Source: a virus
Taxonomy: Duplodnaviria; Heunggongvirae; Uroviricota; Caudoviricetes
Virus record (IMG/VR): IMGVR_UViG_3300013104_000003
Coordinates: 1-26,955 of that record
Direction: 5' to 3' (one strand)
DNA: 26,955 bases
The position numbers were made by a program, and so were the translations under genes. Shown one piece after another: positions 1 through 26,955 of the stretch. Under the pieces are notes generated by a model. That model ran no database searches, was not told the origin of the DNA, and worked only from the letters and a program-made list of their open reading frames with translations. How positions within the stretch are numbered: the first letter of the stretch is position 1; every line of letters starts with the position of its first letter.

Positions 1-115
1 CAGTACCTTCACAACGCTTATCTACATAGTTAAGAATAGATTCAAAACTTTTAGAGTCCACTAGCAAAGGAGTGTCGAACAGCTTCGCCCTAAGACGAAT
101 GAGTTCATGAGCCAT
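1..115 (-). CDS. Prohead (maturation) protease, S49/SppA-like, N-terminus only (runs off window)
   Basis: ATG at 115 after a GGGAG RBS; reads MAHELIRLRAKLFDTPLLVDSKSFESILNYVDKRCEGT...; directly follows the portal; N-terminus resembles S49-type phage prohead proteases. Confidence 0.65.
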   Translation of the reverse strand, partial: MAHELIRLRAKLFDTPLLVDSKSFESILNYVDKRCEGT

Positions 116-126
116 TAATGGACTCC

Positions 127-1620
127 CTATGTGTTTTCGTTATTTGATGTTGAGGAATCACCTGAGCTACCATCCGCATTACCTGTTCCTGATGGAAGAC
201 CGCTTTCAAGCCCGCTTCCGCTCGCTGATGTGTCAGGTGAAAGAATCTTTGTAAGATCTTCTGTAGACAAATCAAGGTCAACACGATAAGGGATATCTGC
301 TTGTTGCATAATCCAATTGATGACTTCAGGAACTTTAGGAAGATTACCTGTTGCAGAGACACGCTGAATAAATTTACCAAGCTCATCAAGAGACTCAGAA
401 CTTACAGAACCATAATCGAGATAAGGAAGAACATCGGTATCCCACCCATTCAACTCAAATAGTTGTTTTATAAGATCATGATTAAGCTGTGCTTTGATTT
501 CATCCAATTTAGATTGAATGGCCATCTCAACAACACTAATCTTAGATTCTGCAAGTGAGAAGCTACCGCTACCATTGCTGCCAAGGGAAAGAAAATCCGC
601 GAACAACGCCGTCAAAATCTCAGAGGTGTATCTGTTGATAATAGCGTTAGTGTCGTAAGACTTCTGACCGGTGATGGATTCGAATTTAAGTTCGAACATC
701 TTGTTCCCATCTTGGTCAAGAACTAGTGGAAGAATTACACCAGATTGTTTGGCCTGATGCATATTAGCCAAGATTTTTTTGTATTCTTCGAAAGCTGCTT
801 TCTTATCTTCACTAGCATCGTTTGTCATATATTCTGGGGGAATATATAGAACTTTGAATCCATTAGAATCTTGAGCAACAGCAATAGCCTCACTTTCCTG
901 ATAGGCTTGCTTATATTTCCAAGCTTGCCATGCACCATTCAGTGGAGAAGTTCCTACGGGACTATTTTTCAAGGGATTGTTGCGGAAGAGTAGAAACTTT
1001 TTCCTAGGGATTTTCTTAAGAGTTGTTTCATTATCTGCTGTTTGAACAAAATCCCACCCCATATATGAGGCGTTACCGGGATTGCAAACTCGCTGGTAGA
1101 AACCACCAAGATCACGTCCTTTGTTAGTCCAATACCAACCTTCCACAGTATCTTGCGCTCGAATTGGGAGTTTCTTAATTCCAATCAAACCATCGTCATA
1201 CTTACTTCCTTTGTCTTTATTCCTAAACCTGTAAACCTTTTCTGTCACGGCGAAACCGTAGCGATTAAAGCTTACTGCTTGTTTGATAAAGCTCTGGAAG
1301 TCGTGTTCCATATCCCCTATGCATTGGCGTACAAAGTTAGCTTTATCTTTTAGCTGTTCTTCGTAACCCTCGGGGATCTTAACAGTCCACGGAACCCTAG
1401 CTATCATCATTTCTACAAGCTCAAGGGCCGGAGCAATTGCTCCGTCTTTTGCCATACGTTTGTAGGTGTTGATAGCTTCAGGCCAACGAAGTTCTCGACT
1501 ACATTCCTCGATTACTTGGCCACCTAAAGTTAGGAGTCCCGGACTGCCCATCTCACCCATTGTCAAGGCTGGAGTATCATTTTCACCGGCCTCTAGGGAG
1601 ACATCTGTTGTATCTACCAT
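127..1620 (-). CDS. Portal protein
   Basis: 497 aa immediately downstream of terL; RELRWP..INTYKRM, SFNRYGFAVTEKVY, FLLFR..PLKNSPVGTSPL and FLSLG..GSFSLAE motifs typical of DUF935-like myovirus portals; Ser/Gly-rich tail. Confidence 0.85.
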   Translation of the reverse strand: MVDTTDVSLEAGENDTPALTMGEMGSPGLLTLGGQVIEECSRELRWPEAINTYKRMAKDGAIAPALELVEMMIARVPWTVKIPEGYEEQLKDKANFVRQCIGDMEHDFQSFIKQAVSFNRYGFAVTEKVYRFRNKDKGSKYDDGLIGIKKLPIRAQDTVEGWYWTNKGRDLGGFYQRVCNPGNASYMGWDFVQTADNETTLKKIPRKKFLLFRNNPLKNSPVGTSPLNGAWQAWKYKQAYQESEAIAVAQDSNGFKVLYIPPEYMTNDASEDKKAAFEEYKKILANMHQAKQSGVILPLVLDQDGNKMFELKFESITGQKSYDTNAIINRYTSEILTALFADFLSLGSNGSGSFSLAESKISVVEMAIQSKLDEIKAQLNHDLIKQLFELNGWDTDVLPYLDYGSVSSESLDELGKFIQRVSATGNLPKVPEVINWIMQQADIPYRVDLDLSTEDLTKILSPDTSASGSGLESGLPSGTGNADGSSGDSSTSNNENT

Positions 1621-1628
1621 TGTCTCTC

Positions 1629-3101
1629 CTATTGGGTAAATGGATTAGTTCGTGTTAGATTTGCGGACAACAGTCCAGAAGTGAAGTTTGGAATAATTTG
1701 TTTTTGTGCTAATATCATAAAGCCATCACTGCACACGTCCACAAGATCATCATGACCATTTGCGCCAGACTTTCTTTCTCCCGTGAATGTCTCCAATTCT
1801 TTGTAAAAGAATCCAAGCTCACTGAAAACCTTGTTCTCAAAGTCTGTCCCACAATTCTTCAAGATTCTAATCCCCCCATTCATACACATAGACGCGAAGG
1901 GTCTGAATCTATCAACTTTACTAGAATTCGCACGCATAGTTCTTACAAAGAATCCTTCTGCTGAGATTTCTCTTGCAAGCATTGTTGTTGCAGCTTTCGA
2001 TGCGGGGTTAGGATCAAGTGGTAAAACAATATCTACTTTGCTCCCATCCCTTTGTGCGTTCTCTACAATGAAAGCTTTCCAATCACCAAAACGAATTCGT
2101 GTCCGTTGAACATCGTGGATGAAATAAGTACCATCCTTCATTTTTGAAATCTTAATGCAAGCCGTGTAATCTGGATCATATGAGCTATCAGATGACTTCA
2201 GAGTGCCAGCGACATCATATGCCCTAACAGTCTTAACAATATCACTCCAAGCCGGCTCTTGATCTTCTTCTTTGAACCAGTGGCGTTTTATAAGACCTTG
2301 TCCATCTGGCCTAGCCTCCCAATTCCCGTATAAAAGAATTTCTTTCTCGATACGCGGCAAACCTTGAAGAAAAGCAATATAGCTTTTCTCAATATGTGGG
2401 TTATCGTATACCGATGCGGAAATAAAACGGAAAGAAAGAGGAGTAAGATCGGGGTATCGCTCTTCTAATTCTTCTTTTGTATCTGCCCAAAACATTTCAT
2501 TATCTAGGCGAACAAACCAGCGAATTATACCCTGTTTTGCAGGGTCAGGACGACCAAATAATTCATGACCTTCTGGGTAGAGATACCAATCAACATACTT
2601 CCTAACCCAACTATCTGGGTCTGGGTTCATTGTAGCGCGCATGTTTGGCTTCATATTAGCCTTTGTACGCAAACGAGAAAGAATGTAGTTGAACTGGGAT
2701 TCTTCAAACTGACAAAGTTCCTCCATTACGCAACTGGAGATTTGAGCACCTTGAAAGTTATCTGTGTCATCCACACGTTCGAAATGAGAAAAGAAAATTT
2801 CTGCATCTGAGCTTGTAATAATCTTTAAATCTTTAATTCTTACTCTACAGTCTGGATCTAACAATTTATAAAGTTGTTTTGCTTCGTCCCAAACAGCACC
2901 CGGCTTAAGTAGCATCGGTGTAGTTCGACGTAATGTTAGTCCTCTATAAAGGGGATCGTGCATATATTTGGCGTGATGGGCAAGTCCTGCCCAAGTTTTT
3001 CCTCCGCCAGCCTGACCCCCGTAGAAACAGATGTCCACCCAATCAGGCGTGGACAAAAACATCGCTTGTGGTTTGCTGGCAGGCGCGACTACATTTGTCA
3101 A
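1629..3101 (-). CDS. terL: Terminase large subunit
   Basis: Walker A YGGQAGGGKT, Walker B-like VMEEL, coupling motif ATMNP, C-terminal nuclease RAYDVAG...HDDLVD; TTG start with GAGG RBS. Confidence 0.95.
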   Translation of the reverse strand: MTNVVAPASKPQAMFLSTPDWVDICFYGGQAGGGKTWAGLAHHAKYMHDPLYRGLTLRRTTPMLLKPGAVWDEAKQLYKLLDPDCRVRIKDLKIITSSDAEIFFSHFERVDDTDNFQGAQISSCVMEELCQFEESQFNYILSRLRTKANMKPNMRATMNPDPDSWVRKYVDWYLYPEGHELFGRPDPAKQGIIRWFVRLDNEMFWADTKEELEERYPDLTPLSFRFISASVYDNPHIEKSYIAFLQGLPRIEKEILLYGNWEARPDGQGLIKRHWFKEEDQEPAWSDIVKTVRAYDVAGTLKSSDSSYDPDYTACIKISKMKDGTYFIHDVQRTRIRFGDWKAFIVENAQRDGSKVDIVLPLDPNPASKAATTMLAREISAEGFFVRTMRANSSKVDRFRPFASMCMNGGIRILKNCGTDFENKVFSELGFFYKELETFTGERKSGANGHDDLVDVCSDGFMILAQKQIIPNFTSGLLSANLTRTNPFTQ

Positions 3102-4218
3102 AGACGCTTACCTCAATTTGTTCTATATTGGTTTTAACTTCCAACCACCTCTCTTTGTTTTCGAGAGCGTTAGATACAGAATTTCTGGCCACTCCGTAAA
3201 GATTTGCTAGAAACTTTTGTTCTACAAAACCAGATCGCCACAATATAAGAGCTTCTGTTACATCAACCAGAGAAAATTTTGCTTTGCTGTTATACTTATG
3301 CTTTTCTACATTAAGTAACCTTAAAGTGGTTTGAATTTTATCTCTGTTTTCTTCTCTATTAGACATCCAATCAGCGATATATTCTTGTTCAATATCCTTT
3401 AAAGTCTTATGTAAAGATTTTTCAATTTCTTCAATGTAATAGTCTGAATTATTATTCAAGGCTTTTACAATAAAATCTGGATTTTGTGAGGGATCAAAAT
3501 CATCCGAAAATCTTTCAATCATTGTTTTGAAGTAAGTCCCGCTAAAATAAAGGTCTGAGACTTTTTGTATTTTTGTTGAAAAATCTTTCGGGCCGGTCTT
3601 ATCAGAGCGTTGCCAGAAGTCTTTATATACATGAAAACTCAACCAATCTTTCAACTCACCTTTGAATCGAAAGGCTGGAAAAACTGAACCTATATTTATA
3701 AGAAATGGCTGAATGTCGTCTTGTTTCCTGTTGAATTGAGACATATATTTAGTATTACTCAACTTCCAGTTAATAAGACGTTTTCTGCGTTCTGTTTCCT
3801 TCCGGGTTGCTTTAATCCTTTCCATAACTTCTGGAGGATGTGTCACACCGAACATGGGGTTGTTTTCACCAGAGCATTGTACACTAACAGCTTTAGAATA
3901 CTCTTCACGTAGCTTAGAATAAATTTTAGAATTAATACCTACGTGACTATTGCCTGCGATATCATTTGTCCAACGTGAACTCATGATATGTGCAGCTCTC
4001 ATCAAACTGATGTTTTGAGGATTAGCTATCCACAAGAGCATGTGGGCGATGAAGTGCTCTCTTCCAGAGAAGAGTACAAAATTAGAAGCTTCATTTGTTC
4101 CTCCAATACATACTGGGACAATGTGATGAGCTTCTGTGTAGAAATCTATTTTTGATTTATCAAGACCACGAACTTTAGCTTTTGCTACAAGATCATTATA
4201 AATTTTACTGTAATTCAA
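3043..4218 (-). CDS. Free-standing HNH homing endonuclease with NUMOD3 motif (Mob-like)
   Basis: EAHHIVPVCIGGTNEASNFVLFSGREHFIAHMLLW HNH core; SGENNPMFGVTH NUMOD3-like repeat; overlaps the terL 5' end by 59 nt. Confidence 0.85.
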   Translation of the reverse strand: MNYSKIYNDLVAKAKVRGLDKSKIDFYTEAHHIVPVCIGGTNEASNFVLFSGREHFIAHMLLWIANPQNISLMRAAHIMSSRWTNDIAGNSHVGINSKIYSKLREEYSKAVSVQCSGENNPMFGVTHPPEVMERIKATRKETERRKRLINWKLSNTKYMSQFNRKQDDIQPFLINIGSVFPAFRFKGELKDWLSFHVYKDFWQRSDKTGPKDFSTKIQKVSDLYFSGTYFKTMIERFSDDFDPSQNPDFIVKALNNNSDYYIEEIEKSLHKTLKDIEQEYIADWMSNREENRDKIQTTLRLLNVEKHKYNSKAKFSLVDVTEALILWRSGFVEQKFLANLYGVARNSVSNALENKERWLEVKTNIEQIEVSVFDKCSRACQQTTSDVFVHA

Positions 4219-4249
4219 AACTGAATATCTCCGATAAGATTTAATTAGG

Positions 4250-4305
4250 TGAGGCTAGCTGATTGTATCGGCAATCAGCAGGGCTTGCAATCCCGTTCGC
4301 TCTCA
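4250..4305 (-). promoter_or_regulatory. Structured RNA leader (three-way junction) upstream of the HNH gene
   Basis: GCTGATTG/CAATCAGC 8-bp stem (4258-4279), GGG..GCAA..CCC hairpin (4281-4294), closed by TGAG(A)GC/GCCTCA. Confidence 0.5.
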
Positions 4306-4315
4306 TTACACTTCT

Positions 4316-4684
4316 TTATTCGTCTTCTTCCGAAGACTCATCATTCTTACCACTTTCACAAGCAGCAAGATATTGCTTAATCATTTTAACTTTGTCGCGC
4401 CCTTTAACACCTTTCTGTGCTACCAGTGGACGCATCTCCTCAATTGGAAGAGATTCCAGATATTCTTTAGTGTACTGAATATCAATAGGAACAACTTTTA
4501 CACCAATTTCATCTTCAAGGAAATCCTCAGTCTCGATGACCATAGTGATGCTGTGAGGAAATTTCATAAAAGGGTTGTTGGTTTGATCTTGAACTGCACC
4601 TTTTCCAGCATACTTAATAACATTCTGAATAAAGCTCAGACCGATTGAATCTGTACCTGTGATAAACAACTTATACTTATTCAC
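4316..4684 (-). CDS. Hypothetical protein with a C-terminal HeH/LEM-like helical motif
   Basis: 122-aa ORF with AGGAG RBS and its own promoter; YTKEYLESLPIEEMRPLVAQKGVKGRDKVKMIKQYL helix-extended-helix pattern; acidic tail. Confidence 0.75.
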   Translation of the reverse strand: MNKYKLFITGTDSIGLSFIQNVIKYAGKGAVQDQTNNPFMKFPHSITMVIETEDFLEDEIGVKVVPIDIQYTKEYLESLPIEEMRPLVAQKGVKGRDKVKMIKQYLAACESGKNDESSEEDE

Positions 4685-4721
4685 TTAATTCTCCTAAATA
4701 GTTTATTGCTTCAATAAGAGA

Positions 4722-4751
4722 ACTATAAGGCATACACCCCAATTCTGTCAA
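4722..4751 (-). promoter_or_regulatory. Sigma70-like promoter TTGACA-N18-TATAGT
   Basis: Consensus -35 and near-consensus -10, upstream of the 4316..4684/HNH/terL/portal operon. Confidence 0.7.
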
Positions 4752-4784
4752 CTATTAATTTCAATTATTTAATAGATTTAACAA

Positions 4785-4808
4785 ATTGCCCTATATTTCA
4801 AGGGCAAT
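4785..4808 (-). terminator. Probable intrinsic terminator hairpin after the fibre gene
   Basis: ATTGCCCT/AGGGCAAT 8-bp inverted repeat 12 nt after the stop codon, followed by TTGTT; weak U-tract. Confidence 0.5.
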
Positions 4809-4820
4809 CTATAAAGCTAC

Positions 4821-6830
4821 TTAACCAAGCAATACTTCCTGTGCAGATTGGTACGTAAAAACTGGAGTCCCTGTGGTATTTACAGTACGCAATCTTACGT
4901 ACTTACCAGCAGGAATACACCCTGTCAGGTTGGCACTGTTGAGAGTTGCTAAGTTCAGAACACCACCAGCAGATGCACCAGATGTCTGTACAGTTGTGAC
5001 ACCAGTTGTAAACCCAACTTCATTAGCATATTCAAGAACAACGCGACCAGCTTGTCCAGCAAGTAGTGCTGCTGTACAACTAATATCAACAGAATAAGCT
5101 ACCAATGCATCTTGTGTAGCGCTAATTTGAAAAGCTGTATTCAAACTACGTGTAGGATTGGTAAAACTTCTGTTAGTGCCTGCTGTTACGCGACCTTGTG
5201 CATCAGTGGTAATTGTACCATTGTAACTCCCAGCAGTACCAACGTTAGGCATTGAAATAGTGCCCGTTGTTGTAATTGTACCACCACTCAAGCCTGTTCC
5301 TGCTGTAATACTTGTTACCGTACCGCCACTATTGGCATAGTTTGGAACATTAAGAACACCCGTTGTACTGTTATATGTTGCAGCTCCACTTGTCCCTGTG
5401 GTTGTCAAACTAATAGCTGTACGAGCACCCGCTTGGGTGATATAGCTATTAGGGTTTGTTGTTCCGTTATATGGTGTGTAACCTAATGCAGTAGTAATTT
5501 GACCACTTGTAATGGTTGTCAGATATCCTGCTGGGTTTGATGCAAGCGGATAGGCATCTATAATCCCGTAACCTGATAAAGTGGTTGGTGTAGTTGTAAT
5601 CGTTGACCAAGCTTGTGTATGTGCTGATGGTGTAAAAGCAGATGGTTTATTCAATACCTGAGATACACCAGATACTGAGTTCCAATCAGAATTCACTTGT
5701 GCAGCAGGAATACTTGGAAATGTTGCTAAAGATCCGTCACCACGAAGGTACTGTAAAGTTGTACCTGTTGGAGTATTGTACTTAGCATCTAAAGCAGTCT
5801 GCAACCCAATAACATCAGAAATACTGTGCGTATGACCTGACGGTGGGAAGCTTGTTGGTTTGTTAGTAAGATCTGTGTAGCTTCCACTGAACAGTGTAGG
5901 CTTGTTTAAAATCTGACTTACACCACTTACACTGTTCCAATCGCTATTAACTTGGGCTGGAATTACAACATCCCCAAACTGCCCATTAACTGTCAGCACA
6001 CCATCTTGAATGGCTGTCTTGGGAAGTTTATTTGGCGCTGAAAGACTTACGAGTTTATCGCGGATAGCTGCTGCTGTTACTTCAGGGGACAAAGGAAGAC
6101 TTACAAACTCTCCTCGTTGTGTCATCACACTAAAGTAAGGAATACCGCTACTATTACCTTTGATAGCCATTGTATTGGCACGAATTTCAAAGGTGAGCAT
6201 CACACCAGCTGAAAGTGGTACGGGGCTATCTTTAAAATCTACTACGTTATCACCAACAACAAAGTTCATACCCCCTGTTCCTGTAGACCACACAGATTTA
6301 CTAGGAAGATATTTCAATGCTACGTTCACATCAGATTTTGTAATCTTGATTCTAACGTTAGACATTGGGGCAGATGCACGAAATGTAATACTGTTAGTTC
6401 TTGCGTTAAGTGTTGTTGTATAATTGAAAACAAGCGGAGAGGATGTAAGATTTACGCTGTCATCAGCCTGAGCCGTAAACATCCATTCGGCTTCATTGAG
6501 CTGAAAGATTGTAGGAGATAGAGATGCACTTGTACGTGGAACTCCATAATCTATAAGCTGATACATTGCATTATAGAGGTTATTGCGAATACCGACAAAG
6601 CCTGAAGATTCAGACATGGTGATAGCATCACCAAAATCAATAGAGCCAGATTCTACAGAGAACCCACCGGGGGCTAGAAGAGTTCCGTCAGGAAGCATCC
6701 TCATCCCTGTGCCCATCAACTGACCATCAGTATCCTTAACGAAGACTTCTCTCACAGGCATCTCTGCCATCAAATCTTCTACAGATTCTCCACTGGAATT
6801 ATTACCGGGGAAATACGGATGTACAGGCAT
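4821..6830 (-). CDS. Fibre-like virion protein (tail/head fibre or whisker)
   Basis: 669 aa, Thr/Gly/Ser-rich; fibre motifs VLTVNGQFGDVV, QVNSDWN..SG..QILNKP (x2), HTHSISDVIGLQTALDAK, PTTLSGYGIID, ITTALGYTPY, GTVTSITAGTGLSGGTIT; compact C-terminal domain ending YVRLRT..GTP...QEVLL. Confidence 0.75.
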   Translation of the reverse strand: MPVHPYFPGNNSSGESVEDLMAEMPVREVFVKDTDGQLMGTGMRMLPDGTLLAPGGFSVESGSIDFGDAITMSESSGFVGIRNNLYNAMYQLIDYGVPRTSASLSPTIFQLNEAEWMFTAQADDSVNLTSSPLVFNYTTTLNARTNSITFRASAPMSNVRIKITKSDVNVALKYLPSKSVWSTGTGGMNFVVGDNVVDFKDSPVPLSAGVMLTFEIRANTMAIKGNSSGIPYFSVMTQRGEFVSLPLSPEVTAAAIRDKLVSLSAPNKLPKTAIQDGVLTVNGQFGDVVIPAQVNSDWNSVSGVSQILNKPTLFSGSYTDLTNKPTSFPPSGHTHSISDVIGLQTALDAKYNTPTGTTLQYLRGDGSLATFPSIPAAQVNSDWNSVSGVSQVLNKPSAFTPSAHTQAWSTITTTPTTLSGYGIIDAYPLASNPAGYLTTITSGQITTALGYTPYNGTTNPNSYITQAGARTAISLTTTGTSGAATYNSTTGVLNVPNYANSGGTVTSITAGTGLSGGTITTTGTISMPNVGTAGSYNGTITTDAQGRVTAGTNRSFTNPTRSLNTAFQISATQDALVAYSVDISCTAALLAGQAGRVVLEYANEVGFTTGVTTVQTSGASAGGVLNLATLNSANLTGCIPAGKYVRLRTVNTTGTPVFTYQSAQEVLLG
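5643..5957 (-). repeat. Internal 20-codon repeat (5898-5957 and 5643-5702)
   Basis: AQVNSDWNSVSGVSQ(I/V)LNKP; 19/20 aa identical but only 42/60 nt identical. Confidence 0.9.
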
Positions 6831-7096
6831 TATGAATTATCCTGTACGCAAATTTTACCGTTTCCACGAATCCAGCAACCAACTTCCCCAGCATCCACTA
6901 CGTAGAATTGATAGGGTTGAATATAAACGCCATCAGTAGATGTGGATAGGGGCTGTAATGCACTTATTTGCACGTATAGTGCGCTAGTGCTCTTATTTTG
7001 AATAATAATAGAAGTTCCCACTGTGATACCGGAAGAAGTATACACATCGGTAAAGGAACCATTCACTGAAGATATATCAGGAATCGTATTTGCCAC
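6830..7096 (-). CDS. Small beta-rich protein, probable fibre-associated virion protein
   Basis: 88 aa, GTG start, stop overlaps the fibre ATG (translational coupling); IIIQNKS..LYVQ pattern. Confidence 0.7.
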   Translation of the reverse strand: MANTIPDISSVNGSFTDVYTSSGITVGTSIIIQNKSTSALYVQISALQPLSTSTDGVYIQPYQFYVVDAGEVGCWIRGNGKICVQDNS

Positions 7097-7100
7097 TTTA

Positions 7101-7440
7101 ACAATCCTATTTTATTTTTATATTAGGGATTGTCTTGTTCTGAGGAATTATAGCCTGTAGACAGACAACACAGGCTTTTAGTGGGGCAGCCTCGTCTGCT
7201 TTGAAGAAATCAATTATACTTCATTAAATAATTGACTATAGTATAGTTGACTGATGCCACGCTTACCTGCATTCAGTCGTGGAGTCCATAGTGACTCCCT
7301 CTCCGCTCACTAGTCTTTCCTAGCAGTCATTTATTCGCTATCCGCCAGAATAGCTGGGTGAGAACTAGGCAGTTCCCGATACCAAGCCGAAGCCTGATTC
7401 TATGTCACCTAAACACAACATTTAGGTTGAGATGTTTAGA
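7101..7440 (-). ncRNA. Putative structured non-coding RNA (C)
   Basis: About 11 back-to-back hairpins including a C(UUCG)G tetraloop (7383-7396); stem irregularities read as G-U wobbles on the minus strand; no ORF. Confidence 0.6.
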
Positions 7441-7454
7441 TAATGTAACAAATG

Positions 7455-7859
7455 TTACTCATCATCTTCGTCTGGAGTAAACACCAAACTCAGACGTGGA
7501 CGCAATTCACTTTTAATCTCTTCAGGAGTCTGCTCTTCAGGCTCACGCTTACCTTCCATACGAGCCTTGAAGTTAGAGATTTCATCGGCGTTTGCAGCCT
7601 TCTCAACACTTACAATGGAATTGATAACCCATTTAGCACTTGCTACAGAATCAGCGTTCACTTCTTCATTTTTTAGGCTTTTATCAATAAGCGCAAGGGC
7701 AATATCTTCACGAGTACGAAGCTTATCTGCAAGTTCACGAAGTTGAGACTTTTTAATACGAACCTTTGAATTTCCTTTGGTGTTACGGTTACTACGTTCA
7801 CCTTGGAACTGTGTTTCTTTCTGCTTTGCAGTTTGTTTATCTTTTGTCAAACCTGCCAT
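7455..7859 (-). CDS. Putative terminase small subunit
   Basis: 134 aa; basic N-terminus with QFQGERSNRNTKG resembling the F..G.SGNP.G motif of TerS proteins; helical core; RPRLSL-acidic C-terminus; upstream of terL on the same strand. Confidence 0.55.
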   Translation of the reverse strand: MAGLTKDKQTAKQKETQFQGERSNRNTKGNSKVRIKKSQLRELADKLRTREDIALALIDKSLKNEEVNADSVASAKWVINSIVSVEKAANADEISNFKARMEGKREPEEQTPEEIKSELRPRLSLVFTPDEDDE

Positions 7860-7869
7860 AATTATGCAC

Positions 7870-8211
7870 CTTTATGCAAAAATTCATAATTTAATATTTC
7901 TTAAATACACTCTAATACAGAATATCTGTGTTCACTACGTGAGGAATGTATTTAAGAAAGCTCACCTGAAATCGTTAGGAGAGGAACGACCAGATGGGCA
8001 AATAACCAAACAACCCGAGGAGAGAGAGAGGAAGAAAGATTGTTTGGTTGAGGAGCACATACCCTATGTTATCGGAGGATTTTACTTATGGTATGTGTGG
8101 AGAAATTGGTATTCCCTTGTCTCACCCTACAGCAACAAACACATGGAAATTGCTGGGGGATATTTGCTACGCAAATGCACATCACCAAGGGAAATCTTTT
8201 TAACACCAAAC
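7870..8211 (-). ncRNA. Putative structured RNA/leader (B) with CU-rich loops
   Basis: Five helical domains with 8-12 bp stems; loops and linkers carry UCC/UCCUC; starts just downstream of a consensus promoter. Confidence 0.6.
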
Positions 8212-8217
8212 AGAGAT

Positions 8218-8247
8218 AGTATAACATCCATATATCTATTTTGTCAA
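8218..8247 (-). promoter_or_regulatory. Sigma70-like promoter TTGACA-N18-TATACT with extended -10 (TG)
   Basis: Read directly: ttgacaaaatagatatatggatgttatact. Confidence 0.8.
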
Positions 8248-8274
8248 TAGATATTCACAATTGAATCAATATTT

Positions 8275-8805
8275 CTAATCAAAATACGAATATTCTTCTT
8301 GAAGCTCTGATAATTGATCCATAACTTGATTGTAGCGCATCTTAGACATAAAGTCGTCTTGACAAGAATTGTACTTTTTGTTGTTGCAAGACTTGCAAAG
8401 CAACTGAAGATTTTTCACAGAATTTGAAGAAATTATTCCTACTGGTCGGATATGATCAATTTCGAAGGCTACATCATCAAAAGATACAAAACATGCTGCG
8501 CATTCATTGCTCTGAATTTCTAACAGATATCGAATGTCTTCTGGTTTGAAGTTTTCAATTTCTTCATGTCCTTGTTTTGAAAATCTAGCTTTTGCAAAAT
8601 AATTCCGCTTCTTGATCCGTTCGTCAAAATTATCTTCCGTCAGGTAAGAATTTCTTTCTTCATGCCATTCTCGAAGTCTTTTACTACGTTCGATAGATTT
8701 TGTATCGCTTTTAAACTCTTCGTTATATTCAGAGATACAGTCTTTACATCGTCCGCTGTTTGTGTGCTCTGAATAGTGACCTTTACTGCATTCTTTTAGT
8801 TCCAC
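8275..8805 (-). CDS. HNH endonuclease (Zn-binding, McrA/gp74-like)
   Basis: CAAC...EIDHIRPV...NSVKNLQLLCKSCNNKK; N-terminal C..GH...RC..C finger; GTG start with AGGTG RBS. Confidence 0.85.
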   Translation of the reverse strand: MELKECSKGHYSEHTNSGRCKDCISEYNEEFKSDTKSIERSKRLREWHEERNSYLTEDNFDERIKKRNYFAKARFSKQGHEEIENFKPEDIRYLLEIQSNECAACFVSFDDVAFEIDHIRPVGIISSNSVKNLQLLCKSCNNKKYNSCQDDFMSKMRYNQVMDQLSELQEEYSYFD

Positions 8806-8842
8806 ACTTCACCTATTTTAAATTATTGGATAGAATAGTTAT

Positions 8843-8872
8843 AAAATAACATGTAAAGTGAGAATATGTCAA
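8843..8872 (-). promoter_or_regulatory. Sigma70-like promoter TTGACA-N18-TATTTT (TG-extended)
   Basis: Duplicate of the 8218-8247 promoter; weaker -10. Confidence 0.5.
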
Positions 8873-8879
8873 TAGATAT

Positions 8880-9113
8880 TTACAAATCCCAAGAACTTTC
8901 TAACCCTTCCATCATTTTATAAAATTCATTATCAATGTAGCCATACCAAATCTTTTTTATGAAGATACAAACCTCACCTGTTGGGTGATGTGGGTCTATC
9001 TCAATATCAGAAATTTTACATTGATACTTTTTAGAAATAAATATGATTTCTTTATGGAAGTCTTGCCTCACCCTGTACCTATCATAGTCATAAGGATCTA
9101 TGTATTTGTTCAT
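8880..9113 (-). CDS. Hypothetical protein
   Basis: 77-aa ORF, AGGT RBS, fills the gap between tract A and the HNH gene. Confidence 0.65.
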   Translation of the reverse strand: MNKYIDPYDYDRYRVRQDFHKEIIFISKKYQCKISDIEIDPHHPTGEVCIFIKKIWYGYIDNEFYKMMEGLESSWDL

Positions 9114-9149
9114 TTCTTTAATTACCTATTATTTACTAATATTTAGATT

Positions 9150-9625
9150 TACACTTCCAACTGAGTTCAGATAAGAAACTTCAGATAAAGAAAAGCCTTA
9201 CCCAGCCATACAGATTTAACAATCTGCCTAAGACTGAGCACTGCTCCTTATCTGATAGCCTTATCTGCCTCTATCCGTAAAGATAGTTTCTTCCAACTTG
9301 AGACGAGATTAAGAGAATGACTTTTCAATCATTCTACGGTCTACACGGATCACATAGCCGCCTTCAGGACAATGACACTAATAACGCATTGTCTCACCAC
9401 ATAGCATATCGCACAGAGTTATTAGCTCTGTCAGGGAGGTAGTGGTTTTCAGAATACCTTGTTGACTTTCCCATCACTCACAGTCGTCAACTTATTCAGA
9501 TTGTTGCTGCCATCTCGTATAGGAAGCTTTAGCCACCACACTAACCGACCAACAATCTATATCTACTGATTCACCGTAGCCGCTAGAAATCTCGAATGTC
9601 GTTGCCGTTAGATGAGATTTCAATA
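9150..9625 (-). ncRNA. Putative large multi-domain structured RNA (A)
   Basis: At least 9 helices plus long-range 7-bp complementarities; GAAA tetraloop and G-U wobbles on the minus strand; own promoter directly upstream; no ORF. Confidence 0.65.
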
Positions 9626-9631
9626 AGGGGG

Positions 9632-9659
9632 ATTATACAGCATTATTTTCAGAATGCAA
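9632..9659 (-). promoter_or_regulatory. Sigma70-like promoter TTGCAT-N16-TATAAT
   Basis: Perfect -10; predicted start at the 5' edge of tract A. Confidence 0.7.
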
Positions 9660-9711
9660 TACTAAGATTAAAATAAAATGGCTTTATTGTTTTCTGTTCC
9701 CTTCCAACAAT

Positions 9712-9739
9712 AGTTTACAGTATTTTTCAAGGATGTCAA
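9712..9739 (-). promoter_or_regulatory. Sigma70-like promoter TTGACA-N16-TAAACT
   Basis: Consensus -35; tandem with the 9632-9659 promoter. Confidence 0.55.
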
Positions 9740-9797
9740 GCTTTATTTACACCCTCCCACAACATTATTTTATATTCCAAACAAATCTATTCACCGC

Positions 9798-9826
9798 TTG
9801 CAATGCATCCCCAACAGTGCTATCCT
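9798..9826 (+). promoter_or_regulatory. Sigma70-like early promoter TTGCAA-N17-TATCCT (TG-extended)
   Basis: Sits ahead of the first plus-strand gene; divergent from the minus-strand promoters. Confidence 0.65.
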
Positions 9827-9853
9827 TTGTACAACAAATAGGGGATGCCTCAA

Positions 9854-10009
9854 ATGCCCATCATCCACCTAGACACCTACCGTCTCCTGAAACAAATCCT
9901 TGAACAAGCAGATAAGGTTGTGATAGTGTCGGTGAACACAGAGGATGGGAAGCAAATGACATACATGTATGTGAAACGTAAGCAAATTGAGAAGGGAGAG
10001 AAGAGATGA
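9854..10009 (+). CDS. Hypothetical protein (51 aa)
   Basis: AGGGG RBS; MPIIHLDTYRLLKQILEQADKVVIVSVNTEDGKQMTYMYVKRKQIEKGEKR; ATGA overlap with the next ORF. Confidence 0.6.
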   Translation: MPIIHLDTYRLLKQILEQADKVVIVSVNTEDGKQMTYMYVKRKQIEKGEKR

Positions 10010-10296
10010 ATAGTAAATACAGTGCTGAAGATGTCTTGCTCACATTTGGTCCGCATGTAGTAACAGGCTTTGCTGATGGTAGCCTATATCAATCACCGAA
10101 GCTTTGGCACACAGCCGAGCAGCTTGAGAGTGGTAACTGGAAAGTGTCAGTTGAACACAAAGGTAATCGTACGCTGGATGTAGAGCTTTCAGATGAGAAT
10201 TACAAGAAGTACGGTATTGACAGGCTTGAACCAACGGTAGAGAATCCTTTCAAGGTCGATTATGATGATGCAGACTTGATTGAGGTGAGGAAATGA
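10006..10296 (+). CDS. Hypothetical protein; N-terminus resembles tail-tube (DUF3277-like) N-termini
   Basis: YSAEDVLLTFGPHVVTGFADGS; RBS present; ATGA overlaps. Confidence 0.7.
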   Translation: MNSKYSAEDVLLTFGPHVVTGFADGSLYQSPKLWHTAEQLESGNWKVSVEHKGNRTLDVELSDENYKKYGIDRLEPTVENPFKVDYDDADLIEVRK

Positions 10297-10511
10297 ATCA
10301 ATATGAAGAAGGTGAAACTGTTCATGTCGTAGATAACAGAACTGGCGAGGTTGAATCTTGGGAGGTTGTAAAGCAAATTGACACTTACATCTATGGTGCC
10401 CATTATTATCCAGAAGTGTACCTGCTGAAACAGACTGTCATACACGCTTATGGTGAGCCGCAGTTGATAACGGATGTTGTGAATGCTGTTAAAATGAGGA
10501 AAATAAAATGA
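10293..10511 (+). CDS. Hypothetical protein
   Basis: GAGG RBS, ATGA overlaps. Confidence 0.7.
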   Translation: MNQYEEGETVHVVDNRTGEVESWEVVKQIDTYIYGAHYYPEVYLLKQTVIHAYGEPQLITDVVNAVKMRKIK

Positions 10512-10726
10512 CTCGCGAAGAATACCTCATGGAACACCATCACATCACAGAAAGTATGATAGGGCTTATTTCTATCCAATATGGAATAGAGGATGTGCAG
10601 AAGGTTTTAGCTGAATGGAAACCGAAGCTGAAAGAGATTCAGAAGAAGCGTTACCTTGAGCTTTGTAAGGATCTTCCTGAAGAGGAAATTCAAAAGATGT
10701 TGGAAATTACGGGGCTCGACAAATGA
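10508..10726 (+). CDS. Hypothetical protein
   Basis: GAGG RBS, ATGA overlaps. Confidence 0.7.
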   Translation: MTREEYLMEHHHITESMIGLISIQYGIEDVQKVLAEWKPKLKEIQKKRYLELCKDLPEEEIQKMLEITGLDK

Positions 10727-10929
10727 CCCACACATTCCGTGACAAGGACATAGACGAAATCTTCGTCATCACTTCACCTAAAAACACCCTCCTCCACATA
10801 AGCTATCTTGGCCCAACAGAGGAGACGTTTTACACAAGGGCTGACATAGTGAGGTTGCTTGATATTATTGATGGGAAGGAAGAGGGAGTAGTGGTTGTAA
10901 AAGCCCAACCACAGGAGATTCGGAAATGA
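10723..10929 (+). CDS. Hypothetical protein
   Basis: GGGG RBS, ATGA overlaps. Confidence 0.7.
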   Translation: MTHTFRDKDIDEIFVITSPKNTLLHISYLGPTEETFYTRADIVRLLDIIDGKEEGVVVVKAQPQEIRK

Positions 10930-11093
10930 AACCAATCCAAAACACCCCAAGCTTCTGGATGGCATACTGCTCAGCCATCAAAGAATCTGTACAAAGGGAG
11001 TTGACACAGAAAGAGGTATCATTTATGATGCACATGTATATTAATAGGAAATCTATTGAAGAGTGTGTTAAGGAATTGGAGGGGATGAAATGA
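10926..11093 (+). CDS. Hypothetical protein (55 aa)
   Basis: GGAG RBS; MKPIQNTPSFWMAYCSAIKESVQRELTQKEVSFMMHMYINRKSIEECVKELEGMK; ATGA overlaps at both ends. Confidence 0.7.
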   Translation: MKPIQNTPSFWMAYCSAIKESVQRELTQKEVSFMMHMYINRKSIEECVKELEGMK

Positions 11094-11296
11094 GCACCCT
11101 ACGAATAGTTGAGCGCAAATACGGTAAACACAGAGGTTGGTATGTAATGCACCAACGAGACGTTTTGTCAGGCCCGTGGGAAGATTATAAGACAGCTAAT
11201 GAGACTAAAATGGAGTGGCAGTTTGCTACTCAGAGAGTTTTGAGTGATGCTGAAGAACAGATGAATCAAAGGATTGCTAAGAAAGGAGAGATTTAA
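11090..11296 (+). CDS. Hypothetical protein
   Basis: GGAGG RBS, ATGA overlap. Confidence 0.7.
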   Translation: MSTLRIVERKYGKHRGWYVMHQRDVLSGPWEDYKTANETKMEWQFATQRVLSDAEEQMNQRIAKKGEI

Positions 11297-11820
11297 TGAA
11301 AGAACTAATTAAGAAAGCCCTAGACTTCGCCACGAAAGCGCACGAAGGCCAGGAACGAAAATATACCGGCGAACCTTATATTATTCATCCAATTGAAGTC
11401 ATGAACATTGTAAAAACTGTTCCACATACAGATGAAATGTTGTGTGCAGCATTACTTCACGATGTTGTTGAAGATTGTGGTGTAACCTTGGAAGAAATTA
11501 GGGCAGAGTTTGGGAATGAAGTGTGTTTCATGGTTAATGATCTTACAGACTTTTCTTGCCCTGAAGATGGCAATCGAGCTAAGCGTAAAGAAATTGATAG
11601 AATCTGGATTTCGCAAGCTGAACCTCGTTCTAAAACAATCAAGCTTGCAGACCTTATCAGCAACACTAAATCAATCTGTGAACACGACAGAGACTTTGCA
11701 AAAGTGTACATCAAAGAAAAGGAATTACTTCTTGAGGTGTTGAAAGAAGGTGATCCTGTATTATACAAACAAGCCTATGATTTGATGGTGAAATGTAAGG
11801 AAGAGTTGGGGATTGTGTAG
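11296..11820 (+). CDS. HD-domain protein, RelA/SpoT-type (p)ppGpp hydrolase-like (small alarmone hydrolase/Mesh1-like)
   Basis: AHEGQERKYTGEPYIIHP, ALLHDVVED and IKLADLISN motifs. Confidence 0.85.
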   Translation: MKELIKKALDFATKAHEGQERKYTGEPYIIHPIEVMNIVKTVPHTDEMLCAALLHDVVEDCGVTLEEIRAEFGNEVCFMVNDLTDFSCPEDGNRAKRKEIDRIWISQAEPRSKTIKLADLISNTKSICEHDRDFAKVYIKEKELLLEVLKEGDPVLYKQAYDLMVKCKEELGIV

Positions 11821-11852
11821 ATAGCCTAGAAATATAACTCAATTTAGGCTAT
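11821..11852 (+). terminator. Hairpin directly after the HD gene, possible terminator
   Basis: ATAGCCTA/TAGGCTAT 8-bp inverted repeat; no strong U-tract. Confidence 0.4.
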
Positions 11853-11859
11853 AAATCAC

Positions 11860-11887
11860 TTGTTTCATCGGGAAAATGATGTATAAT
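11860..11887 (+). promoter_or_regulatory. Sigma70-like promoter TTGTTT-N16-TATAAT
   Basis: Perfect -10; shares AATGnTG-TATAAT with the 9632-9659 promoter. Confidence 0.6.
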
Positions 11888-11985
11888 TTCAACGTAAATT
11901 GAAAATAGACCCTGACGTACTGCTTATAGATGATAACGTTGTTTTAGGTGGGTAAAAACGCCTACAAAATATTTAGGAGAGAGTT

Positions 11986-12144
11986 ATGAATTTACCAGAA
12001 AATATTGACCCGGAAGTTTTTGATAAGTACAGTGAGCTAATTGAGAAGATCAAAGAAGCTGAAGAGAAGGCAACACCAATGATTATTGATATGTATGGGA
12101 AAATTGTTTGGAAAGAGGGAGATGAACCTTATGAGTTTACCTGA
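11986..12144 (+). CDS. Hypothetical protein (52 aa)
   Basis: AGGAG RBS; MNLPENIDPEVFDKYSELIEKIKEAEEKATPMIIDMYGKIVWKEGDEPYEFT. Confidence 0.7.
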   Translation: MNLPENIDPEVFDKYSELIEKIKEAEEKATPMIIDMYGKIVWKEGDEPYEFT

Positions 12145-12481
12145 ATTCACACCCCAACAACGAGAAGAAGCTCTAGAGAAATCTCGTCTGGCTAAGTTAG
12201 CTAAGAAAGAATATGCTGAGAAGCATCTCAAGCTTTCATTTGCAGACGAGCCTGTTTGGCGTGAATTGGCTCAGAATCTTGGTGTAAGACTTCCTCAACG
12301 CTTTGATACAGGTCCACGAGGTATAAAGAAAGTAGCCAAAAAGCTTGGGATTGATATTAATGATTGGGTGGAATGTACAGGATTCACAACATTGGCTGCA
12401 CTTTGTGCTGCAAACAAAACATGGCCTAGTTGGGCAATTTGTGGTTTAATGCTTGAGCACTACATGGAGAACAAACAATGA
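12131..12481 (+). CDS. Hypothetical protein, possibly DNA-binding
   Basis: Start re-called at ATG 12131 (GGAG RBS); N-terminal LPEFTPQQREEALEKSRLAK helix. Confidence 0.75.
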   Translation: MSLPEFTPQQREEALEKSRLAKLAKKEYAEKHLKLSFADEPVWRELAQNLGVRLPQRFDTGPRGIKKVAKKLGIDINDWVECTGFTTLAALCAANKTWPSWAICGLMLEHYMENKQ

Positions 12482-12654
12482 CCGAAGTTAAGAAGTCAGT
12501 TCCAGAAGCATTGAAAGATGTGCATATTTTCCTGAATCATCCGATGAAGGGTGGTCGTTTGTATACTACCTACGATAAGGAAGGTATGAAATCTGCACTT
12601 AAGGTTCTTTATGATGTAATCAGTATTTTGGAGAAACCCATTGACAACAAATGA
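12478..12654 (+). CDS. Hypothetical protein (58 aa)
   Basis: GGAG RBS, ATGA overlap; MTEVKKSVPEALKDVHIFLNHP... Confidence 0.65.
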   Translation: MTEVKKSVPEALKDVHIFLNHPMKGGRLYTTYDKEGMKSALKVLYDVISILEKPIDNK

Positions 12655-12769
12655 AAAGAAGCTCATCATTAAATCTTTGCTAGCTCTGTTCGGTAAAGTT
12701 GAGCTACAGACGCCTACTGATCGTGAGCTTATTAATGAATTGTATATTGTTTTGAGGGGTTTAGAATGA
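12641..12769 (+). CDS. Hypothetical protein (42 aa)
   Basis: GGAG RBS, TTG start; MTTNEKKLIIKSLLALFGKVEL...; ATGA overlap with the next gene. Confidence 0.55.
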   Translation: MTTNEKKLIIKSLLALFGKVELQTPTDRELINELYIVLRGLE

Positions 12770-13086
12770 AGAAAATGTACATTGCTGTTTTAAATGAAGT
12801 TCCTGATTTTATGACGCCAACTCTTGTTGCGCATAGCGTTATCAATGCTCACCGTCTGTTTGAAGGCGATGAAATTTACGATGATTGGCTGTTGAATTCT
12901 TTTAAGAAGGTTGTTGTCAGAGTGAATAGTAAAGAATTCTACAAGATAGAATCTACTTTAGAGTGCTGGAAAGGTCATGAAAATTCAACACTTGGCGGAC
13001 TTCCTAGTTGTCTTGTAGTCATGCCTGTAGAATCTGATACACTCCCAAACGTGTTGAAGTTTGCTAAGATGTGGAAGCCACTATGA
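12766..13086 (+). CDS. Peptidyl-tRNA hydrolase type 2 (PTH2)-like protein
   Basis: KMYIAV...LVAHS...W...FKKVVVRV...LVVMP pattern matches the PTH2 fold; the canonical GK..AQ motif is not conserved. Confidence 0.6.
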   Translation: MKKMYIAVLNEVPDFMTPTLVAHSVINAHRLFEGDEIYDDWLLNSFKKVVVRVNSKEFYKIESTLECWKGHENSTLGGLPSCLVVMPVESDTLPNVLKFAKMWKPL

Positions 13087-13328
13087 ACATTCAAGAAATC
13101 GAGTACATTAAAAATTTAGATAAAGAAAGTCTTAATGGAACCGTGCAAAGCGTATTGATGAACCCAAACTTGAAGGAAGCAAGCTTCACCGTAGTTCTAC
13201 GTTACCTCCTTGAGAAAACCCTTGACGAGAAAGCTGCTTTGCAAAAACTTCATGACAATTTCTTCAAAGAATTGCAGAAACATGGGTTGGTTACTAATGA
13301 ATTGCTGGGGTTGGAGGAAAAGTTATGA
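13083..13328 (+). CDS. Hypothetical protein
   Basis: Start re-called at ATG 13083 (ATGA overlap). Confidence 0.7.
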   Translation: MNIQEIEYIKNLDKESLNGTVQSVLMNPNLKEASFTVVLRYLLEKTLDEKAALQKLHDNFFKELQKHGLVTNELLGLEEKL

Positions 13329-13609
13329 GTTCAGTATTACGAGCAAGCCTGTACCAACTTTACGCAAATGATTACGCTGTACTGGACTTGTTGGATCAGA
13401 TTGAGTGGTCTGATCTTTCTAGGAAATTTGATGATGAGCTTTACAGTCGCATATCAAGAGAAGATGCTAAATTAGCTCAAGCTATGCTTGTGTCTGATGT
13501 TCTACTACGATATGATGCGGCAGTAAGCGCCGCCGCTGTAGCTTGTACAGGGAAATTAGCTGAAATTATGTCACTATTAATTATTGAACCACAGGGGAAG
13601 GCGAATTAA
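13325..13609 (+). CDS. Hypothetical protein
   Basis: GGAGG RBS, ATGA overlap. Confidence 0.7.
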   Translation: MSSVLRASLYQLYANDYAVLDLLDQIEWSDLSRKFDDELYSRISREDAKLAQAMLVSDVLLRYDAAVSAAAVACTGKLAEIMSLLIIEPQGKAN

Positions 13610-13806
13610 TGATTTCTCATTTAGATTATCTTATGAGTCTTAATCCGATTTCTAGGGAAATTTATGGGAATGATCCCGATAACAAACCAAATGATCACTG
13701 TGTTTGGAGAGATGTTGGTTATACAGTGGAGATGTTTTGTTGGGTGGAAAATGATGAACATTTCAGGGAGAGAATTAAACAATTGACGGATAGTGAGAGT
13801 GTATAG
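13609..13806 (+). CDS. Hypothetical protein
   Basis: TAATG overlap with the previous ORF. Confidence 0.65.
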   Translation: MISHLDYLMSLNPISREIYGNDPDNKPNDHCVWRDVGYTVEMFCWVENDEHFRERIKQLTDSESV

Positions 13807-13855
13807 TAGTATTGTTTTGCAAGCGGGTGATATTAACTGATTGGAGTAATTAATT

Positions 13856-14644
13856 ATGGGCGCATCAACTAGGGGTTTCATTGAAGTAATTGATGGAGTT
13901 GAAGTATTGCAGCCGAGGAAGAAAACTCGCCGCACTCGACTGGGCGGGAAACCTGAGCCCACTCCACGACAACAAGAAGAGCGGGAACACGTGCAAAAAC
14001 TTGCACCACTGAAACCGATGAATGAAAAGCAGGCTGAGTACATCCGACTACTAAATGAAAAGGATATGGTCATCGCAACAGGTTTACCGGGAACATCGAA
14101 GACCTTTATCCCAACAATGATGGCCTGTGATCTCTTTCGGTTGAACAAGATTGATCGTATTATCTTTAGTCGGCCTAACATTTCCAACAGTAAATCTCTT
14201 GGCATGTTTAAAGGTTCTGCTGAAGAGAAGATGTCTCAATGGCTTGCACCGGTTCTTTCGATCCTTCACGAGCGTATCGGTGTTGCTGCACTTGAGATTG
14301 CACTTAAACATGGACAAATCGTTTTTCTTCCTTTGGAAACAATTAAGGGTTTCAGCGCAGAGAATTGCTGGTTTATTGTGGACGAGGCCGAAGACATTTC
14401 ACGAGAAGAGGCTAAAAAGCTGGTGACACGTCAGGGGAAGAACTGCAAGCTCATTCTCGCAGGTGATGTGGGACAGAGTGAGTTGAATGAAAAAAGTGGA
14501 CTTAAGCATTTGAGTGATATGGTAGAACGTCATGCTCATTTGGATGTTGGGTTTGTAGATTTCGATAATATTAATGATATCGTTCGAAGCAAACAGTGCA
14601 AGGACTGGATTATTGCTTACCGTAAAGAGGACAAAGGAGAATAA
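13856..14644 (+). CDS. phoH: PhoH-like ATPase
   Basis: ATGLPGTSKT Walker A, RIIFSRP, GFSAENCWFIVDEAED, KLILAGDVGQSEL, DIVRS. Confidence 0.92.
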   Translation: MGASTRGFIEVIDGVEVLQPRKKTRRTRLGGKPEPTPRQQEEREHVQKLAPLKPMNEKQAEYIRLLNEKDMVIATGLPGTSKTFIPTMMACDLFRLNKIDRIIFSRPNISNSKSLGMFKGSAEEKMSQWLAPVLSILHERIGVAALEIALKHGQIVFLPLETIKGFSAENCWFIVDEAEDISREEAKKLVTRQGKNCKLILAGDVGQSELNEKSGLKHLSDMVERHAHLDVGFVDFDNINDIVRSKQCKDWIIAYRKEDKGE

Positions 14645-14645
14645 T

Positions 14646-15488
14646 TTGGCTAGACGTAAATTTACACCCATTGAGGGCCAGCTATATGGACACTTGACTT
14701 ATTTAGCAGAGACAGACCGTATTGTCCGTCCTAGTAAAACCTTAGTCGCTGGTTTATTTAAATGCATCTGTGGAACAGAAGTTAAAAAGGCTGTAAAAGA
14801 AGTATTGGAAGGTAGTATCACATCTTGTGGATGCATGAAAGGTAAGTGGTCTGTAAAAGACATCACAGGTCAGAAGTTTGGAAGACTAACAGCTATTGAA
14901 AGTACAGGAACACTTAAAAATGGAGCCTATGTATGGACTTGCCAGTGCGACTGTGGTAACTATAAAGATGTTGTAATAGGTGCGCTATGTTATGGTGAAA
15001 TTCAGTCTTGCGGCTGTTTAAAAACTGATACTATCACAAAGCACGGTATGACAAAAACTCCCGCATGGCGAGCATGGGATAATATGATCAGCAGACTTAA
15101 GGACGAACGAGCTAAAGAGTGGTATTGGGATGTTACTGCTGATCCTAGTTGGCTTGAACCTAATGGGCAAGGCTTTATAAATTTCTACAAGGACATGGGA
15201 GATCCGCCAGAAGGTCACACACTTAATAGGGTTCACGGGGCAAAAATATACTCCAAAGAGACCTGTGAGTGGGCAAGTCTAAGTATGCAATCTTTTGATC
15301 AAAAGAAAAGCAAGGTAAATACTTCAGGTAGGACGGGGGTATATTTTGATAAAAGTGGCAATAAATGGGTTGCGGTAATTAAACAAAACAGAGTAACTAC
15401 TCAGGTATATCGAGGAACTTCCTTTGAAGAGGCATGTGAAGCACGAACAGCAGCAGAAATTGAATACTATGGGTTTTCGAAGGAGTAG
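14646..15488 (+). CDS. AP2-domain homing-endonuclease-like protein with tandem CxCG...SCGC Zn motifs
   Basis: TTG start after AAGGAG; DITGQKFGRLT..CQCDCG..SCGC; degenerate HNH-like TLNRVH..YSKETCEW; C-terminal NTSGRTGV..KW.A.I..FEEACEAR AP2 domain. Confidence 0.8.
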   Translation: MARRKFTPIEGQLYGHLTYLAETDRIVRPSKTLVAGLFKCICGTEVKKAVKEVLEGSITSCGCMKGKWSVKDITGQKFGRLTAIESTGTLKNGAYVWTCQCDCGNYKDVVIGALCYGEIQSCGCLKTDTITKHGMTKTPAWRAWDNMISRLKDERAKEWYWDVTADPSWLEPNGQGFINFYKDMGDPPEGHTLNRVHGAKIYSKETCEWASLSMQSFDQKKSKVNTSGRTGVYFDKSGNKWVAVIKQNRVTTQVYRGTSFEEACEARTAAEIEYYGFSKE

Positions 15489-15492
15489 TGAT

Positions 15493-16275
15493 ATGAATGA
15501 CATGACAATGATCGGTAAACCAAGCCAAGTTATCTCCAAAACTTTGGTTATGAACGAGTATAATCTTTACCTGCACAACGAGATTTCCCACAATGCTGAT
15601 GAATACTTGGAACACTTTGCAGTTTATCATTCAGCCGGACCAGATGATTTAATCCGGCTATGGATACAAAGTCCGGGTGGGTCTGTCTCTGTAGGCCATC
15701 AATATATTCAACACATGCAACGTTGTCCCGCAACTATTGTCGCTGTAATTGGTATGGGGACAGCAAGCGAAGGGACAGCAATCTGTCTTGCTGCTGATGA
15801 CTGGGAAGTTGATGAGATGTCTACATTCCTAGTCCACGGTTTTAGTTATGGTACGTACGGACACGAAGCTCAAGTTTATAACACGGCAACATTCAACAAG
15901 AAACTCAATGAACGTTCTCTGCGTAATACGTATAGCGGCTTCTTGACTGAAGAAGAAATCCTTGAAGCACTAAAAGGTGTTGACTTGTTGTTTGATGGTG
16001 AAGAGCTTCTTGAACGTCTTCAGAATTTTAAAGAGTACCGCGAAAACCAACCTTGTAATTGTGGTGATAGTCAATGCCCTAAGAACCTACAATTGCTTCA
16101 GCAAGGTGTCTTTGAAGATGAAGAAGACTTTCCTGAGCTTCAAACTCTTGAAGATATGATTAAAGACGCTGTAGCAGAAGGTATTGCACAATATGAGAAG
16201 AAACGTGTAGCTGCTGAAAAGAAAGCTTCTCGACCAAAGAAATCTACCCCAGTTGTTGCAAAGTCTGAAGAATAA
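15493..16275 (+). CDS. clpP: ClpP-like serine protease subunit
   Basis: Start re-called at ATG 15493 (AGGAG); WIQSPGGSV, GMGTASEG (Ser), FLVHG (His), DLLFDGEE (Asp). Confidence 0.8.
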   Translation: MNDMTMIGKPSQVISKTLVMNEYNLYLHNEISHNADEYLEHFAVYHSAGPDDLIRLWIQSPGGSVSVGHQYIQHMQRCPATIVAVIGMGTASEGTAICLAADDWEVDEMSTFLVHGFSYGTYGHEAQVYNTATFNKKLNERSLRNTYSGFLTEEEILEALKGVDLLFDGEELLERLQNFKEYRENQPCNCGDSQCPKNLQLLQQGVFEDEEDFPELQTLEDMIKDAVAEGIAQYEKKRVAAEKKASRPKKSTPVVAKSEE

Positions 16276-16316
16276 CATTAGAATTGCCAAGGAAGGCATT
16301 ATTCAGGAGAGAACTT

Positions 16317-16601
16317 GTGAGTAAGAAAGAAATTGAAGTGATTGTGGTCTCCTATCAAGATTATATAGGTTATGACTTTGTTGATCCCGGTACGTACTTT
16401 TCGGTTTCAGCTATCCAAGAATATTATTTCTATAAAACTTCAGATCGTAAACTTGCCCAAGAAAAATGCGATGAAATATTTGGACCTAATCGTTACGTGG
16501 TGAAGACATCAAAGACTATTAAAACAAAATCTAGACTTGAGTCGGGTGGACAATCGGTGTATGCTACTGCTACACGAAAAGGTCAGAAGAAGTACAATTA
16601 G
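16317..16601 (+). CDS. Hypothetical protein
   Basis: Start re-called at GTG 16317 (AGGAG RBS). Confidence 0.7.
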   Translation: MSKKEIEVIVVSYQDYIGYDFVDPGTYFSVSAIQEYYFYKTSDRKLAQEKCDEIFGPNRYVVKTSKTIKTKSRLESGGQSVYATATRKGQKKYN

Positions 16602-16609
16602 GAGAGAAA

Positions 16610-16990
16610 ATGACAATCAAATCTGTAGAATTTGTATTTGAAAACTGTGAAACTGTAAATGTTCCAATTGAGTATGTAGAGAATTTCAGTCTAGGGGATG
16701 TGTGTAAAACTATTACTTTCTCAGGTGGCTCCACAAAAGAAAGTGAGAGCGTAACTAGGTATTATTTTGTAATTTCCAAATCTTTTAAAGACAGTGGTTG
16801 TGAAACTTATTTTGGTGATAACGGTTATGAACGTCTAAAGAAACATATGGACATCTGTTGGATTTATATCCATAATCAAGATGGTTCACAAGAAGAATAT
16901 GGTGTCCTCTGGAAAGATGAAGATATGTACACTAATCACGGACAAAGCTTTGAAGAGTTTGACGACTCTCTTTTGATTGAGGTGAAATAA
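16610..16990 (+). CDS. Hypothetical protein
   Basis: AGGAG RBS; 126 aa. Confidence 0.75.
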   Translation: MTIKSVEFVFENCETVNVPIEYVENFSLGDVCKTITFSGGSTKESESVTRYYFVISKSFKDSGCETYFGDNGYERLKKHMDICWIYIHNQDGSQEEYGVLWKDEDMYTNHGQSFEEFDDSLLIEVK

Positions 16991-17137
16991 ATGAACAACA
17001 TCGAATGGTCTTTTTCAGACTTCCTAGACATTTCCCCTGCTGAGAATTATCAACTCAGTCAGCTTATGGATGCTTGGACTAATGATGATAGTGATGGGGA
17101 TTATAGTGACTATTTTTCGATTGGAGTCGAGGAATGA
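16991..17137 (+). CDS. Small, very acidic protein (48 aa)
   Basis: GAGG RBS; MNNIEWSFSDFLDISPAENYQLSQLMDAWTNDDSDGDYSDYFSIGVEE; ATGA overlap with the next gene. Confidence 0.65.
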   Translation: MNNIEWSFSDFLDISPAENYQLSQLMDAWTNDDSDGDYSDYFSIGVEE

Positions 17138-17382
17138 TTGTACTTTATTGGTATCTGATAGTTGGTATCATGCTCGGATGTGTTATCACTTATGTGCTTG
17201 TAGACAAACTTGGTTTTGAATATCTATTTGAGGATTATAAGTATTCAAGTAAAGATGATGAGTTTAAACTAGATTTATCTTTTAACACATTCAAGACTAT
17301 CGTTACATTGCTGATTCCTTTGGTTGTTGCTTTCACATGGCCTTATTTTATGTATCTGACTGCTAGGAAATATTTTAAATGA
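17134..17382 (+). CDS. Small membrane protein (2 TM, WP motif)
   Basis: Two hydrophobic stretches; AFTWPY. Confidence 0.75.
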   Translation: MIVLYWYLIVGIMLGCVITYVLVDKLGFEYLFEDYKYSSKDDEFKLDLSFNTFKTIVTLLIPLVVAFTWPYFMYLTARKYFK

Positions 17383-17912
17383 TTGTAAATGGACAAACAC
17401 TCTTTGAGATGGCACCAATCAAAGATATGGAGAGTGTAAAGAAGACAGGACATGGTGTTTCATATGGTATGAGTGAGGCGGGTTACGATATTCGTTTGAA
17501 GCAAAATGTGGTATTTAGTAAATCTGGTGATCACGGTGAAATGTGGGTAACTGTAACTACTGAAGATGAAGGTGCGTATGAGGGCGTGTTCTTTCATCAA
17601 CTTGAGCAAGGCAGGTTTGCACTAGCATCAGCAATTGAAGAATTTGATATGCCAGATGATTTGATTGGTATCGTACACGACAAGTCAACATGGGCACGTA
17701 GAGGTTTGTCAGTATTTAATACCGTTATCGAAAGTGGATGGAAAGGTTACTTGACCCTCGAACTTGTCTATCACGGAAACGAAGATTTGATTATTCCTGC
17801 TGATACTGGTATTGCCCAAGTGGTGTTTCATAAGACATCTTGTAAATCCGTATACACCGGAAAGTACAACCACCAAGCAGATAAACCAGTATCAGCAATT
17901 GAAAGTAAATAG
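17379..17912 (+). CDS. dcd: dCTP deaminase / dUTPase-family protein
   Basis: SEAGYDIRL, FALASAIEEFDMP, HDKSTWARRGL, TVIESGWKGYLTLEL, IAQVVF, Y.GKY..Q. Confidence 0.9.
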   Translation: MIVNGQTLFEMAPIKDMESVKKTGHGVSYGMSEAGYDIRLKQNVVFSKSGDHGEMWVTVTTEDEGAYEGVFFHQLEQGRFALASAIEEFDMPDDLIGIVHDKSTWARRGLSVFNTVIESGWKGYLTLELVYHGNEDLIIPADTGIAQVVFHKTSCKSVYTGKYNHQADKPVSAIESK

Positions 17913-17921
17913 GATAATAAA

Positions 17922-18320
17922 ATGAAATTTATTAAATCAGCACCAGATGGTGGTAAGCATTCAGGCGTCAAAGCATATTTTCTAATTGAATGGAAAAATG
18001 TCTTCTCAATCGCACTCCTAAAATTTAACAAAGGTAGTCGCGAGGCCTTCCATTCTCATGCATTCAATGCCTGGACTTGGTGGATCAAGGGCGAGGTTAC
18101 TGAAGTGCTATATCCAAGTATGGAGAAATTGACTTGGAAACCTAGCTTCAAAGTTAAGAAGACGCCTAAAAACAATACGCATAAGATTCTTGCAAAAGAA
18201 ACTAGTTGGGCACTCACCATTCGCGGTCCTTGGGATAAGGAATGGTACGAAGTTAAGAATAATGTCAAGACAACCCTTACACATGGCCGTGAAGTTGTAA
18301 GCACAGAAGCTATCAAATAA
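17922..18320 (+). CDS. Cupin-fold protein
   Basis: EAFHSHAF..W..KG.V.E ... HKI ... WALTIRGP pattern. Confidence 0.65.
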   Translation: MKFIKSAPDGGKHSGVKAYFLIEWKNVFSIALLKFNKGSREAFHSHAFNAWTWWIKGEVTEVLYPSMEKLTWKPSFKVKKTPKNNTHKILAKETSWALTIRGPWDKEWYEVKNNVKTTLTHGREVVSTEAIK

Positions 18321-18349
18321 TGATTTACAATAGGTAAAAACAATTATAC

Positions 18350-18401
18350 AAGGCTATCACTTCAGACTATCATTAGCTCTAGGTGATAGCCTTTCTTTTT
18401 T
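18350..18401 (+). terminator. Long hairpin plus U-tract (terminator or attenuator)
   Basis: AAGGCTATCAC/GTGATAGCCTT 11-bp perfect inverted repeat followed by TCTTTTTT, about 20 nt before the next RBS/start. Confidence 0.6.
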
Positions 18402-18423
18402 GCTTAAATTTAGGAGAAACAAA

Positions 18424-18915
18424 ATGACTGACACAAACGAAGCTATTCAACACGGTTGGCTAGTAGAAACTAAATCTATCCAGTGGCGTTCACTAATAGA
18501 ATTCGCCCAAACACTTCACTACGAATATGACTACGTCAATAACTTCTTCTTTGCTGAATATACTAAAGATATTCTGTTCAAAGGTTGCGAAATTATTAGT
18601 CTGAACAAGATGTCTTGGCTCCACAACACCTCTTGGGTACACAGCAGCCGTAAAGAAAATCATCTATTCCCATGGCCCAGAGGTGTGCACACATGTTCTG
18701 TAGGAAATCCTTTGAAACTAGACTCCAGTTCTCCATTCCATGTGGATGTTTATACTCTGAATAAGGCTCAAAGTTCTAAGATTGTAGATCAGGTCTATCT
18801 TAATGGCGGCAAATCGGGGATCTCTTGTTATCGTCAGCAGATCAAATTTACAGATCCACAGTATGAGCAGCTATTCCTATTCCAGTTGATGGCCAAGGAT
18901 TGGTACACAAAATGA
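18424..18915 (+). CDS. Hypothetical protein
   Basis: Start re-called at ATG 18424 (AGGAG RBS); 163 aa. Confidence 0.7.
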   Translation: MTDTNEAIQHGWLVETKSIQWRSLIEFAQTLHYEYDYVNNFFFAEYTKDILFKGCEIISLNKMSWLHNTSWVHSSRKENHLFPWPRGVHTCSVGNPLKLDSSSPFHVDVYTLNKAQSSKIVDQVYLNGGKSGISCYRQQIKFTDPQYEQLFLFQLMAKDWYTK

Positions 18916-19094
18916 CACGAAGCGAAATAATCAAAGACCTGAAAAGCATCAAAGGAAATCTAACCAAGGCTCTTGATAGAGCAAATAAGTTAGCCACAGA
19001 GCTTGAAATTCCTATGCATCATGAGCTAGAATCTATCGTACAAGAAGTGGAAAAGCTTCTGGAAATATCTAAAACAGTTAAGAAGGGGAAGTGA
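18912..19094 (+). CDS. Hypothetical coiled-coil protein
   Basis: ATGA overlap; start re-called at 18912. Confidence 0.65.
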   Translation: MTRSEIIKDLKSIKGNLTKALDRANKLATELEIPMHHELESIVQEVEKLLEISKTVKKGK

Positions 19095-19095
19095 G

Positions 19096-19341
19096 ATGAT
19101 TGGTGAAGGTATCGCTAATGCTAATGTCATAGCATTTATAGGTTGGACAGTTTTGACAGTTATTGTGACATGTTCTATGACTGAATACACAATTAATTCA
19201 GAAGAAACATCCAAACTGCTGGATGAAGTTTGTGCAAAGAACAATGGTATTAATACAACTAAAATTGTTATTGATGCTTGGAAGTTCAAGTGTAAAGACG
19301 GTGCAGTCTTTGTAATTGATCGTGAAGGGGGTTCGAAATGA
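19096..19341 (+). CDS. Membrane-anchored hypothetical protein
   Basis: N-terminal hydrophobic segment; C..NNG...FKCKDGAVF Cys pair. Confidence 0.7.
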   Translation: MIGEGIANANVIAFIGWTVLTVIVTCSMTEYTINSEETSKLLDEVCAKNNGINTTKIVIDAWKFKCKDGAVFVIDREGGSK

Positions 19342-19571
19342 ACCATGAATCACAACTCAAAGCTCTACAACAAATCCTAGACACTCTGCACGTCGCATCA
19401 TCTAGGCAAACAGATATTGACTTCAAGAAGGATGGAAATAAGCATTTCACAACAGCAATTCAGAACACAAAGAAGCTTATGAATGTTGTTGAAGAGAATA
19501 TTATCTACGAAAATGATTTGTCTGATATGTTTGCAGGATGTGCAAGTCTTAGTTTAAACAATATGGACTAA
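19338..19571 (+). CDS. Hypothetical protein
   Basis: ATGA overlap, GGGG RBS. Confidence 0.7.
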   Translation: MNHESQLKALQQILDTLHVASSRQTDIDFKKDGNKHFTTAIQNTKKLMNVVEENIIYENDLSDMFAGCASLSLNNMD

Positions 19572-19582
19572 AGAGGTGTAAA

Positions 19583-19786
19583 ATGCCTAAGAAAGATAAA
19601 GAGCTTCCACTCCTGCCAAGCACTGTTAAGGAGTGGAAGGAGAAAGTGACAAAGCTTCAACAAGAAAAGGATCAGCTATATGCAAGCGTTCTTCGAAGAG
19701 TTAATGGAATTATTGTTCGATCTAATGATTTGACAGAAGAACAAAAGAGTAGCCTCCTTTCCCAAATCTGGAGTGAACAAACATGA
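19583..19786 (+). CDS. Hypothetical protein
   Basis: GAGG RBS. Confidence 0.7.
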   Translation: MPKKDKELPLLPSTVKEWKEKVTKLQQEKDQLYASVLRRVNGIIVRSNDLTEEQKSSLLSQIWSEQT

Positions 19787-20028
19787 GTTGGGAAATTAAA
19801 AGCATACACAAAGTGACAAATGGTCTTCAAAATAGGTTCCAAATTACCCACGAACAGCTAGACTTCTTTAGTGAAGAGTTTCAGAAGGGTCTAGGTGAGG
19901 TCGATTGCGAACAAGCTAGTATTGAGTTTGCAGATGATCTATTGAGTGCCATCGGTGACCATTTAAGTAGACGCAATCTGGAAGATATTATTTGTGTTTG
20001 TAAGTATAGGCTGGAGAATTGGTGGTGA
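19783..20028 (+). CDS. Hypothetical protein
   Basis: GGAG RBS, ATGA overlap. Confidence 0.7.
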   Translation: MSWEIKSIHKVTNGLQNRFQITHEQLDFFSEEFQKGLGEVDCEQASIEFADDLLSAIGDHLSRRNLEDIICVCKYRLENWW

Positions 20029-20102
20029 TGGAATACTATCTAATAGGTTTAATCATCCGGTGGATACTTGTCATCATTGTTTGCTCATATTACGAGGATT
20101 AG
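20028..20102 (+). CDS. Tiny hydrophobic peptide (24 aa)
   Basis: TGATG overlap; MEYYLIGLIIRWILVIIVCSYYED. Confidence 0.45.
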   Translation: MEYYLIGLIIRWILVIIVCSYYED

Positions 20103-20106
20103 ATAC

Positions 20107-20283
20107 ATGATTCCTTTCATTTTATACTGCATATTTGGCCTTATCACCTCATATGCAACAGCAATTGTCACACATATCAATAAACAACCTGTAAAACTTG
20201 ATGAAGTGGTGGTTCAAGGATTTTTCTGGCCGTACACAATTATCGGAACACTCGTTTTCCTGATCAAAGAGGGAAAGAAATGA
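20107..20283 (+). CDS. Small membrane protein (WP motif)
   Basis: Start re-called at ATG 20107 (GAGG RBS); GFFWPYTII. Confidence 0.7.
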   Translation: MIPFILYCIFGLITSYATAIVTHINKQPVKLDEVVVQGFFWPYTIIGTLVFLIKEGKK

Positions 20284-20378
20284 TTATTCAATTTATGATA
20301 ATTGGTGTTATCTACGTTCTTACCGTAGGTTTGATTTCAATTGGCGGCTACAACACAACTTCAGGAGTAGAATGGTGA
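20280..20378 (+). CDS. Tiny membrane peptide (32 aa)
   Basis: ATGA overlap; MIIQFMIIGVIYVLTVGLISIGGYNTTSGVEW. Confidence 0.5.
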   Translation: MIIQFMIIGVIYVLTVGLISIGGYNTTSGVEW

Positions 20379-20518
20379 ATATTGATAAAGAGCTTATCCT
20401 TAAGCAATATCTTGAATGGGTGGATCAAGTGTCTGATGACTTGGAAGATAAAACATATTTCACACCAGAAGAGATTGTTTATAAAATAATTGATTTGATA
20501 GAATTAAGTCAAAGTTAG
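20372..20518 (+). CDS. Hypothetical protein (48 aa)
   Basis: AGGAG RBS; MVNIDKELILKQYLEWVDQVSDDLEDKTYFTPEEIVYKIIDLIELSQS. Confidence 0.65.
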   Translation: MVNIDKELILKQYLEWVDQVSDDLEDKTYFTPEEIVYKIIDLIELSQS

Positions 20519-20535
20519 TTCTAGGAGCGTGACAC

Positions 20536-20790
20536 ATGAATATCTTGAAAATAGTTTTGATATCCGCATTGCTGACAGGTTGTGCTGTGAATCACACACA
20601 GCAACCAAAGTATTTAGACACAAAACATGCTCAGTGGAAGGCTGAAATATTGCAAAAATGCTTTGACAAGGCTCATGAATTGACATATCTTGTATATCAG
20701 GATAATAAATTCTTGGATGTTGAGCAGCTTACATGGATTGAGAAACGTTTTCAGGATAAATGTGTTGTACAGAATAATTTAGCGATTTAG
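20536..20790 (+). CDS. Lipoprotein
   Basis: Signal peptide MNILKIVLISALLTG-C with LTGC lipobox; AGGAG RBS. Confidence 0.75.
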   Translation: MNILKIVLISALLTGCAVNHTQQPKYLDTKHAQWKAEILQKCFDKAHELTYLVYQDNKFLDVEQLTWIEKRFQDKCVVQNNLAI

Positions 20791-20799
20791 GAGGGGAAC

Positions 20800-21081
20800 A
20801 TGAGATGCCTTTGTGGATATGTCGAGCCTGAAGCTTGGAAGGAACAATTAGAAATATTGTTTAAATCCGGCCCCAGAAAAGGTGAAGTAAAAGAAGTTAA
20901 GACAATTACACATACGCCTAAAGATGATGAATTGTTTATCTTACTGCGGGTTGAAAGAGATTTTGGCTTTGTTCGGATAGATAAAGCTCCTTTGTGGAGC
21001 TACGAAAGTAAAGTTGAAAATCATGCAAGATTGTTGGCTTGCCCTAAATGCGGGACAGTTAAAATGGAGACATATCAATGA
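20800..21081 (+). CDS. Zn-ribbon hypothetical protein
   Basis: N-terminal CLCG and C-terminal CPKCG. Confidence 0.7.
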   Translation: MRCLCGYVEPEAWKEQLEILFKSGPRKGEVKEVKTITHTPKDDELFILLRVERDFGFVRIDKAPLWSYESKVENHARLLACPKCGTVKMETYQ

Positions 21082-21260
21082 AAGTATTTCTTTTATATGA
21101 ACATGCAACTACAGGACCATTCCAGTCTTACCCAACTTCTACACTTGTAGATATCTTTACAGACTGGAACAAAGGTGAGTCGGCTCGTGTTGGGATGAAT
21201 TGCAGTAAAGAGCATGCTTGGATCGAATATGAACTAGTAGAATGGGATGTACGGGAATGA
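21078..21260 (+). CDS. Hypothetical protein
   Basis: GGAG RBS, ATGA overlaps. Confidence 0.7.
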   Translation: MKVFLLYEHATTGPFQSYPTSTLVDIFTDWNKGESARVGMNCSKEHAWIEYELVEWDVRE

Positions 21261-22003
21261 GCTTTAAAACAAAACTAATAGGGAGTTGTAACCACATACA
21301 ACATTTTGACTTACGAGAGCATAAAGGACGTTCATTTGTTAGTACAGACTTACACGGTCACTACCACTTGTTGCACGACAAACTAAAAGAAGTTGCATTT
21401 GATAGCAGTAAAGATTTGTTGTTCTTGGCTGGTGATCATACTGACAGACATGCTGATAGTAAATATGTTCTTGATTATTTGTGTGAACCTTGGGTGTTTG
21501 CAATCAGGGGTAATCACTGTGAAATGCTGATTAATGCATATGAAAACCCAAACAGTAGAAATGCTTTTGAAATGTTGTATTGCAATGGTGGGCAGTGGTA
21601 CTATGACATTACTCCTTCGGAACAGAAAGCAATTTATGAAGTATTTAAATCACTCCCACTAGCTTTTGAAATACAGACAAATCATGGCACTATAGGTATA
21701 GTGCATGCACAAGTTCCGTTTGATGATTGGAATCAATTTAAATCTTGCACTAAAGCTGAGATGGAATGGAACGTTCAGGCTATTTCTCAGTGGGCACGAA
21801 CAAAGTATGATAAGAAAGACACTTCAGTTGTAAAAGGTATTGATGTAGCAATCTCAGGACACACTCCCACTGATAGTGGCGAATTGGAACAATTAGGAAA
21901 TCAACTCTTTTGTGATTTAGGGTCATTTTTCAGAGAAAAAATAAGCTTTGTGGAAATAGATAGTCAATTAATAAGAGATATTAAGGAAAATAAGTATGGA
22001 TAA
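21257..22003 (+). CDS. Ser/Thr protein phosphatase (NinI-like calcineurin-type metallophosphoesterase)
   Basis: DLHG, GDHTDR, RGNH, HA and GHTP motifs; start re-called at ATG 21257. Confidence 0.88.
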   Translation: MSFKTKLIGSCNHIQHFDLREHKGRSFVSTDLHGHYHLLHDKLKEVAFDSSKDLLFLAGDHTDRHADSKYVLDYLCEPWVFAIRGNHCEMLINAYENPNSRNAFEMLYCNGGQWYYDITPSEQKAIYEVFKSLPLAFEIQTNHGTIGIVHAQVPFDDWNQFKSCTKAEMEWNVQAISQWARTKYDKKDTSVVKGIDVAISGHTPTDSGELEQLGNQLFCDLGSFFREKISFVEIDSQLIRDIKENKYG

Positions 22004-22538
22004 AAGAAGGAAGCATGGAGTGGATCCTGAAAATAATGTACCAAAGGAAGTTTTTGAAGAAAAATTGCGGTATTGTAAGAAAACAGGCAAGCTATTTTGG
22101 AAAGGTAACAGTAGAAATTCAGGAAAAGAGGCTGGAGGACTCCGGACTAATCGGACTGGAGGAGTCTACTGTGTTGTGGGTATTGGTCATGAAGGTGCTA
22201 TATACAAATTATTCGCTCATCGTATTATTTGGATGTTGACATATGACTATTGGCCAACTGAACTTGATCACATAAATGGCTTAGGTAGCGATAACAGACT
22301 AGAGAATTTAAGGGAGGTTTCCAGATCAGAAAACAACAAGAATCACCGAAGACAGTCAAATAACTCCTCTGGTATAGCCGGTGTAACCTTTATAAACAAG
22401 CGTAATATGTGGAGAGCGTATGGTAATGCTGAGGGTAGACAAATACATTTAAAAATTACATCTGATTTCTTTGAAGCTTGTTGTGCAAGAAAATCTTGGG
22501 AGTCTTTAAATGGATTCTCTTACAGACATGGTAAATAA
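21996..22538 (+). CDS. HNH endonuclease with AP2 domain
   Basis: AHRIIW...LDHING..DNRLENLR..S.SEN..N; NNSSGIAGV...W.A AP2-like C-terminus. Confidence 0.88.
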   Translation: MDKRRKHGVDPENNVPKEVFEEKLRYCKKTGKLFWKGNSRNSGKEAGGLRTNRTGGVYCVVGIGHEGAIYKLFAHRIIWMLTYDYWPTELDHINGLGSDNRLENLREVSRSENNKNHRRQSNNSSGIAGVTFINKRNMWRAYGNAEGRQIHLKITSDFFEACCARKSWESLNGFSYRHGK

Positions 22539-22552
22539 GTGAGGACCAAAAA

Positions 22553-22738
22553 ATGACACAGGTTTACAATTATGATGAGCACTTGATCAAAGACTTCATC
22601 CAATATATTTCAGATACACACAAATGTGCTGTAGTTCAGTTTCCAGATGAGTTTGCTGCTCATCAATATGTCAATTACAAATTTATCAATGTCCCTGAGC
22701 TAATCCAAGACTTCATTGAGAGTAAAGATAATGACTAA
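22553..22738 (+). CDS. Hypothetical protein
   Basis: GAGG RBS. Confidence 0.7.
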   Translation: MTQVYNYDEHLIKDFIQYISDTHKCAVVQFPDEFAAHQYVNYKFINVPELIQDFIESKDND

Positions 22739-22880
22739 TGAAGAAAGACAAGAACTTGAAGAAGAACTTAAGACTTGCGAGGATGCTTATTACGTAAGTG
22801 ATCTTGCAGCATTGAGATATTATCAGATAAAGAAACTTCTTGAGGAAGATGATGTACAAATGCAAAATGTTAGTGAATAA
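22731..22880 (+). CDS. Hypothetical acidic protein (49 aa)
   Basis: MTNEERQELEEELKTCEDAYYVSDLAALRYYQIKKLLEEDDVQMQNVSE; overlaps both neighbours. Confidence 0.55.
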   Translation: MTNEERQELEEELKTCEDAYYVSDLAALRYYQIKKLLEEDDVQMQNVSE

Positions 22881-23028
22881 TGCTTGGATAGAATGTCTAG
22901 ATTGTGGGATGTATAAAGATCCTACATCCGGACTTCTGTTGTTTGTGATTATGGAGATTGAATCTGGACACAAGTATTATTTGACGGAAGATGAAGTATT
23001 GGAGAAAGTAAGATATGGATCTGATTAA
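22852..23028 (+). CDS. Hypothetical protein
   Basis: GAGG RBS; start re-called at ATG 22852. Confidence 0.6.
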   Translation: MYKCKMLVNNAWIECLDCGMYKDPTSGLLLFVIMEIESGHKYYLTEDEVLEKVRYGSD

Positions 23029-23545
23029 ACATCTGTTGTGTCGCAACTATGATCCTAGTAGATATGTCAACCATGTGCTGGACACTAAAGATAGTATTCT
23101 AACCGTGTATCTGACTAATTTGTCTGGACAATTTGTAGGATTCCAGCAATATAGACCGGATGTCAAAGAAAAACGTCTGAATGATCCCAGAGAGTCAAGG
23201 TATTTCACTTATTCTCAACGTGGCGTTAATGCTTGCTGGGGATTGGAAACACTTGACCCAAACAAGAAAGATCTTTATATTGTTGAAGGGATTTTTAAAG
23301 CCTCCACTTTACACATGCTTGGATTTAACTCGCTAGCGCTTCTTACCAGTCACCCTAAACCAATGAAATCTTGGCTGCACACACTGAATTACAATGTGAT
23401 CGGTGTAGGTGACAACGATAGTGCCGGTAGTGGAATTATCAAAGTAGCTGGGAAAGGATTCAAGCTTGAGAAAGATGTAGATGAATATCAATTGGAAGAA
23501 TTAAAGGGTATCCTTGATGAACAAGTGTCCAGAATGCAATCCTAA
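23015..23545 (+). CDS. Stand-alone Toprim-domain (primase-like) protein
   Basis: LYIVEG.F and GDNDSAG Toprim motifs; preceded by G..VGFQQY..RY. Confidence 0.75.
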   Translation: MDLIKHLLCRNYDPSRYVNHVLDTKDSILTVYLTNLSGQFVGFQQYRPDVKEKRLNDPRESRYFTYSQRGVNACWGLETLDPNKKDLYIVEGIFKASTLHMLGFNSLALLTSHPKPMKSWLHTLNYNVIGVGDNDSAGSGIIKVAGKGFKLEKDVDEYQLEELKGILDEQVSRMQS

Positions 23546-23687
23546 TGAAGCCTCACCTTGGTATGAACAACCAATGAATGAAGAGATTAGGGAATACGCA
23601 AGGAAATACGTCAGCCCTGTGAAGATGTTTTATCCATCTTTTGAGCAAGCTATGGAACAATGGGAGAAAAATGATGCTAGTAGTTGA
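23517..23687 (+). CDS. Hypothetical protein (56 aa), CxxC, weakly Lar-like
   Basis: MNKCPECNP...SFEQAMEQWEK. Confidence 0.55.
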   Translation: MNKCPECNPNEASPWYEQPMNEEIREYARKYVSPVKMFYPSFEQAMEQWEKNDASS

Positions 23688-23829
23688 AGATATCTGTGGC
23701 GACGAAGATGACACATTCTTAGAATTAGAATATTTCAGAGTTGTTCTTCAAGAAGCAATTTACCAAGAGCTACTTAAATGTGATAAGATTGCACCAAACT
23801 TTGATTTTATGGATAGGATATTCAAATGA
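23671..23829 (+). CDS. Hypothetical protein
   Basis: GGGAG RBS; start re-called at ATG 23671. Confidence 0.65.
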   Translation: MMLVVEDICGDEDDTFLELEYFRVVLQEAIYQELLKCDKIAPNFDFMDRIFK

Positions 23830-23960
23830 TTCAAGGATTAAAACTAGCACTAAAACACTGCACTAAATACGAAGACAGGATGTATTTGCAATTTCTTATT
23901 CGTGTTGAATTGAGTAAAAACAGTCCTGAAGCTATTTATGGAATTGAGGAGATTAGTTGA
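23826..23960 (+). CDS. Hypothetical protein (44 aa)
   Basis: AGGA RBS, ATGA/TGATG overlaps. Confidence 0.6.
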   Translation: MIQGLKLALKHCTKYEDRMYLQFLIRVELSKNSPEAIYGIEEIS

Positions 23961-24205
23961 TGGGTTTTAAAATAGACTTTGTAATTGAAGGTGGGGATTT
24001 AATTGATGAAATTGGAGGGCAGCTTGTTTACACAGAAAAAGTAGTTGTATCTGGGAATTCTATAAGTGATTATGTTTGCATTTCTCAAAATGAGCATTGT
24101 GTGGAATTTACAACTAGGCAGTTTGAAGAGTTTATCCGAGAGTCTTTAAAATCTTCATTATTTGTTGGGCTACGTGAGGAGATAGCACATAATGAGTTCT
24201 ACTAA
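23960..24205 (+). CDS. Hypothetical protein
   Basis: GAGGAG RBS. Confidence 0.65.
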   Translation: MGFKIDFVIEGGDLIDEIGGQLVYTEKVVVSGNSISDYVCISQNEHCVEFTTRQFEEFIRESLKSSLFVGLREEIAHNEFY

Positions 24206-24494
24206 AACATACCAAGACCCCAACTACTGTCTTCCAATCCCTTATGCAAGCCTTCCCTATCTGCACAGTAAGCTTGGAGACATTGAAACTGTAGCTTGTG
24301 TATGTCATATTTGGAATAGGTTTCACAGGGATGATAGCCTTCGTGTGAAGGGTGATGATGGACATGTGACGATATTTATTACAGGGAAGTGTAGTGATGT
24401 GAAGCAAGTGTTGGGCATTTGTAAGAATGTTACTTCAATTTGTGTGGAAGTGAGGCATGAGCCTACTATTGAAACTATTACGATTGAATATTGA
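24192..24494 (+). CDS. Hypothetical protein
   Basis: GAGGAG RBS; 100 aa. Confidence 0.7.
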   Translation: MSSTKTYQDPNYCLPIPYASLPYLHSKLGDIETVACVCHIWNRFHRDDSLRVKGDDGHVTIFITGKCSDVKQVLGICKNVTSICVEVRHEPTIETITIEY

Positions 24495-24504
24495 GGAGAA
24501 ATAA

Positions 24505-24627
24505 ATGGCTACGCTAATAATTGTTGTTTATTTTATTTTTCTACTTTATGTTCTTATTGAATAAACCATAAGTGCTAATATTCTGGCAGTATTTGGTGTA
24601 AAGTGGTGGAATATTGATAGTTTGTGA
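24505..24627 (+). pseudogene. Small membrane-protein gene interrupted by an in-frame TAA (24562-24564)
   Basis: GAGGAG RBS; MATLIIVVYFIFLLYVLIE*TISANILAVFGVKWWNIDSL*; second stop abuts the next RBS. Confidence 0.45.
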
Positions 24628-24637
24628 GGACGAGAGA

Positions 24638-25114
24638 ATGTTACTAGATTTAACTAAAAGAGAGCTTATTTGTCTTGTACGAGGCTGCGAACCTAGCTAT
24701 GAGCAGATGGATATTCCAATTATTAGAACTCTGGGATATTATTATGGTGGACATAGTGATGAGTGGACTTGGAATTATGGTGCCTTTGATGGTATGAGTG
24801 AGTTGCAGATTTATGAAGTTTATAAAATTCTGCAAAATCCACCACCAGAAAAGAAGGTCTATTGGAGAAAAGGTCCTTGCACAATAAATGAGCTACACGC
24901 CAAACTTAAAAGTTTAGCTGGTGTTGAGTATGTTTATATTGAAGATCACCTTGACCTTTCAGTTACTGTCACAGTAGTTGGTGGTACTGATAGTGAAATT
25001 GCAGACGTGTTGGCAGAGTCTCTAATGTCTTGTGTAAGGACACTAGGGGATTATCAAGTGCAAGCGACCGGTCCTATGGGGTGGAAGTTTTTGATCAAGA
25101 GGTGCTTAGGATGA
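24638..25114 (+). CDS. Chimeric hypothetical protein; C-terminal half resembles a baseplate-J-like segment
   Basis: Start re-called at ATG 24638; LKSLAGVEYVYIE...VTVVGGTDSEIADVL...RTLGD..VQAT. Confidence 0.65.
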   Translation: MLLDLTKRELICLVRGCEPSYEQMDIPIIRTLGYYYGGHSDEWTWNYGAFDGMSELQIYEVYKILQNPPPEKKVYWRKGPCTINELHAKLKSLAGVEYVYIEDHLDLSVTVTVVGGTDSEIADVLAESLMSCVRTLGDYQVQATGPMGWKFLIKRCLG

Positions 25115-25296
25115 GCAGGTACAGAATTATAAAGTATAGTTATGAGTCTGGCGAGGTTAGGTATCAAATACAACAAAAGTTCTTGTGCATCTGGATTGAT
25201 GTTGGTGGAGAATATTGGGAAACTCTCGACTTTGCAAAAGAAAGACTTAGGCAGTTTGAAGGAAATAAGATTTTATCTAAATCAGTGATTTCTTAA
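25111..25296 (+). CDS. Hypothetical protein (MSxYRI family)
   Basis: GAGG RBS; start re-called at ATG 25111. Confidence 0.7.
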   Translation: MSRYRIIKYSYESGEVRYQIQQKFLCIWIDVGGEYWETLDFAKERLRQFEGNKILSKSVIS

Positions 25297-25312
25297 AGGG
25301 TGGGGAAAACTA

Positions 25313-25534
25313 ATGGGTATTGGCGGCTTGATGTTAGACGATAAGTGGGAAAACTCTTTTGTAGGTTGTTCTGTAGATGATACTCAGAGCGGCTGTAGGA
25401 TTGAGTTGCGGGATAATGAACACTTACCTACTGAAATATCTTTGACATTAACAACAGAACGTTGTATTGAGTTGAGAAACTATTTAAACAGATATATTGA
25501 GGCCTATGTCAACACCGGAGCAGATGATGAGTGA
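25313..25534 (+). CDS. Hypothetical protein
   Basis: GGGG RBS. Confidence 0.65.
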   Translation: MGIGGLMLDDKWENSFVGCSVDDTQSGCRIELRDNEHLPTEISLTLTTERCIELRNYLNRYIEAYVNTGADDE

Positions 25535-25736
25535 TTTCAATAGTTGGGATGAAGTAAAGGATTGGCTTCTGCAAGATGAATGTGTATTTTATTGGGCATG
25601 GACATATTCCAAAGATTGGATGACTTGTGGTGATTTTGAATGCGGATGTGAAGATGACTTTGATAATGTTGATGATGCCATAAAACAGTTGAGAGAAAGG
25701 TGTTCAGATAGGCTGCATATGGTGAAGAAGCTATGA
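25524..25736 (+). CDS. Hypothetical acidic, Cys/Trp-rich protein
   Basis: GGAG RBS; start re-called at ATG 25524/25527. Confidence 0.65.
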   Translation: MMSDFNSWDEVKDWLLQDECVFYWAWTYSKDWMTCGDFECGCEDDFDNVDDAIKQLRERCSDRLHMVKKL

Positions 25737-25969
25737 GCAAATATAGAATCGTAAAACGCCCTATGTGGCGTGTAGTTGGTTTAGTCGAGTGGAATGGTTA
25801 TAGTGGCTGCTACATTATAGAAAAGAAAGGTTGGTGGGGCTGGTCTATGATTGCAGATACACATCATATTTCTCTTAAAGAGTGCGAGAAGCATTTGGAA
25901 GATATTTTGGCTGAGAAATATGATGGAGATAGGTTTATTGTTAAAGAAGTTAATGTGGAGAAGGTATGA
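25733..25969 (+). CDS. Hypothetical protein (MSxYRI family)
   Basis: ATGA overlaps. Confidence 0.7.
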   Translation: MSKYRIVKRPMWRVVGLVEWNGYSGCYIIEKKGWWGWSMIADTHHISLKECEKHLEDILAEKYDGDRFIVKEVNVEKV

Positions 25970-26205
25970 AAGACGTTACAATACAAGATCCAGAATCAGG
26001 ACTAGACTTACATTACACATGGAATGATAAGTCTGGTTACTCTTTCACCGTAACTGGATATCAAAACAAAGAAGAGGTGAGGAAAGCCATTCATTTGTCT
26101 TTAAAGTATTGGCCTAAAGTGCCAGACGAACTGAAAGAAAAGATTGATGAGCATAACCAAATGATTCGTGATGTGTGTAGGAGTGTGGTGATTGATTATG
26201 ATTAA
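25966..26205 (+). CDS. Hypothetical protein
   Basis: GGAG RBS, ATGA overlap. Confidence 0.7.
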   Translation: MKDVTIQDPESGLDLHYTWNDKSGYSFTVTGYQNKEEVRKAIHLSLKYWPKVPDELKEKIDEHNQMIRDVCRSVVIDYD

Positions 26206-26225
26206 ACAGGTAAAGTGGATTGATG

Positions 26226-26411
26226 ATGGACGAAAATAAATTGCAACGTTGCACTGACTGTGGCGGGAAGCCTTACGTTAGTGTTTCTGGATACATACAT
26301 ATCTCTTGTGATAGGTGTGATGCATTGGTAGAGGTAGAACATATCAGTTATGAGGCTGCATACCTCTATTGGGAAATGATTCAAAATCAAAAGGCAGAAA
26401 GGGAAACATAA
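26226..26411 (+). CDS. Lar-like (restriction alleviation family) Zn-finger protein
   Basis: LQRCTDCGGKP...ISCDRCDA...EAAYLYW matches the Lar pattern L.PCPFCG..V.C..CGA..EA...WN. Confidence 0.55.
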   Translation: MDENKLQRCTDCGGKPYVSVSGYIHISCDRCDALVEVEHISYEAAYLYWEMIQNQKAERET

Positions 26412-26955
26412 TTGACTGAGTACATAAAAGAATTTATTGTTGACGACATACCTAATTACCCCATACTCTATATCAGAGATGGGGATTTTGTCTTTGCAAC
26501 TGACAAGCACACAGGAGAAATATACAAGAAGCTAACCTTATGGGAATATGTAAGTGTGTGGGTTGATGGATGGAATAATAACCCCTTATTCAATGAGTAT
26601 TACACAAAGGGCTATTCAGTCCCAAAGGATCATCCGGATACAGCAAAAGATATCGCTGAACTACTCAGGCTGTGTTCGGATAAGACTAGACACCGTAAAG
26701 GCGATGATGGATTCCTTCTAGACTTCTTGTGGGATGATTCCTGCACACTAACTGAAACCAAGCTATTCAAATACCTATGTGACAATGTTGTGGTCTGGAA
26801 TTACTCTGTGATTGATCCTGCTGACATGCACACTGCACTAGGTTTGAAAAGTAAGAAGAACACTGGACGACTATTCAAATCGTTACAAGAGAAAGGTTTG
26901 ATAAAGCTCTTGGATGATAAGTTCGATGTCAAAGGTGAATGGAGAAGCTTGGTTA
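26412..26955 (+). CDS. Hypothetical protein with a probable winged-HTH (partial, runs off window)
   Basis: TTG start, open for 181 codons; TLTETKLFKYL...DMHTALGLKSKKNTGRLFKSLQEKGLIK wHTH-like pattern. Confidence 0.65.
   Translation, partial: MTEYIKEFIVDDIPNYPILYIRDGDFVFATDKHTGEIYKKLTLWEYVSVWVDGWNNNPLFNEYYTKGYSVPKDHPDTAKDIAELLRLCSDKTRHRKGDDGFLLDFLWDDSCTLTETKLFKYLCDNVVVWNYSVIDPADMHTALGLKSKKNTGRLFKSLQEKGLIKLLDDKFDVKGEWRSLV

Follow-up and report, generated by a model that had tools for sequence, protein, structure and literature searches.

The locus described here, as judged by comparative sequence analysis, encodes structured non-coding RNAs of three or more independent families, which lie on the gene-sense (minus) strand and match no catalogued RNA family. 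It is located in the window, i.e., the whole 26,955-nucleotide stretch of DNA that was analysed, and its three non-coding tracts, denoted A, B, and C, had earlier been taken for large structured RNAs from the letters alone. Compensatory base-pair changes across related phages mark them as genuine conserved structured RNAs. In addition, dozens of related, uncultured soil phages carry the RNAs in one and the same order, and the co-occurrence of the three tracts with a gene for a 134-aa protein among these relatives makes this a recurrent locus.

Every gene of the locus is on the minus strand. In the direction of transcription, the order is a promoter (9739-9712), tract A, a 77-aa ORF (9113-8880, phrog_1541), a promoter (8872-8843), an HNH gene (8805-8275), a promoter (8247-8218), tract B, the 134-aa ORF (7859-7455), and tract C, which is the layout given by the sequence-only reading. 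The non-coding stretches span 7097-7454 (358 nt), 7860-8274 (415 nt), and 9114-9705 (~590 nt); they are non-coding, as claimed, and their total is slightly larger than the ~1.15 kb first estimated. Plus-strand ORFs over the tracts (e.g., 7777-8250) match no family, and the tracts contain no internal repeats except short motifs. The window belongs to a ~90-kb uncultured rhizosphere phage, whose genome of 90,955 bp was thought to be otherwise free of gaps; further gaps occur at 27111-27891, 28552-28965, and 55436-56117 of the whole phage genome. Tract C had also been placed next to a fibre gene, while in fact an 88-aa gene (6830-7096, minus strand; phrog_4770), the first of the fibre module, separates it from the fibre-like gene. 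Tract C closes with ~150 nt (7097-7245, minus strand) that form a conserved leader/promoter region of the 88-aa gene; this segment travels with that gene and lies outside RNA C: at 17 loci it stands next to the 88-aa homologue, and in one locus (L009) the 88-aa leader is 3.2 kb away from the 134-aa gene.

The claim that the tracts are densely structured is upheld by comparison of minus-strand folds with dinucleotide shuffles (z = -3.4, -4.5, and -2.7), and comparative covariation provides the decisive evidence for structured RNAs, beyond these z-scores. RNA C (7243..7405, minus strand; model R1, 96.2 bits) is ~160 nt long, with six hairpins that include a UUCG hairpin and CCUAG, UCUGGCGR, and GGAAAGA loops, along with a GYGGAGA junction, an NUG in the H5 loop, a nested hairpin at the end, and a possible kissing loop. 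Model R1 matches 48 loci, all on the gene strand and directly 3′ of the 134-aa gene, and the RNA is single-copy in 24 of 29 related phage genomes. In the alignment, which like that of B2 was fitted to the model, 90.7% of the cells are paired (33-41% in slid controls) and double, compensatory changes occur at 36/41 pairs. A separate hairpin (CUAAACAU...GUGUUUAG; 7409..7439, minus strand) directly follows the stop codon of the 134-aa gene, and locus L005 has the same element.

RNA B is composed of a small B1 module, the B2 element, and a long hairpin, hp4. The B2 element (7956..8105, minus strand; model R2, 28.3 bits, E 5e-5) consists of hp0 followed by hairpins with pyrimidine loops (CCUCUCCU), two of which are clear in the window and three in most relatives, and the loop sequence resembles an anti-Shine-Dalgarno (anti-SD) sequence. 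R2 matches 53 loci, and B2 is found in at least 22 of the 29 genomes; 93.5% of its alignment cells are paired, compared with 35-44% in slid controls, and compensatory changes are present at 37/37 pairs of the model-fitted alignment. The loops of hp1, hp2, and hp3 are 71-88% pyrimidine and contain CUCC in 45, 46, and 50 of 50 sequences, respectively. Between B2 and the 134-aa gene lies hp4 (UUUCUUAAAU...AUUUAAGAAA; 7897..7959, minus strand), with 16 outer pairs and at most one mismatch; the same element occurs in ~30 relatives, and it is a candidate RNase III site. The B1 module (8106..8196, minus strand) begins with AAAAGAUUU, continues with a helix around a hairpin whose loop is UUUCCAUGUGUUUG, and then reaches UAGGGUGAGA. 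With 20 pairs, 7 of them compensatory, among n = 5 sequences, it would qualify as a conserved structured RNA more weakly than A, B2, and C. In three loci (L021, L026, and L043), B1 serves as the 5′ domain of RNA C. Further modules noted are one in L002/L008 and one with AAAAGAUUUGYAGCAC.

RNA A is the largest of the set. Its core (9121..9557, minus strand) is a multi-domain structure of ~440 nt with an invariant single-stranded segment, ACUACCUCCCU, and its 3′ domain (9156-9311) was modelled as R3, with 169 bits. A 5′ extension (9558..9705, minus strand) carries a hairpin with UCUAACGGCAACGACAUU and is common, in the alignment, only to L084 and L023. An unfitted MAFFT alignment gives 127 predicted pairs, 97.4% of them standard, and 38 compensatory pairs, compared with 2-7 in slid controls and 19 in shuffles. 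The alifold energy is -122 for the sense strand and -68 for the antisense strand; the alignment has 203 G-U cells and contains no conserved ORF. RNA A occurs in only 5-6 of the 29 genomes, where it is ~80% identical, and is an accessory RNA of the island. A scan of bacterial genomes with an RNA A 15-mer returned chance matches only, and none of them carries RNA A. No RNA library is listed as containing this phage; contigs of 150-570 nt that are 90-95% like RNA A 9333-9493 come from one metatranscriptome and from three runs that we guess to be RNA, and these are too weak to indicate expression. Paralogy among A, B, and C was considered as well and rejected, as the models R1, R2, and R3 each match once per genome.

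The strand of the RNAs follows from the frequent U-G and G-U pairs in the conserved helices (at one B2 pair, U-G is found in 30/50 sequences), which identify the minus strand as the RNA strand. A CsrB/RsmZ-type GGA sponge, with B2 read on the plus strand, was rejected for this reason, since a plus-strand reading loses these pairs; the minus-strand neighbour genes and promoters contradict the plus-strand GGA reading too. The same pairs make it very unlikely that the tracts are DNA-level signals, such as a pac site, an origin, or a terminal repeat, or else decayed tRNA or protein genes devoid of RNA function: on the other strand the many compensatory G-U pairs would be A-C mismatches, which are meaningless in duplex DNA. 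Such a view would draw on the closeness of the tracts to the packaging genes and on the tRNAs that relatives have at this place and this phage lacks, but the tracts give no tRNA-like match even at E ≤ 10, tblastn of all the relatives' ORFs against them finds no pseudogene remnants or other trace of those genes, and RNA A keeps its ~80% identity between phages whose neighbouring protein is only ~50% identical.

The relatives place the RNAs in a tRNA-type region. Their synteny is RNA A, a variable cargo of homing endonucleases, tRNAs, B2, the 134-aa gene, and C; thus, the position of the locus is that of the tRNA cluster of relatives, in agreement with the earlier remark that related myoviruses often carry tRNA clusters near the terminase. 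ARAGORN finds no tRNA gene anywhere in the 90,955-bp genome, the window included, and the tRNA covariance model (RF00005) has no match at E ≤ 10 over 6800-10000, while the same tools detect tRNAs at the equivalent sites of relatives. Regarding other known RNAs, no Rfam family is matched at the gathering score, and the search at E ≤ 10 over 6800-10000 gives nothing relevant, with no match to GOLLD, ROOL, OLE, raiA, or the group I intron (RF00028). In L005 and L010, the intron model does recover genuine introns (68-76 bits), and the genes that flank each tract differ among relatives, which counts against an intron with single-gene exons. Neither megablast nor blastn found a match to 6800-10000 among 50,697 phage records, nor did tblastn of the 134-aa protein against cultured phages. 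The nearest cultured phages are Pseudomonas phiPMW, vB_PpS_SYP, and vB_PsaM_M1, with a portal identity of ~50%, and B2 and C were not found in them in a covariance-model search with the filters off (phiPMW tRNA-to-TerL region).

The HNH gene (8275..8805, minus strand; Pfam HNH PF01844, 1e-9) encodes a free-standing homing endonuclease of 176 aa, of the EndoVII/HNH homing type and without RuvC or IscB architecture. It is best read as a mobile homing-endonuclease insert and not as a partner of the RNAs. Across relatives, what follows RNA A before B2 is reached is one of several unrelated homing endonucleases (HNH, NUMOD4-HNH, GIY-YIG/T5orf172, or CapR) or none. In the window, copies of one promoter stand on both sides of the cassette, one before HNH (8843..8886, minus strand), which includes an 18/20-nt repeat, AAUAUCUAUUGACA, and another before RNA B (8218..8261, minus strand; TTGACA, 18 nt, and TATACT with TG; 11/12). 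The sigma-70-like promoter before RNA A (9712..9739, minus strand; TTGACA, 16 nt, TAAACT) is a consensus match only, at 10/12. Of the promoters called earlier, those that flank HNH are backed by the upstream repeat that they share, while the scan total is at chance level (11 found compared with 11.8 expected). Guidance or regulation of the nuclease by the RNAs, in the style of HEARO or omega RNA, had been proposed earlier; all that favours it is their adjacency in this one genome, and we consider it extremely unlikely: the relatives keep the RNAs with unrelated endonucleases or with no HNH gene at all, the promoter duplication flanks the HNH cassette, the protein is of the homing type just described, and no Rfam model of HEARO or of IscB-TnpB omega RNA matches.

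The gene between B2 and RNA C (7455..7859, minus strand) had been labelled terS. Its 134-aa product has a basic N-terminus, invariant and rich in arginine and lysine (SNRN..GNSKVRI), and an acidic tail, and neither sequence nor fold lends the label any family support. There is no match in Pfam, PHROG, or PDB profiles, and none in Foldseek at E ≤ 0.001 for an AlphaFold2 model (pLDDT 64); the ESM Atlas and a search of 5.8 billion proteins return matches to hypothetical proteins only. The sole TerS lead is a weak language-model match to DUF5681-containing clusters. The 134-aa family has more than 380 members, one of which is assigned to a Pseudomonas sp. MAG and gives a weak pointer to the host. 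An association of the RNAs with this protein in a ribonucleoprotein, which would be a packaging particle loosely analogous to the phi29 pRNA if the protein were the small terminase, is improbable in our view. The linkage, strictly ordered in more than 20 genomes, of the 134-aa gene to B2 on one side and to C on the other is consistent with it, as are the invariant basic N-terminus, the place of the gene at the head of a module of a 122-aa gene, TerL, and portal, and structural neighbours that are RNA-binding helical ribosomal proteins, with weak scores below significance. It has to be set against the lack of any TerS or RNA-binding family signal, the poor AlphaFold model, the absence of a match to the Rfam pRNA model in 6800-10000 at E ≤ 10, and the genomes without the 3′ half of C, or without RNA A, that retain the protein. 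Moreover, 2-4 genes lie between the 134-aa gene and TerL, and the immediate upstream neighbour of TerL, the 122-aa gene, is by position at least as good a TerS candidate.

The positions of B2 and C are exactly those of the 5′ and 3′ untranslated regions (UTRs) of the 134-aa gene, and therefore a purely cis role is possible, although somewhat unlikely. B2 with hp4 would then be the 5′ leader of the gene, either a translational enhancer or a Rho- or S1-dependent attenuator working through the CU-rich loops; C would serve as the 3′ UTR of the gene, with a stabilising or terminating function or with control over read-through into the late genes; and RNA A would be the leader of the cargo that follows it. 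Accordingly placed are B2 and hp4, which end 40-150 nt upstream of the 134-aa start codon in most loci, and RNA C, which starts 0-60 nt past the stop codon in nearly all loci and ends with a hairpin and an AU-rich AAUUAUUUUAUA tail just before the late genes; the weak Shine-Dalgarno (SD) sequence of the 134-aa gene, compared with AGGAG in other genes of the phage, fits a leader as well. However, another gene intervenes between B2 and the 134-aa gene in five loci (L012, L015, L021, L034, and L081), RNA C is 1.6 kb downstream of the gene in L049, and the genes after RNA A are unrelated from phage to phage. Recurrent modules that start with AAAGAAU are shuffled between positions across relatives, and B1 and other modules switch between the 5′ and 3′ sides of the 134-aa gene. 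In addition, RNA C, with its six helices and possible kissing loop, and RNA A, with its 127 pairs, are far too complex for an ordinary terminator or leader. Finally, B2 abuts tRNA 3′ ends, starting 1 nt after the CCA end in 12/44 loci and within 10 nt in 15, as expected of a processed unit.

The reading that we favour, at about an even chance, is that an island of the tRNA type yields these RNAs, by processing, as stable species with an effect on translation initiation, where we infer both the processing and the action. Among the roles proposed earlier, translation control fits the sequence best, given the anti-SD-like CCUCUCC and ACCUCC of B2 and A and the GGAGA-NUG of C; the genes of the phage itself use AGGAG-type SD sequences (GGAG in 47/134). 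The RNAs would be transcribed from sigma-70-type early or middle promoters within long precursors, which in relatives would also carry tRNAs, and the precursors would be cleaved into stable RNAs at tRNA ends, at AAAGAAU(U) junctions in an RNase E-like manner, and at hp4 in an RNase III-like manner. The B2 CCUCUCCU loops and the ACCUCC of RNA A would mimic the anti-SD tail of 16S rRNA, and the GGAGA of RNA C, followed by a looped NUG, would mimic a ribosome-binding site. Because these motifs would thus mimic both partners of translation initiation, an action on this step is the most likely one, either by titration of mRNA SD sequences or by binding of a factor that recognises SD or anti-SD sequences (bS21, S1, or the 30S subunit); the HNH insertion would take no part. 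The CU-rich loops of B2 could instead be binding sites for Rho or S1. Direct pairing of the B2 loops with the GGAGA of RNA C was rejected, as there is no covariation between them: GYGGAGA is present in 30/35 full-length copies of RNA C, and in L036 and L047 it is replaced by GUGGUGA with the B2 loops unchanged. Furthermore, several genomes keep B2 with only the 5′ half of RNA C, and so the three RNAs need not act together. A more specific and rather doubtful version of the initiation proposal would have the phage deploy a toolkit made of RNA only and released by processing of a tRNA-type operon, in which anti-SD decoys (three loops of B2 and the junction in RNA A) and a ribosome-binding-site decoy (RNA C) reprogram host 30S initiation or capture bS21 or S1, with RNA A perhaps an ornate RNA.

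Few phage non-coding RNAs combine strong covariation with the lack of any known family, and among large RNAs there are fewer still. Three or four such families occur together in this locus; their boundaries are clear, their natural variants number in the dozens, and a conserved protein gene adjoins them. If the proposal is true, a virus interferes with translation initiation through RNA and not through protein. The locus also shows that the tRNA regions of phages can be reservoirs of structured RNAs that remain after the tRNAs are lost.

The closest parallel in a cultured phage is the tRNA cluster of T4, which encodes two stable RNAs known either as species 1 and 2 or as RNA C and D. These are small, structured, co-transcribed with the tRNAs, and released by the nucleases that process tRNAs, and the region is rich in homing endonucleases; to our knowledge, species 1 and 2 have no known function. 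The likeness lies in the proposed stable RNAs, the tRNA-type region, and the homing endonucleases nearby. In contrast to the T4 species, the RNAs of this locus persist in a phage without tRNA genes, are larger (150-440 nt), have SD- and anti-SD-like motifs, and include two that bracket a conserved protein gene. The repetition of one short motif over several hairpin loops, as in B2, is also known from the staphylococcal RNAIII and Rsa sRNAs, whose UCCC loop motifs pair with SD regions, and from the CsrB/RsmZ sponges, whose GGA-type loop motifs titrate a protein. The B2 motif differs in being CUCUCC and phage-encoded, and a GGA reading of it would need the opposite strand, against which the U-G pairs argue.

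Mining of IMG/VR has produced 8,495 unnamed structured RNA candidates of 29-151 nt, without functions (PMC10690425). The source and the type of evidence are the same as here, and single hairpins of this locus may be among those candidates. At the other end of the size range, GOLLD and ROOL are large ornate RNAs that are reported to form cages in cryo-EM (PMC12286853). RNA A resembles them in being large, conserved, and multi-domain, in its place beside a tRNA-type region, and in its patchy distribution; it is shorter and is matched by neither Rfam model at E ≤ 10. It may be a further RNA of the large ornate kind, perhaps one that self-assembles as they do, and it is a candidate addition to the few large bacterial and phage RNAs with open functions (GOLLD, ROOL, and OLE). 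The last of these offers a precedent for the proposed action on initiation, since OLE RNA has an anti-SD (CCUCCU)/SD mimic that binds bS21 (PMC12054373). Both OLE and this locus would present a copy of the 16S anti-SD on a non-coding RNA along with an SD-like partner. The OLE motifs are partners in a single helix of a single bacterial RNA, whereas in this phage the anti-SD-like motifs occupy hairpin loops in B2 and a junction in RNA A, and a separate molecule, RNA C, carries the SD-like motif.

The IMG/VR phage record, whose sample of origin is a rhizosphere metagenome, comprises 90,955 bp with terminal repeats, and the window is its first 26,955 nt. Across 127-9113 every gene lies on the minus strand, in the order, read downward from 9113, of a 77-aa ORF, an HNH endonuclease, a 134-aa ORF, an 88-aa ORF, a 669-aa fibre-like protein, a 122-aa ORF, a 391-aa homing endonuclease, TerL, and the portal protein. 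Three stretches, here called tracts C (7097-7454), B (7860-8274), and A (9114 to ~9705), hold no credible ORF; short ORFs over them, on either strand, have no protein-family matches, tblastn with every ORF of related loci leaves them blank, and Rfam 15 gives no match at the gathering score and no relevant one at E ≤ 10. Their dense structure, proposed from the sequence alone, is borne out by minus-strand folding better than that of dinucleotide shuffles (z = -3.4, -4.5, and -2.7) and by compensatory pairs in relatives. The genome, which had been thought otherwise gap-free, has further ORF-free gaps of 414-781 nt at 27111-27891, 28552-28965, and 55436-56117, none of them with an Rfam match at E ≤ 0.1. 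Elsewhere in the cluster, the homing endonuclease (3043-4218) abuts the TerL start, and in a relative (L005:9744-10007) a group I intron (Rfam, 75.8 bits) splits the TerL gene, whose downstream exon matches the C-terminus of the window TerL.

Cultured phages gave no DNA-level matches, and the portal protein shares ~50% identity with its counterparts in Pseudomonas phages phiPMW, SYP, and M1. Searching IMG/VR and JGI metagenomes with the 134-aa protein (7455-7859, minus strand) yielded about 70 loci, and the protein falls in more than 380 protein clusters annotated as hypothetical throughout. One member of this phage group, the 83.8-kb contig L232 (GCA_052274385.1), is filed inside a MAG labelled Pseudomonas sp., a weak hint at the host; the nearest cultured phages also infect Pseudomonas. 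The label of small terminase, given to the 134-aa gene by the sequence-only reading, finds support in neither sequence nor fold. Neither this gene nor the 122-aa gene (4316-4684) has a family match, and the latter is by position at least as good a candidate, since it immediately precedes TerL in L003 and L007, relatives without the fibre module.

Directly 3' of the 134-aa gene, a side-by-side reading of the gaps in relatives revealed a common six-hairpin design with compensatory changes, RNA C. Its covariance model, R1, matches 48 loci, all on the gene strand and all in this position. Of 29 near-complete genomes, 24 carry it exactly once; in the window it spans 7243-7405 (minus strand, 96 bits). 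In the alignment made with R1, 90.7% of cells are standard pairs, against 33-41% when partners are slid, and both sides have changed in 36 of 41 pairs. Conserved without pairing are a CCUAG loop, a UCUGGCGR loop, a GGAAAGA loop, a GYGGAGA junction, and, in the next loop, an invariant UG that gives AUG, UUG, or CUG. The first two loops are complementary and may form a kissing contact, and the junction with the following UG looks like a ribosome-binding site. In eight loci a tRNA-Met stands in for the 3' half of RNA C. The final 150 nt of tract C (7097-7245) are a separate element that travels with the 88-aa gene.

On the other side of the gene, the 3' two-thirds of tract B contain element B2 (7956-8105, minus strand), followed by a long hairpin, hp4 (7897-7959, minus strand). 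The B2 model, R2, finds it in 53 loci and at least 22 of the 29 genomes, with 93.5% of cells paired (35-44% in slid controls) and compensatory changes in all 37 pairs. Three successive hairpin loops are nearly pure pyrimidine, CCUCUCCU or a close variant, with CUCC in 45, 46, and 50 of 50 sequences; two such hairpins are clear in the window. The common U-G pairs (30 of 50 sequences at one position) identify the gene strand as the one transcribed, which makes the loops CU-rich and not GGA-rich. Such G-U-rich covariation, like the distribution of the elements among relatives, contradicts the alternative against which the earlier proposal was to be judged, namely that the tracts are DNA-level signals. 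The small 5' module B1 (~8106-8196, minus strand) is less well supported (20 pairs, 7 compensatory, 5 sequences), and in L021, L026, and L043 it is joined instead to the 5' end of RNA C. Just upstream of B2, L033:2690-2720, L049, and L081 have a further GAUGGAAAGACAUC hairpin of the type that characterises helix H4 of RNA C.

That related myoviruses often carry tRNA clusters near the terminase had been noted at the outset; where the window has tracts B and C, the relatives have tRNA genes together with extra non-coding sequence. Relatives carry 1-7 tRNA genes around the 134-aa gene; ARAGORN finds none in the window or the whole 91-kb genome. In 12 of 44 distinct loci B2 starts 1 nt past a tRNA CCA end, and in 15 it starts no more than 10 nt past one, behind varying tRNA species. 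Between hp4 and the 134-aa gene, L008:4830-4960 (also L032 and L025) has a tRNA-like element with a canonical T-arm (GGUUCGAUUCCAAC), which ARAGORN does not call and which is possibly a tRNA carrying a long insert.

RNA A is accessory, present in only 5-6 of the 29 genomes by BLAST and the model of its 3' domain, R3. With nhmmer, 9121-9557 has strong matches in eight further contigs. In a plain MAFFT alignment (79% mean identity), which has no conserved reading frame, RNAalifold predicts 127 pairs, 97.4% standard and 38 compensatory, against 2-7 with slid partners and 19 in shuffles. The sense strand folds at -122 kcal/mol versus -68 for the antisense, and a predicted junction holds an invariant ACUACCUCCCU. 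RNA A is 77-82% identical among phages whose 134-aa proteins are just 47-56% identical, which argues for strong constraint, exchange between phages, or both.

The order in relatives is RNA A, variable cargo, tRNAs, B2 with hp4, the 134-aa gene, RNA C, and late genes. B2, the 134-aa gene, and RNA C recur together. The HNH gene does not share in this, and the RNA distribution contradicts its proposed guidance by the RNAs: the slot between RNA A and B2 holds an HNH, NUMOD4-HNH, GIY-YIG/T5orf172, or CapR-domain protein, or small ORFs only. In the window the HNH cassette lies between two copies of one promoter (an 18/20-nt direct repeat, 8867-8886 and 8242-8261, with similar -10 regions), which marks it as an inserted mobile gene; the promoter was duplicated by the cassette or together with it. 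Several modules share an AAAGAAU(U) start and turn up in different slots from phage to phage, and modules appear to swap at these junctions. A module of ~120 nt, starting AAAAGAUUUGYAGCACUUGUCAAAA (L002:4500-4640, L004:5394-5530), lies on the 5' side of the 134-aa gene in one phage and on its 3' side in another. Another conserved non-coding module, GUCAGAAUGCGAACUACCCG ... CAGUCAAAGCUCUCUCCUACUAAAAUCUUUGAUAUGA, is shared by the upstream gaps of two relatives (L002:4160-4380 and L008:4240-4450) and missing in the window, so the three RNA families studied are not the only ones in the island.

What the analysis shows directly is that the RNAs exist, which strand they are on, where their boundaries lie, and their synteny. 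From the abutment on tRNA ends, the modular shuffling, and the long hairpin, we infer that they would be cut from a tRNA-type precursor and act as stable RNAs. The main rival is that they are purely cis-acting, as UTRs of the 134-aa gene; a putative RNP with the 134-aa protein is possible. No RNA libraries with this phage were found; short contigs, of RNA A relatives only, come from a single metatranscriptome and from three runs whose RNA origin is a guess, and they are not counted as expression evidence. Judging from their motifs, the RNAs would act on translation initiation; the phage's own genes have AGGAG-type SDs, to which the B2 loops are complementary. Covariation between these loops and the GGAGA of RNA C was not found, so mutual pairing of B2 and RNA C is not claimed.

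A precedent is the OLE RNA, whose anti-SD/SD mimic binds bS21 (PMC12054373). No Rfam family covers the RNAs described here, and the literature searched does not describe them by name, though unnamed fragments may be present among the candidates from IMG/VR in PMC10690425. Phage tRNA regions are already known to hold structured RNAs of unknown function; the apparent novelty lies in these particular families, in their SD/anti-SD-like motifs, and in the bracketing of a conserved protein gene by B2 and RNA C.

What the first reader, a model, noticed from the sequence alone, without database searches (positions are those of the whole stretch)
7101..7440. RNA C: 340 nt of wall-to-wall hairpins with a cUUCGg loop downstream of the putative terS
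Seen (minus strand): stems at 7407-7427, 7383-7396 (CAGGC-UUCG-GCUUG), 7360-7377, 7337-7354, 7310-7323 (CUAG-GAAAGA-CUAG), 7281-7298, 7249-7278, 7211-7234, 7186-7199, 7152-7176 and 7101-7133. Three stems contain G-U pairs that would be mismatches on the plus strand. No ORF and no tRNA cloverleaf. Inference: a functional ncRNA processed from the terS transcript; I cannot assign it to a known family.
Basis: partly seen in the sequence, partly recalled or inferred. Interest (0 to 1): 0.7.

Follow-up and report, generated by a model that had tools for sequence, protein, structure and literature searches.

The report
New structured RNA in phage tRNA island
The hairpin-packed gap is real: about 170 nt of it is a six-hairpin RNA of an undescribed family, conserved with compensatory mutations in some 40 related uncultured phages. 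There it sits among tRNA genes. The last 140 nt is a separate structured leader of the next gene.

Summary
Folding energy alone is unremarkable (z -2.3 for 340 nt, -1.6 for the core, and similar on the plus strand).

Comparative evidence is decisive. The same hairpins recur downstream of the same 134-aa gene in 43 of 48 distinct related phage contigs, with many two-sided compensatory changes, invariant loops, and 68 G-U cells against 7 A-C cells. The selected structure is therefore an RNA on the gene-sense strand.

The 340 nt is not one RNA but a mosaic:
- a lineage-specific hairpin (7408-7440);
- module A (7334-7405; P1-P3; loops UGCCUAG and UCUGGCGG);
- module B (7237-7332; P4-P6);
- module C (7101-7235), the leader of the 88-aa gene, with a conserved hairpin that hides its ribosome-binding site.

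In relatives, module A starts directly after the CCA of tRNA-Thr. Module B and a tRNA-Met gene occupy the same slot but never occur together. Rfam 15 has no match, and ARAGORN finds no tRNA in the whole phage genome.

My best reading is a new family of phage tRNA-island small RNAs, a positional analogue of T4 stable RNAs C and D. It is probably cut out of the transcript and acts as a protein-binding scaffold. That function is inferred, not shown.

The parts
7408..7440 (-). 5' hairpin (CUAAACA...UGUUUAG) followed by GGUGACAUAGAAU. A lineage-specific spacer between the stop codon of the 134-aa gene and module A.
   Evidence: Folded. Shared only with L269. Most relatives lack it and start module A at or near the stop codon.
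7334..7405 (-). Module A, a three-hairpin RNA domain: P1 7381-7398 (cUUCGg), J1/2 AUC, P2 7360-7377 (loop UGCCUA, closed by C-G), P3 7337-7354 (loop UCUGGCGG).
   Evidence: The covariance model R1 scores 75 bits on W (which was in the training set) and 44-78 bits on 37 further loci. P1 is 94.7% paired. The five inner pairs of P3 are paired in all sequences except one gapped cell, and each uses 3-4 Watson-Crick pair types. P2 forms in all 26 sequences with 12 or more different stems. P1 loops swap among UNCG and GNRA tetraloops.
7326..7332 (-). Conserved linker AAAUGAC (J3/4).
   Evidence: Invariant in alignment A1. Variants AAAUGGC, AAAUGC and AAAUGUC occur in others. The AUG opens frames of different length and phase in different phages, so it is not coding (read).
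7308..7325 (-). P4 hairpin with loop GAAAGA. An optional sub-module.
   Evidence: Fifteen relatives fold the same hairpin with about nine different stems. It is absent in L263 and replaced by other hairpins in L267, L261 and L269.
7237..7306 (-). Core of module B, flavour B2: purine linker GCGGAGAG 7299-7306; P5 7281-7298; ACG; P6 7250-7277 (outer stem, bulged A, inner UGC/GCA, loop AGG..GUG); tail CAACUAUACUAUA 7237-7249.
   Evidence: Ten B2 sequences fold identically, with 7 different P5 stems and 5 different P6 outer stems. In the sister flavour B1 (23 sequences), 14 of 16 pairs show two-sided changes.
7210..7235 (-). Module C, hairpin C1 (UCAAUUAU...AUAAUUGA).
   Evidence: The stem is replaced by unrelated but complementary sequences, including G-U pairs, in L014, L015, L269 and L018.
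7152..7199 (-). Module C, highly conserved block with two mutually exclusive foldings: AGGCU 7188-7192 with AGCCU 7172-7176, or AGCCUGU 7170-7176 with ACAGGCU 7152-7158. It ends in UAUAAU.
   Evidence: About 80% identical to L011 and nearly identical in L256, L271, L015, L014, L269 and L018. One compensatory G-C to A-U change in the second hairpin.
7101..7133 (-). Module C, hairpin ACAAUCC...GGAUUGU with an A/U-rich loop. Its 3' arm holds the Shine-Dalgarno AGGA (7105-7108) of the 88-aa gene, whose GTG start is at 7094-7096.
   Evidence: The stem changes to ACACCU/AGGUGU in L256, L014 and L018 while keeping its position before the start codon. ORF coordinates.
7455..7859 (-). 134-aa gene (p134) that precedes the RNA in almost every relative. 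Basic N-terminus, helical, no known family.
   Evidence: 173 homologues, all unnamed. tblastn places it upstream of module A in the relatives. No Pfam, PHROG, PDB or fold match.

Best explanation
The gap between the 134-aa and 88-aa genes is a mosaic of conserved RNA modules on the gene-sense (minus) strand.

Modules A (P1-P3) and B (P4-P6), about 170 nt in all (7237-7405), form a six-hairpin RNA. Its loops and linkers are near-invariant: CUAG/UGCCUAG, UCUGGCGG, AAAUGAC, GAAAGA, GYGGAGAR and AGG..GUGG. It belongs to an undescribed family carried by a clade of roughly 80-93 kb uncultured myovirus-like phages. The nearest cultured relatives by large terminase are Pseudomonas phages vB_PsaM_M1 and phiPMW.

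In those phages the locus is a tRNA island. Module A begins right after the CCA of tRNA-Thr or right after the stop codon of the 134-aa gene. Module B occupies the slot that a tRNA-Met gene fills in other members.

Inferred mechanism:
- The RNA is transcribed with the 134-aa gene.
- The host enzymes that process the neighbouring tRNAs and A/U-rich linkers cut it free.
- It persists as one or two stable small RNAs.
- Its invariant loops and purine linker are contact surfaces for a protein. The always-adjacent basic 134-aa protein is the first candidate, and a host factor the second.
- The complementary loops L2 and L3 probably kiss, through CUGCC with GGCGG or CUAG with CUGG.

Module C (7101-7235) is a separate unit. 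It is the structured 5' leader of the 88-aa gene, with alternative hairpins and a hairpin that sequesters the ribosome-binding site.

Shown: conservation, structure, strand, modularity and tRNA context. Inferred: excision, stability, protein binding and loop kissing.
For: Homologues: nhmmer and pattern scans found the element downstream of p134 homologues. By my count from the table together, 43 of 48 distinct regions carry module A and/or B.

Structure:
- P1 and P3 covariation 0.60-0.63 against 0.24-0.27 in shuffles, 0 of 500.
- P5 and P6 covariation 0.786 against 0.278, 0 of 500, with 14 of 16 pairs compensated.
- P2, P4 and the B2-flavour P5 and P6 fold in every sequence with many different stems.

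RNA rather than DNA: 68 G-U cells against 7 A-C cells. P1 is capped by UNCG or GNRA tetraloops that swap between phages.

tRNA context:
- tRNA-Thr-CCA is followed at once by module A in L266, L267 and L268.
- Module A is followed by tRNA-Met after 10-16 nt in L010, L256 and L287, and after about 80-100 nt in L011 and L311.
- Module A is followed by module B in 36 regions, and never by both module B and tRNA-Met.

Co-transcription: in L016, L018 and L075 the conserved start AAAGAAUC overlaps the p134 stop codon.

Not a known family: Rfam has no hit on W or on ten relatives apart from their tRNAs.

Module C: it travels with the 88-aa gene and keeps its Shine-Dalgarno hairpin through compensatory changes.
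Against: There is no expression or end-mapping data, so excision and stability are unproven.

W's own genome has no tRNA at all. Processing here cannot rely on flanking tRNAs.

No intrinsic terminator or convincing promoter bounds the element. It could therefore act only in cis, as a 3'- or 5'-UTR.

Folding energy is not exceptional.

The proposed loop-loop pairing involves near-invariant bases, so covariation cannot test it. Some variants lack UGCC in L2.

Nothing shows that the 134-aa protein binds RNA. Its model is of low confidence (pLDDT 66) and matches no fold.
Confidence: 0.5

Rival explanations
1. A purely cis-acting mRNA element. Modules A and B would be a structured 3'-UTR of the 134-aa gene or an upstream leader of the late operon. 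They would stabilise the transcript against exonucleases, direct RNase cleavage between early and late parts, or modify RNA polymerase for read-through, as the put RNAs of phage HK022 do (that comparison is from my own knowledge). No free small RNA would be involved.
For: The element starts at the stop codon of p134 in several phages. No promoter or terminator of its own is seen. It lies just upstream of a long same-strand block holding the 88-aa gene, fibre, terminase and portal. Module C next to it is clearly a cis leader.
Against: Simple stabilisers do not need six hairpins with invariant loops. Module B can be exchanged for a tRNA gene, and tRNA-Thr can be inserted before module A, without loss of the rest. 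That fits discrete RNA genes in a processing array better than one UTR. Downstream genes differ between contigs that share A and B.
Confidence: 0.28
2. A tRNA surrogate or decoy. Module B, alone or with A, would stand in for a tRNA in the tRNA-Met slot. It could be a degenerate tRNA descendant, or a mimic that engages tRNA-binding host enzymes or anti-phage tRNA nucleases.
For: Module B and tRNA-Met are mutually exclusive at the same position between modules A and C. Module A abuts tRNA 3' ends. T4 carries two stable RNAs with tRNA-like parts directly 3' of tRNA-Arg.
Against: ARAGORN and the Rfam tRNA model do not recognise A or B in W or in ten relatives. There is no closing acceptor-like helix, no T-arm GGUUCGAAUCC, and no CCA end (read).
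Confidence: 0.1
3. A self-cleaving ribozyme that trims the transcript, for example to make the CCA 3' end of the upstream tRNA.
For: Module A begins 0-2 nt after the CCA of tRNA-Thr in L264, L266, L267 and L268. Its core loops are invariant.
Against: No Rfam ribozyme family matches at E<=10. Most members, W included, have no upstream tRNA. The fold is a row of simple hairpins without the nested pseudoknots or junction cores of known self-cleavers.
Confidence: 0.05
4. A packaging RNA in the manner of phi29 pRNA. Complementary loops would let copies interlock into a ring on the portal or terminase.
For: L2 (CUGCC or the palindromic CUAG) and L3 (GGCGG or CUGG) are complementary (read).
Against: There is no 5'/3' closing helix like the pRNA A-helix. 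The loops are invariant rather than co-varying between phages. The phage has an ordinary large terminase. The terS assignment is unsupported. The Rfam search returned no hit of any family.
Confidence: 0.03
5. A DNA-level element such as a pac site, an origin or a nuclease target, whose inverted repeats only look like RNA hairpins.
For: Dense inverted repeats lie next to a possible small terminase gene and homing nucleases.
Against: G-U cells outnumber A-C cells 68 to 7. RNA-type tetraloops cap P1. Compensatory changes keep pairing on one strand only.
Confidence: 0.02

Closest known systems
Phage T4 small stable RNAs species 1 (rnaC, 139 nt) and species 2 (rnaD, 119 nt)
   Same: They are small structured RNAs of unknown function encoded inside a phage tRNA cluster. 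They lie directly 3' of a tRNA (tRNA-Arg, then rnaD, then rnaC with 1-6 nt spacers), next to a homing endonuclease gene. Sizes and the tandem arrangement resemble modules A and B after tRNA-Thr in L266-L268.
   Different: No sequence or structure homology: R1 scores 6.7 bits, E 4.2, on the T4 region. The T4 RNAs carry tRNA-like parts, namely a T-arm CCGGGUUCGAAUCCCGG in rnaC and a ...CACCA end in rnaD. Modules A and B have neither. W has no tRNA genes at all.
phi29-family pRNA (packaging RNA)
   Same: A phage-encoded multi-helix RNA of about 120-174 nt with two loops complementary to each other (from my own knowledge of pRNA). It lies near packaging genes.
   Different: pRNA has a paired 5'/3' helix and a three-way junction, and its loops co-vary between phages. 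It occurs in protein-primed Bacillus podoviruses without a small terminase. Modules A and B form a linear row of hairpins with invariant loops, in a myovirus-like genome with a standard large terminase.
Bacterial and phage Y-RNA-like RNAs (YrlA) (PMC4201824)
   Same: Structured, modular small RNAs, often next to tRNA genes and found in phages. They act as protein scaffolds.
   Different: YrlA has a tRNA-like domain and comes with a Ro60 (TROVE) gene. The genome has no TROVE or RtcB gene, and modules A and B have no tRNA-like domain.
GOLLD and ROOL large phage-associated RNAs (PMC2864571 and Rfam)
   Same: Orphan structured RNAs of unknown function, frequently in phages and adjacent to tRNA genes.
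   Different: They are much larger (roughly 500-800 nt). Rfam returned no hit of any family here.

Membership tests
Any Rfam 15 family | Covariance-model score at or near the family's gathering threshold | tested here: not met
   No hit at gathering scores in the whole window. At E<=10 on 6900-7600 there were only three chance-level hits of 14-16 bits. Ten relatives gave only their tRNAs.
tRNA or tRNA pseudogene | Cloverleaf with acceptor stem, T-arm and anticodon loop | tested here: not met
   ARAGORN finds none in the window or the genome. The Rfam tRNA model is silent on modules A and B in relatives while detecting their true tRNAs.
T4-type stable RNAs of the tRNA cluster (rnaC/rnaD) | Encoded directly 3' of a tRNA within a phage tRNA operon | tested here: inconclusive
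   Met in relatives L264 and L266-L268 (module A follows CCA). Not met in W, which has no tRNA.
T4-type stable RNAs of the tRNA cluster (rnaC/rnaD) | Sequence or structure homology to T4 rnaC/rnaD, with tRNA-like T-arm or CCA terminus | tested here: not met
   R1 scores 6.7 bits on the T4 locus. No T-arm or CCA motif in modules A or B.
T4-type stable RNAs of the tRNA cluster (rnaC/rnaD) | Accumulates as a discrete, stable processed RNA | not testable with these tools
   No RNA run was listed for this sequence.
phi29 pRNA | Two loops with Watson-Crick complementarity that mediate intermolecular ring formation | tested here: inconclusive
   L2 and L3 are complementary over 4-5 nt. Both are near-invariant, so there is no covariation, and intra- versus intermolecular pairing cannot be told apart.
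phi29 pRNA | Paired 5'/3' helix and three-way junction | tested here: not met
   No conserved closing helix was found in 34 module-B or 24 module-A sequences.
Y RNA / YrlA | Co-occurring Ro60 (TROVE) gene and a tRNA-like domain | tested here: not met
   PF05731 is absent from the complete genome, with controls positive. No tRNA-like domain.
Riboswitch or leader with aptamer plus expression platform | Aptamer obligatorily coupled to a downstream expression platform and gene | tested here: not met
   Modules A and B are followed by module C in only some contigs. Module C also follows tRNA-Met directly. Downstream genes differ.
Small terminase (for the neighbouring 134-aa protein) | Match to a terminase small-subunit family or fold | tested here: not met
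   No PHROG or Pfam hit. No PDB sequence or Foldseek match. Only a feature-level Atlas lead to DUF5681.

The most novel reading that the evidence does not exclude
Modules A and B, together with the invariably adjacent basic 134-aa protein, form a previously unknown phage ribonucleoprotein. The RNA is released by the tRNA-processing machinery. It uses its invariant, mutually complementary loops to fold or oligomerise. It then performs a job that a tRNA gene can replace or compete with in sister phages, for example decoying or titrating a host tRNA-directed enzyme or defence nuclease, or assisting genome packaging.
Probability: 0.15. Interest if true: 0.85.

Novelty: new variant of a known kind. 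Interest (0 to 1): 0.62.

Why it matters
Phage tRNA clusters are under active study as counter-measures to host tRNA-targeting defences and as codon-usage tools. Little is known about the non-tRNA RNAs embedded in them. As far as I know, T4's RNAs C and D still have no assigned function decades after their discovery.

This locus gives a second, unrelated and much better constrained example:
- a covariation-proven fold;
- invariant loops that mark likely contact sites;
- a fixed protein neighbour;
- natural 'swap experiments', in which module B is exchanged for tRNA-Met, P1 or P4 is lost, or a tRNA is inserted before module A.

Those swaps define module boundaries and make clear predictions for Northern blots, end mapping and pull-downs. 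The locus also shows how a phage that has lost every tRNA gene keeps the RNA island, which argues that these RNAs have a function of their own.

Tried and rejected
Database and sequence searches that found nothing:
- Rfam at gathering and at permissive thresholds on W and on ten relatives: nothing but tRNAs.
- blastn of W and of two relatives' elements against 50,697 cultured-phage records: no match. Only vB_PsaM_M1 has a partial copy, with P1, P2 and P4. phiPMW has none.
- Sequencing-run search for RNA holders: none was listed.
- Looser patterns gave mostly chance matches.

Resemblances recalled from memory and set aside:
- RNase P RNA (GGAAAG, AAUGAC): not supported by architecture or by Rfam.
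- E. coli 5S rRNA (CUGGCGG, GGGAACUGCC, AUGGUAGUGUGGG). The order of the motifs is not a permutation of 5S. The 5S-like strings sit in loops or in stems that vary in other phages. Rfam returned no hit of any family.
- An SP6-promoter-like string (UUUAGGUGACAUAGAA) before module A. It is conserved only in L269, and no T7-like polymerase gene was found. That search's control genomes also lacked the family.

Other ideas tested and dropped:
- A promoter role for the tail CAACUAUACUAUA: only two sites in the genome match the degenerate motif.
- A small ORF from the AUG in AAAUGAC: the frame and length are not conserved.
- Antisense targets of the loops within the phage genome: no enrichment.
- A closing helix or long-range pairing for modules A and B: none found by eye or by RNAalifold.
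- Structure prediction and fold search of the 134-aa protein: low confidence and no match.

Full report
CONTEXT

The window is the first 26,955 nt of a complete 90,955-nt phage record with terminal repeats. The large terminase (1629-3101, minus strand) is 49% identical to that of Pseudomonas phage vB_PsaM_M1 and 44% to that of phiPMW.

From about 9660 down to 127, all genes lie on the minus strand, in this order:
- a 77-aa ORF;
- an HNH nuclease;
- a second non-coding stretch (RNA B);
- a 134-aa gene, here called p134 (7455-7859);
- the gap in question (7097-7454);
- an 88-aa gene of phrog_4770 (6830-7096);
- a 669-aa fibre-like protein;
- a 122-aa ORF;
- a homing endonuclease;
- the large terminase;
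- the portal.

The genome has no tRNA gene.

THE OBSERVATION

There is no tRNA, no Rfam family and no meaningful ORF.

Thermodynamics alone would not convince anyone. The z-score is -2.32 for the 340 nt on the minus strand and -2.06 on the plus strand. It is -1.61 for the 172-nt core.

RELATIVES

A tblastn-confirmed search with p134 gave nine viral contigs. nhmmer then showed that positions 52-157 of the gap align with the DNA just downstream of p134 in two of them. It also showed that positions 209-350 align with DNA just upstream of the 88-aa gene homologue in another. The first alignment already showed stems changing on both sides while their loops stayed fixed.

Further loci came from pattern scans built from those loops, profile searches, a covariance model (R1), and scans for more p134 loci in metagenomes and viral contigs. 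The result was 48 distinct p134-downstream regions. By my count from the table, 43 of them carry the element.

No cultured phage in the 50,697-record collection matches. The one exception is a partial copy in vB_PsaM_M1, upstream of its tRNA-Pro/Asn/Thr cluster.

ANATOMY: FOUR MODULES

The 340 nt is a mosaic.

1. 7408-7440: a hairpin shared only with L269.

2. Module A, 7334-7405:
   - P1 (7381-7398) has a conserved base (A-U, Y-G, Y-G, A-U). Its cap swaps among UUCG, CUCG, UGCG, GAAA, GUAA and GCAA in different phages.
   - P2 (7360-7377) presents UGCCUA.
   - P3 (7337-7354) presents UCUGGCGG.

3. Module B, 7237-7332:
   - linker AAAUGAC;
   - P4 (7308-7325, loop GAAAGA);
   - purine linker GCGGAGAG;
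   - P5 (7281-7298);
   - P6 (7250-7277), with a bulge, a 3-bp inner stem and an apical loop AGG..GUG;
   - tail CAACUAUACUAUA.
   Two flavours exist. B2 is found in W and nine others. B1 is found in 23 others and has AGAG after P5 and often AAUCUUG in the P5 loop.

4. Module C, 7101-7235:
   - a variable-sequence hairpin (7210-7235);
   - a nearly invariant block with two mutually exclusive hairpins (7152-7199);
   - a hairpin (7101-7133) whose 3' arm contains the AGGA that lies 8 nt before the GTG start of the 88-aa gene.

STATISTICAL SUPPORT

P1 and P3 (24-29 sequences):
- P1 is 94.7% paired.
- The five inner pairs of P3 are paired in every sequence apart from one gapped cell. Each uses three or four Watson-Crick pair types.
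- Covariation is 0.60-0.63 against 0.24-0.27 in shuffles (0 of 500) and 0.06-0.19 when partners are slid.

P2 is mis-registered by MAFFT and by the model, because its stem length varies. Folded one sequence at a time, all 26 sequences give a hairpin around the conserved loop, with at least twelve different stems.

P5 and P6 in flavour B1 (23 sequences):
- 91.5% of cells are paired, against 42-49% when slid.
- 14 of 16 pairs have two-sided changes.
- Covariation is 0.786 against 0.278 in shuffles (0 of 500).

In flavour B2, which includes W, ten sequences fold identically. They show seven different P5 stems, five different outer P6 stems, and inner UGC/GCA or GGC/GCC pairs. P4 folds in 15 sequences with about nine different stems.

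Across P1, P3, P5 and P6 there are 68 G-U cells and 7 A-C cells. Selection therefore acts on the RNA of the gene-sense strand, not on duplex DNA or on the opposite strand.

THE tRNA CONTEXT

In relatives the locus is a tRNA island:
- tRNAs lie upstream of p134 in many contigs.
- In L266, L267 and L268 a tRNA-Thr sits between p134 and module A, and module A starts within 0-2 nt of its CCA. L264 has a tRNA-like CCA-ending sequence at that place.
- In L010, L256 and L287, module A is followed after 10-16 nt by a tRNA-Met(CAU) gene. In L011 and L311 the spacer is about 80-100 nt.
- In 36 other regions module A is followed by module B. No region has both.
- L256 reads A, tRNA-Met, C. W reads A, B, C. 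The flanks are nearly identical.

Modules also occur alone, duplicated or truncated:
- a second copy of B in L018;
- B without a recognisable A in L291, and with only a degenerate A (21 bits) in L006;
- A without P1 in seven contigs;
- P4 missing or replaced;
- an extra module of about 95 nt inserted before P1 in L269, L015 and L272.

This is the behaviour of separate RNA cassettes in a processing array. The presence of homing nucleases in the island is consistent with cassette shuffling, although that link is an inference.

WHAT IT IS NOT

- It is not a tRNA or a tRNA pseudogene by ARAGORN or by the Rfam tRNA model.
- It is not any Rfam family.
- It is not homologous to T4 rnaC or rnaD. Those RNAs occupy a strikingly similar position directly 3' of tRNA-Arg, but they carry a T-arm or a CCA end and score 6.7 bits with R1.
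- It is not a Y-RNA system, because the genome has no Ro60 or RtcB gene.
- It is not coding. The AUG in AAAUGAC opens frames of differing phase and length.
- The similarities I recalled to RNase P RNA, E. coli 5S rRNA and the SP6 promoter did not survive inspection or Rfam (details under Tried and rejected).

THE NEIGHBOURING PROTEIN

p134 has 173 homologues, none of them named. One lies on an 83.8-kb contig in a Pseudomonas sp. assembly.

It has a lysine- and arginine-rich N-terminus with invariant S, N and R residues. Its predicted structure is helical: two short helices followed by a 35-residue helix, at pLDDT 66.

There is no Pfam, PHROG, PDB-sequence or Foldseek match. The only lead is a weak Atlas feature match to clusters that carry DUF5681.

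What is solid is the linkage. The RNA follows this gene in nearly every member, and in some it starts at the gene's stop codon.

HOW IT MOST LIKELY WORKS

Shown:
- a conserved, strand-specific, modular structured RNA with invariant single-stranded loops and linkers;
- embedded where sister phages keep tRNAs.

Inferred:
- It is transcribed with p134. W has a strong sigma-70-like promoter at 8218-8247.
- It is released by the endonucleases that process tRNA precursors and A/U-rich linkers, and it accumulates as one or two stable RNAs.
- The invariant elements (CUAG, CUGGCGG, AAAUGAC, GAAAGA, GYGGAGAR, AGG..GUGG) are too many and too constant for mere stability. They suggest recognition by a protein and/or tertiary contacts.
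- L2 and L3 can pair, through CUGCC with GGCGG or through CUAG with CUGG. CUAG is also self-complementary.
- The first candidate partner is p134.

I put about 0.95 on 'real structured RNA family'. I put about 0.5 on 'discrete stable RNA acting as a scaffold' and about 0.2 on 'partner is p134'. The main rival, at about 0.28, is a purely cis-acting UTR element.

Module C is best read as the translational leader of the 88-aa gene. Its ribosome-binding-site hairpin is maintained by compensatory changes.

NOVELTY

The kind of element, a non-tRNA stable RNA riding in a phage tRNA operon, has been known since T4. This family is unrelated in sequence and fold to the T4 RNAs and matches no family in Rfam 15. 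It also shows features not described for the T4 RNAs:
- hairpin-row architecture with invariant complementary loops;
- a fixed protein neighbour;
- slot-sharing with tRNA-Met;
- persistence in a phage that has lost all tRNAs.

I rate it a new variant of a known kind, with a modest chance that it is something categorically new.

Noticed in passing
It is strongly conserved as DNA in three relatives: L267:2981-3403 (E 4e-77), L318:191-623 and L015:1-271. There is no Rfam hit.
   Followed up: partly
It is partly conserved in L018, L271 and L003. One piece of it (positions 75-176 of the stretch) recurs downstream of p134, just before module A, in L306, L286 and L311. Modules of this island evidently move around.
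   Followed up: partly
L269:~290-385, L015:~5095-5185, also L272 and L308: A further conserved module of about 95 nt lies between AGAAU and P1 of module A. It is closed by UUUGACAAG/CUUGUCAAA and is absent from W. A related block (..CGGUAGGCUUUAAAUGGAGCGAGUACUCCCAGCUACAAACC) precedes module A in L010 and L256.
   Followed up: no
L020:~9195-9330, L018:4382-4490, L002:4825-4900: A third flavour of module B follows P4 in these loci: GUWWGCAGAAK, then CCGUUAUGAA, then a hairpin, then a second CUGCCUWG-AAAAUG motif. It reuses the loop and linker words of module A.
   Followed up: no
whole genome G000 (90,955 nt): The phage has no tRNA gene, although most close relatives carry 1-6 tRNAs around the same 134-aa gene. 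The RNA island is kept after the tRNAs are lost.
   Followed up: yes
window 3043-4218 and 8275-8805 (minus strand): Two nuclease genes flank the island. One is a homing endonuclease (phrog_655) that overlaps the start of the large terminase gene by about 58 nt, as in vB_PsaM_M1. The other is an HNH or endonuclease VII-like gene between RNA A and RNA B. T4 likewise has segB inside its tRNA cluster.
   Followed up: no
L011:1589-1678: ARAGORN calls a 90-nt tRNA-Met(CAU) with the anticodon at position 38. It is longer than normal and may carry an insertion or an intron.
   Followed up: no

Follow-up and report, generated by a model that had tools for sequence, protein, structure and literature searches.

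The cuckoo RNAs of alphaproteobacteria (ar14/C14, CcsR1-4 and RcsR1) consist of two to four adjacent hairpins with anti-Shine-Dalgarno (anti-SD)-like CCUCCUCCC loops and freely varying stems (PMC4615179), and processing of a longer transcript yields the CcsR RNAs (PMC8034643). C-rich loops also pair with ribosome-binding sites in RNAIII and the Rsa RNAs of Staphylococcus aureus, LhrC of Listeria, 6C of Mycobacterium and sX13 of Xanthomonas (PMC2790875, PMC4132741, PMC6486639, PMC3771888). The several C-rich loops per RNA in this class allow multivalent, largely chaperone-independent pairing. A short motif is likewise repeated in many hairpin loops of one RNA in CsrB, RsmY and RsmZ, where the transcribed strand carries GGA and binds CsrA/RsmA. 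The stable RNAs C and D of phage T4, whose function is unknown, are embedded in a tRNA operon and processed from it; to our knowledge they carry no repeated anti-SD-like loop motif.

The RNA described here, RNA B of an uncultured phage, has a core that is closest in design to the cuckoo family (RSs0680/CcsR1-4, RcsR1, ar14/C14; RF02344). In both, adjacent hairpins of ~24-50 nt are joined by short linkers and display the same anti-SD-like pyrimidine motif in each loop on variable stems. Processing from a longer transcript, which we infer for RNA B, is a further likeness, and the known cuckoo hosts are soil and rhizosphere bacteria, which matches the habitat of the phage's sample. However, the loops read CUCUCC/CCUCUCCU in RNA B and CCUCCUCCC in the cuckoo RNAs; the latter have no multiloop, whereas RNA B adds a hairpin, H0, and a terminal three-way junction; and the cuckoo locus is alphaproteobacterial and usually lies beside a DUF1127 gene (PMC4615179, PMC8034643), which is not the case for RNA B. 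Unlike the cuckoo RNAs, RNA B is phage-borne, single-copy and tRNA-linked. The RF02344 model gave no match at its gathering score or at E <= 10, including a search of the 336-nt region with lax filters, nor any match at gathering score in nine relatives. RNA B is cuckoo-like in its working at most; it is not a member of that family, and no homology was detected. With RNAIII, RsaE/Rsa, LhrC, 6C and sX13 it shares C/U-rich loops complementary to G-rich SD sequences, but these RNAs are unrelated in sequence, are chromosomal regulators of stress or virulence, are shorter and simpler (except RNAIII), and use UCCC or CCCC motifs where RNA B has CUCUCC. It differs from CsrB, RsmY and RsmZ in that its transcribed strand shows the complement of GGA. 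The likeness to T4 RNAs C and D is that of a phage-encoded RNA embedded in a tRNA operon.

The stretch of DNA analysed (the window, 26,955 nt) is the first part of a complete genome of 90,955 nt with 39.8% G+C and direct terminal repeats (G000), and DNA of this phage is present in a rhizosphere metagenome (public sequencing runs). Its large terminase is at most 49% identical to homologues from cultured phages of Pseudomonas and other Gammaproteobacteria, the closest being that of Pseudomonas phage vB_PsaM_M1 (48.7% identity). RNA B lies inside a 415-nt gap without ORFs. The features of the locus are as follows, R1 being the family's covariance model described below.

8275-8805, minus strand: HNH endonuclease gene, one flank of the ORF-free gap.
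8218-8247, minus strand: sigma-70-type promoter, TTGACA, 18-nt spacer with TG (extended -10), TATACT; predicted start near 8211.
8107-8193, minus strand: tRNA-like three-way junction with an 8-bp acceptor-like stem (8112-8119/8186-8193), two inner hairpins and a 3' tail UACCA.
7896-8107, minus strand: RNA B proper; R1 score 87.1 bits, E 1e-20, the sole match in the 90,955-nt genome.
7455-7859, minus strand: gene of a 134-aa protein (gp134), the other flank of the gap, starting 36 nt past RNA B.
7101-7440, minus strand: RNA C, non-coding, downstream of the gp134 gene; structured and conserved in at least 17 related loci.
7777-8250, plus strand: 157-aa open frame on the purine-rich strand, judged spurious.

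The 157-aa frame was rejected as a gene: it matched no protein family, four related loci (L004, L005, L008 and L009) have no counterpart of at least 70 aa across the RNA on the same strand, and the indel and covariation pattern of the region is of the RNA type. Beyond gp134, a tail-fibre-like gene, a homing endonuclease, the large terminase and the portal follow on the same strand. The homing-endonuclease gene (3043-4218, minus) lies immediately upstream of the full-length large terminase gene (1629-3101, minus; TTG start) and overlaps it by 59 nt, an arrangement also present in Pseudomonas phage vB_PsaM_M1. The HNH endonuclease gene is flanked by two promoter-like sites and directly precedes the RNA B promoter. 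As its place is taken by tRNAs or other DNA in relatives, it has the appearance of a mobile insertion.

The original prediction saw five stems here, and minimum-free-energy folds of the minus strand recovered all of them.

8112-8119/8186-8193, minus strand: claimed stem, present in the minimum-free-energy fold.
8056-8063/8090-8097, minus strand: claimed stem, likewise present.
8004-8015/8038-8049, minus strand: claimed stem, likewise present.
7972-7976/7985-7989, minus strand: claimed stem, likewise present.
7898-7909/7947-7958, minus strand: claimed stem, likewise present.

The region folds better than dinucleotide shuffles on both strands (z -3.6 minus, -3.2 plus). The prediction also gave 12 TCC (minus) or GGA (plus) triplets in 7943-8192 against about 3 expected; the count is exact, while the expectation has to be raised to 4-5.6. 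Local mononucleotide shuffles gave 5.6 +/- 2.0 (P = 0.003), and 12 or more triplets occur in 0.5% of the 250-nt windows across the whole window, so that the enrichment taken alone is only moderate. The motifs are indeed mostly unpaired, with a mean unpaired probability of 0.89 at CUCC/CCUC positions against 0.29 elsewhere, and of 0.93 at loop-motif positions against 0.33 elsewhere. Anti-SD-like CU motifs do stand in nearly every loop, as had been proposed; the single RNA that was assumed to carry them has to be divided into two modules, 8107-8193 and 7896-8107.

To find relatives, gp134 was used as a handle, and 40 related loci were fetched from IMG/VR. Their upstream gaps show almost no nucleotide similarity by BLAST. 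Most of these loci carry three pyrimidine runs with CUCC or CCUC, spaced 35-45 nt apart and 120-500 nt upstream of the gp134 gene. The aligned relatives define an RNA of ~200-260 nt, and the covariance model R1 was built from the alignment of the family. It matches 34 loci with E values of 1e-10 to 1e-49. Five genomes that seemed to have no RNA B beside gp134 each hold exactly one copy 1-3 kb further upstream. A pattern scan of viral contigs yielded 28 matches, 16 of them on contigs new to the model; R1 confirmed four of these, and the other 12 were chance matches. The family, spread over ~40 uncultured soil phages, thereby comprises 38 related IMG/VR phage contigs besides the window, with one copy per genome in all six genomes that were searched whole, the window's included.

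Outside this clade, a motif scan of all viral contigs combined with R1 found no member. BLAST against 50,697 cultured-phage records gave no match for the window region or for the best-scoring family member, and R1 gave no significant match on vB_PsaM_M1. No Rfam family matches RNA B or the copies in relatives, where only the tRNAs were matched. A 5' GUUUCACC that resembles the 3' end of RNase P RNA, for which Rfam gave no RNase P match, and two RNA B ends that resemble the type I-F CRISPR repeat are too short to carry weight. The original prediction knew of no such phage element, and the literature bears this out: we found no paper on a phage RNA of this design, and a catalogue of ~8,500 candidate structured RNAs from IMG/VR (PMC10690425) may include RNA B unnamed.

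From 5' to 3', RNA B consists of the H0 hairpin, two or three CU-loop hairpins and a terminal three-way junction. In the window these are placed as follows.

8056-8097, minus strand: H0 hairpin (model helix 1), with compensatory changes in 5/5 pairs.
8004-8049, minus strand: CU-loop hairpin with a 13-bp stem and the 20-nt loop UUCUUCCUCUCUCUCUCCUC (8017-8036).
7960-7999, minus strand: H3 hairpin with the near-invariant 8-nt loop CCUCUCCU (7977-7984).
7897-7958, minus strand: H4 terminal three-way junction, outer stem UUUCUUAAAUACA/UGUAUUUAAGAAA, inner hairpins 7932-7942 and 7917-7929.

Across the family, the 5' end is a single-stranded AGUUUCACC followed by H0, whose tip carries AUCCUCCG in the window phage and its nearest relative. 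Each of the hairpins H1-H3 in relatives has a CU-rich loop; the stems differ freely, and the loops keep CUCUCC/CCUCUCCU. Two or three CU-loop hairpins are present in all 34 members, two in the subclade of the window and three in most relatives. CUCC occurs in 34/34 H2 and H3 loops and CUCUCC in 29/34 H3 loops, being invariant in the H3 loop of a 27-sequence alignment. H4 is closed family-wide by UUUCUNAA.../...UUNAGAAA, and its helices (4-6) are paired to 92-94% in the outer stem and one inner hairpin and to 80% in the other. The composition of RNA B is C-rich and G-poor (C 24%, G 16%). Within the first ~40 nt past RNA B, seven relatives (L046, L026, L045, L019, L025, L051 and L032) share a conserved block, AAUAUUUCUCAUGUGUUUU, which is absent from the window; in at least two of them (L019 and L032) a tRNA T-arm motif sequence follows the block.

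Base pairing in this structure is maintained by compensatory change. In the model-based alignment, 85.8% of cells form standard pairs, against 65% in column shuffles and ~42% with slid partners. Compensatory changes were found in 35 of the 39 modelled pairs, and the covariation score of 0.528 (0.199 in shuffles) was reached by none of 500 shuffles. As the lengths of the H2 and H3 stems are too variable for column alignment, seven loop-adjacent pairs were tested with cognate and non-cognate arms: cognate arms paired to 87-90% and non-cognate arms to 43-46%, with H3 at 87% against 46%, at an arm identity between sequences of 32-35%, which is near random. The check on relatives that the original prediction had asked for thus shows conserved loop motifs on covarying stems. 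Taken together, 7896-8107 on the minus strand is almost certainly a genuine conserved structured RNA with functionally constrained CUCUCC loops.

The minus strand had been favoured from the outset, and the family agrees. The loop-bearing stems contain 73 G-U pairs against 9 A-C mismatches, and U-G and G-U columns in H4 helices 4 and 6 are kept in 17 and 20 sequences. Of the two strands, the one with the CU loops has the more stable fold in 24 of 27 members (P = 6e-5). Flanking tRNA genes and downstream genes lie on the same strand as RNA B, and near-consensus sigma-70 promoters occur within 900 nt upstream on that strand in 26/34 relatives, against 6/34 on the other. The G-U excess, the fold stability and the orientation of tRNAs and promoters all point the same way, and the RNA is therefore the CU-displaying minus strand. 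In the window, the proposed minus-strand promoter (TTGACA-18-(TG)TATACT, 8247-8218) matches the consensus at 11/12 positions, and the weaker plus-strand promoter suggested at 7883-7911 was not picked up by the promoter scan.

Between promoter and RNA B lies the element at 8107-8193, which folds into an acceptor-like stem with only two arms and a 3' ACCA. This is not a canonical cloverleaf, and neither ARAGORN nor the Rfam tRNA model called it a tRNA. ARAGORN called no tRNA anywhere in the 90,955-nt genome, which has nevertheless retained the tRNA-like element and RNA B. In seven relatives, the CCA of a canonical tRNA ends exactly at model position 1 of RNA B, and other relatives have at the same position an acceptor-stem structure ending in NCCA that is not called by ARAGORN. 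Such NCCA structures stand directly before RNA B at L037:2143-2227 and L026:~1860-1947 and in L052 and L038, and a T-arm-like GGAGUUCGAUACUUCC is present in some. These structures are possibly tRNAs of a non-canonical type, or else processing mimics. The element at 8107-8193 is likely the signal for the cut that defines where RNA B begins, and release of the RNA B 5' end by tRNA-type 3' processing is the simplest reading.

On the 3' side, a tRNA begins 12 nt past RNA B in one relative, and further tRNA-like pieces follow it in others, which indicates a discrete excised product. In relatives the same island contains between one and six tRNAs, which lie on either side of the gp134 gene and are less faithfully retained than the non-coding RNAs. 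A distance of 15-55 nt separates the end of RNA B from the structural module's first ORF in most genomes, whatever gene that is, and no terminator was found after RNA B. A different ORF follows RNA B in four genomes (G001-G003 and G005). In G001-G003, RNA B and the gp134 gene are separated by the insertion of a gene of 835-898 aa (MILSGTLLTPTG...), whose product is probably a tail fibre or spike; the start region of this gene (CAGUAGGGACAAUAUG) is of a weak, GGAG-less SD type, like that of the gp134 gene.

The neighbouring protein and RNA were examined as possible partners. gp134 is a conserved 134-aa protein with a basic N-terminus, a helical core and an acidic tail; it has no Pfam, PHROG or PDB match, and tblastn against the 50,697 cultured-phage records gave none. 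A role as TerS or RNA-binding protein was rejected on the basis of a helical model (pLDDT 64) with no PDB sequence or fold match, and gp134 is neither a demonstrable small terminase nor an evident RNA-binding partner. In RNA C, a single-stranded GU/GC-GGAGA(A/G)G lies between two hairpins, the first of which has a GNRA-like loop; AGAG and another conserved hairpin follow. In the window the motif reads GGAGAGG (7298-7304). The purine tract of RNA C is complementary to the RNA B loops, and pairing is feasible in all cases (-8 to -18 kcal/mol). Specific pairing of each RNA B with its own RNA C was rejected, as cognate combinations had no advantage over non-cognate ones (permutation P = 0.17). RNA C does not occur in all relatives, and its pairing with RNA B is only a lead.

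The loops' UCUCCU is complementary to the SD consensus of the phage, AGGAGA, with GGAGA present in 50/184 upstream regions, and it stands in accessible loops, as in the base-pairing class of anti-SD small RNAs; in G000, 33/192 start regions hold a perfect loop complement of at least 7 nt. The different ORFs that follow RNA B and the tRNAs that flank it on both sides in some relatives favour a discrete, trans-acting product. There is precedent in multi-hairpin small RNAs whose identical anti-SD-like loops pair with ribosome-binding sites (PMC4615179, PMC2790875, PMC4132741, PMC6486639, PMC3771888).

We therefore propose, tentatively and as the best single mechanism, that RNA B acts in trans by pairing with SD-type purine tracts. 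Host RNA polymerase would transcribe it from the promoter at 8247-8218 together with the tRNA-like element, and its 5' end would most likely be created by tRNA-type 3' processing just past the CCA of that element. The product would fold into H0, two CU-loop hairpins (three in most relatives) and the terminal three-way junction, with the unpaired CUCUCC/CCUCUCCU loops as its presumed working parts. These would pair in trans with GGAG(A)G purine tracts, mainly in the SD regions of mRNAs, and RNA B would then be a multivalent anti-SD mimic that lowers or times translation initiation. A target search, for which genes were called in five complete genomes, orthologs grouped and complementarity to each genome's own loops compared, found no ortholog group that keeps extended loop complementarity across the five; the matches are generic SDs. 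No significant enrichment among SDs was seen for GGAGAG, which complements CUCUCC exactly; of 86 GGAG in start regions, 12 continue as GGAGAG, against 8% genome-wide, which is not convincing. It is not obvious what a phage would gain from an RNA whose best pairing is with the SD type of its own genes, and a protein or RNP partner would account equally well for the strict invariance of CUCUCC in place of the stronger CCUCC and for the conserved H0 and three-way junction. A more far-reaching version, somewhat doubtful in our view, would make RNA B an RNA-only takeover factor from the tRNA island of a lytic phage: punctuated by tRNA, its multivalent anti-SD-mimic loops would capture SDs in bulk, or a host factor that reads pyrimidines or the anti-SD (S1, Rho, Era), and so reprogram host gene expression early in infection.

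That the loops bind protein is the premise of a rather unlikely alternative, in which RNA B is a sponge or decoy that titrates or recruits a protein with specificity for pyrimidines or for the anti-SD. Possible partners are ribosomal protein S1, Rho with its primary sites for YC dinucleotides, and KH-domain factors such as Era, which binds the 16S 3' end; an rRNA-targeting toxin or a phage protein are further candidates. Known protein-titrating RNAs are built in this way, with a single invariant motif shown in several accessible loops on stems that vary, the motif is kept more strictly than SD pairing requires, and the five-genome search produced no conserved mRNA target; the conserved H0 and three-way-junction domains suggest an RNP scaffold, and the C-rich, G-poor composition also suits a sponge. 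We know, however, of no bacterial sponge that uses CU loops, and the adjacent gp134 has no RNA-binding fold and is not always adjacent. RNA B might instead stay on the downstream mRNA as a cis-acting leader that controls the structural-gene operon. Where the early tRNA unit gives way to the late genes, it could attenuate transcription by loading Rho, or act as an antiterminator; it could also stabilise the mRNA or offer the first ORF an S1-dependent standby platform for ribosomes. A leader role of any of these kinds is clearly unlikely. RNA B does end ~15-55 nt before the first same-strand structural ORF in nearly every relative, with no terminator in between, that ORF has an atypically weak SD (UAGGNA or AAGGUG, no GGAG), and unpaired C-rich loops resemble rut features; but tRNAs or other non-coding elements separate RNA B from the next ORF by 110-300 nt in some relatives, the loops are not complementary to the downstream SD, and rut or standby sites normally have no invariant hexamers on covarying hairpins.

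The two remaining explanations, both raised in the original prediction, read the locus on the other strand or as DNA. Repeated AGGAGAGG boxes could form a pac/cos or other protein-binding site beside a small terminase, and two to three copies of an 8-bp motif do lie ~40 bp apart near packaging genes. A purely DNA-level repeat of this kind is highly improbable, because the compensatory stem changes and the strong G-U bias are RNA signatures; moreover, RNA B lies 1-3 kb from gp134 in several genomes, and gp134 is not demonstrably TerS. A second, DNA-level use of the region besides its RNA role is possible. Scarcely tenable is a plus-strand multi-GGA RNA that titrates CsrA/RsmA. The loops of that strand read AGGAGAGG and contain A(N)GGA, and the strand folds well in the window, but the 73 G-U pairs would turn into A-C mismatches, the family folds worse on it, the U-G and G-U columns of helices 4 and 6 are conserved, and tRNAs, promoters and genes all lie on the opposite strand.

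Few regulatory RNAs are known to be encoded by phages, and the structure of hardly any of them has been defined. RNA B is a covariation-supported, single-copy core gene across a clade of ~90-kb phages, retained even where all tRNA genes have been lost from a member, and its CUCUCC loop motif can be directly read and mutated. If the loops bind SD sequences, RNA B would be a case of RNA-based viral tuning or seizure of translation initiation; with protein as the ligand, it would represent a type of sponge not known before. Under both readings, the 5' tRNA-like element would clearly exemplify phage tRNA punctuation that releases a non-tRNA product. The takeover-factor reading, if true, would make RNA B the first phage-encoded counterpart of the cuckoo- and RNAIII-type bacterial regulators. 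RNA B represents a regulator design that is known from bacteria and new for phages.

What the first reader, a model, noticed from the sequence alone, without database searches (positions are those of the whole stretch)
9150..9625. RNA A: ~480-nt multi-domain RNA with its own promoter and pseudoknot-like contacts
Seen (minus strand): helices 9586-9593/9614-9621, 9498-9506/9550-9558, 9461-9466/9486-9491, 9414-9430, 9368-9374/9387-9393, 9314-9335 (GAAA tetraloop), 9271-9286 and 9211-9226, plus two nested CAGAUAAG helices (9168-9175/9260-9267 and 9181-9188/9248-9255). Long-range 7-mers CUACGGU/ACCGUAG (9573-9579/9334-9340) and ACGAGAU/AUCUCGU (9512-9518/9303-9309) are also complementary. It begins right after TTGCAT-N16-TATAAT and has no ORF. 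Established: large ornate RNAs such as ROOL and GOLLD occur in phages. Inference: a large ncRNA, possibly a new class.
Basis: partly seen in the sequence, partly recalled or inferred. Interest (0 to 1): 0.8.

Follow-up and report, generated by a model that had tools for sequence, protein, structure and literature searches.

The report
New large structured phage RNA family
The flagged stretch is a real gene for a roughly 490-base, intricately folded non-coding RNA of a family not in Rfam 15, which sits next to the tRNA and DNA-packaging genes of a whole group of roughly 82-100-kb phages (probably including cultured Pseudomonas phages such as JG004 and PA10) and whose job is still unknown.

Summary
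Confirmed. Window 9143-9631 (minus strand) is a promoter-driven, ORF-free structured RNA gene. Eight full copies (this phage, six IMG/VR phages, one metagenome contig) are 75-86% identical in nucleotides, while their proteins are only 25-64% identical. Conservation starts just after a sigma-70-type promoter and stops sharply.

On the 8-sequence alignment, 130 nested pairs are 95.9% canonical and 38 show compensatory double changes. 18% of cells are G-U, which fixes the strand. Rfam 15 gives no hit.

His two long-range 7-mers do not. Covariation suggests a kissing loop and a pseudoknot instead.

More diverged relatives share four features: a 5' hairpin with a GNRA mini-hairpin, a 3' hairpin with a receptor-like internal loop, the 3' tail, and twin repeats flanking that hairpin. 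They occur in further uncultured phages, Nitrincola phage 1M3-16 and, through one of these relatives, 169 cultured Pseudomonas phage records. The repeats match within a genome but differ between lineages.

The RNA usually heads a tRNA island. In two phages it converges on a baseplate gene, so it is not simply a leader. Best reading: a stand-alone stable RNA in the manner of ROOL/GOLLD; partner and function unknown. The scan earlier reported other new ~450-nt RNAs in jumbo phages; no link to them was shown.

The parts
9654..9659 (-). -35 hexamer TTGCAT
   Evidence: Every homolog has TTGNNN 16-17 nt upstream of its -10.
9632..9637 (-). -10 hexamer TATAAT; inferred start about 9631-9629
   Evidence: The -10 is kept in all copies (TATAAT, TATGAT, CATAAT, TATACT, TACAAT, TATTAT), while the distance to the common core varies from about 19 to 75 nt.
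9586..9621 (-). P1 hairpin: closing helix GAAAUCUC/GAGAUUUC around the conserved loop UCUAA-[CG GCAA CG]-ACAUU (GNRA mini-hairpin)
   Evidence: The closing helix differs in every lineage but always pairs. The mini-hairpin covaries: CG-GCAA-CG, GC-GAAA-GC, CG-GAAA-CG, CU-GUAA-AG, GC-GAGA-GU. L098 and L101 lack P1.
9558..9585 (-). Lineage-specific insert (window and L094 only)
   Evidence: Alignments.
9499..9557 (-). H1/H1b long hairpin (GAUUGUUGGUCGG ... UGGCAGCAACAAUC)
   Evidence: RNAalifold with double changes.
9461..9491 (-). H2 hairpin GUUGAC/GUCAAC with invariant loop CUGUGAGUGAUGGGA
   Evidence: GUUGAC/GUCAAC becomes GCGGAC/GUCUGC in six copies.
9446..9460 (-). Junction strand holding CUGA, predicted to pair with UCAG of repeat R2 (long-range closure)
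   Evidence: RNAalifold. The pairs are invariant, so this is untested by covariation.
9396..9445 (-). H3 with inner hairpin H3b (9413-9431) and conserved internal loops ACCUCCCU and GCGAUAUGCNAU
   Evidence: Seven pairs with double changes.
9368..9393 (-). H4 hairpin. Its loop GUUAUUAG is the candidate kissing partner of the H3b loop CUAAUAA.
   Evidence: Helix. Kissing AUAA/UUAU becomes UCAA/UUGA in L098 and L101.
9336..9361 (-). H5 hairpin. Its loop AUCCGU is the candidate pseudoknot partner of ACGGAU (9273-9278).
   Evidence: Helix. The A-U pair becomes G-C in four of eight copies. This pairing competes with the H7 pairing.
9315..9334 (-). H6 variable hairpin (GAAA loop here)
   Evidence: Every stem position changes between copies while pairing is kept.
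9290..9302 (-). Repeat R1, CUCAAGUUGGAAG
9166..9289 (-). 3' domain: small hairpin, ACGGAUAGAGG, then long hairpin H8 with two stacked CAGAUAAG/CUUAUCUG helices and internal loop C-UUAG-G / U-AU-G (9224-9234 / 9203-9213)
   Evidence: CM R2 finds this module in G003, G005, G012, G021, PA10 and JG004.
9154..9165 (-). Repeat R2, CUCAGUUGGAAG
   Evidence: R2 changes in step with R1 in every lineage.
9143..9153 (-). Conserved 3' tail UGUAAAUCUAA; conservation ends here
   Evidence: The tail is identical in the distant G012 copy.

Best explanation
Window 9143-9631 (minus strand) is the gene of a stand-alone, stable, structured non-coding RNA of about 490 nt. It belongs to a family not found in Rfam 15 (340-510 nt) carried by Ounavirinae/Pakpunavirus-like myophages. 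Host RNA polymerase transcribes it from a sigma-70-type promoter (inferred from sequence).

The RNA folds into a 5' hairpin that displays a GNRA mini-hairpin, a fast-evolving multi-helix central domain braced by a loop-loop kiss and a pseudoknot, and a conserved 3' hairpin with a receptor-like internal loop.

That 3' hairpin is flanked by two copies of the same short element (R1 and R2). I read these as twin binding sites for two copies of one lineage-specific partner: a phage protein, a tRNA, or another copy of the RNA itself.

Like ROOL and GOLLD, it belongs to the phage's stable-RNA locus at the head of the tRNA island. It probably acts in trans rather than controlling the gene after it.

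Shown: the RNA structure, the strand, the family, the promoter motif and the genomic contexts. Inferred: stability, action in trans, and the role of R1/R2.
For: Conservation: eight copies are 75-86% identical in nucleotides, against 25-64% amino-acid identity for neighbouring proteins. Conservation has sharp edges.

Structure: 126 pairs with 35 double changes on 7 sequences. The central domain has 40 pairs, 98.4% paired, 16 double changes; slid controls give 27-44% paired and at most 2 double changes. The whole molecule has 130 pairs, 95.9% canonical, 38 double changes, and 190 G-U cells, so only 77.6% would pair on the other strand.

Copy number: one copy per genome.

Promoter: present in all copies.

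Not a gene-specific leader: the next gene differs in each phage (77, 221, 326, 275, 134, 83 or 91 aa). In G012 and G005 the RNA converges on a baseplate-hub gene (phrog_196, E 4e-58).

Stable-RNA locus: tRNA genes lie 0.7-2.5 kb downstream on the same strand in G003, G015, G016, G017 and G020, and right after it in PA10 and JG004. vB_PsaM_M1 has tRNAs at the same spot.

R1 = R2 within each genome but different between lineages: GUUGGAAG, GUUGAAAG, GUUUGGAAG, GUUAGAA, GUGGCAAG, GUAGCAAG, CAGAAUG, ACACAAUG, UCUGCAU.

Transcription hint: a 207-nt contig of the L094-type copy is in a metatranscriptome run.

Analogy: in the related phage PAK_P3, processed abundant ncRNAs come from the tRNA region (PMC4933390; 10.1101/2023.10.13.562163). 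ROOL and GOLLD lie near phage tRNA islands (10.1101/2024.12.08.627333).
Against: No intrinsic terminator follows the RNA in any copy (sequences). In most phages a same-strand ORF starts 27-86 nt downstream, so physically it is also a 5' leader.

No 5' or 3' end, abundance or timing has been measured. The metatranscriptome contig could come from DNA.

No partner for R1/R2 was found.

Homology between the narrow family and the G003/G012/Pakpunavirus forms rests on weak CM scores (E 5e-5 to 1e-3 per genome) plus shared motifs, not on a full-length alignment.
Confidence: 0.55

Rival explanations
1. Cis-acting 5' leader of the tRNA/packaging (late) operon. The folded RNA acts on its own transcript. 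It might make RNA polymerase terminator-resistant (put-like), set processing and stability of the long transcript, or switch between R1- and R2-paired conformations to time expression.
For: It is promoter-proximal in every copy. It is followed without a terminator by same-strand genes and tRNAs in 10 of 12 contexts examined. R1 and R2 could compete for the same partners, CUGA at 9449-9452 and GAG at 9270-9272, which would give two exclusive folds (my reading).
Against: The downstream gene is not constant. In G012 and G005 the RNA faces the 3' end of a baseplate-hub gene, so there is no operon to lead. At 340-510 nt with tertiary contacts it is far larger than known leaders of this kind. No expression platform (terminator or RBS-sequestering helix) was seen.
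Confidence: 0.22
2. Precursor that is cut at the two identical elements R1 and R2, by a ribozyme activity of the 5' domains or by a site-specific nuclease. This would release the roughly 135-nt H8 module as the working small RNA.
For: Two identical sites flank a conserved hairpin, and both change together between lineages. In PAK_P3 the tRNA-region ncRNAs of about 120 and 210 nt have no own start site and arise by processing.
Against: No known self-cleaving ribozyme family matches. No internal guide complementary to R was found at a conserved position. The PAK_P3 sRNAs show no sequence likeness to this family.
Confidence: 0.1
3. The conserved features work mainly as DNA: a packaging (pac/cos-like) site with repeated TerS-binding elements, a replication origin primed by the promoter's transcript, or operator repeats.
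For: It lies 0.7-2.3 kb upstream of a terS-like gene. Direct repeats that co-vary with the lineage recall lambda cosB R sites. An AT-rich stretch follows the element.
Against: Compensatory changes preserve helices along the whole 440 nt. 190 G-U cells are strand-specific; they would be A-C mismatches on the other strand. The G012/G005 copies lie far from terS. That the 134-aa protein is TerS is itself not shown: it has no Pfam or PHROG hit.
Confidence: 0.05
4. A very diverged member of a known large RNA class (group I intron, RNase P RNA, tmRNA, 6S, ROOL, GOLLD) that covariance models miss.
For: It has the size, a GNRA loop plus a receptor-like motif, pseudoknots, and short likenesses such as GGGAAAGUC to RNase P CR-I (from memory).
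Against: No Rfam hit even at E<=10 in the window or in six homologous loci, whereas tRNAs in the same loci are found. ARAGORN finds no tRNA or tmRNA. No flanking exons: a promoter lies directly upstream.
Confidence: 0.03

Closest known systems
ROOL RNA (Rfam RF03087) and GOLLD RNA (Rfam) - large ornate RNAs of phages and prophages
   Same: Large (hundreds of nt), ORF-free and phage-encoded. Often beside tRNA islands. Many helices with pseudoknots and kissing loops seen by covariation. [quoted passage not shown] Function unknown (10.1101/2024.12.08.627333).
   Different: No sequence or covariance-model likeness. Smaller (340-510 nt against about 580-660 and over 800). Found in Pseudomonas/Nitrincola-type myophages rather than Lactobacillales, rumen or lake phages. 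It has twin identical elements flanking the 3' hairpin. Multimer formation was not tested.
PAK_P3 ncRNA1/ncRNA2 (sRNA1/sRNA2) of Nankokuvirus
   Same: Same phage group and same locus type: a divergent junction, then small genes, ncRNAs and tRNAs, then terminase. Shown by RNA-seq, ONT-cappable-seq and northern blot to be abundant, processed and to accumulate late (PMC4933390; 10.1101/2023.10.13.562163).
   Different: Only about 120 and 210 nt, with no own start site and no detectable sequence likeness to RNA A or its relatives. PAK_P3 has no large gap after its divergent junction.
HK022 put RNAs / promoter-proximal antitermination leaders
   Same: A structured RNA directly downstream of a promoter at the head of a long operon (established knowledge).
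   Different: put is about 70 nt with two stem-loops and always acts on its own operon. This RNA is 5-7 times larger, and in G012/G005 it has no operon downstream.
11-nt GAAA tetraloop receptor (P4-P6 J6a/6b)
   Same: The 3' strand of the H8 internal loop reads UAUGG, flanked by C-G and G-U pairs as in the receptor. A conserved GNRA mini-hairpin exists in P1 (receptor sequence from memory).
   Different: The 5' strand is CUUAGG (4 unpaired nt), not CCUAAG (3 nt). Docking is an inference; nothing tested it.

Membership tests
ROOL (RF03087) / GOLLD (Rfam) | Match to the family covariance model | tested here: not met
   No hit at gathering on the whole window. None at E<=10 on 8800-10100. None at E<=1 on six homologous loci.
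ROOL / GOLLD | Phage-encoded, beside tRNA islands | tested here: met
   tRNA genes lie downstream on the same strand in G003, G015, G016, G017, G020, PA10 and JG004. This phage itself has no tRNA.
ROOL / GOLLD | RNA-only homo-oligomeric cage | not testable with these tools
   Needs cryo-EM or SEC-MALS.
Group I intron (RF00028 and subtypes) | Covariance-model match, and insertion in a gene with exons that join to one frame | tested here: not met
   No Rfam hit. A promoter lies directly upstream, there is no upstream exon ORF, and the downstream genes differ between phages.
tRNA / tmRNA | Cloverleaf or tmRNA architecture found by ARAGORN or Rfam | tested here: not met
Riboswitch / gene-specific cis-regulatory leader | Constant regulated gene downstream, and an expression platform (terminator or RBS-sequestering helix) | tested here: not met
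   The next gene varies. The orientation is convergent in G012 and G005. No terminator-like site.
Processive antitermination RNA (put-like) | Promoter-proximal in the operon it modifies | tested here: inconclusive
   True for 10 of 12 contexts and false for G012/G005. Activity cannot be tested here.
Retron/DRT-type ncRNA | Adjacent reverse transcriptase | tested here: not met
   No RVT_1 (PF00078) anywhere in the genome.
New family proposed here (RNA A family, narrow sense) | Full-length nucleotide homology plus shared covarying helices H1-H8 | tested here: met
   Eight copies. CM R1 scores 192-212 bits, one copy per genome. Covariation.
New family, broad sense (G003, G005, G006, G012, G021 = Nitrincola phage 1M3-16, Pakpunavirus) | P1 loop UCUAA-[GNRA mini-hairpin]-ACAUU, H8 with C-UUAG-G/U-AU-G loop, twin R1/R2, conserved tail | tested here: inconclusive
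   CM R2 gives E 5e-5 to 1e-3 per genome. The motifs were seen by eye. blastn links G003 to PA10/JG004 (69% over 298 nt, E 1e-12). There is no full-length structural alignment yet. G021 and the Pakpunavirus copies lack a clear P1 motif.

The most novel reading that the evidence does not exclude
The RNA is a third kind of self-organising phage RNA machine. Its twin identical elements R1/R2 and its GNRA loop/receptor pair mediate binding of two copies of a partner: another copy of the RNA (a multimer or cage, as in ROOL/GOLLD) or two tRNAs from the adjacent island. It would thus act as a scaffold that stores, protects or delivers tRNAs, or shields the translation apparatus from host anti-phage nucleases.
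Probability: 0.2. Interest if true: 0.85.

Novelty: new variant of a known kind. Interest (0 to 1): 0.75.

Why it matters
Large structured RNAs without a known function are rare: OLE, ROOL, GOLLD, raiA and a few more. Each has opened new RNA biology.

This one has strong covariation and probable tertiary contacts. It also has an unusual signature: two copies of one short element that change together in every lineage. That points to a specific, co-evolving partner.

Its probable relatives sit unannotated in at least 169 cultured Pseudomonas phage genomes. These include Pakpunavirus phages such as JG004 and PA10, which can be grown and engineered in the laboratory. The question of what large phage RNAs next to tRNA islands do therefore becomes directly testable by deletion, pull-down and cryo-EM in a tractable system.

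Tried and rejected
- Stop-codon recoding (TAG, TGA or TAA as sense) opens no ORF across the region.
- Rfam at gathering and at loose E-values gave only noise: bglG-cis-reg at 18.6 bits against a cut-off of 80, and psRNA6.
- blastn of RNA A, the L094 copy and the G012 copy against INPHARED found nothing useful.
- blastn against 14 distant relatives gave only matches of about 20 nt.
- The 77-aa neighbour has no relatives that could serve as an anchor.
- I first read the Logan contigs of X6 and X17 as the core in a different context. That was wrong: the loose end after 9493 is simply the L094-type sequence.
- Parts of the 7000-10400 stretch without contig cover carry no meaning.
They are leads only.
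- Pattern hits judged to be chance: L097 (Muribaculaceae MAG), L109-L111 and L113-L116 (exact 17-mer only), and L117 (Rhodoferax MAG, 26 nt inside ORFs).
- Searches for an RNA partner complementary to R1/R2, in cis within +/-2.5 kb and inside the RNA, found none at a conserved place.
- GTTGGAAG occurs 11 times in the genome against 2.8 expected, but the longer motif occurs only in the RNA.
- CAGATAAG also occurs in the early promoter at 9909, but only in G000 and G016, so the link is not general.
- The genome has no reverse transcriptase and no PF09414 RNA ligase.
- PAK_P3 sRNA1/2 and the PAK_P3 locus show no sequence likeness.
- The catalogue of about 8,500 IMG/VR structured-RNA candidates (PMC10690425) holds only motifs of 29-151 nt. 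Whether pieces of this RNA are in it was not checked.
- The supplements of the PAK_P4 transcriptome paper are not held.

Full report
**Setting.** The window is the first 26,955 nt of a 90,955-bp IMG/VR phage record with terminal repeats. GC is 39.8% and the genome has no tRNA gene.

Its large terminase is 49% identical to that of Pseudomonas phage vB_PsaM_M1 (Ounavirinae). It is about 40% identical to those of PAK_P1-like, phiPMW-like and phiPsa374-like phages.

The finding lies in an 890-nt ORF-free gap (9114-10005) between two divergent gene blocks.
- The minus-strand block holds a 77-aa T4 Y11B-like protein, an HNH endonuclease, a 134-aa protein, a fibre-like 669-aa protein, a homing endonuclease, TerL and portal.
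- The plus-strand block holds small early genes.

- No ORF of 45 aa or more crosses 9150-9625, and no stop-codon reassignment opens one.
- The region folds better than shuffles (z = -3.44).
- Rfam 15 has no match, either at gathering on the whole window or at E<=10 on 8800-10100. ARAGORN finds nothing.

**Homologs.** Close relatives are scarce, so I took conserved words from Logan contigs laid on the region and used them as exact patterns. This gave one metagenome contig, L094, and six IMG/VR phages: L095, L096, L098, L099, L100/L106 and L101.

L094 matches the window at 81% over 526 nt, and only there. Its proteins are syntenic but only 30-64% identical. The same holds for the others: 75-86% nucleotide identity over 410-450 nt, against 25-57% protein identity.

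Conservation begins a few bases after the predicted transcription start and ends sharply at UGUAAAUCUAA, window 9143. Every copy has TTGNNN, a 16-17-nt spacer and a TATAAT-like -10 directly upstream. The distance to the common core varies from about 19 to 75 nt, because the 5' hairpin region differs.

**Structure.**
- RNAalifold on seven copies predicts 126 pairs, 35 of them with compensatory double changes.
- A covariance model of the central domain (R1) finds exactly one copy per carrier genome, at 192-212 bits.
- On the model-fitted alignment, 40 pairs are 98.4% canonical and 16 carry double changes. Sliding the partners by 1-3 columns gives 27-44% pairing and at most 2 double changes.
- Over the whole molecule, 130 nested pairs are 95.9% canonical and 38 carry double changes. 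190 cells are G-U, so only 77.6% would pair on the opposite strand. The RNA is therefore the minus-strand transcript.

The 9271-9286 hairpin occurs in only three copies. His two long-range 7-mers are not conserved.

My all-against-all scan instead points to two other contacts.
- A loop-loop kiss between the H3b and H4 loops: AUAA/UUAU becomes UCAA/UUGA.
- A pseudoknot between the H5 loop and ACGGAU: an A-U pair becomes G-C in four copies.

Each rests on what may be a single evolutionary event, so both are suggestions, not proofs.

**A wider family.** A model of the 3' domain (R2) gave weak but structured hits.
- G021: E 5e-5 per genome.
- G003: E 3e-4 per genome.
- G012: E 1e-3 per genome.
- G005, PA10 and JG004: E 2-4e-4 in a 57-kb search.

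Reading these loci showed four recurring features.
1. A 5' hairpin whose loop is UCUAA-[2 bp + GNRA + 2 bp]-ACAUU, with covariation in the 2-bp stems.
2. A long 3' hairpin with the internal loop C-UUAG-G / U-AU-G.
3. The tail GUGUAAAUCUAAUA or GUAUAUAAGAU.
4. Two copies of one short element flanking the 3' hairpin.

The G003 copy then matched 169 cultured phage records by blastn, always in unannotated DNA. These include Pakpunavirus (JG004, PA10, PAK_P2, C11, K5), phiPsa374-like, KIL-like and P. putida phages, and Pectobacterium phage Bobbio. G021 is Nitrincola phage 1M3-16.

I rate homology of the broad family as probable, not proven.

**The twin elements.** R1 (9290-9302) and R2 (9154-9165) are the same in each genome but differ between lineages. 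The variable part reads as follows.

| Genome | Variable part of R1 and R2 |
|---|---|
| window, L101 | GUUGGAAG |
| L094, L095 group | GUUGAAAG |
| L098 | GUUUGGAAG |
| L099 | GUUAGAA |
| G012 | GUGGCAAG |
| G005 | GUAGCAAG |
| G003 | CAGAAUG |
| G006 | ACACAAUG |
| PA10, JG004 | UCUGCAU |

In the G003, G006 and Pakpunavirus forms, each element looks like a small hairpin with the same loop. I found no complementary partner in cis or inside the RNA. This concerted change is the most telling unexplained feature. It implies one co-evolving partner that reads both sites, or two alternative pairings with one site.

**Context and mechanism.** The gene after the RNA differs from phage to phage. The only constant one is the 134-aa protein, 0.7-2.3 kb downstream.

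In five uncultured carriers, tRNA genes follow on the same strand. In PA10 and JG004 the RNA heads the tRNA island Gln-Arg-Lys-Leu. vB_PsaM_M1, which has no copy detectable by either model, has tRNA-Pro/Asn/Thr at the equivalent place.

In G012 and G005 the RNA, with its own TTGACA-N17-TACAAT promoter, converges on a baseplate-hub gene. That is hard to square with a dedicated leader.

No terminator follows any copy. The 3' end must therefore come from processing, as shown for the ncRNAs of the PAK_P3 tRNA region.

A metatranscriptome contig holds the L094-type copy. This is a weak hint of transcription.

I therefore favour a stand-alone stable RNA of the phage's stable-RNA locus that acts in trans (0.55). 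The rivals are a cis leader (0.22), a precursor cut at R1/R2 (0.10), a DNA element (0.05) and a missed known class (0.03).

**Comparison and novelty.** The nearest known things are ROOL and GOLLD. Like this RNA, they are large, ornate phage RNAs beside tRNA islands with unknown function, and GOLLD also has a conserved 3' part and a variable 5' part. There is no model or sequence likeness to them, and this RNA is smaller. It is best filed as a new class of that kind.

The 2023 IMG/VR catalogue of structured-RNA candidates holds only motifs up to 151 nt. Transcriptome papers on related phages do not describe it. Earlier reports of this scan describe other new ~450-nt RNAs in Rak2-like jumbo phages. 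The look-up by sequence found no link to this window.

Noticed in passing
window 7860-8275 (RNA B) and 7097-7455 (RNA C), minus strand: Both ORF-free stretches have nucleotide homologs in other relatives. RNA B: G002 (79% over 216 nt) and G009. RNA C: G002, G013 (88% over 101 nt), G009 and vB_PsaM_M1 near its tRNAs. No Rfam hit. They flank the 134-aa gene just where G020 has tRNA-Arg and tRNA-Thr.
   Followed up: partly
window 9808-10010, plus strand: A second conserved non-coding element, 93% identical to L096 12617-12818. It ends at the ATG of the first early gene and is probably the early promoter plus a leader of about 100 nt. It contains GCAGATAAGG, the same 10-mer as in the H8 stem of RNA A, but only in G000 and G016.
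   Followed up: partly
whole genome G000: This phage has no tRNA gene at all, whereas its relatives carry 1-5, mostly just downstream of the RNA.
   Followed up: yes
window 9701-9739, minus strand: A second promoter-like site, TTGACA-N16-TAAACT (9739-9712), lies about 80 nt upstream of the RNA's promoter. It is followed at once by a third copy of GUUGGAAG (9708-9701) inside a small hairpin.
   Followed up: no
window 3043-4218 and 8275-8805, minus strand: Two homing-type endonuclease genes (phrog_655; HNH) lie in the packaging block, one directly upstream of TerL. Relatives carry different endonuclease-like genes (221, 275 and 326 aa) right after the RNA, so this spot is a hotspot for mobile nucleases.
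   Followed up: partly
L112 7898-8264 (= Nitrincola phage 1M3-16, 79242-79608), minus strand: A roughly 370-nt ORF-free structured region at a divergent junction shares the H8 module and short motifs (GGUAGACC, GCGGAUAGA) with RNA A. It is unannotated in GenBank.
   Followed up: partly
L200 and L201 (PA10 66,430-67,400; JG004 21,537-22,327): After the RNA, both phages have a second consensus promoter (TTGACA ... TATAAT) ahead of the small ORF and the tRNA island. The tRNAs may therefore not depend on the RNA's promoter.
   Followed up: no
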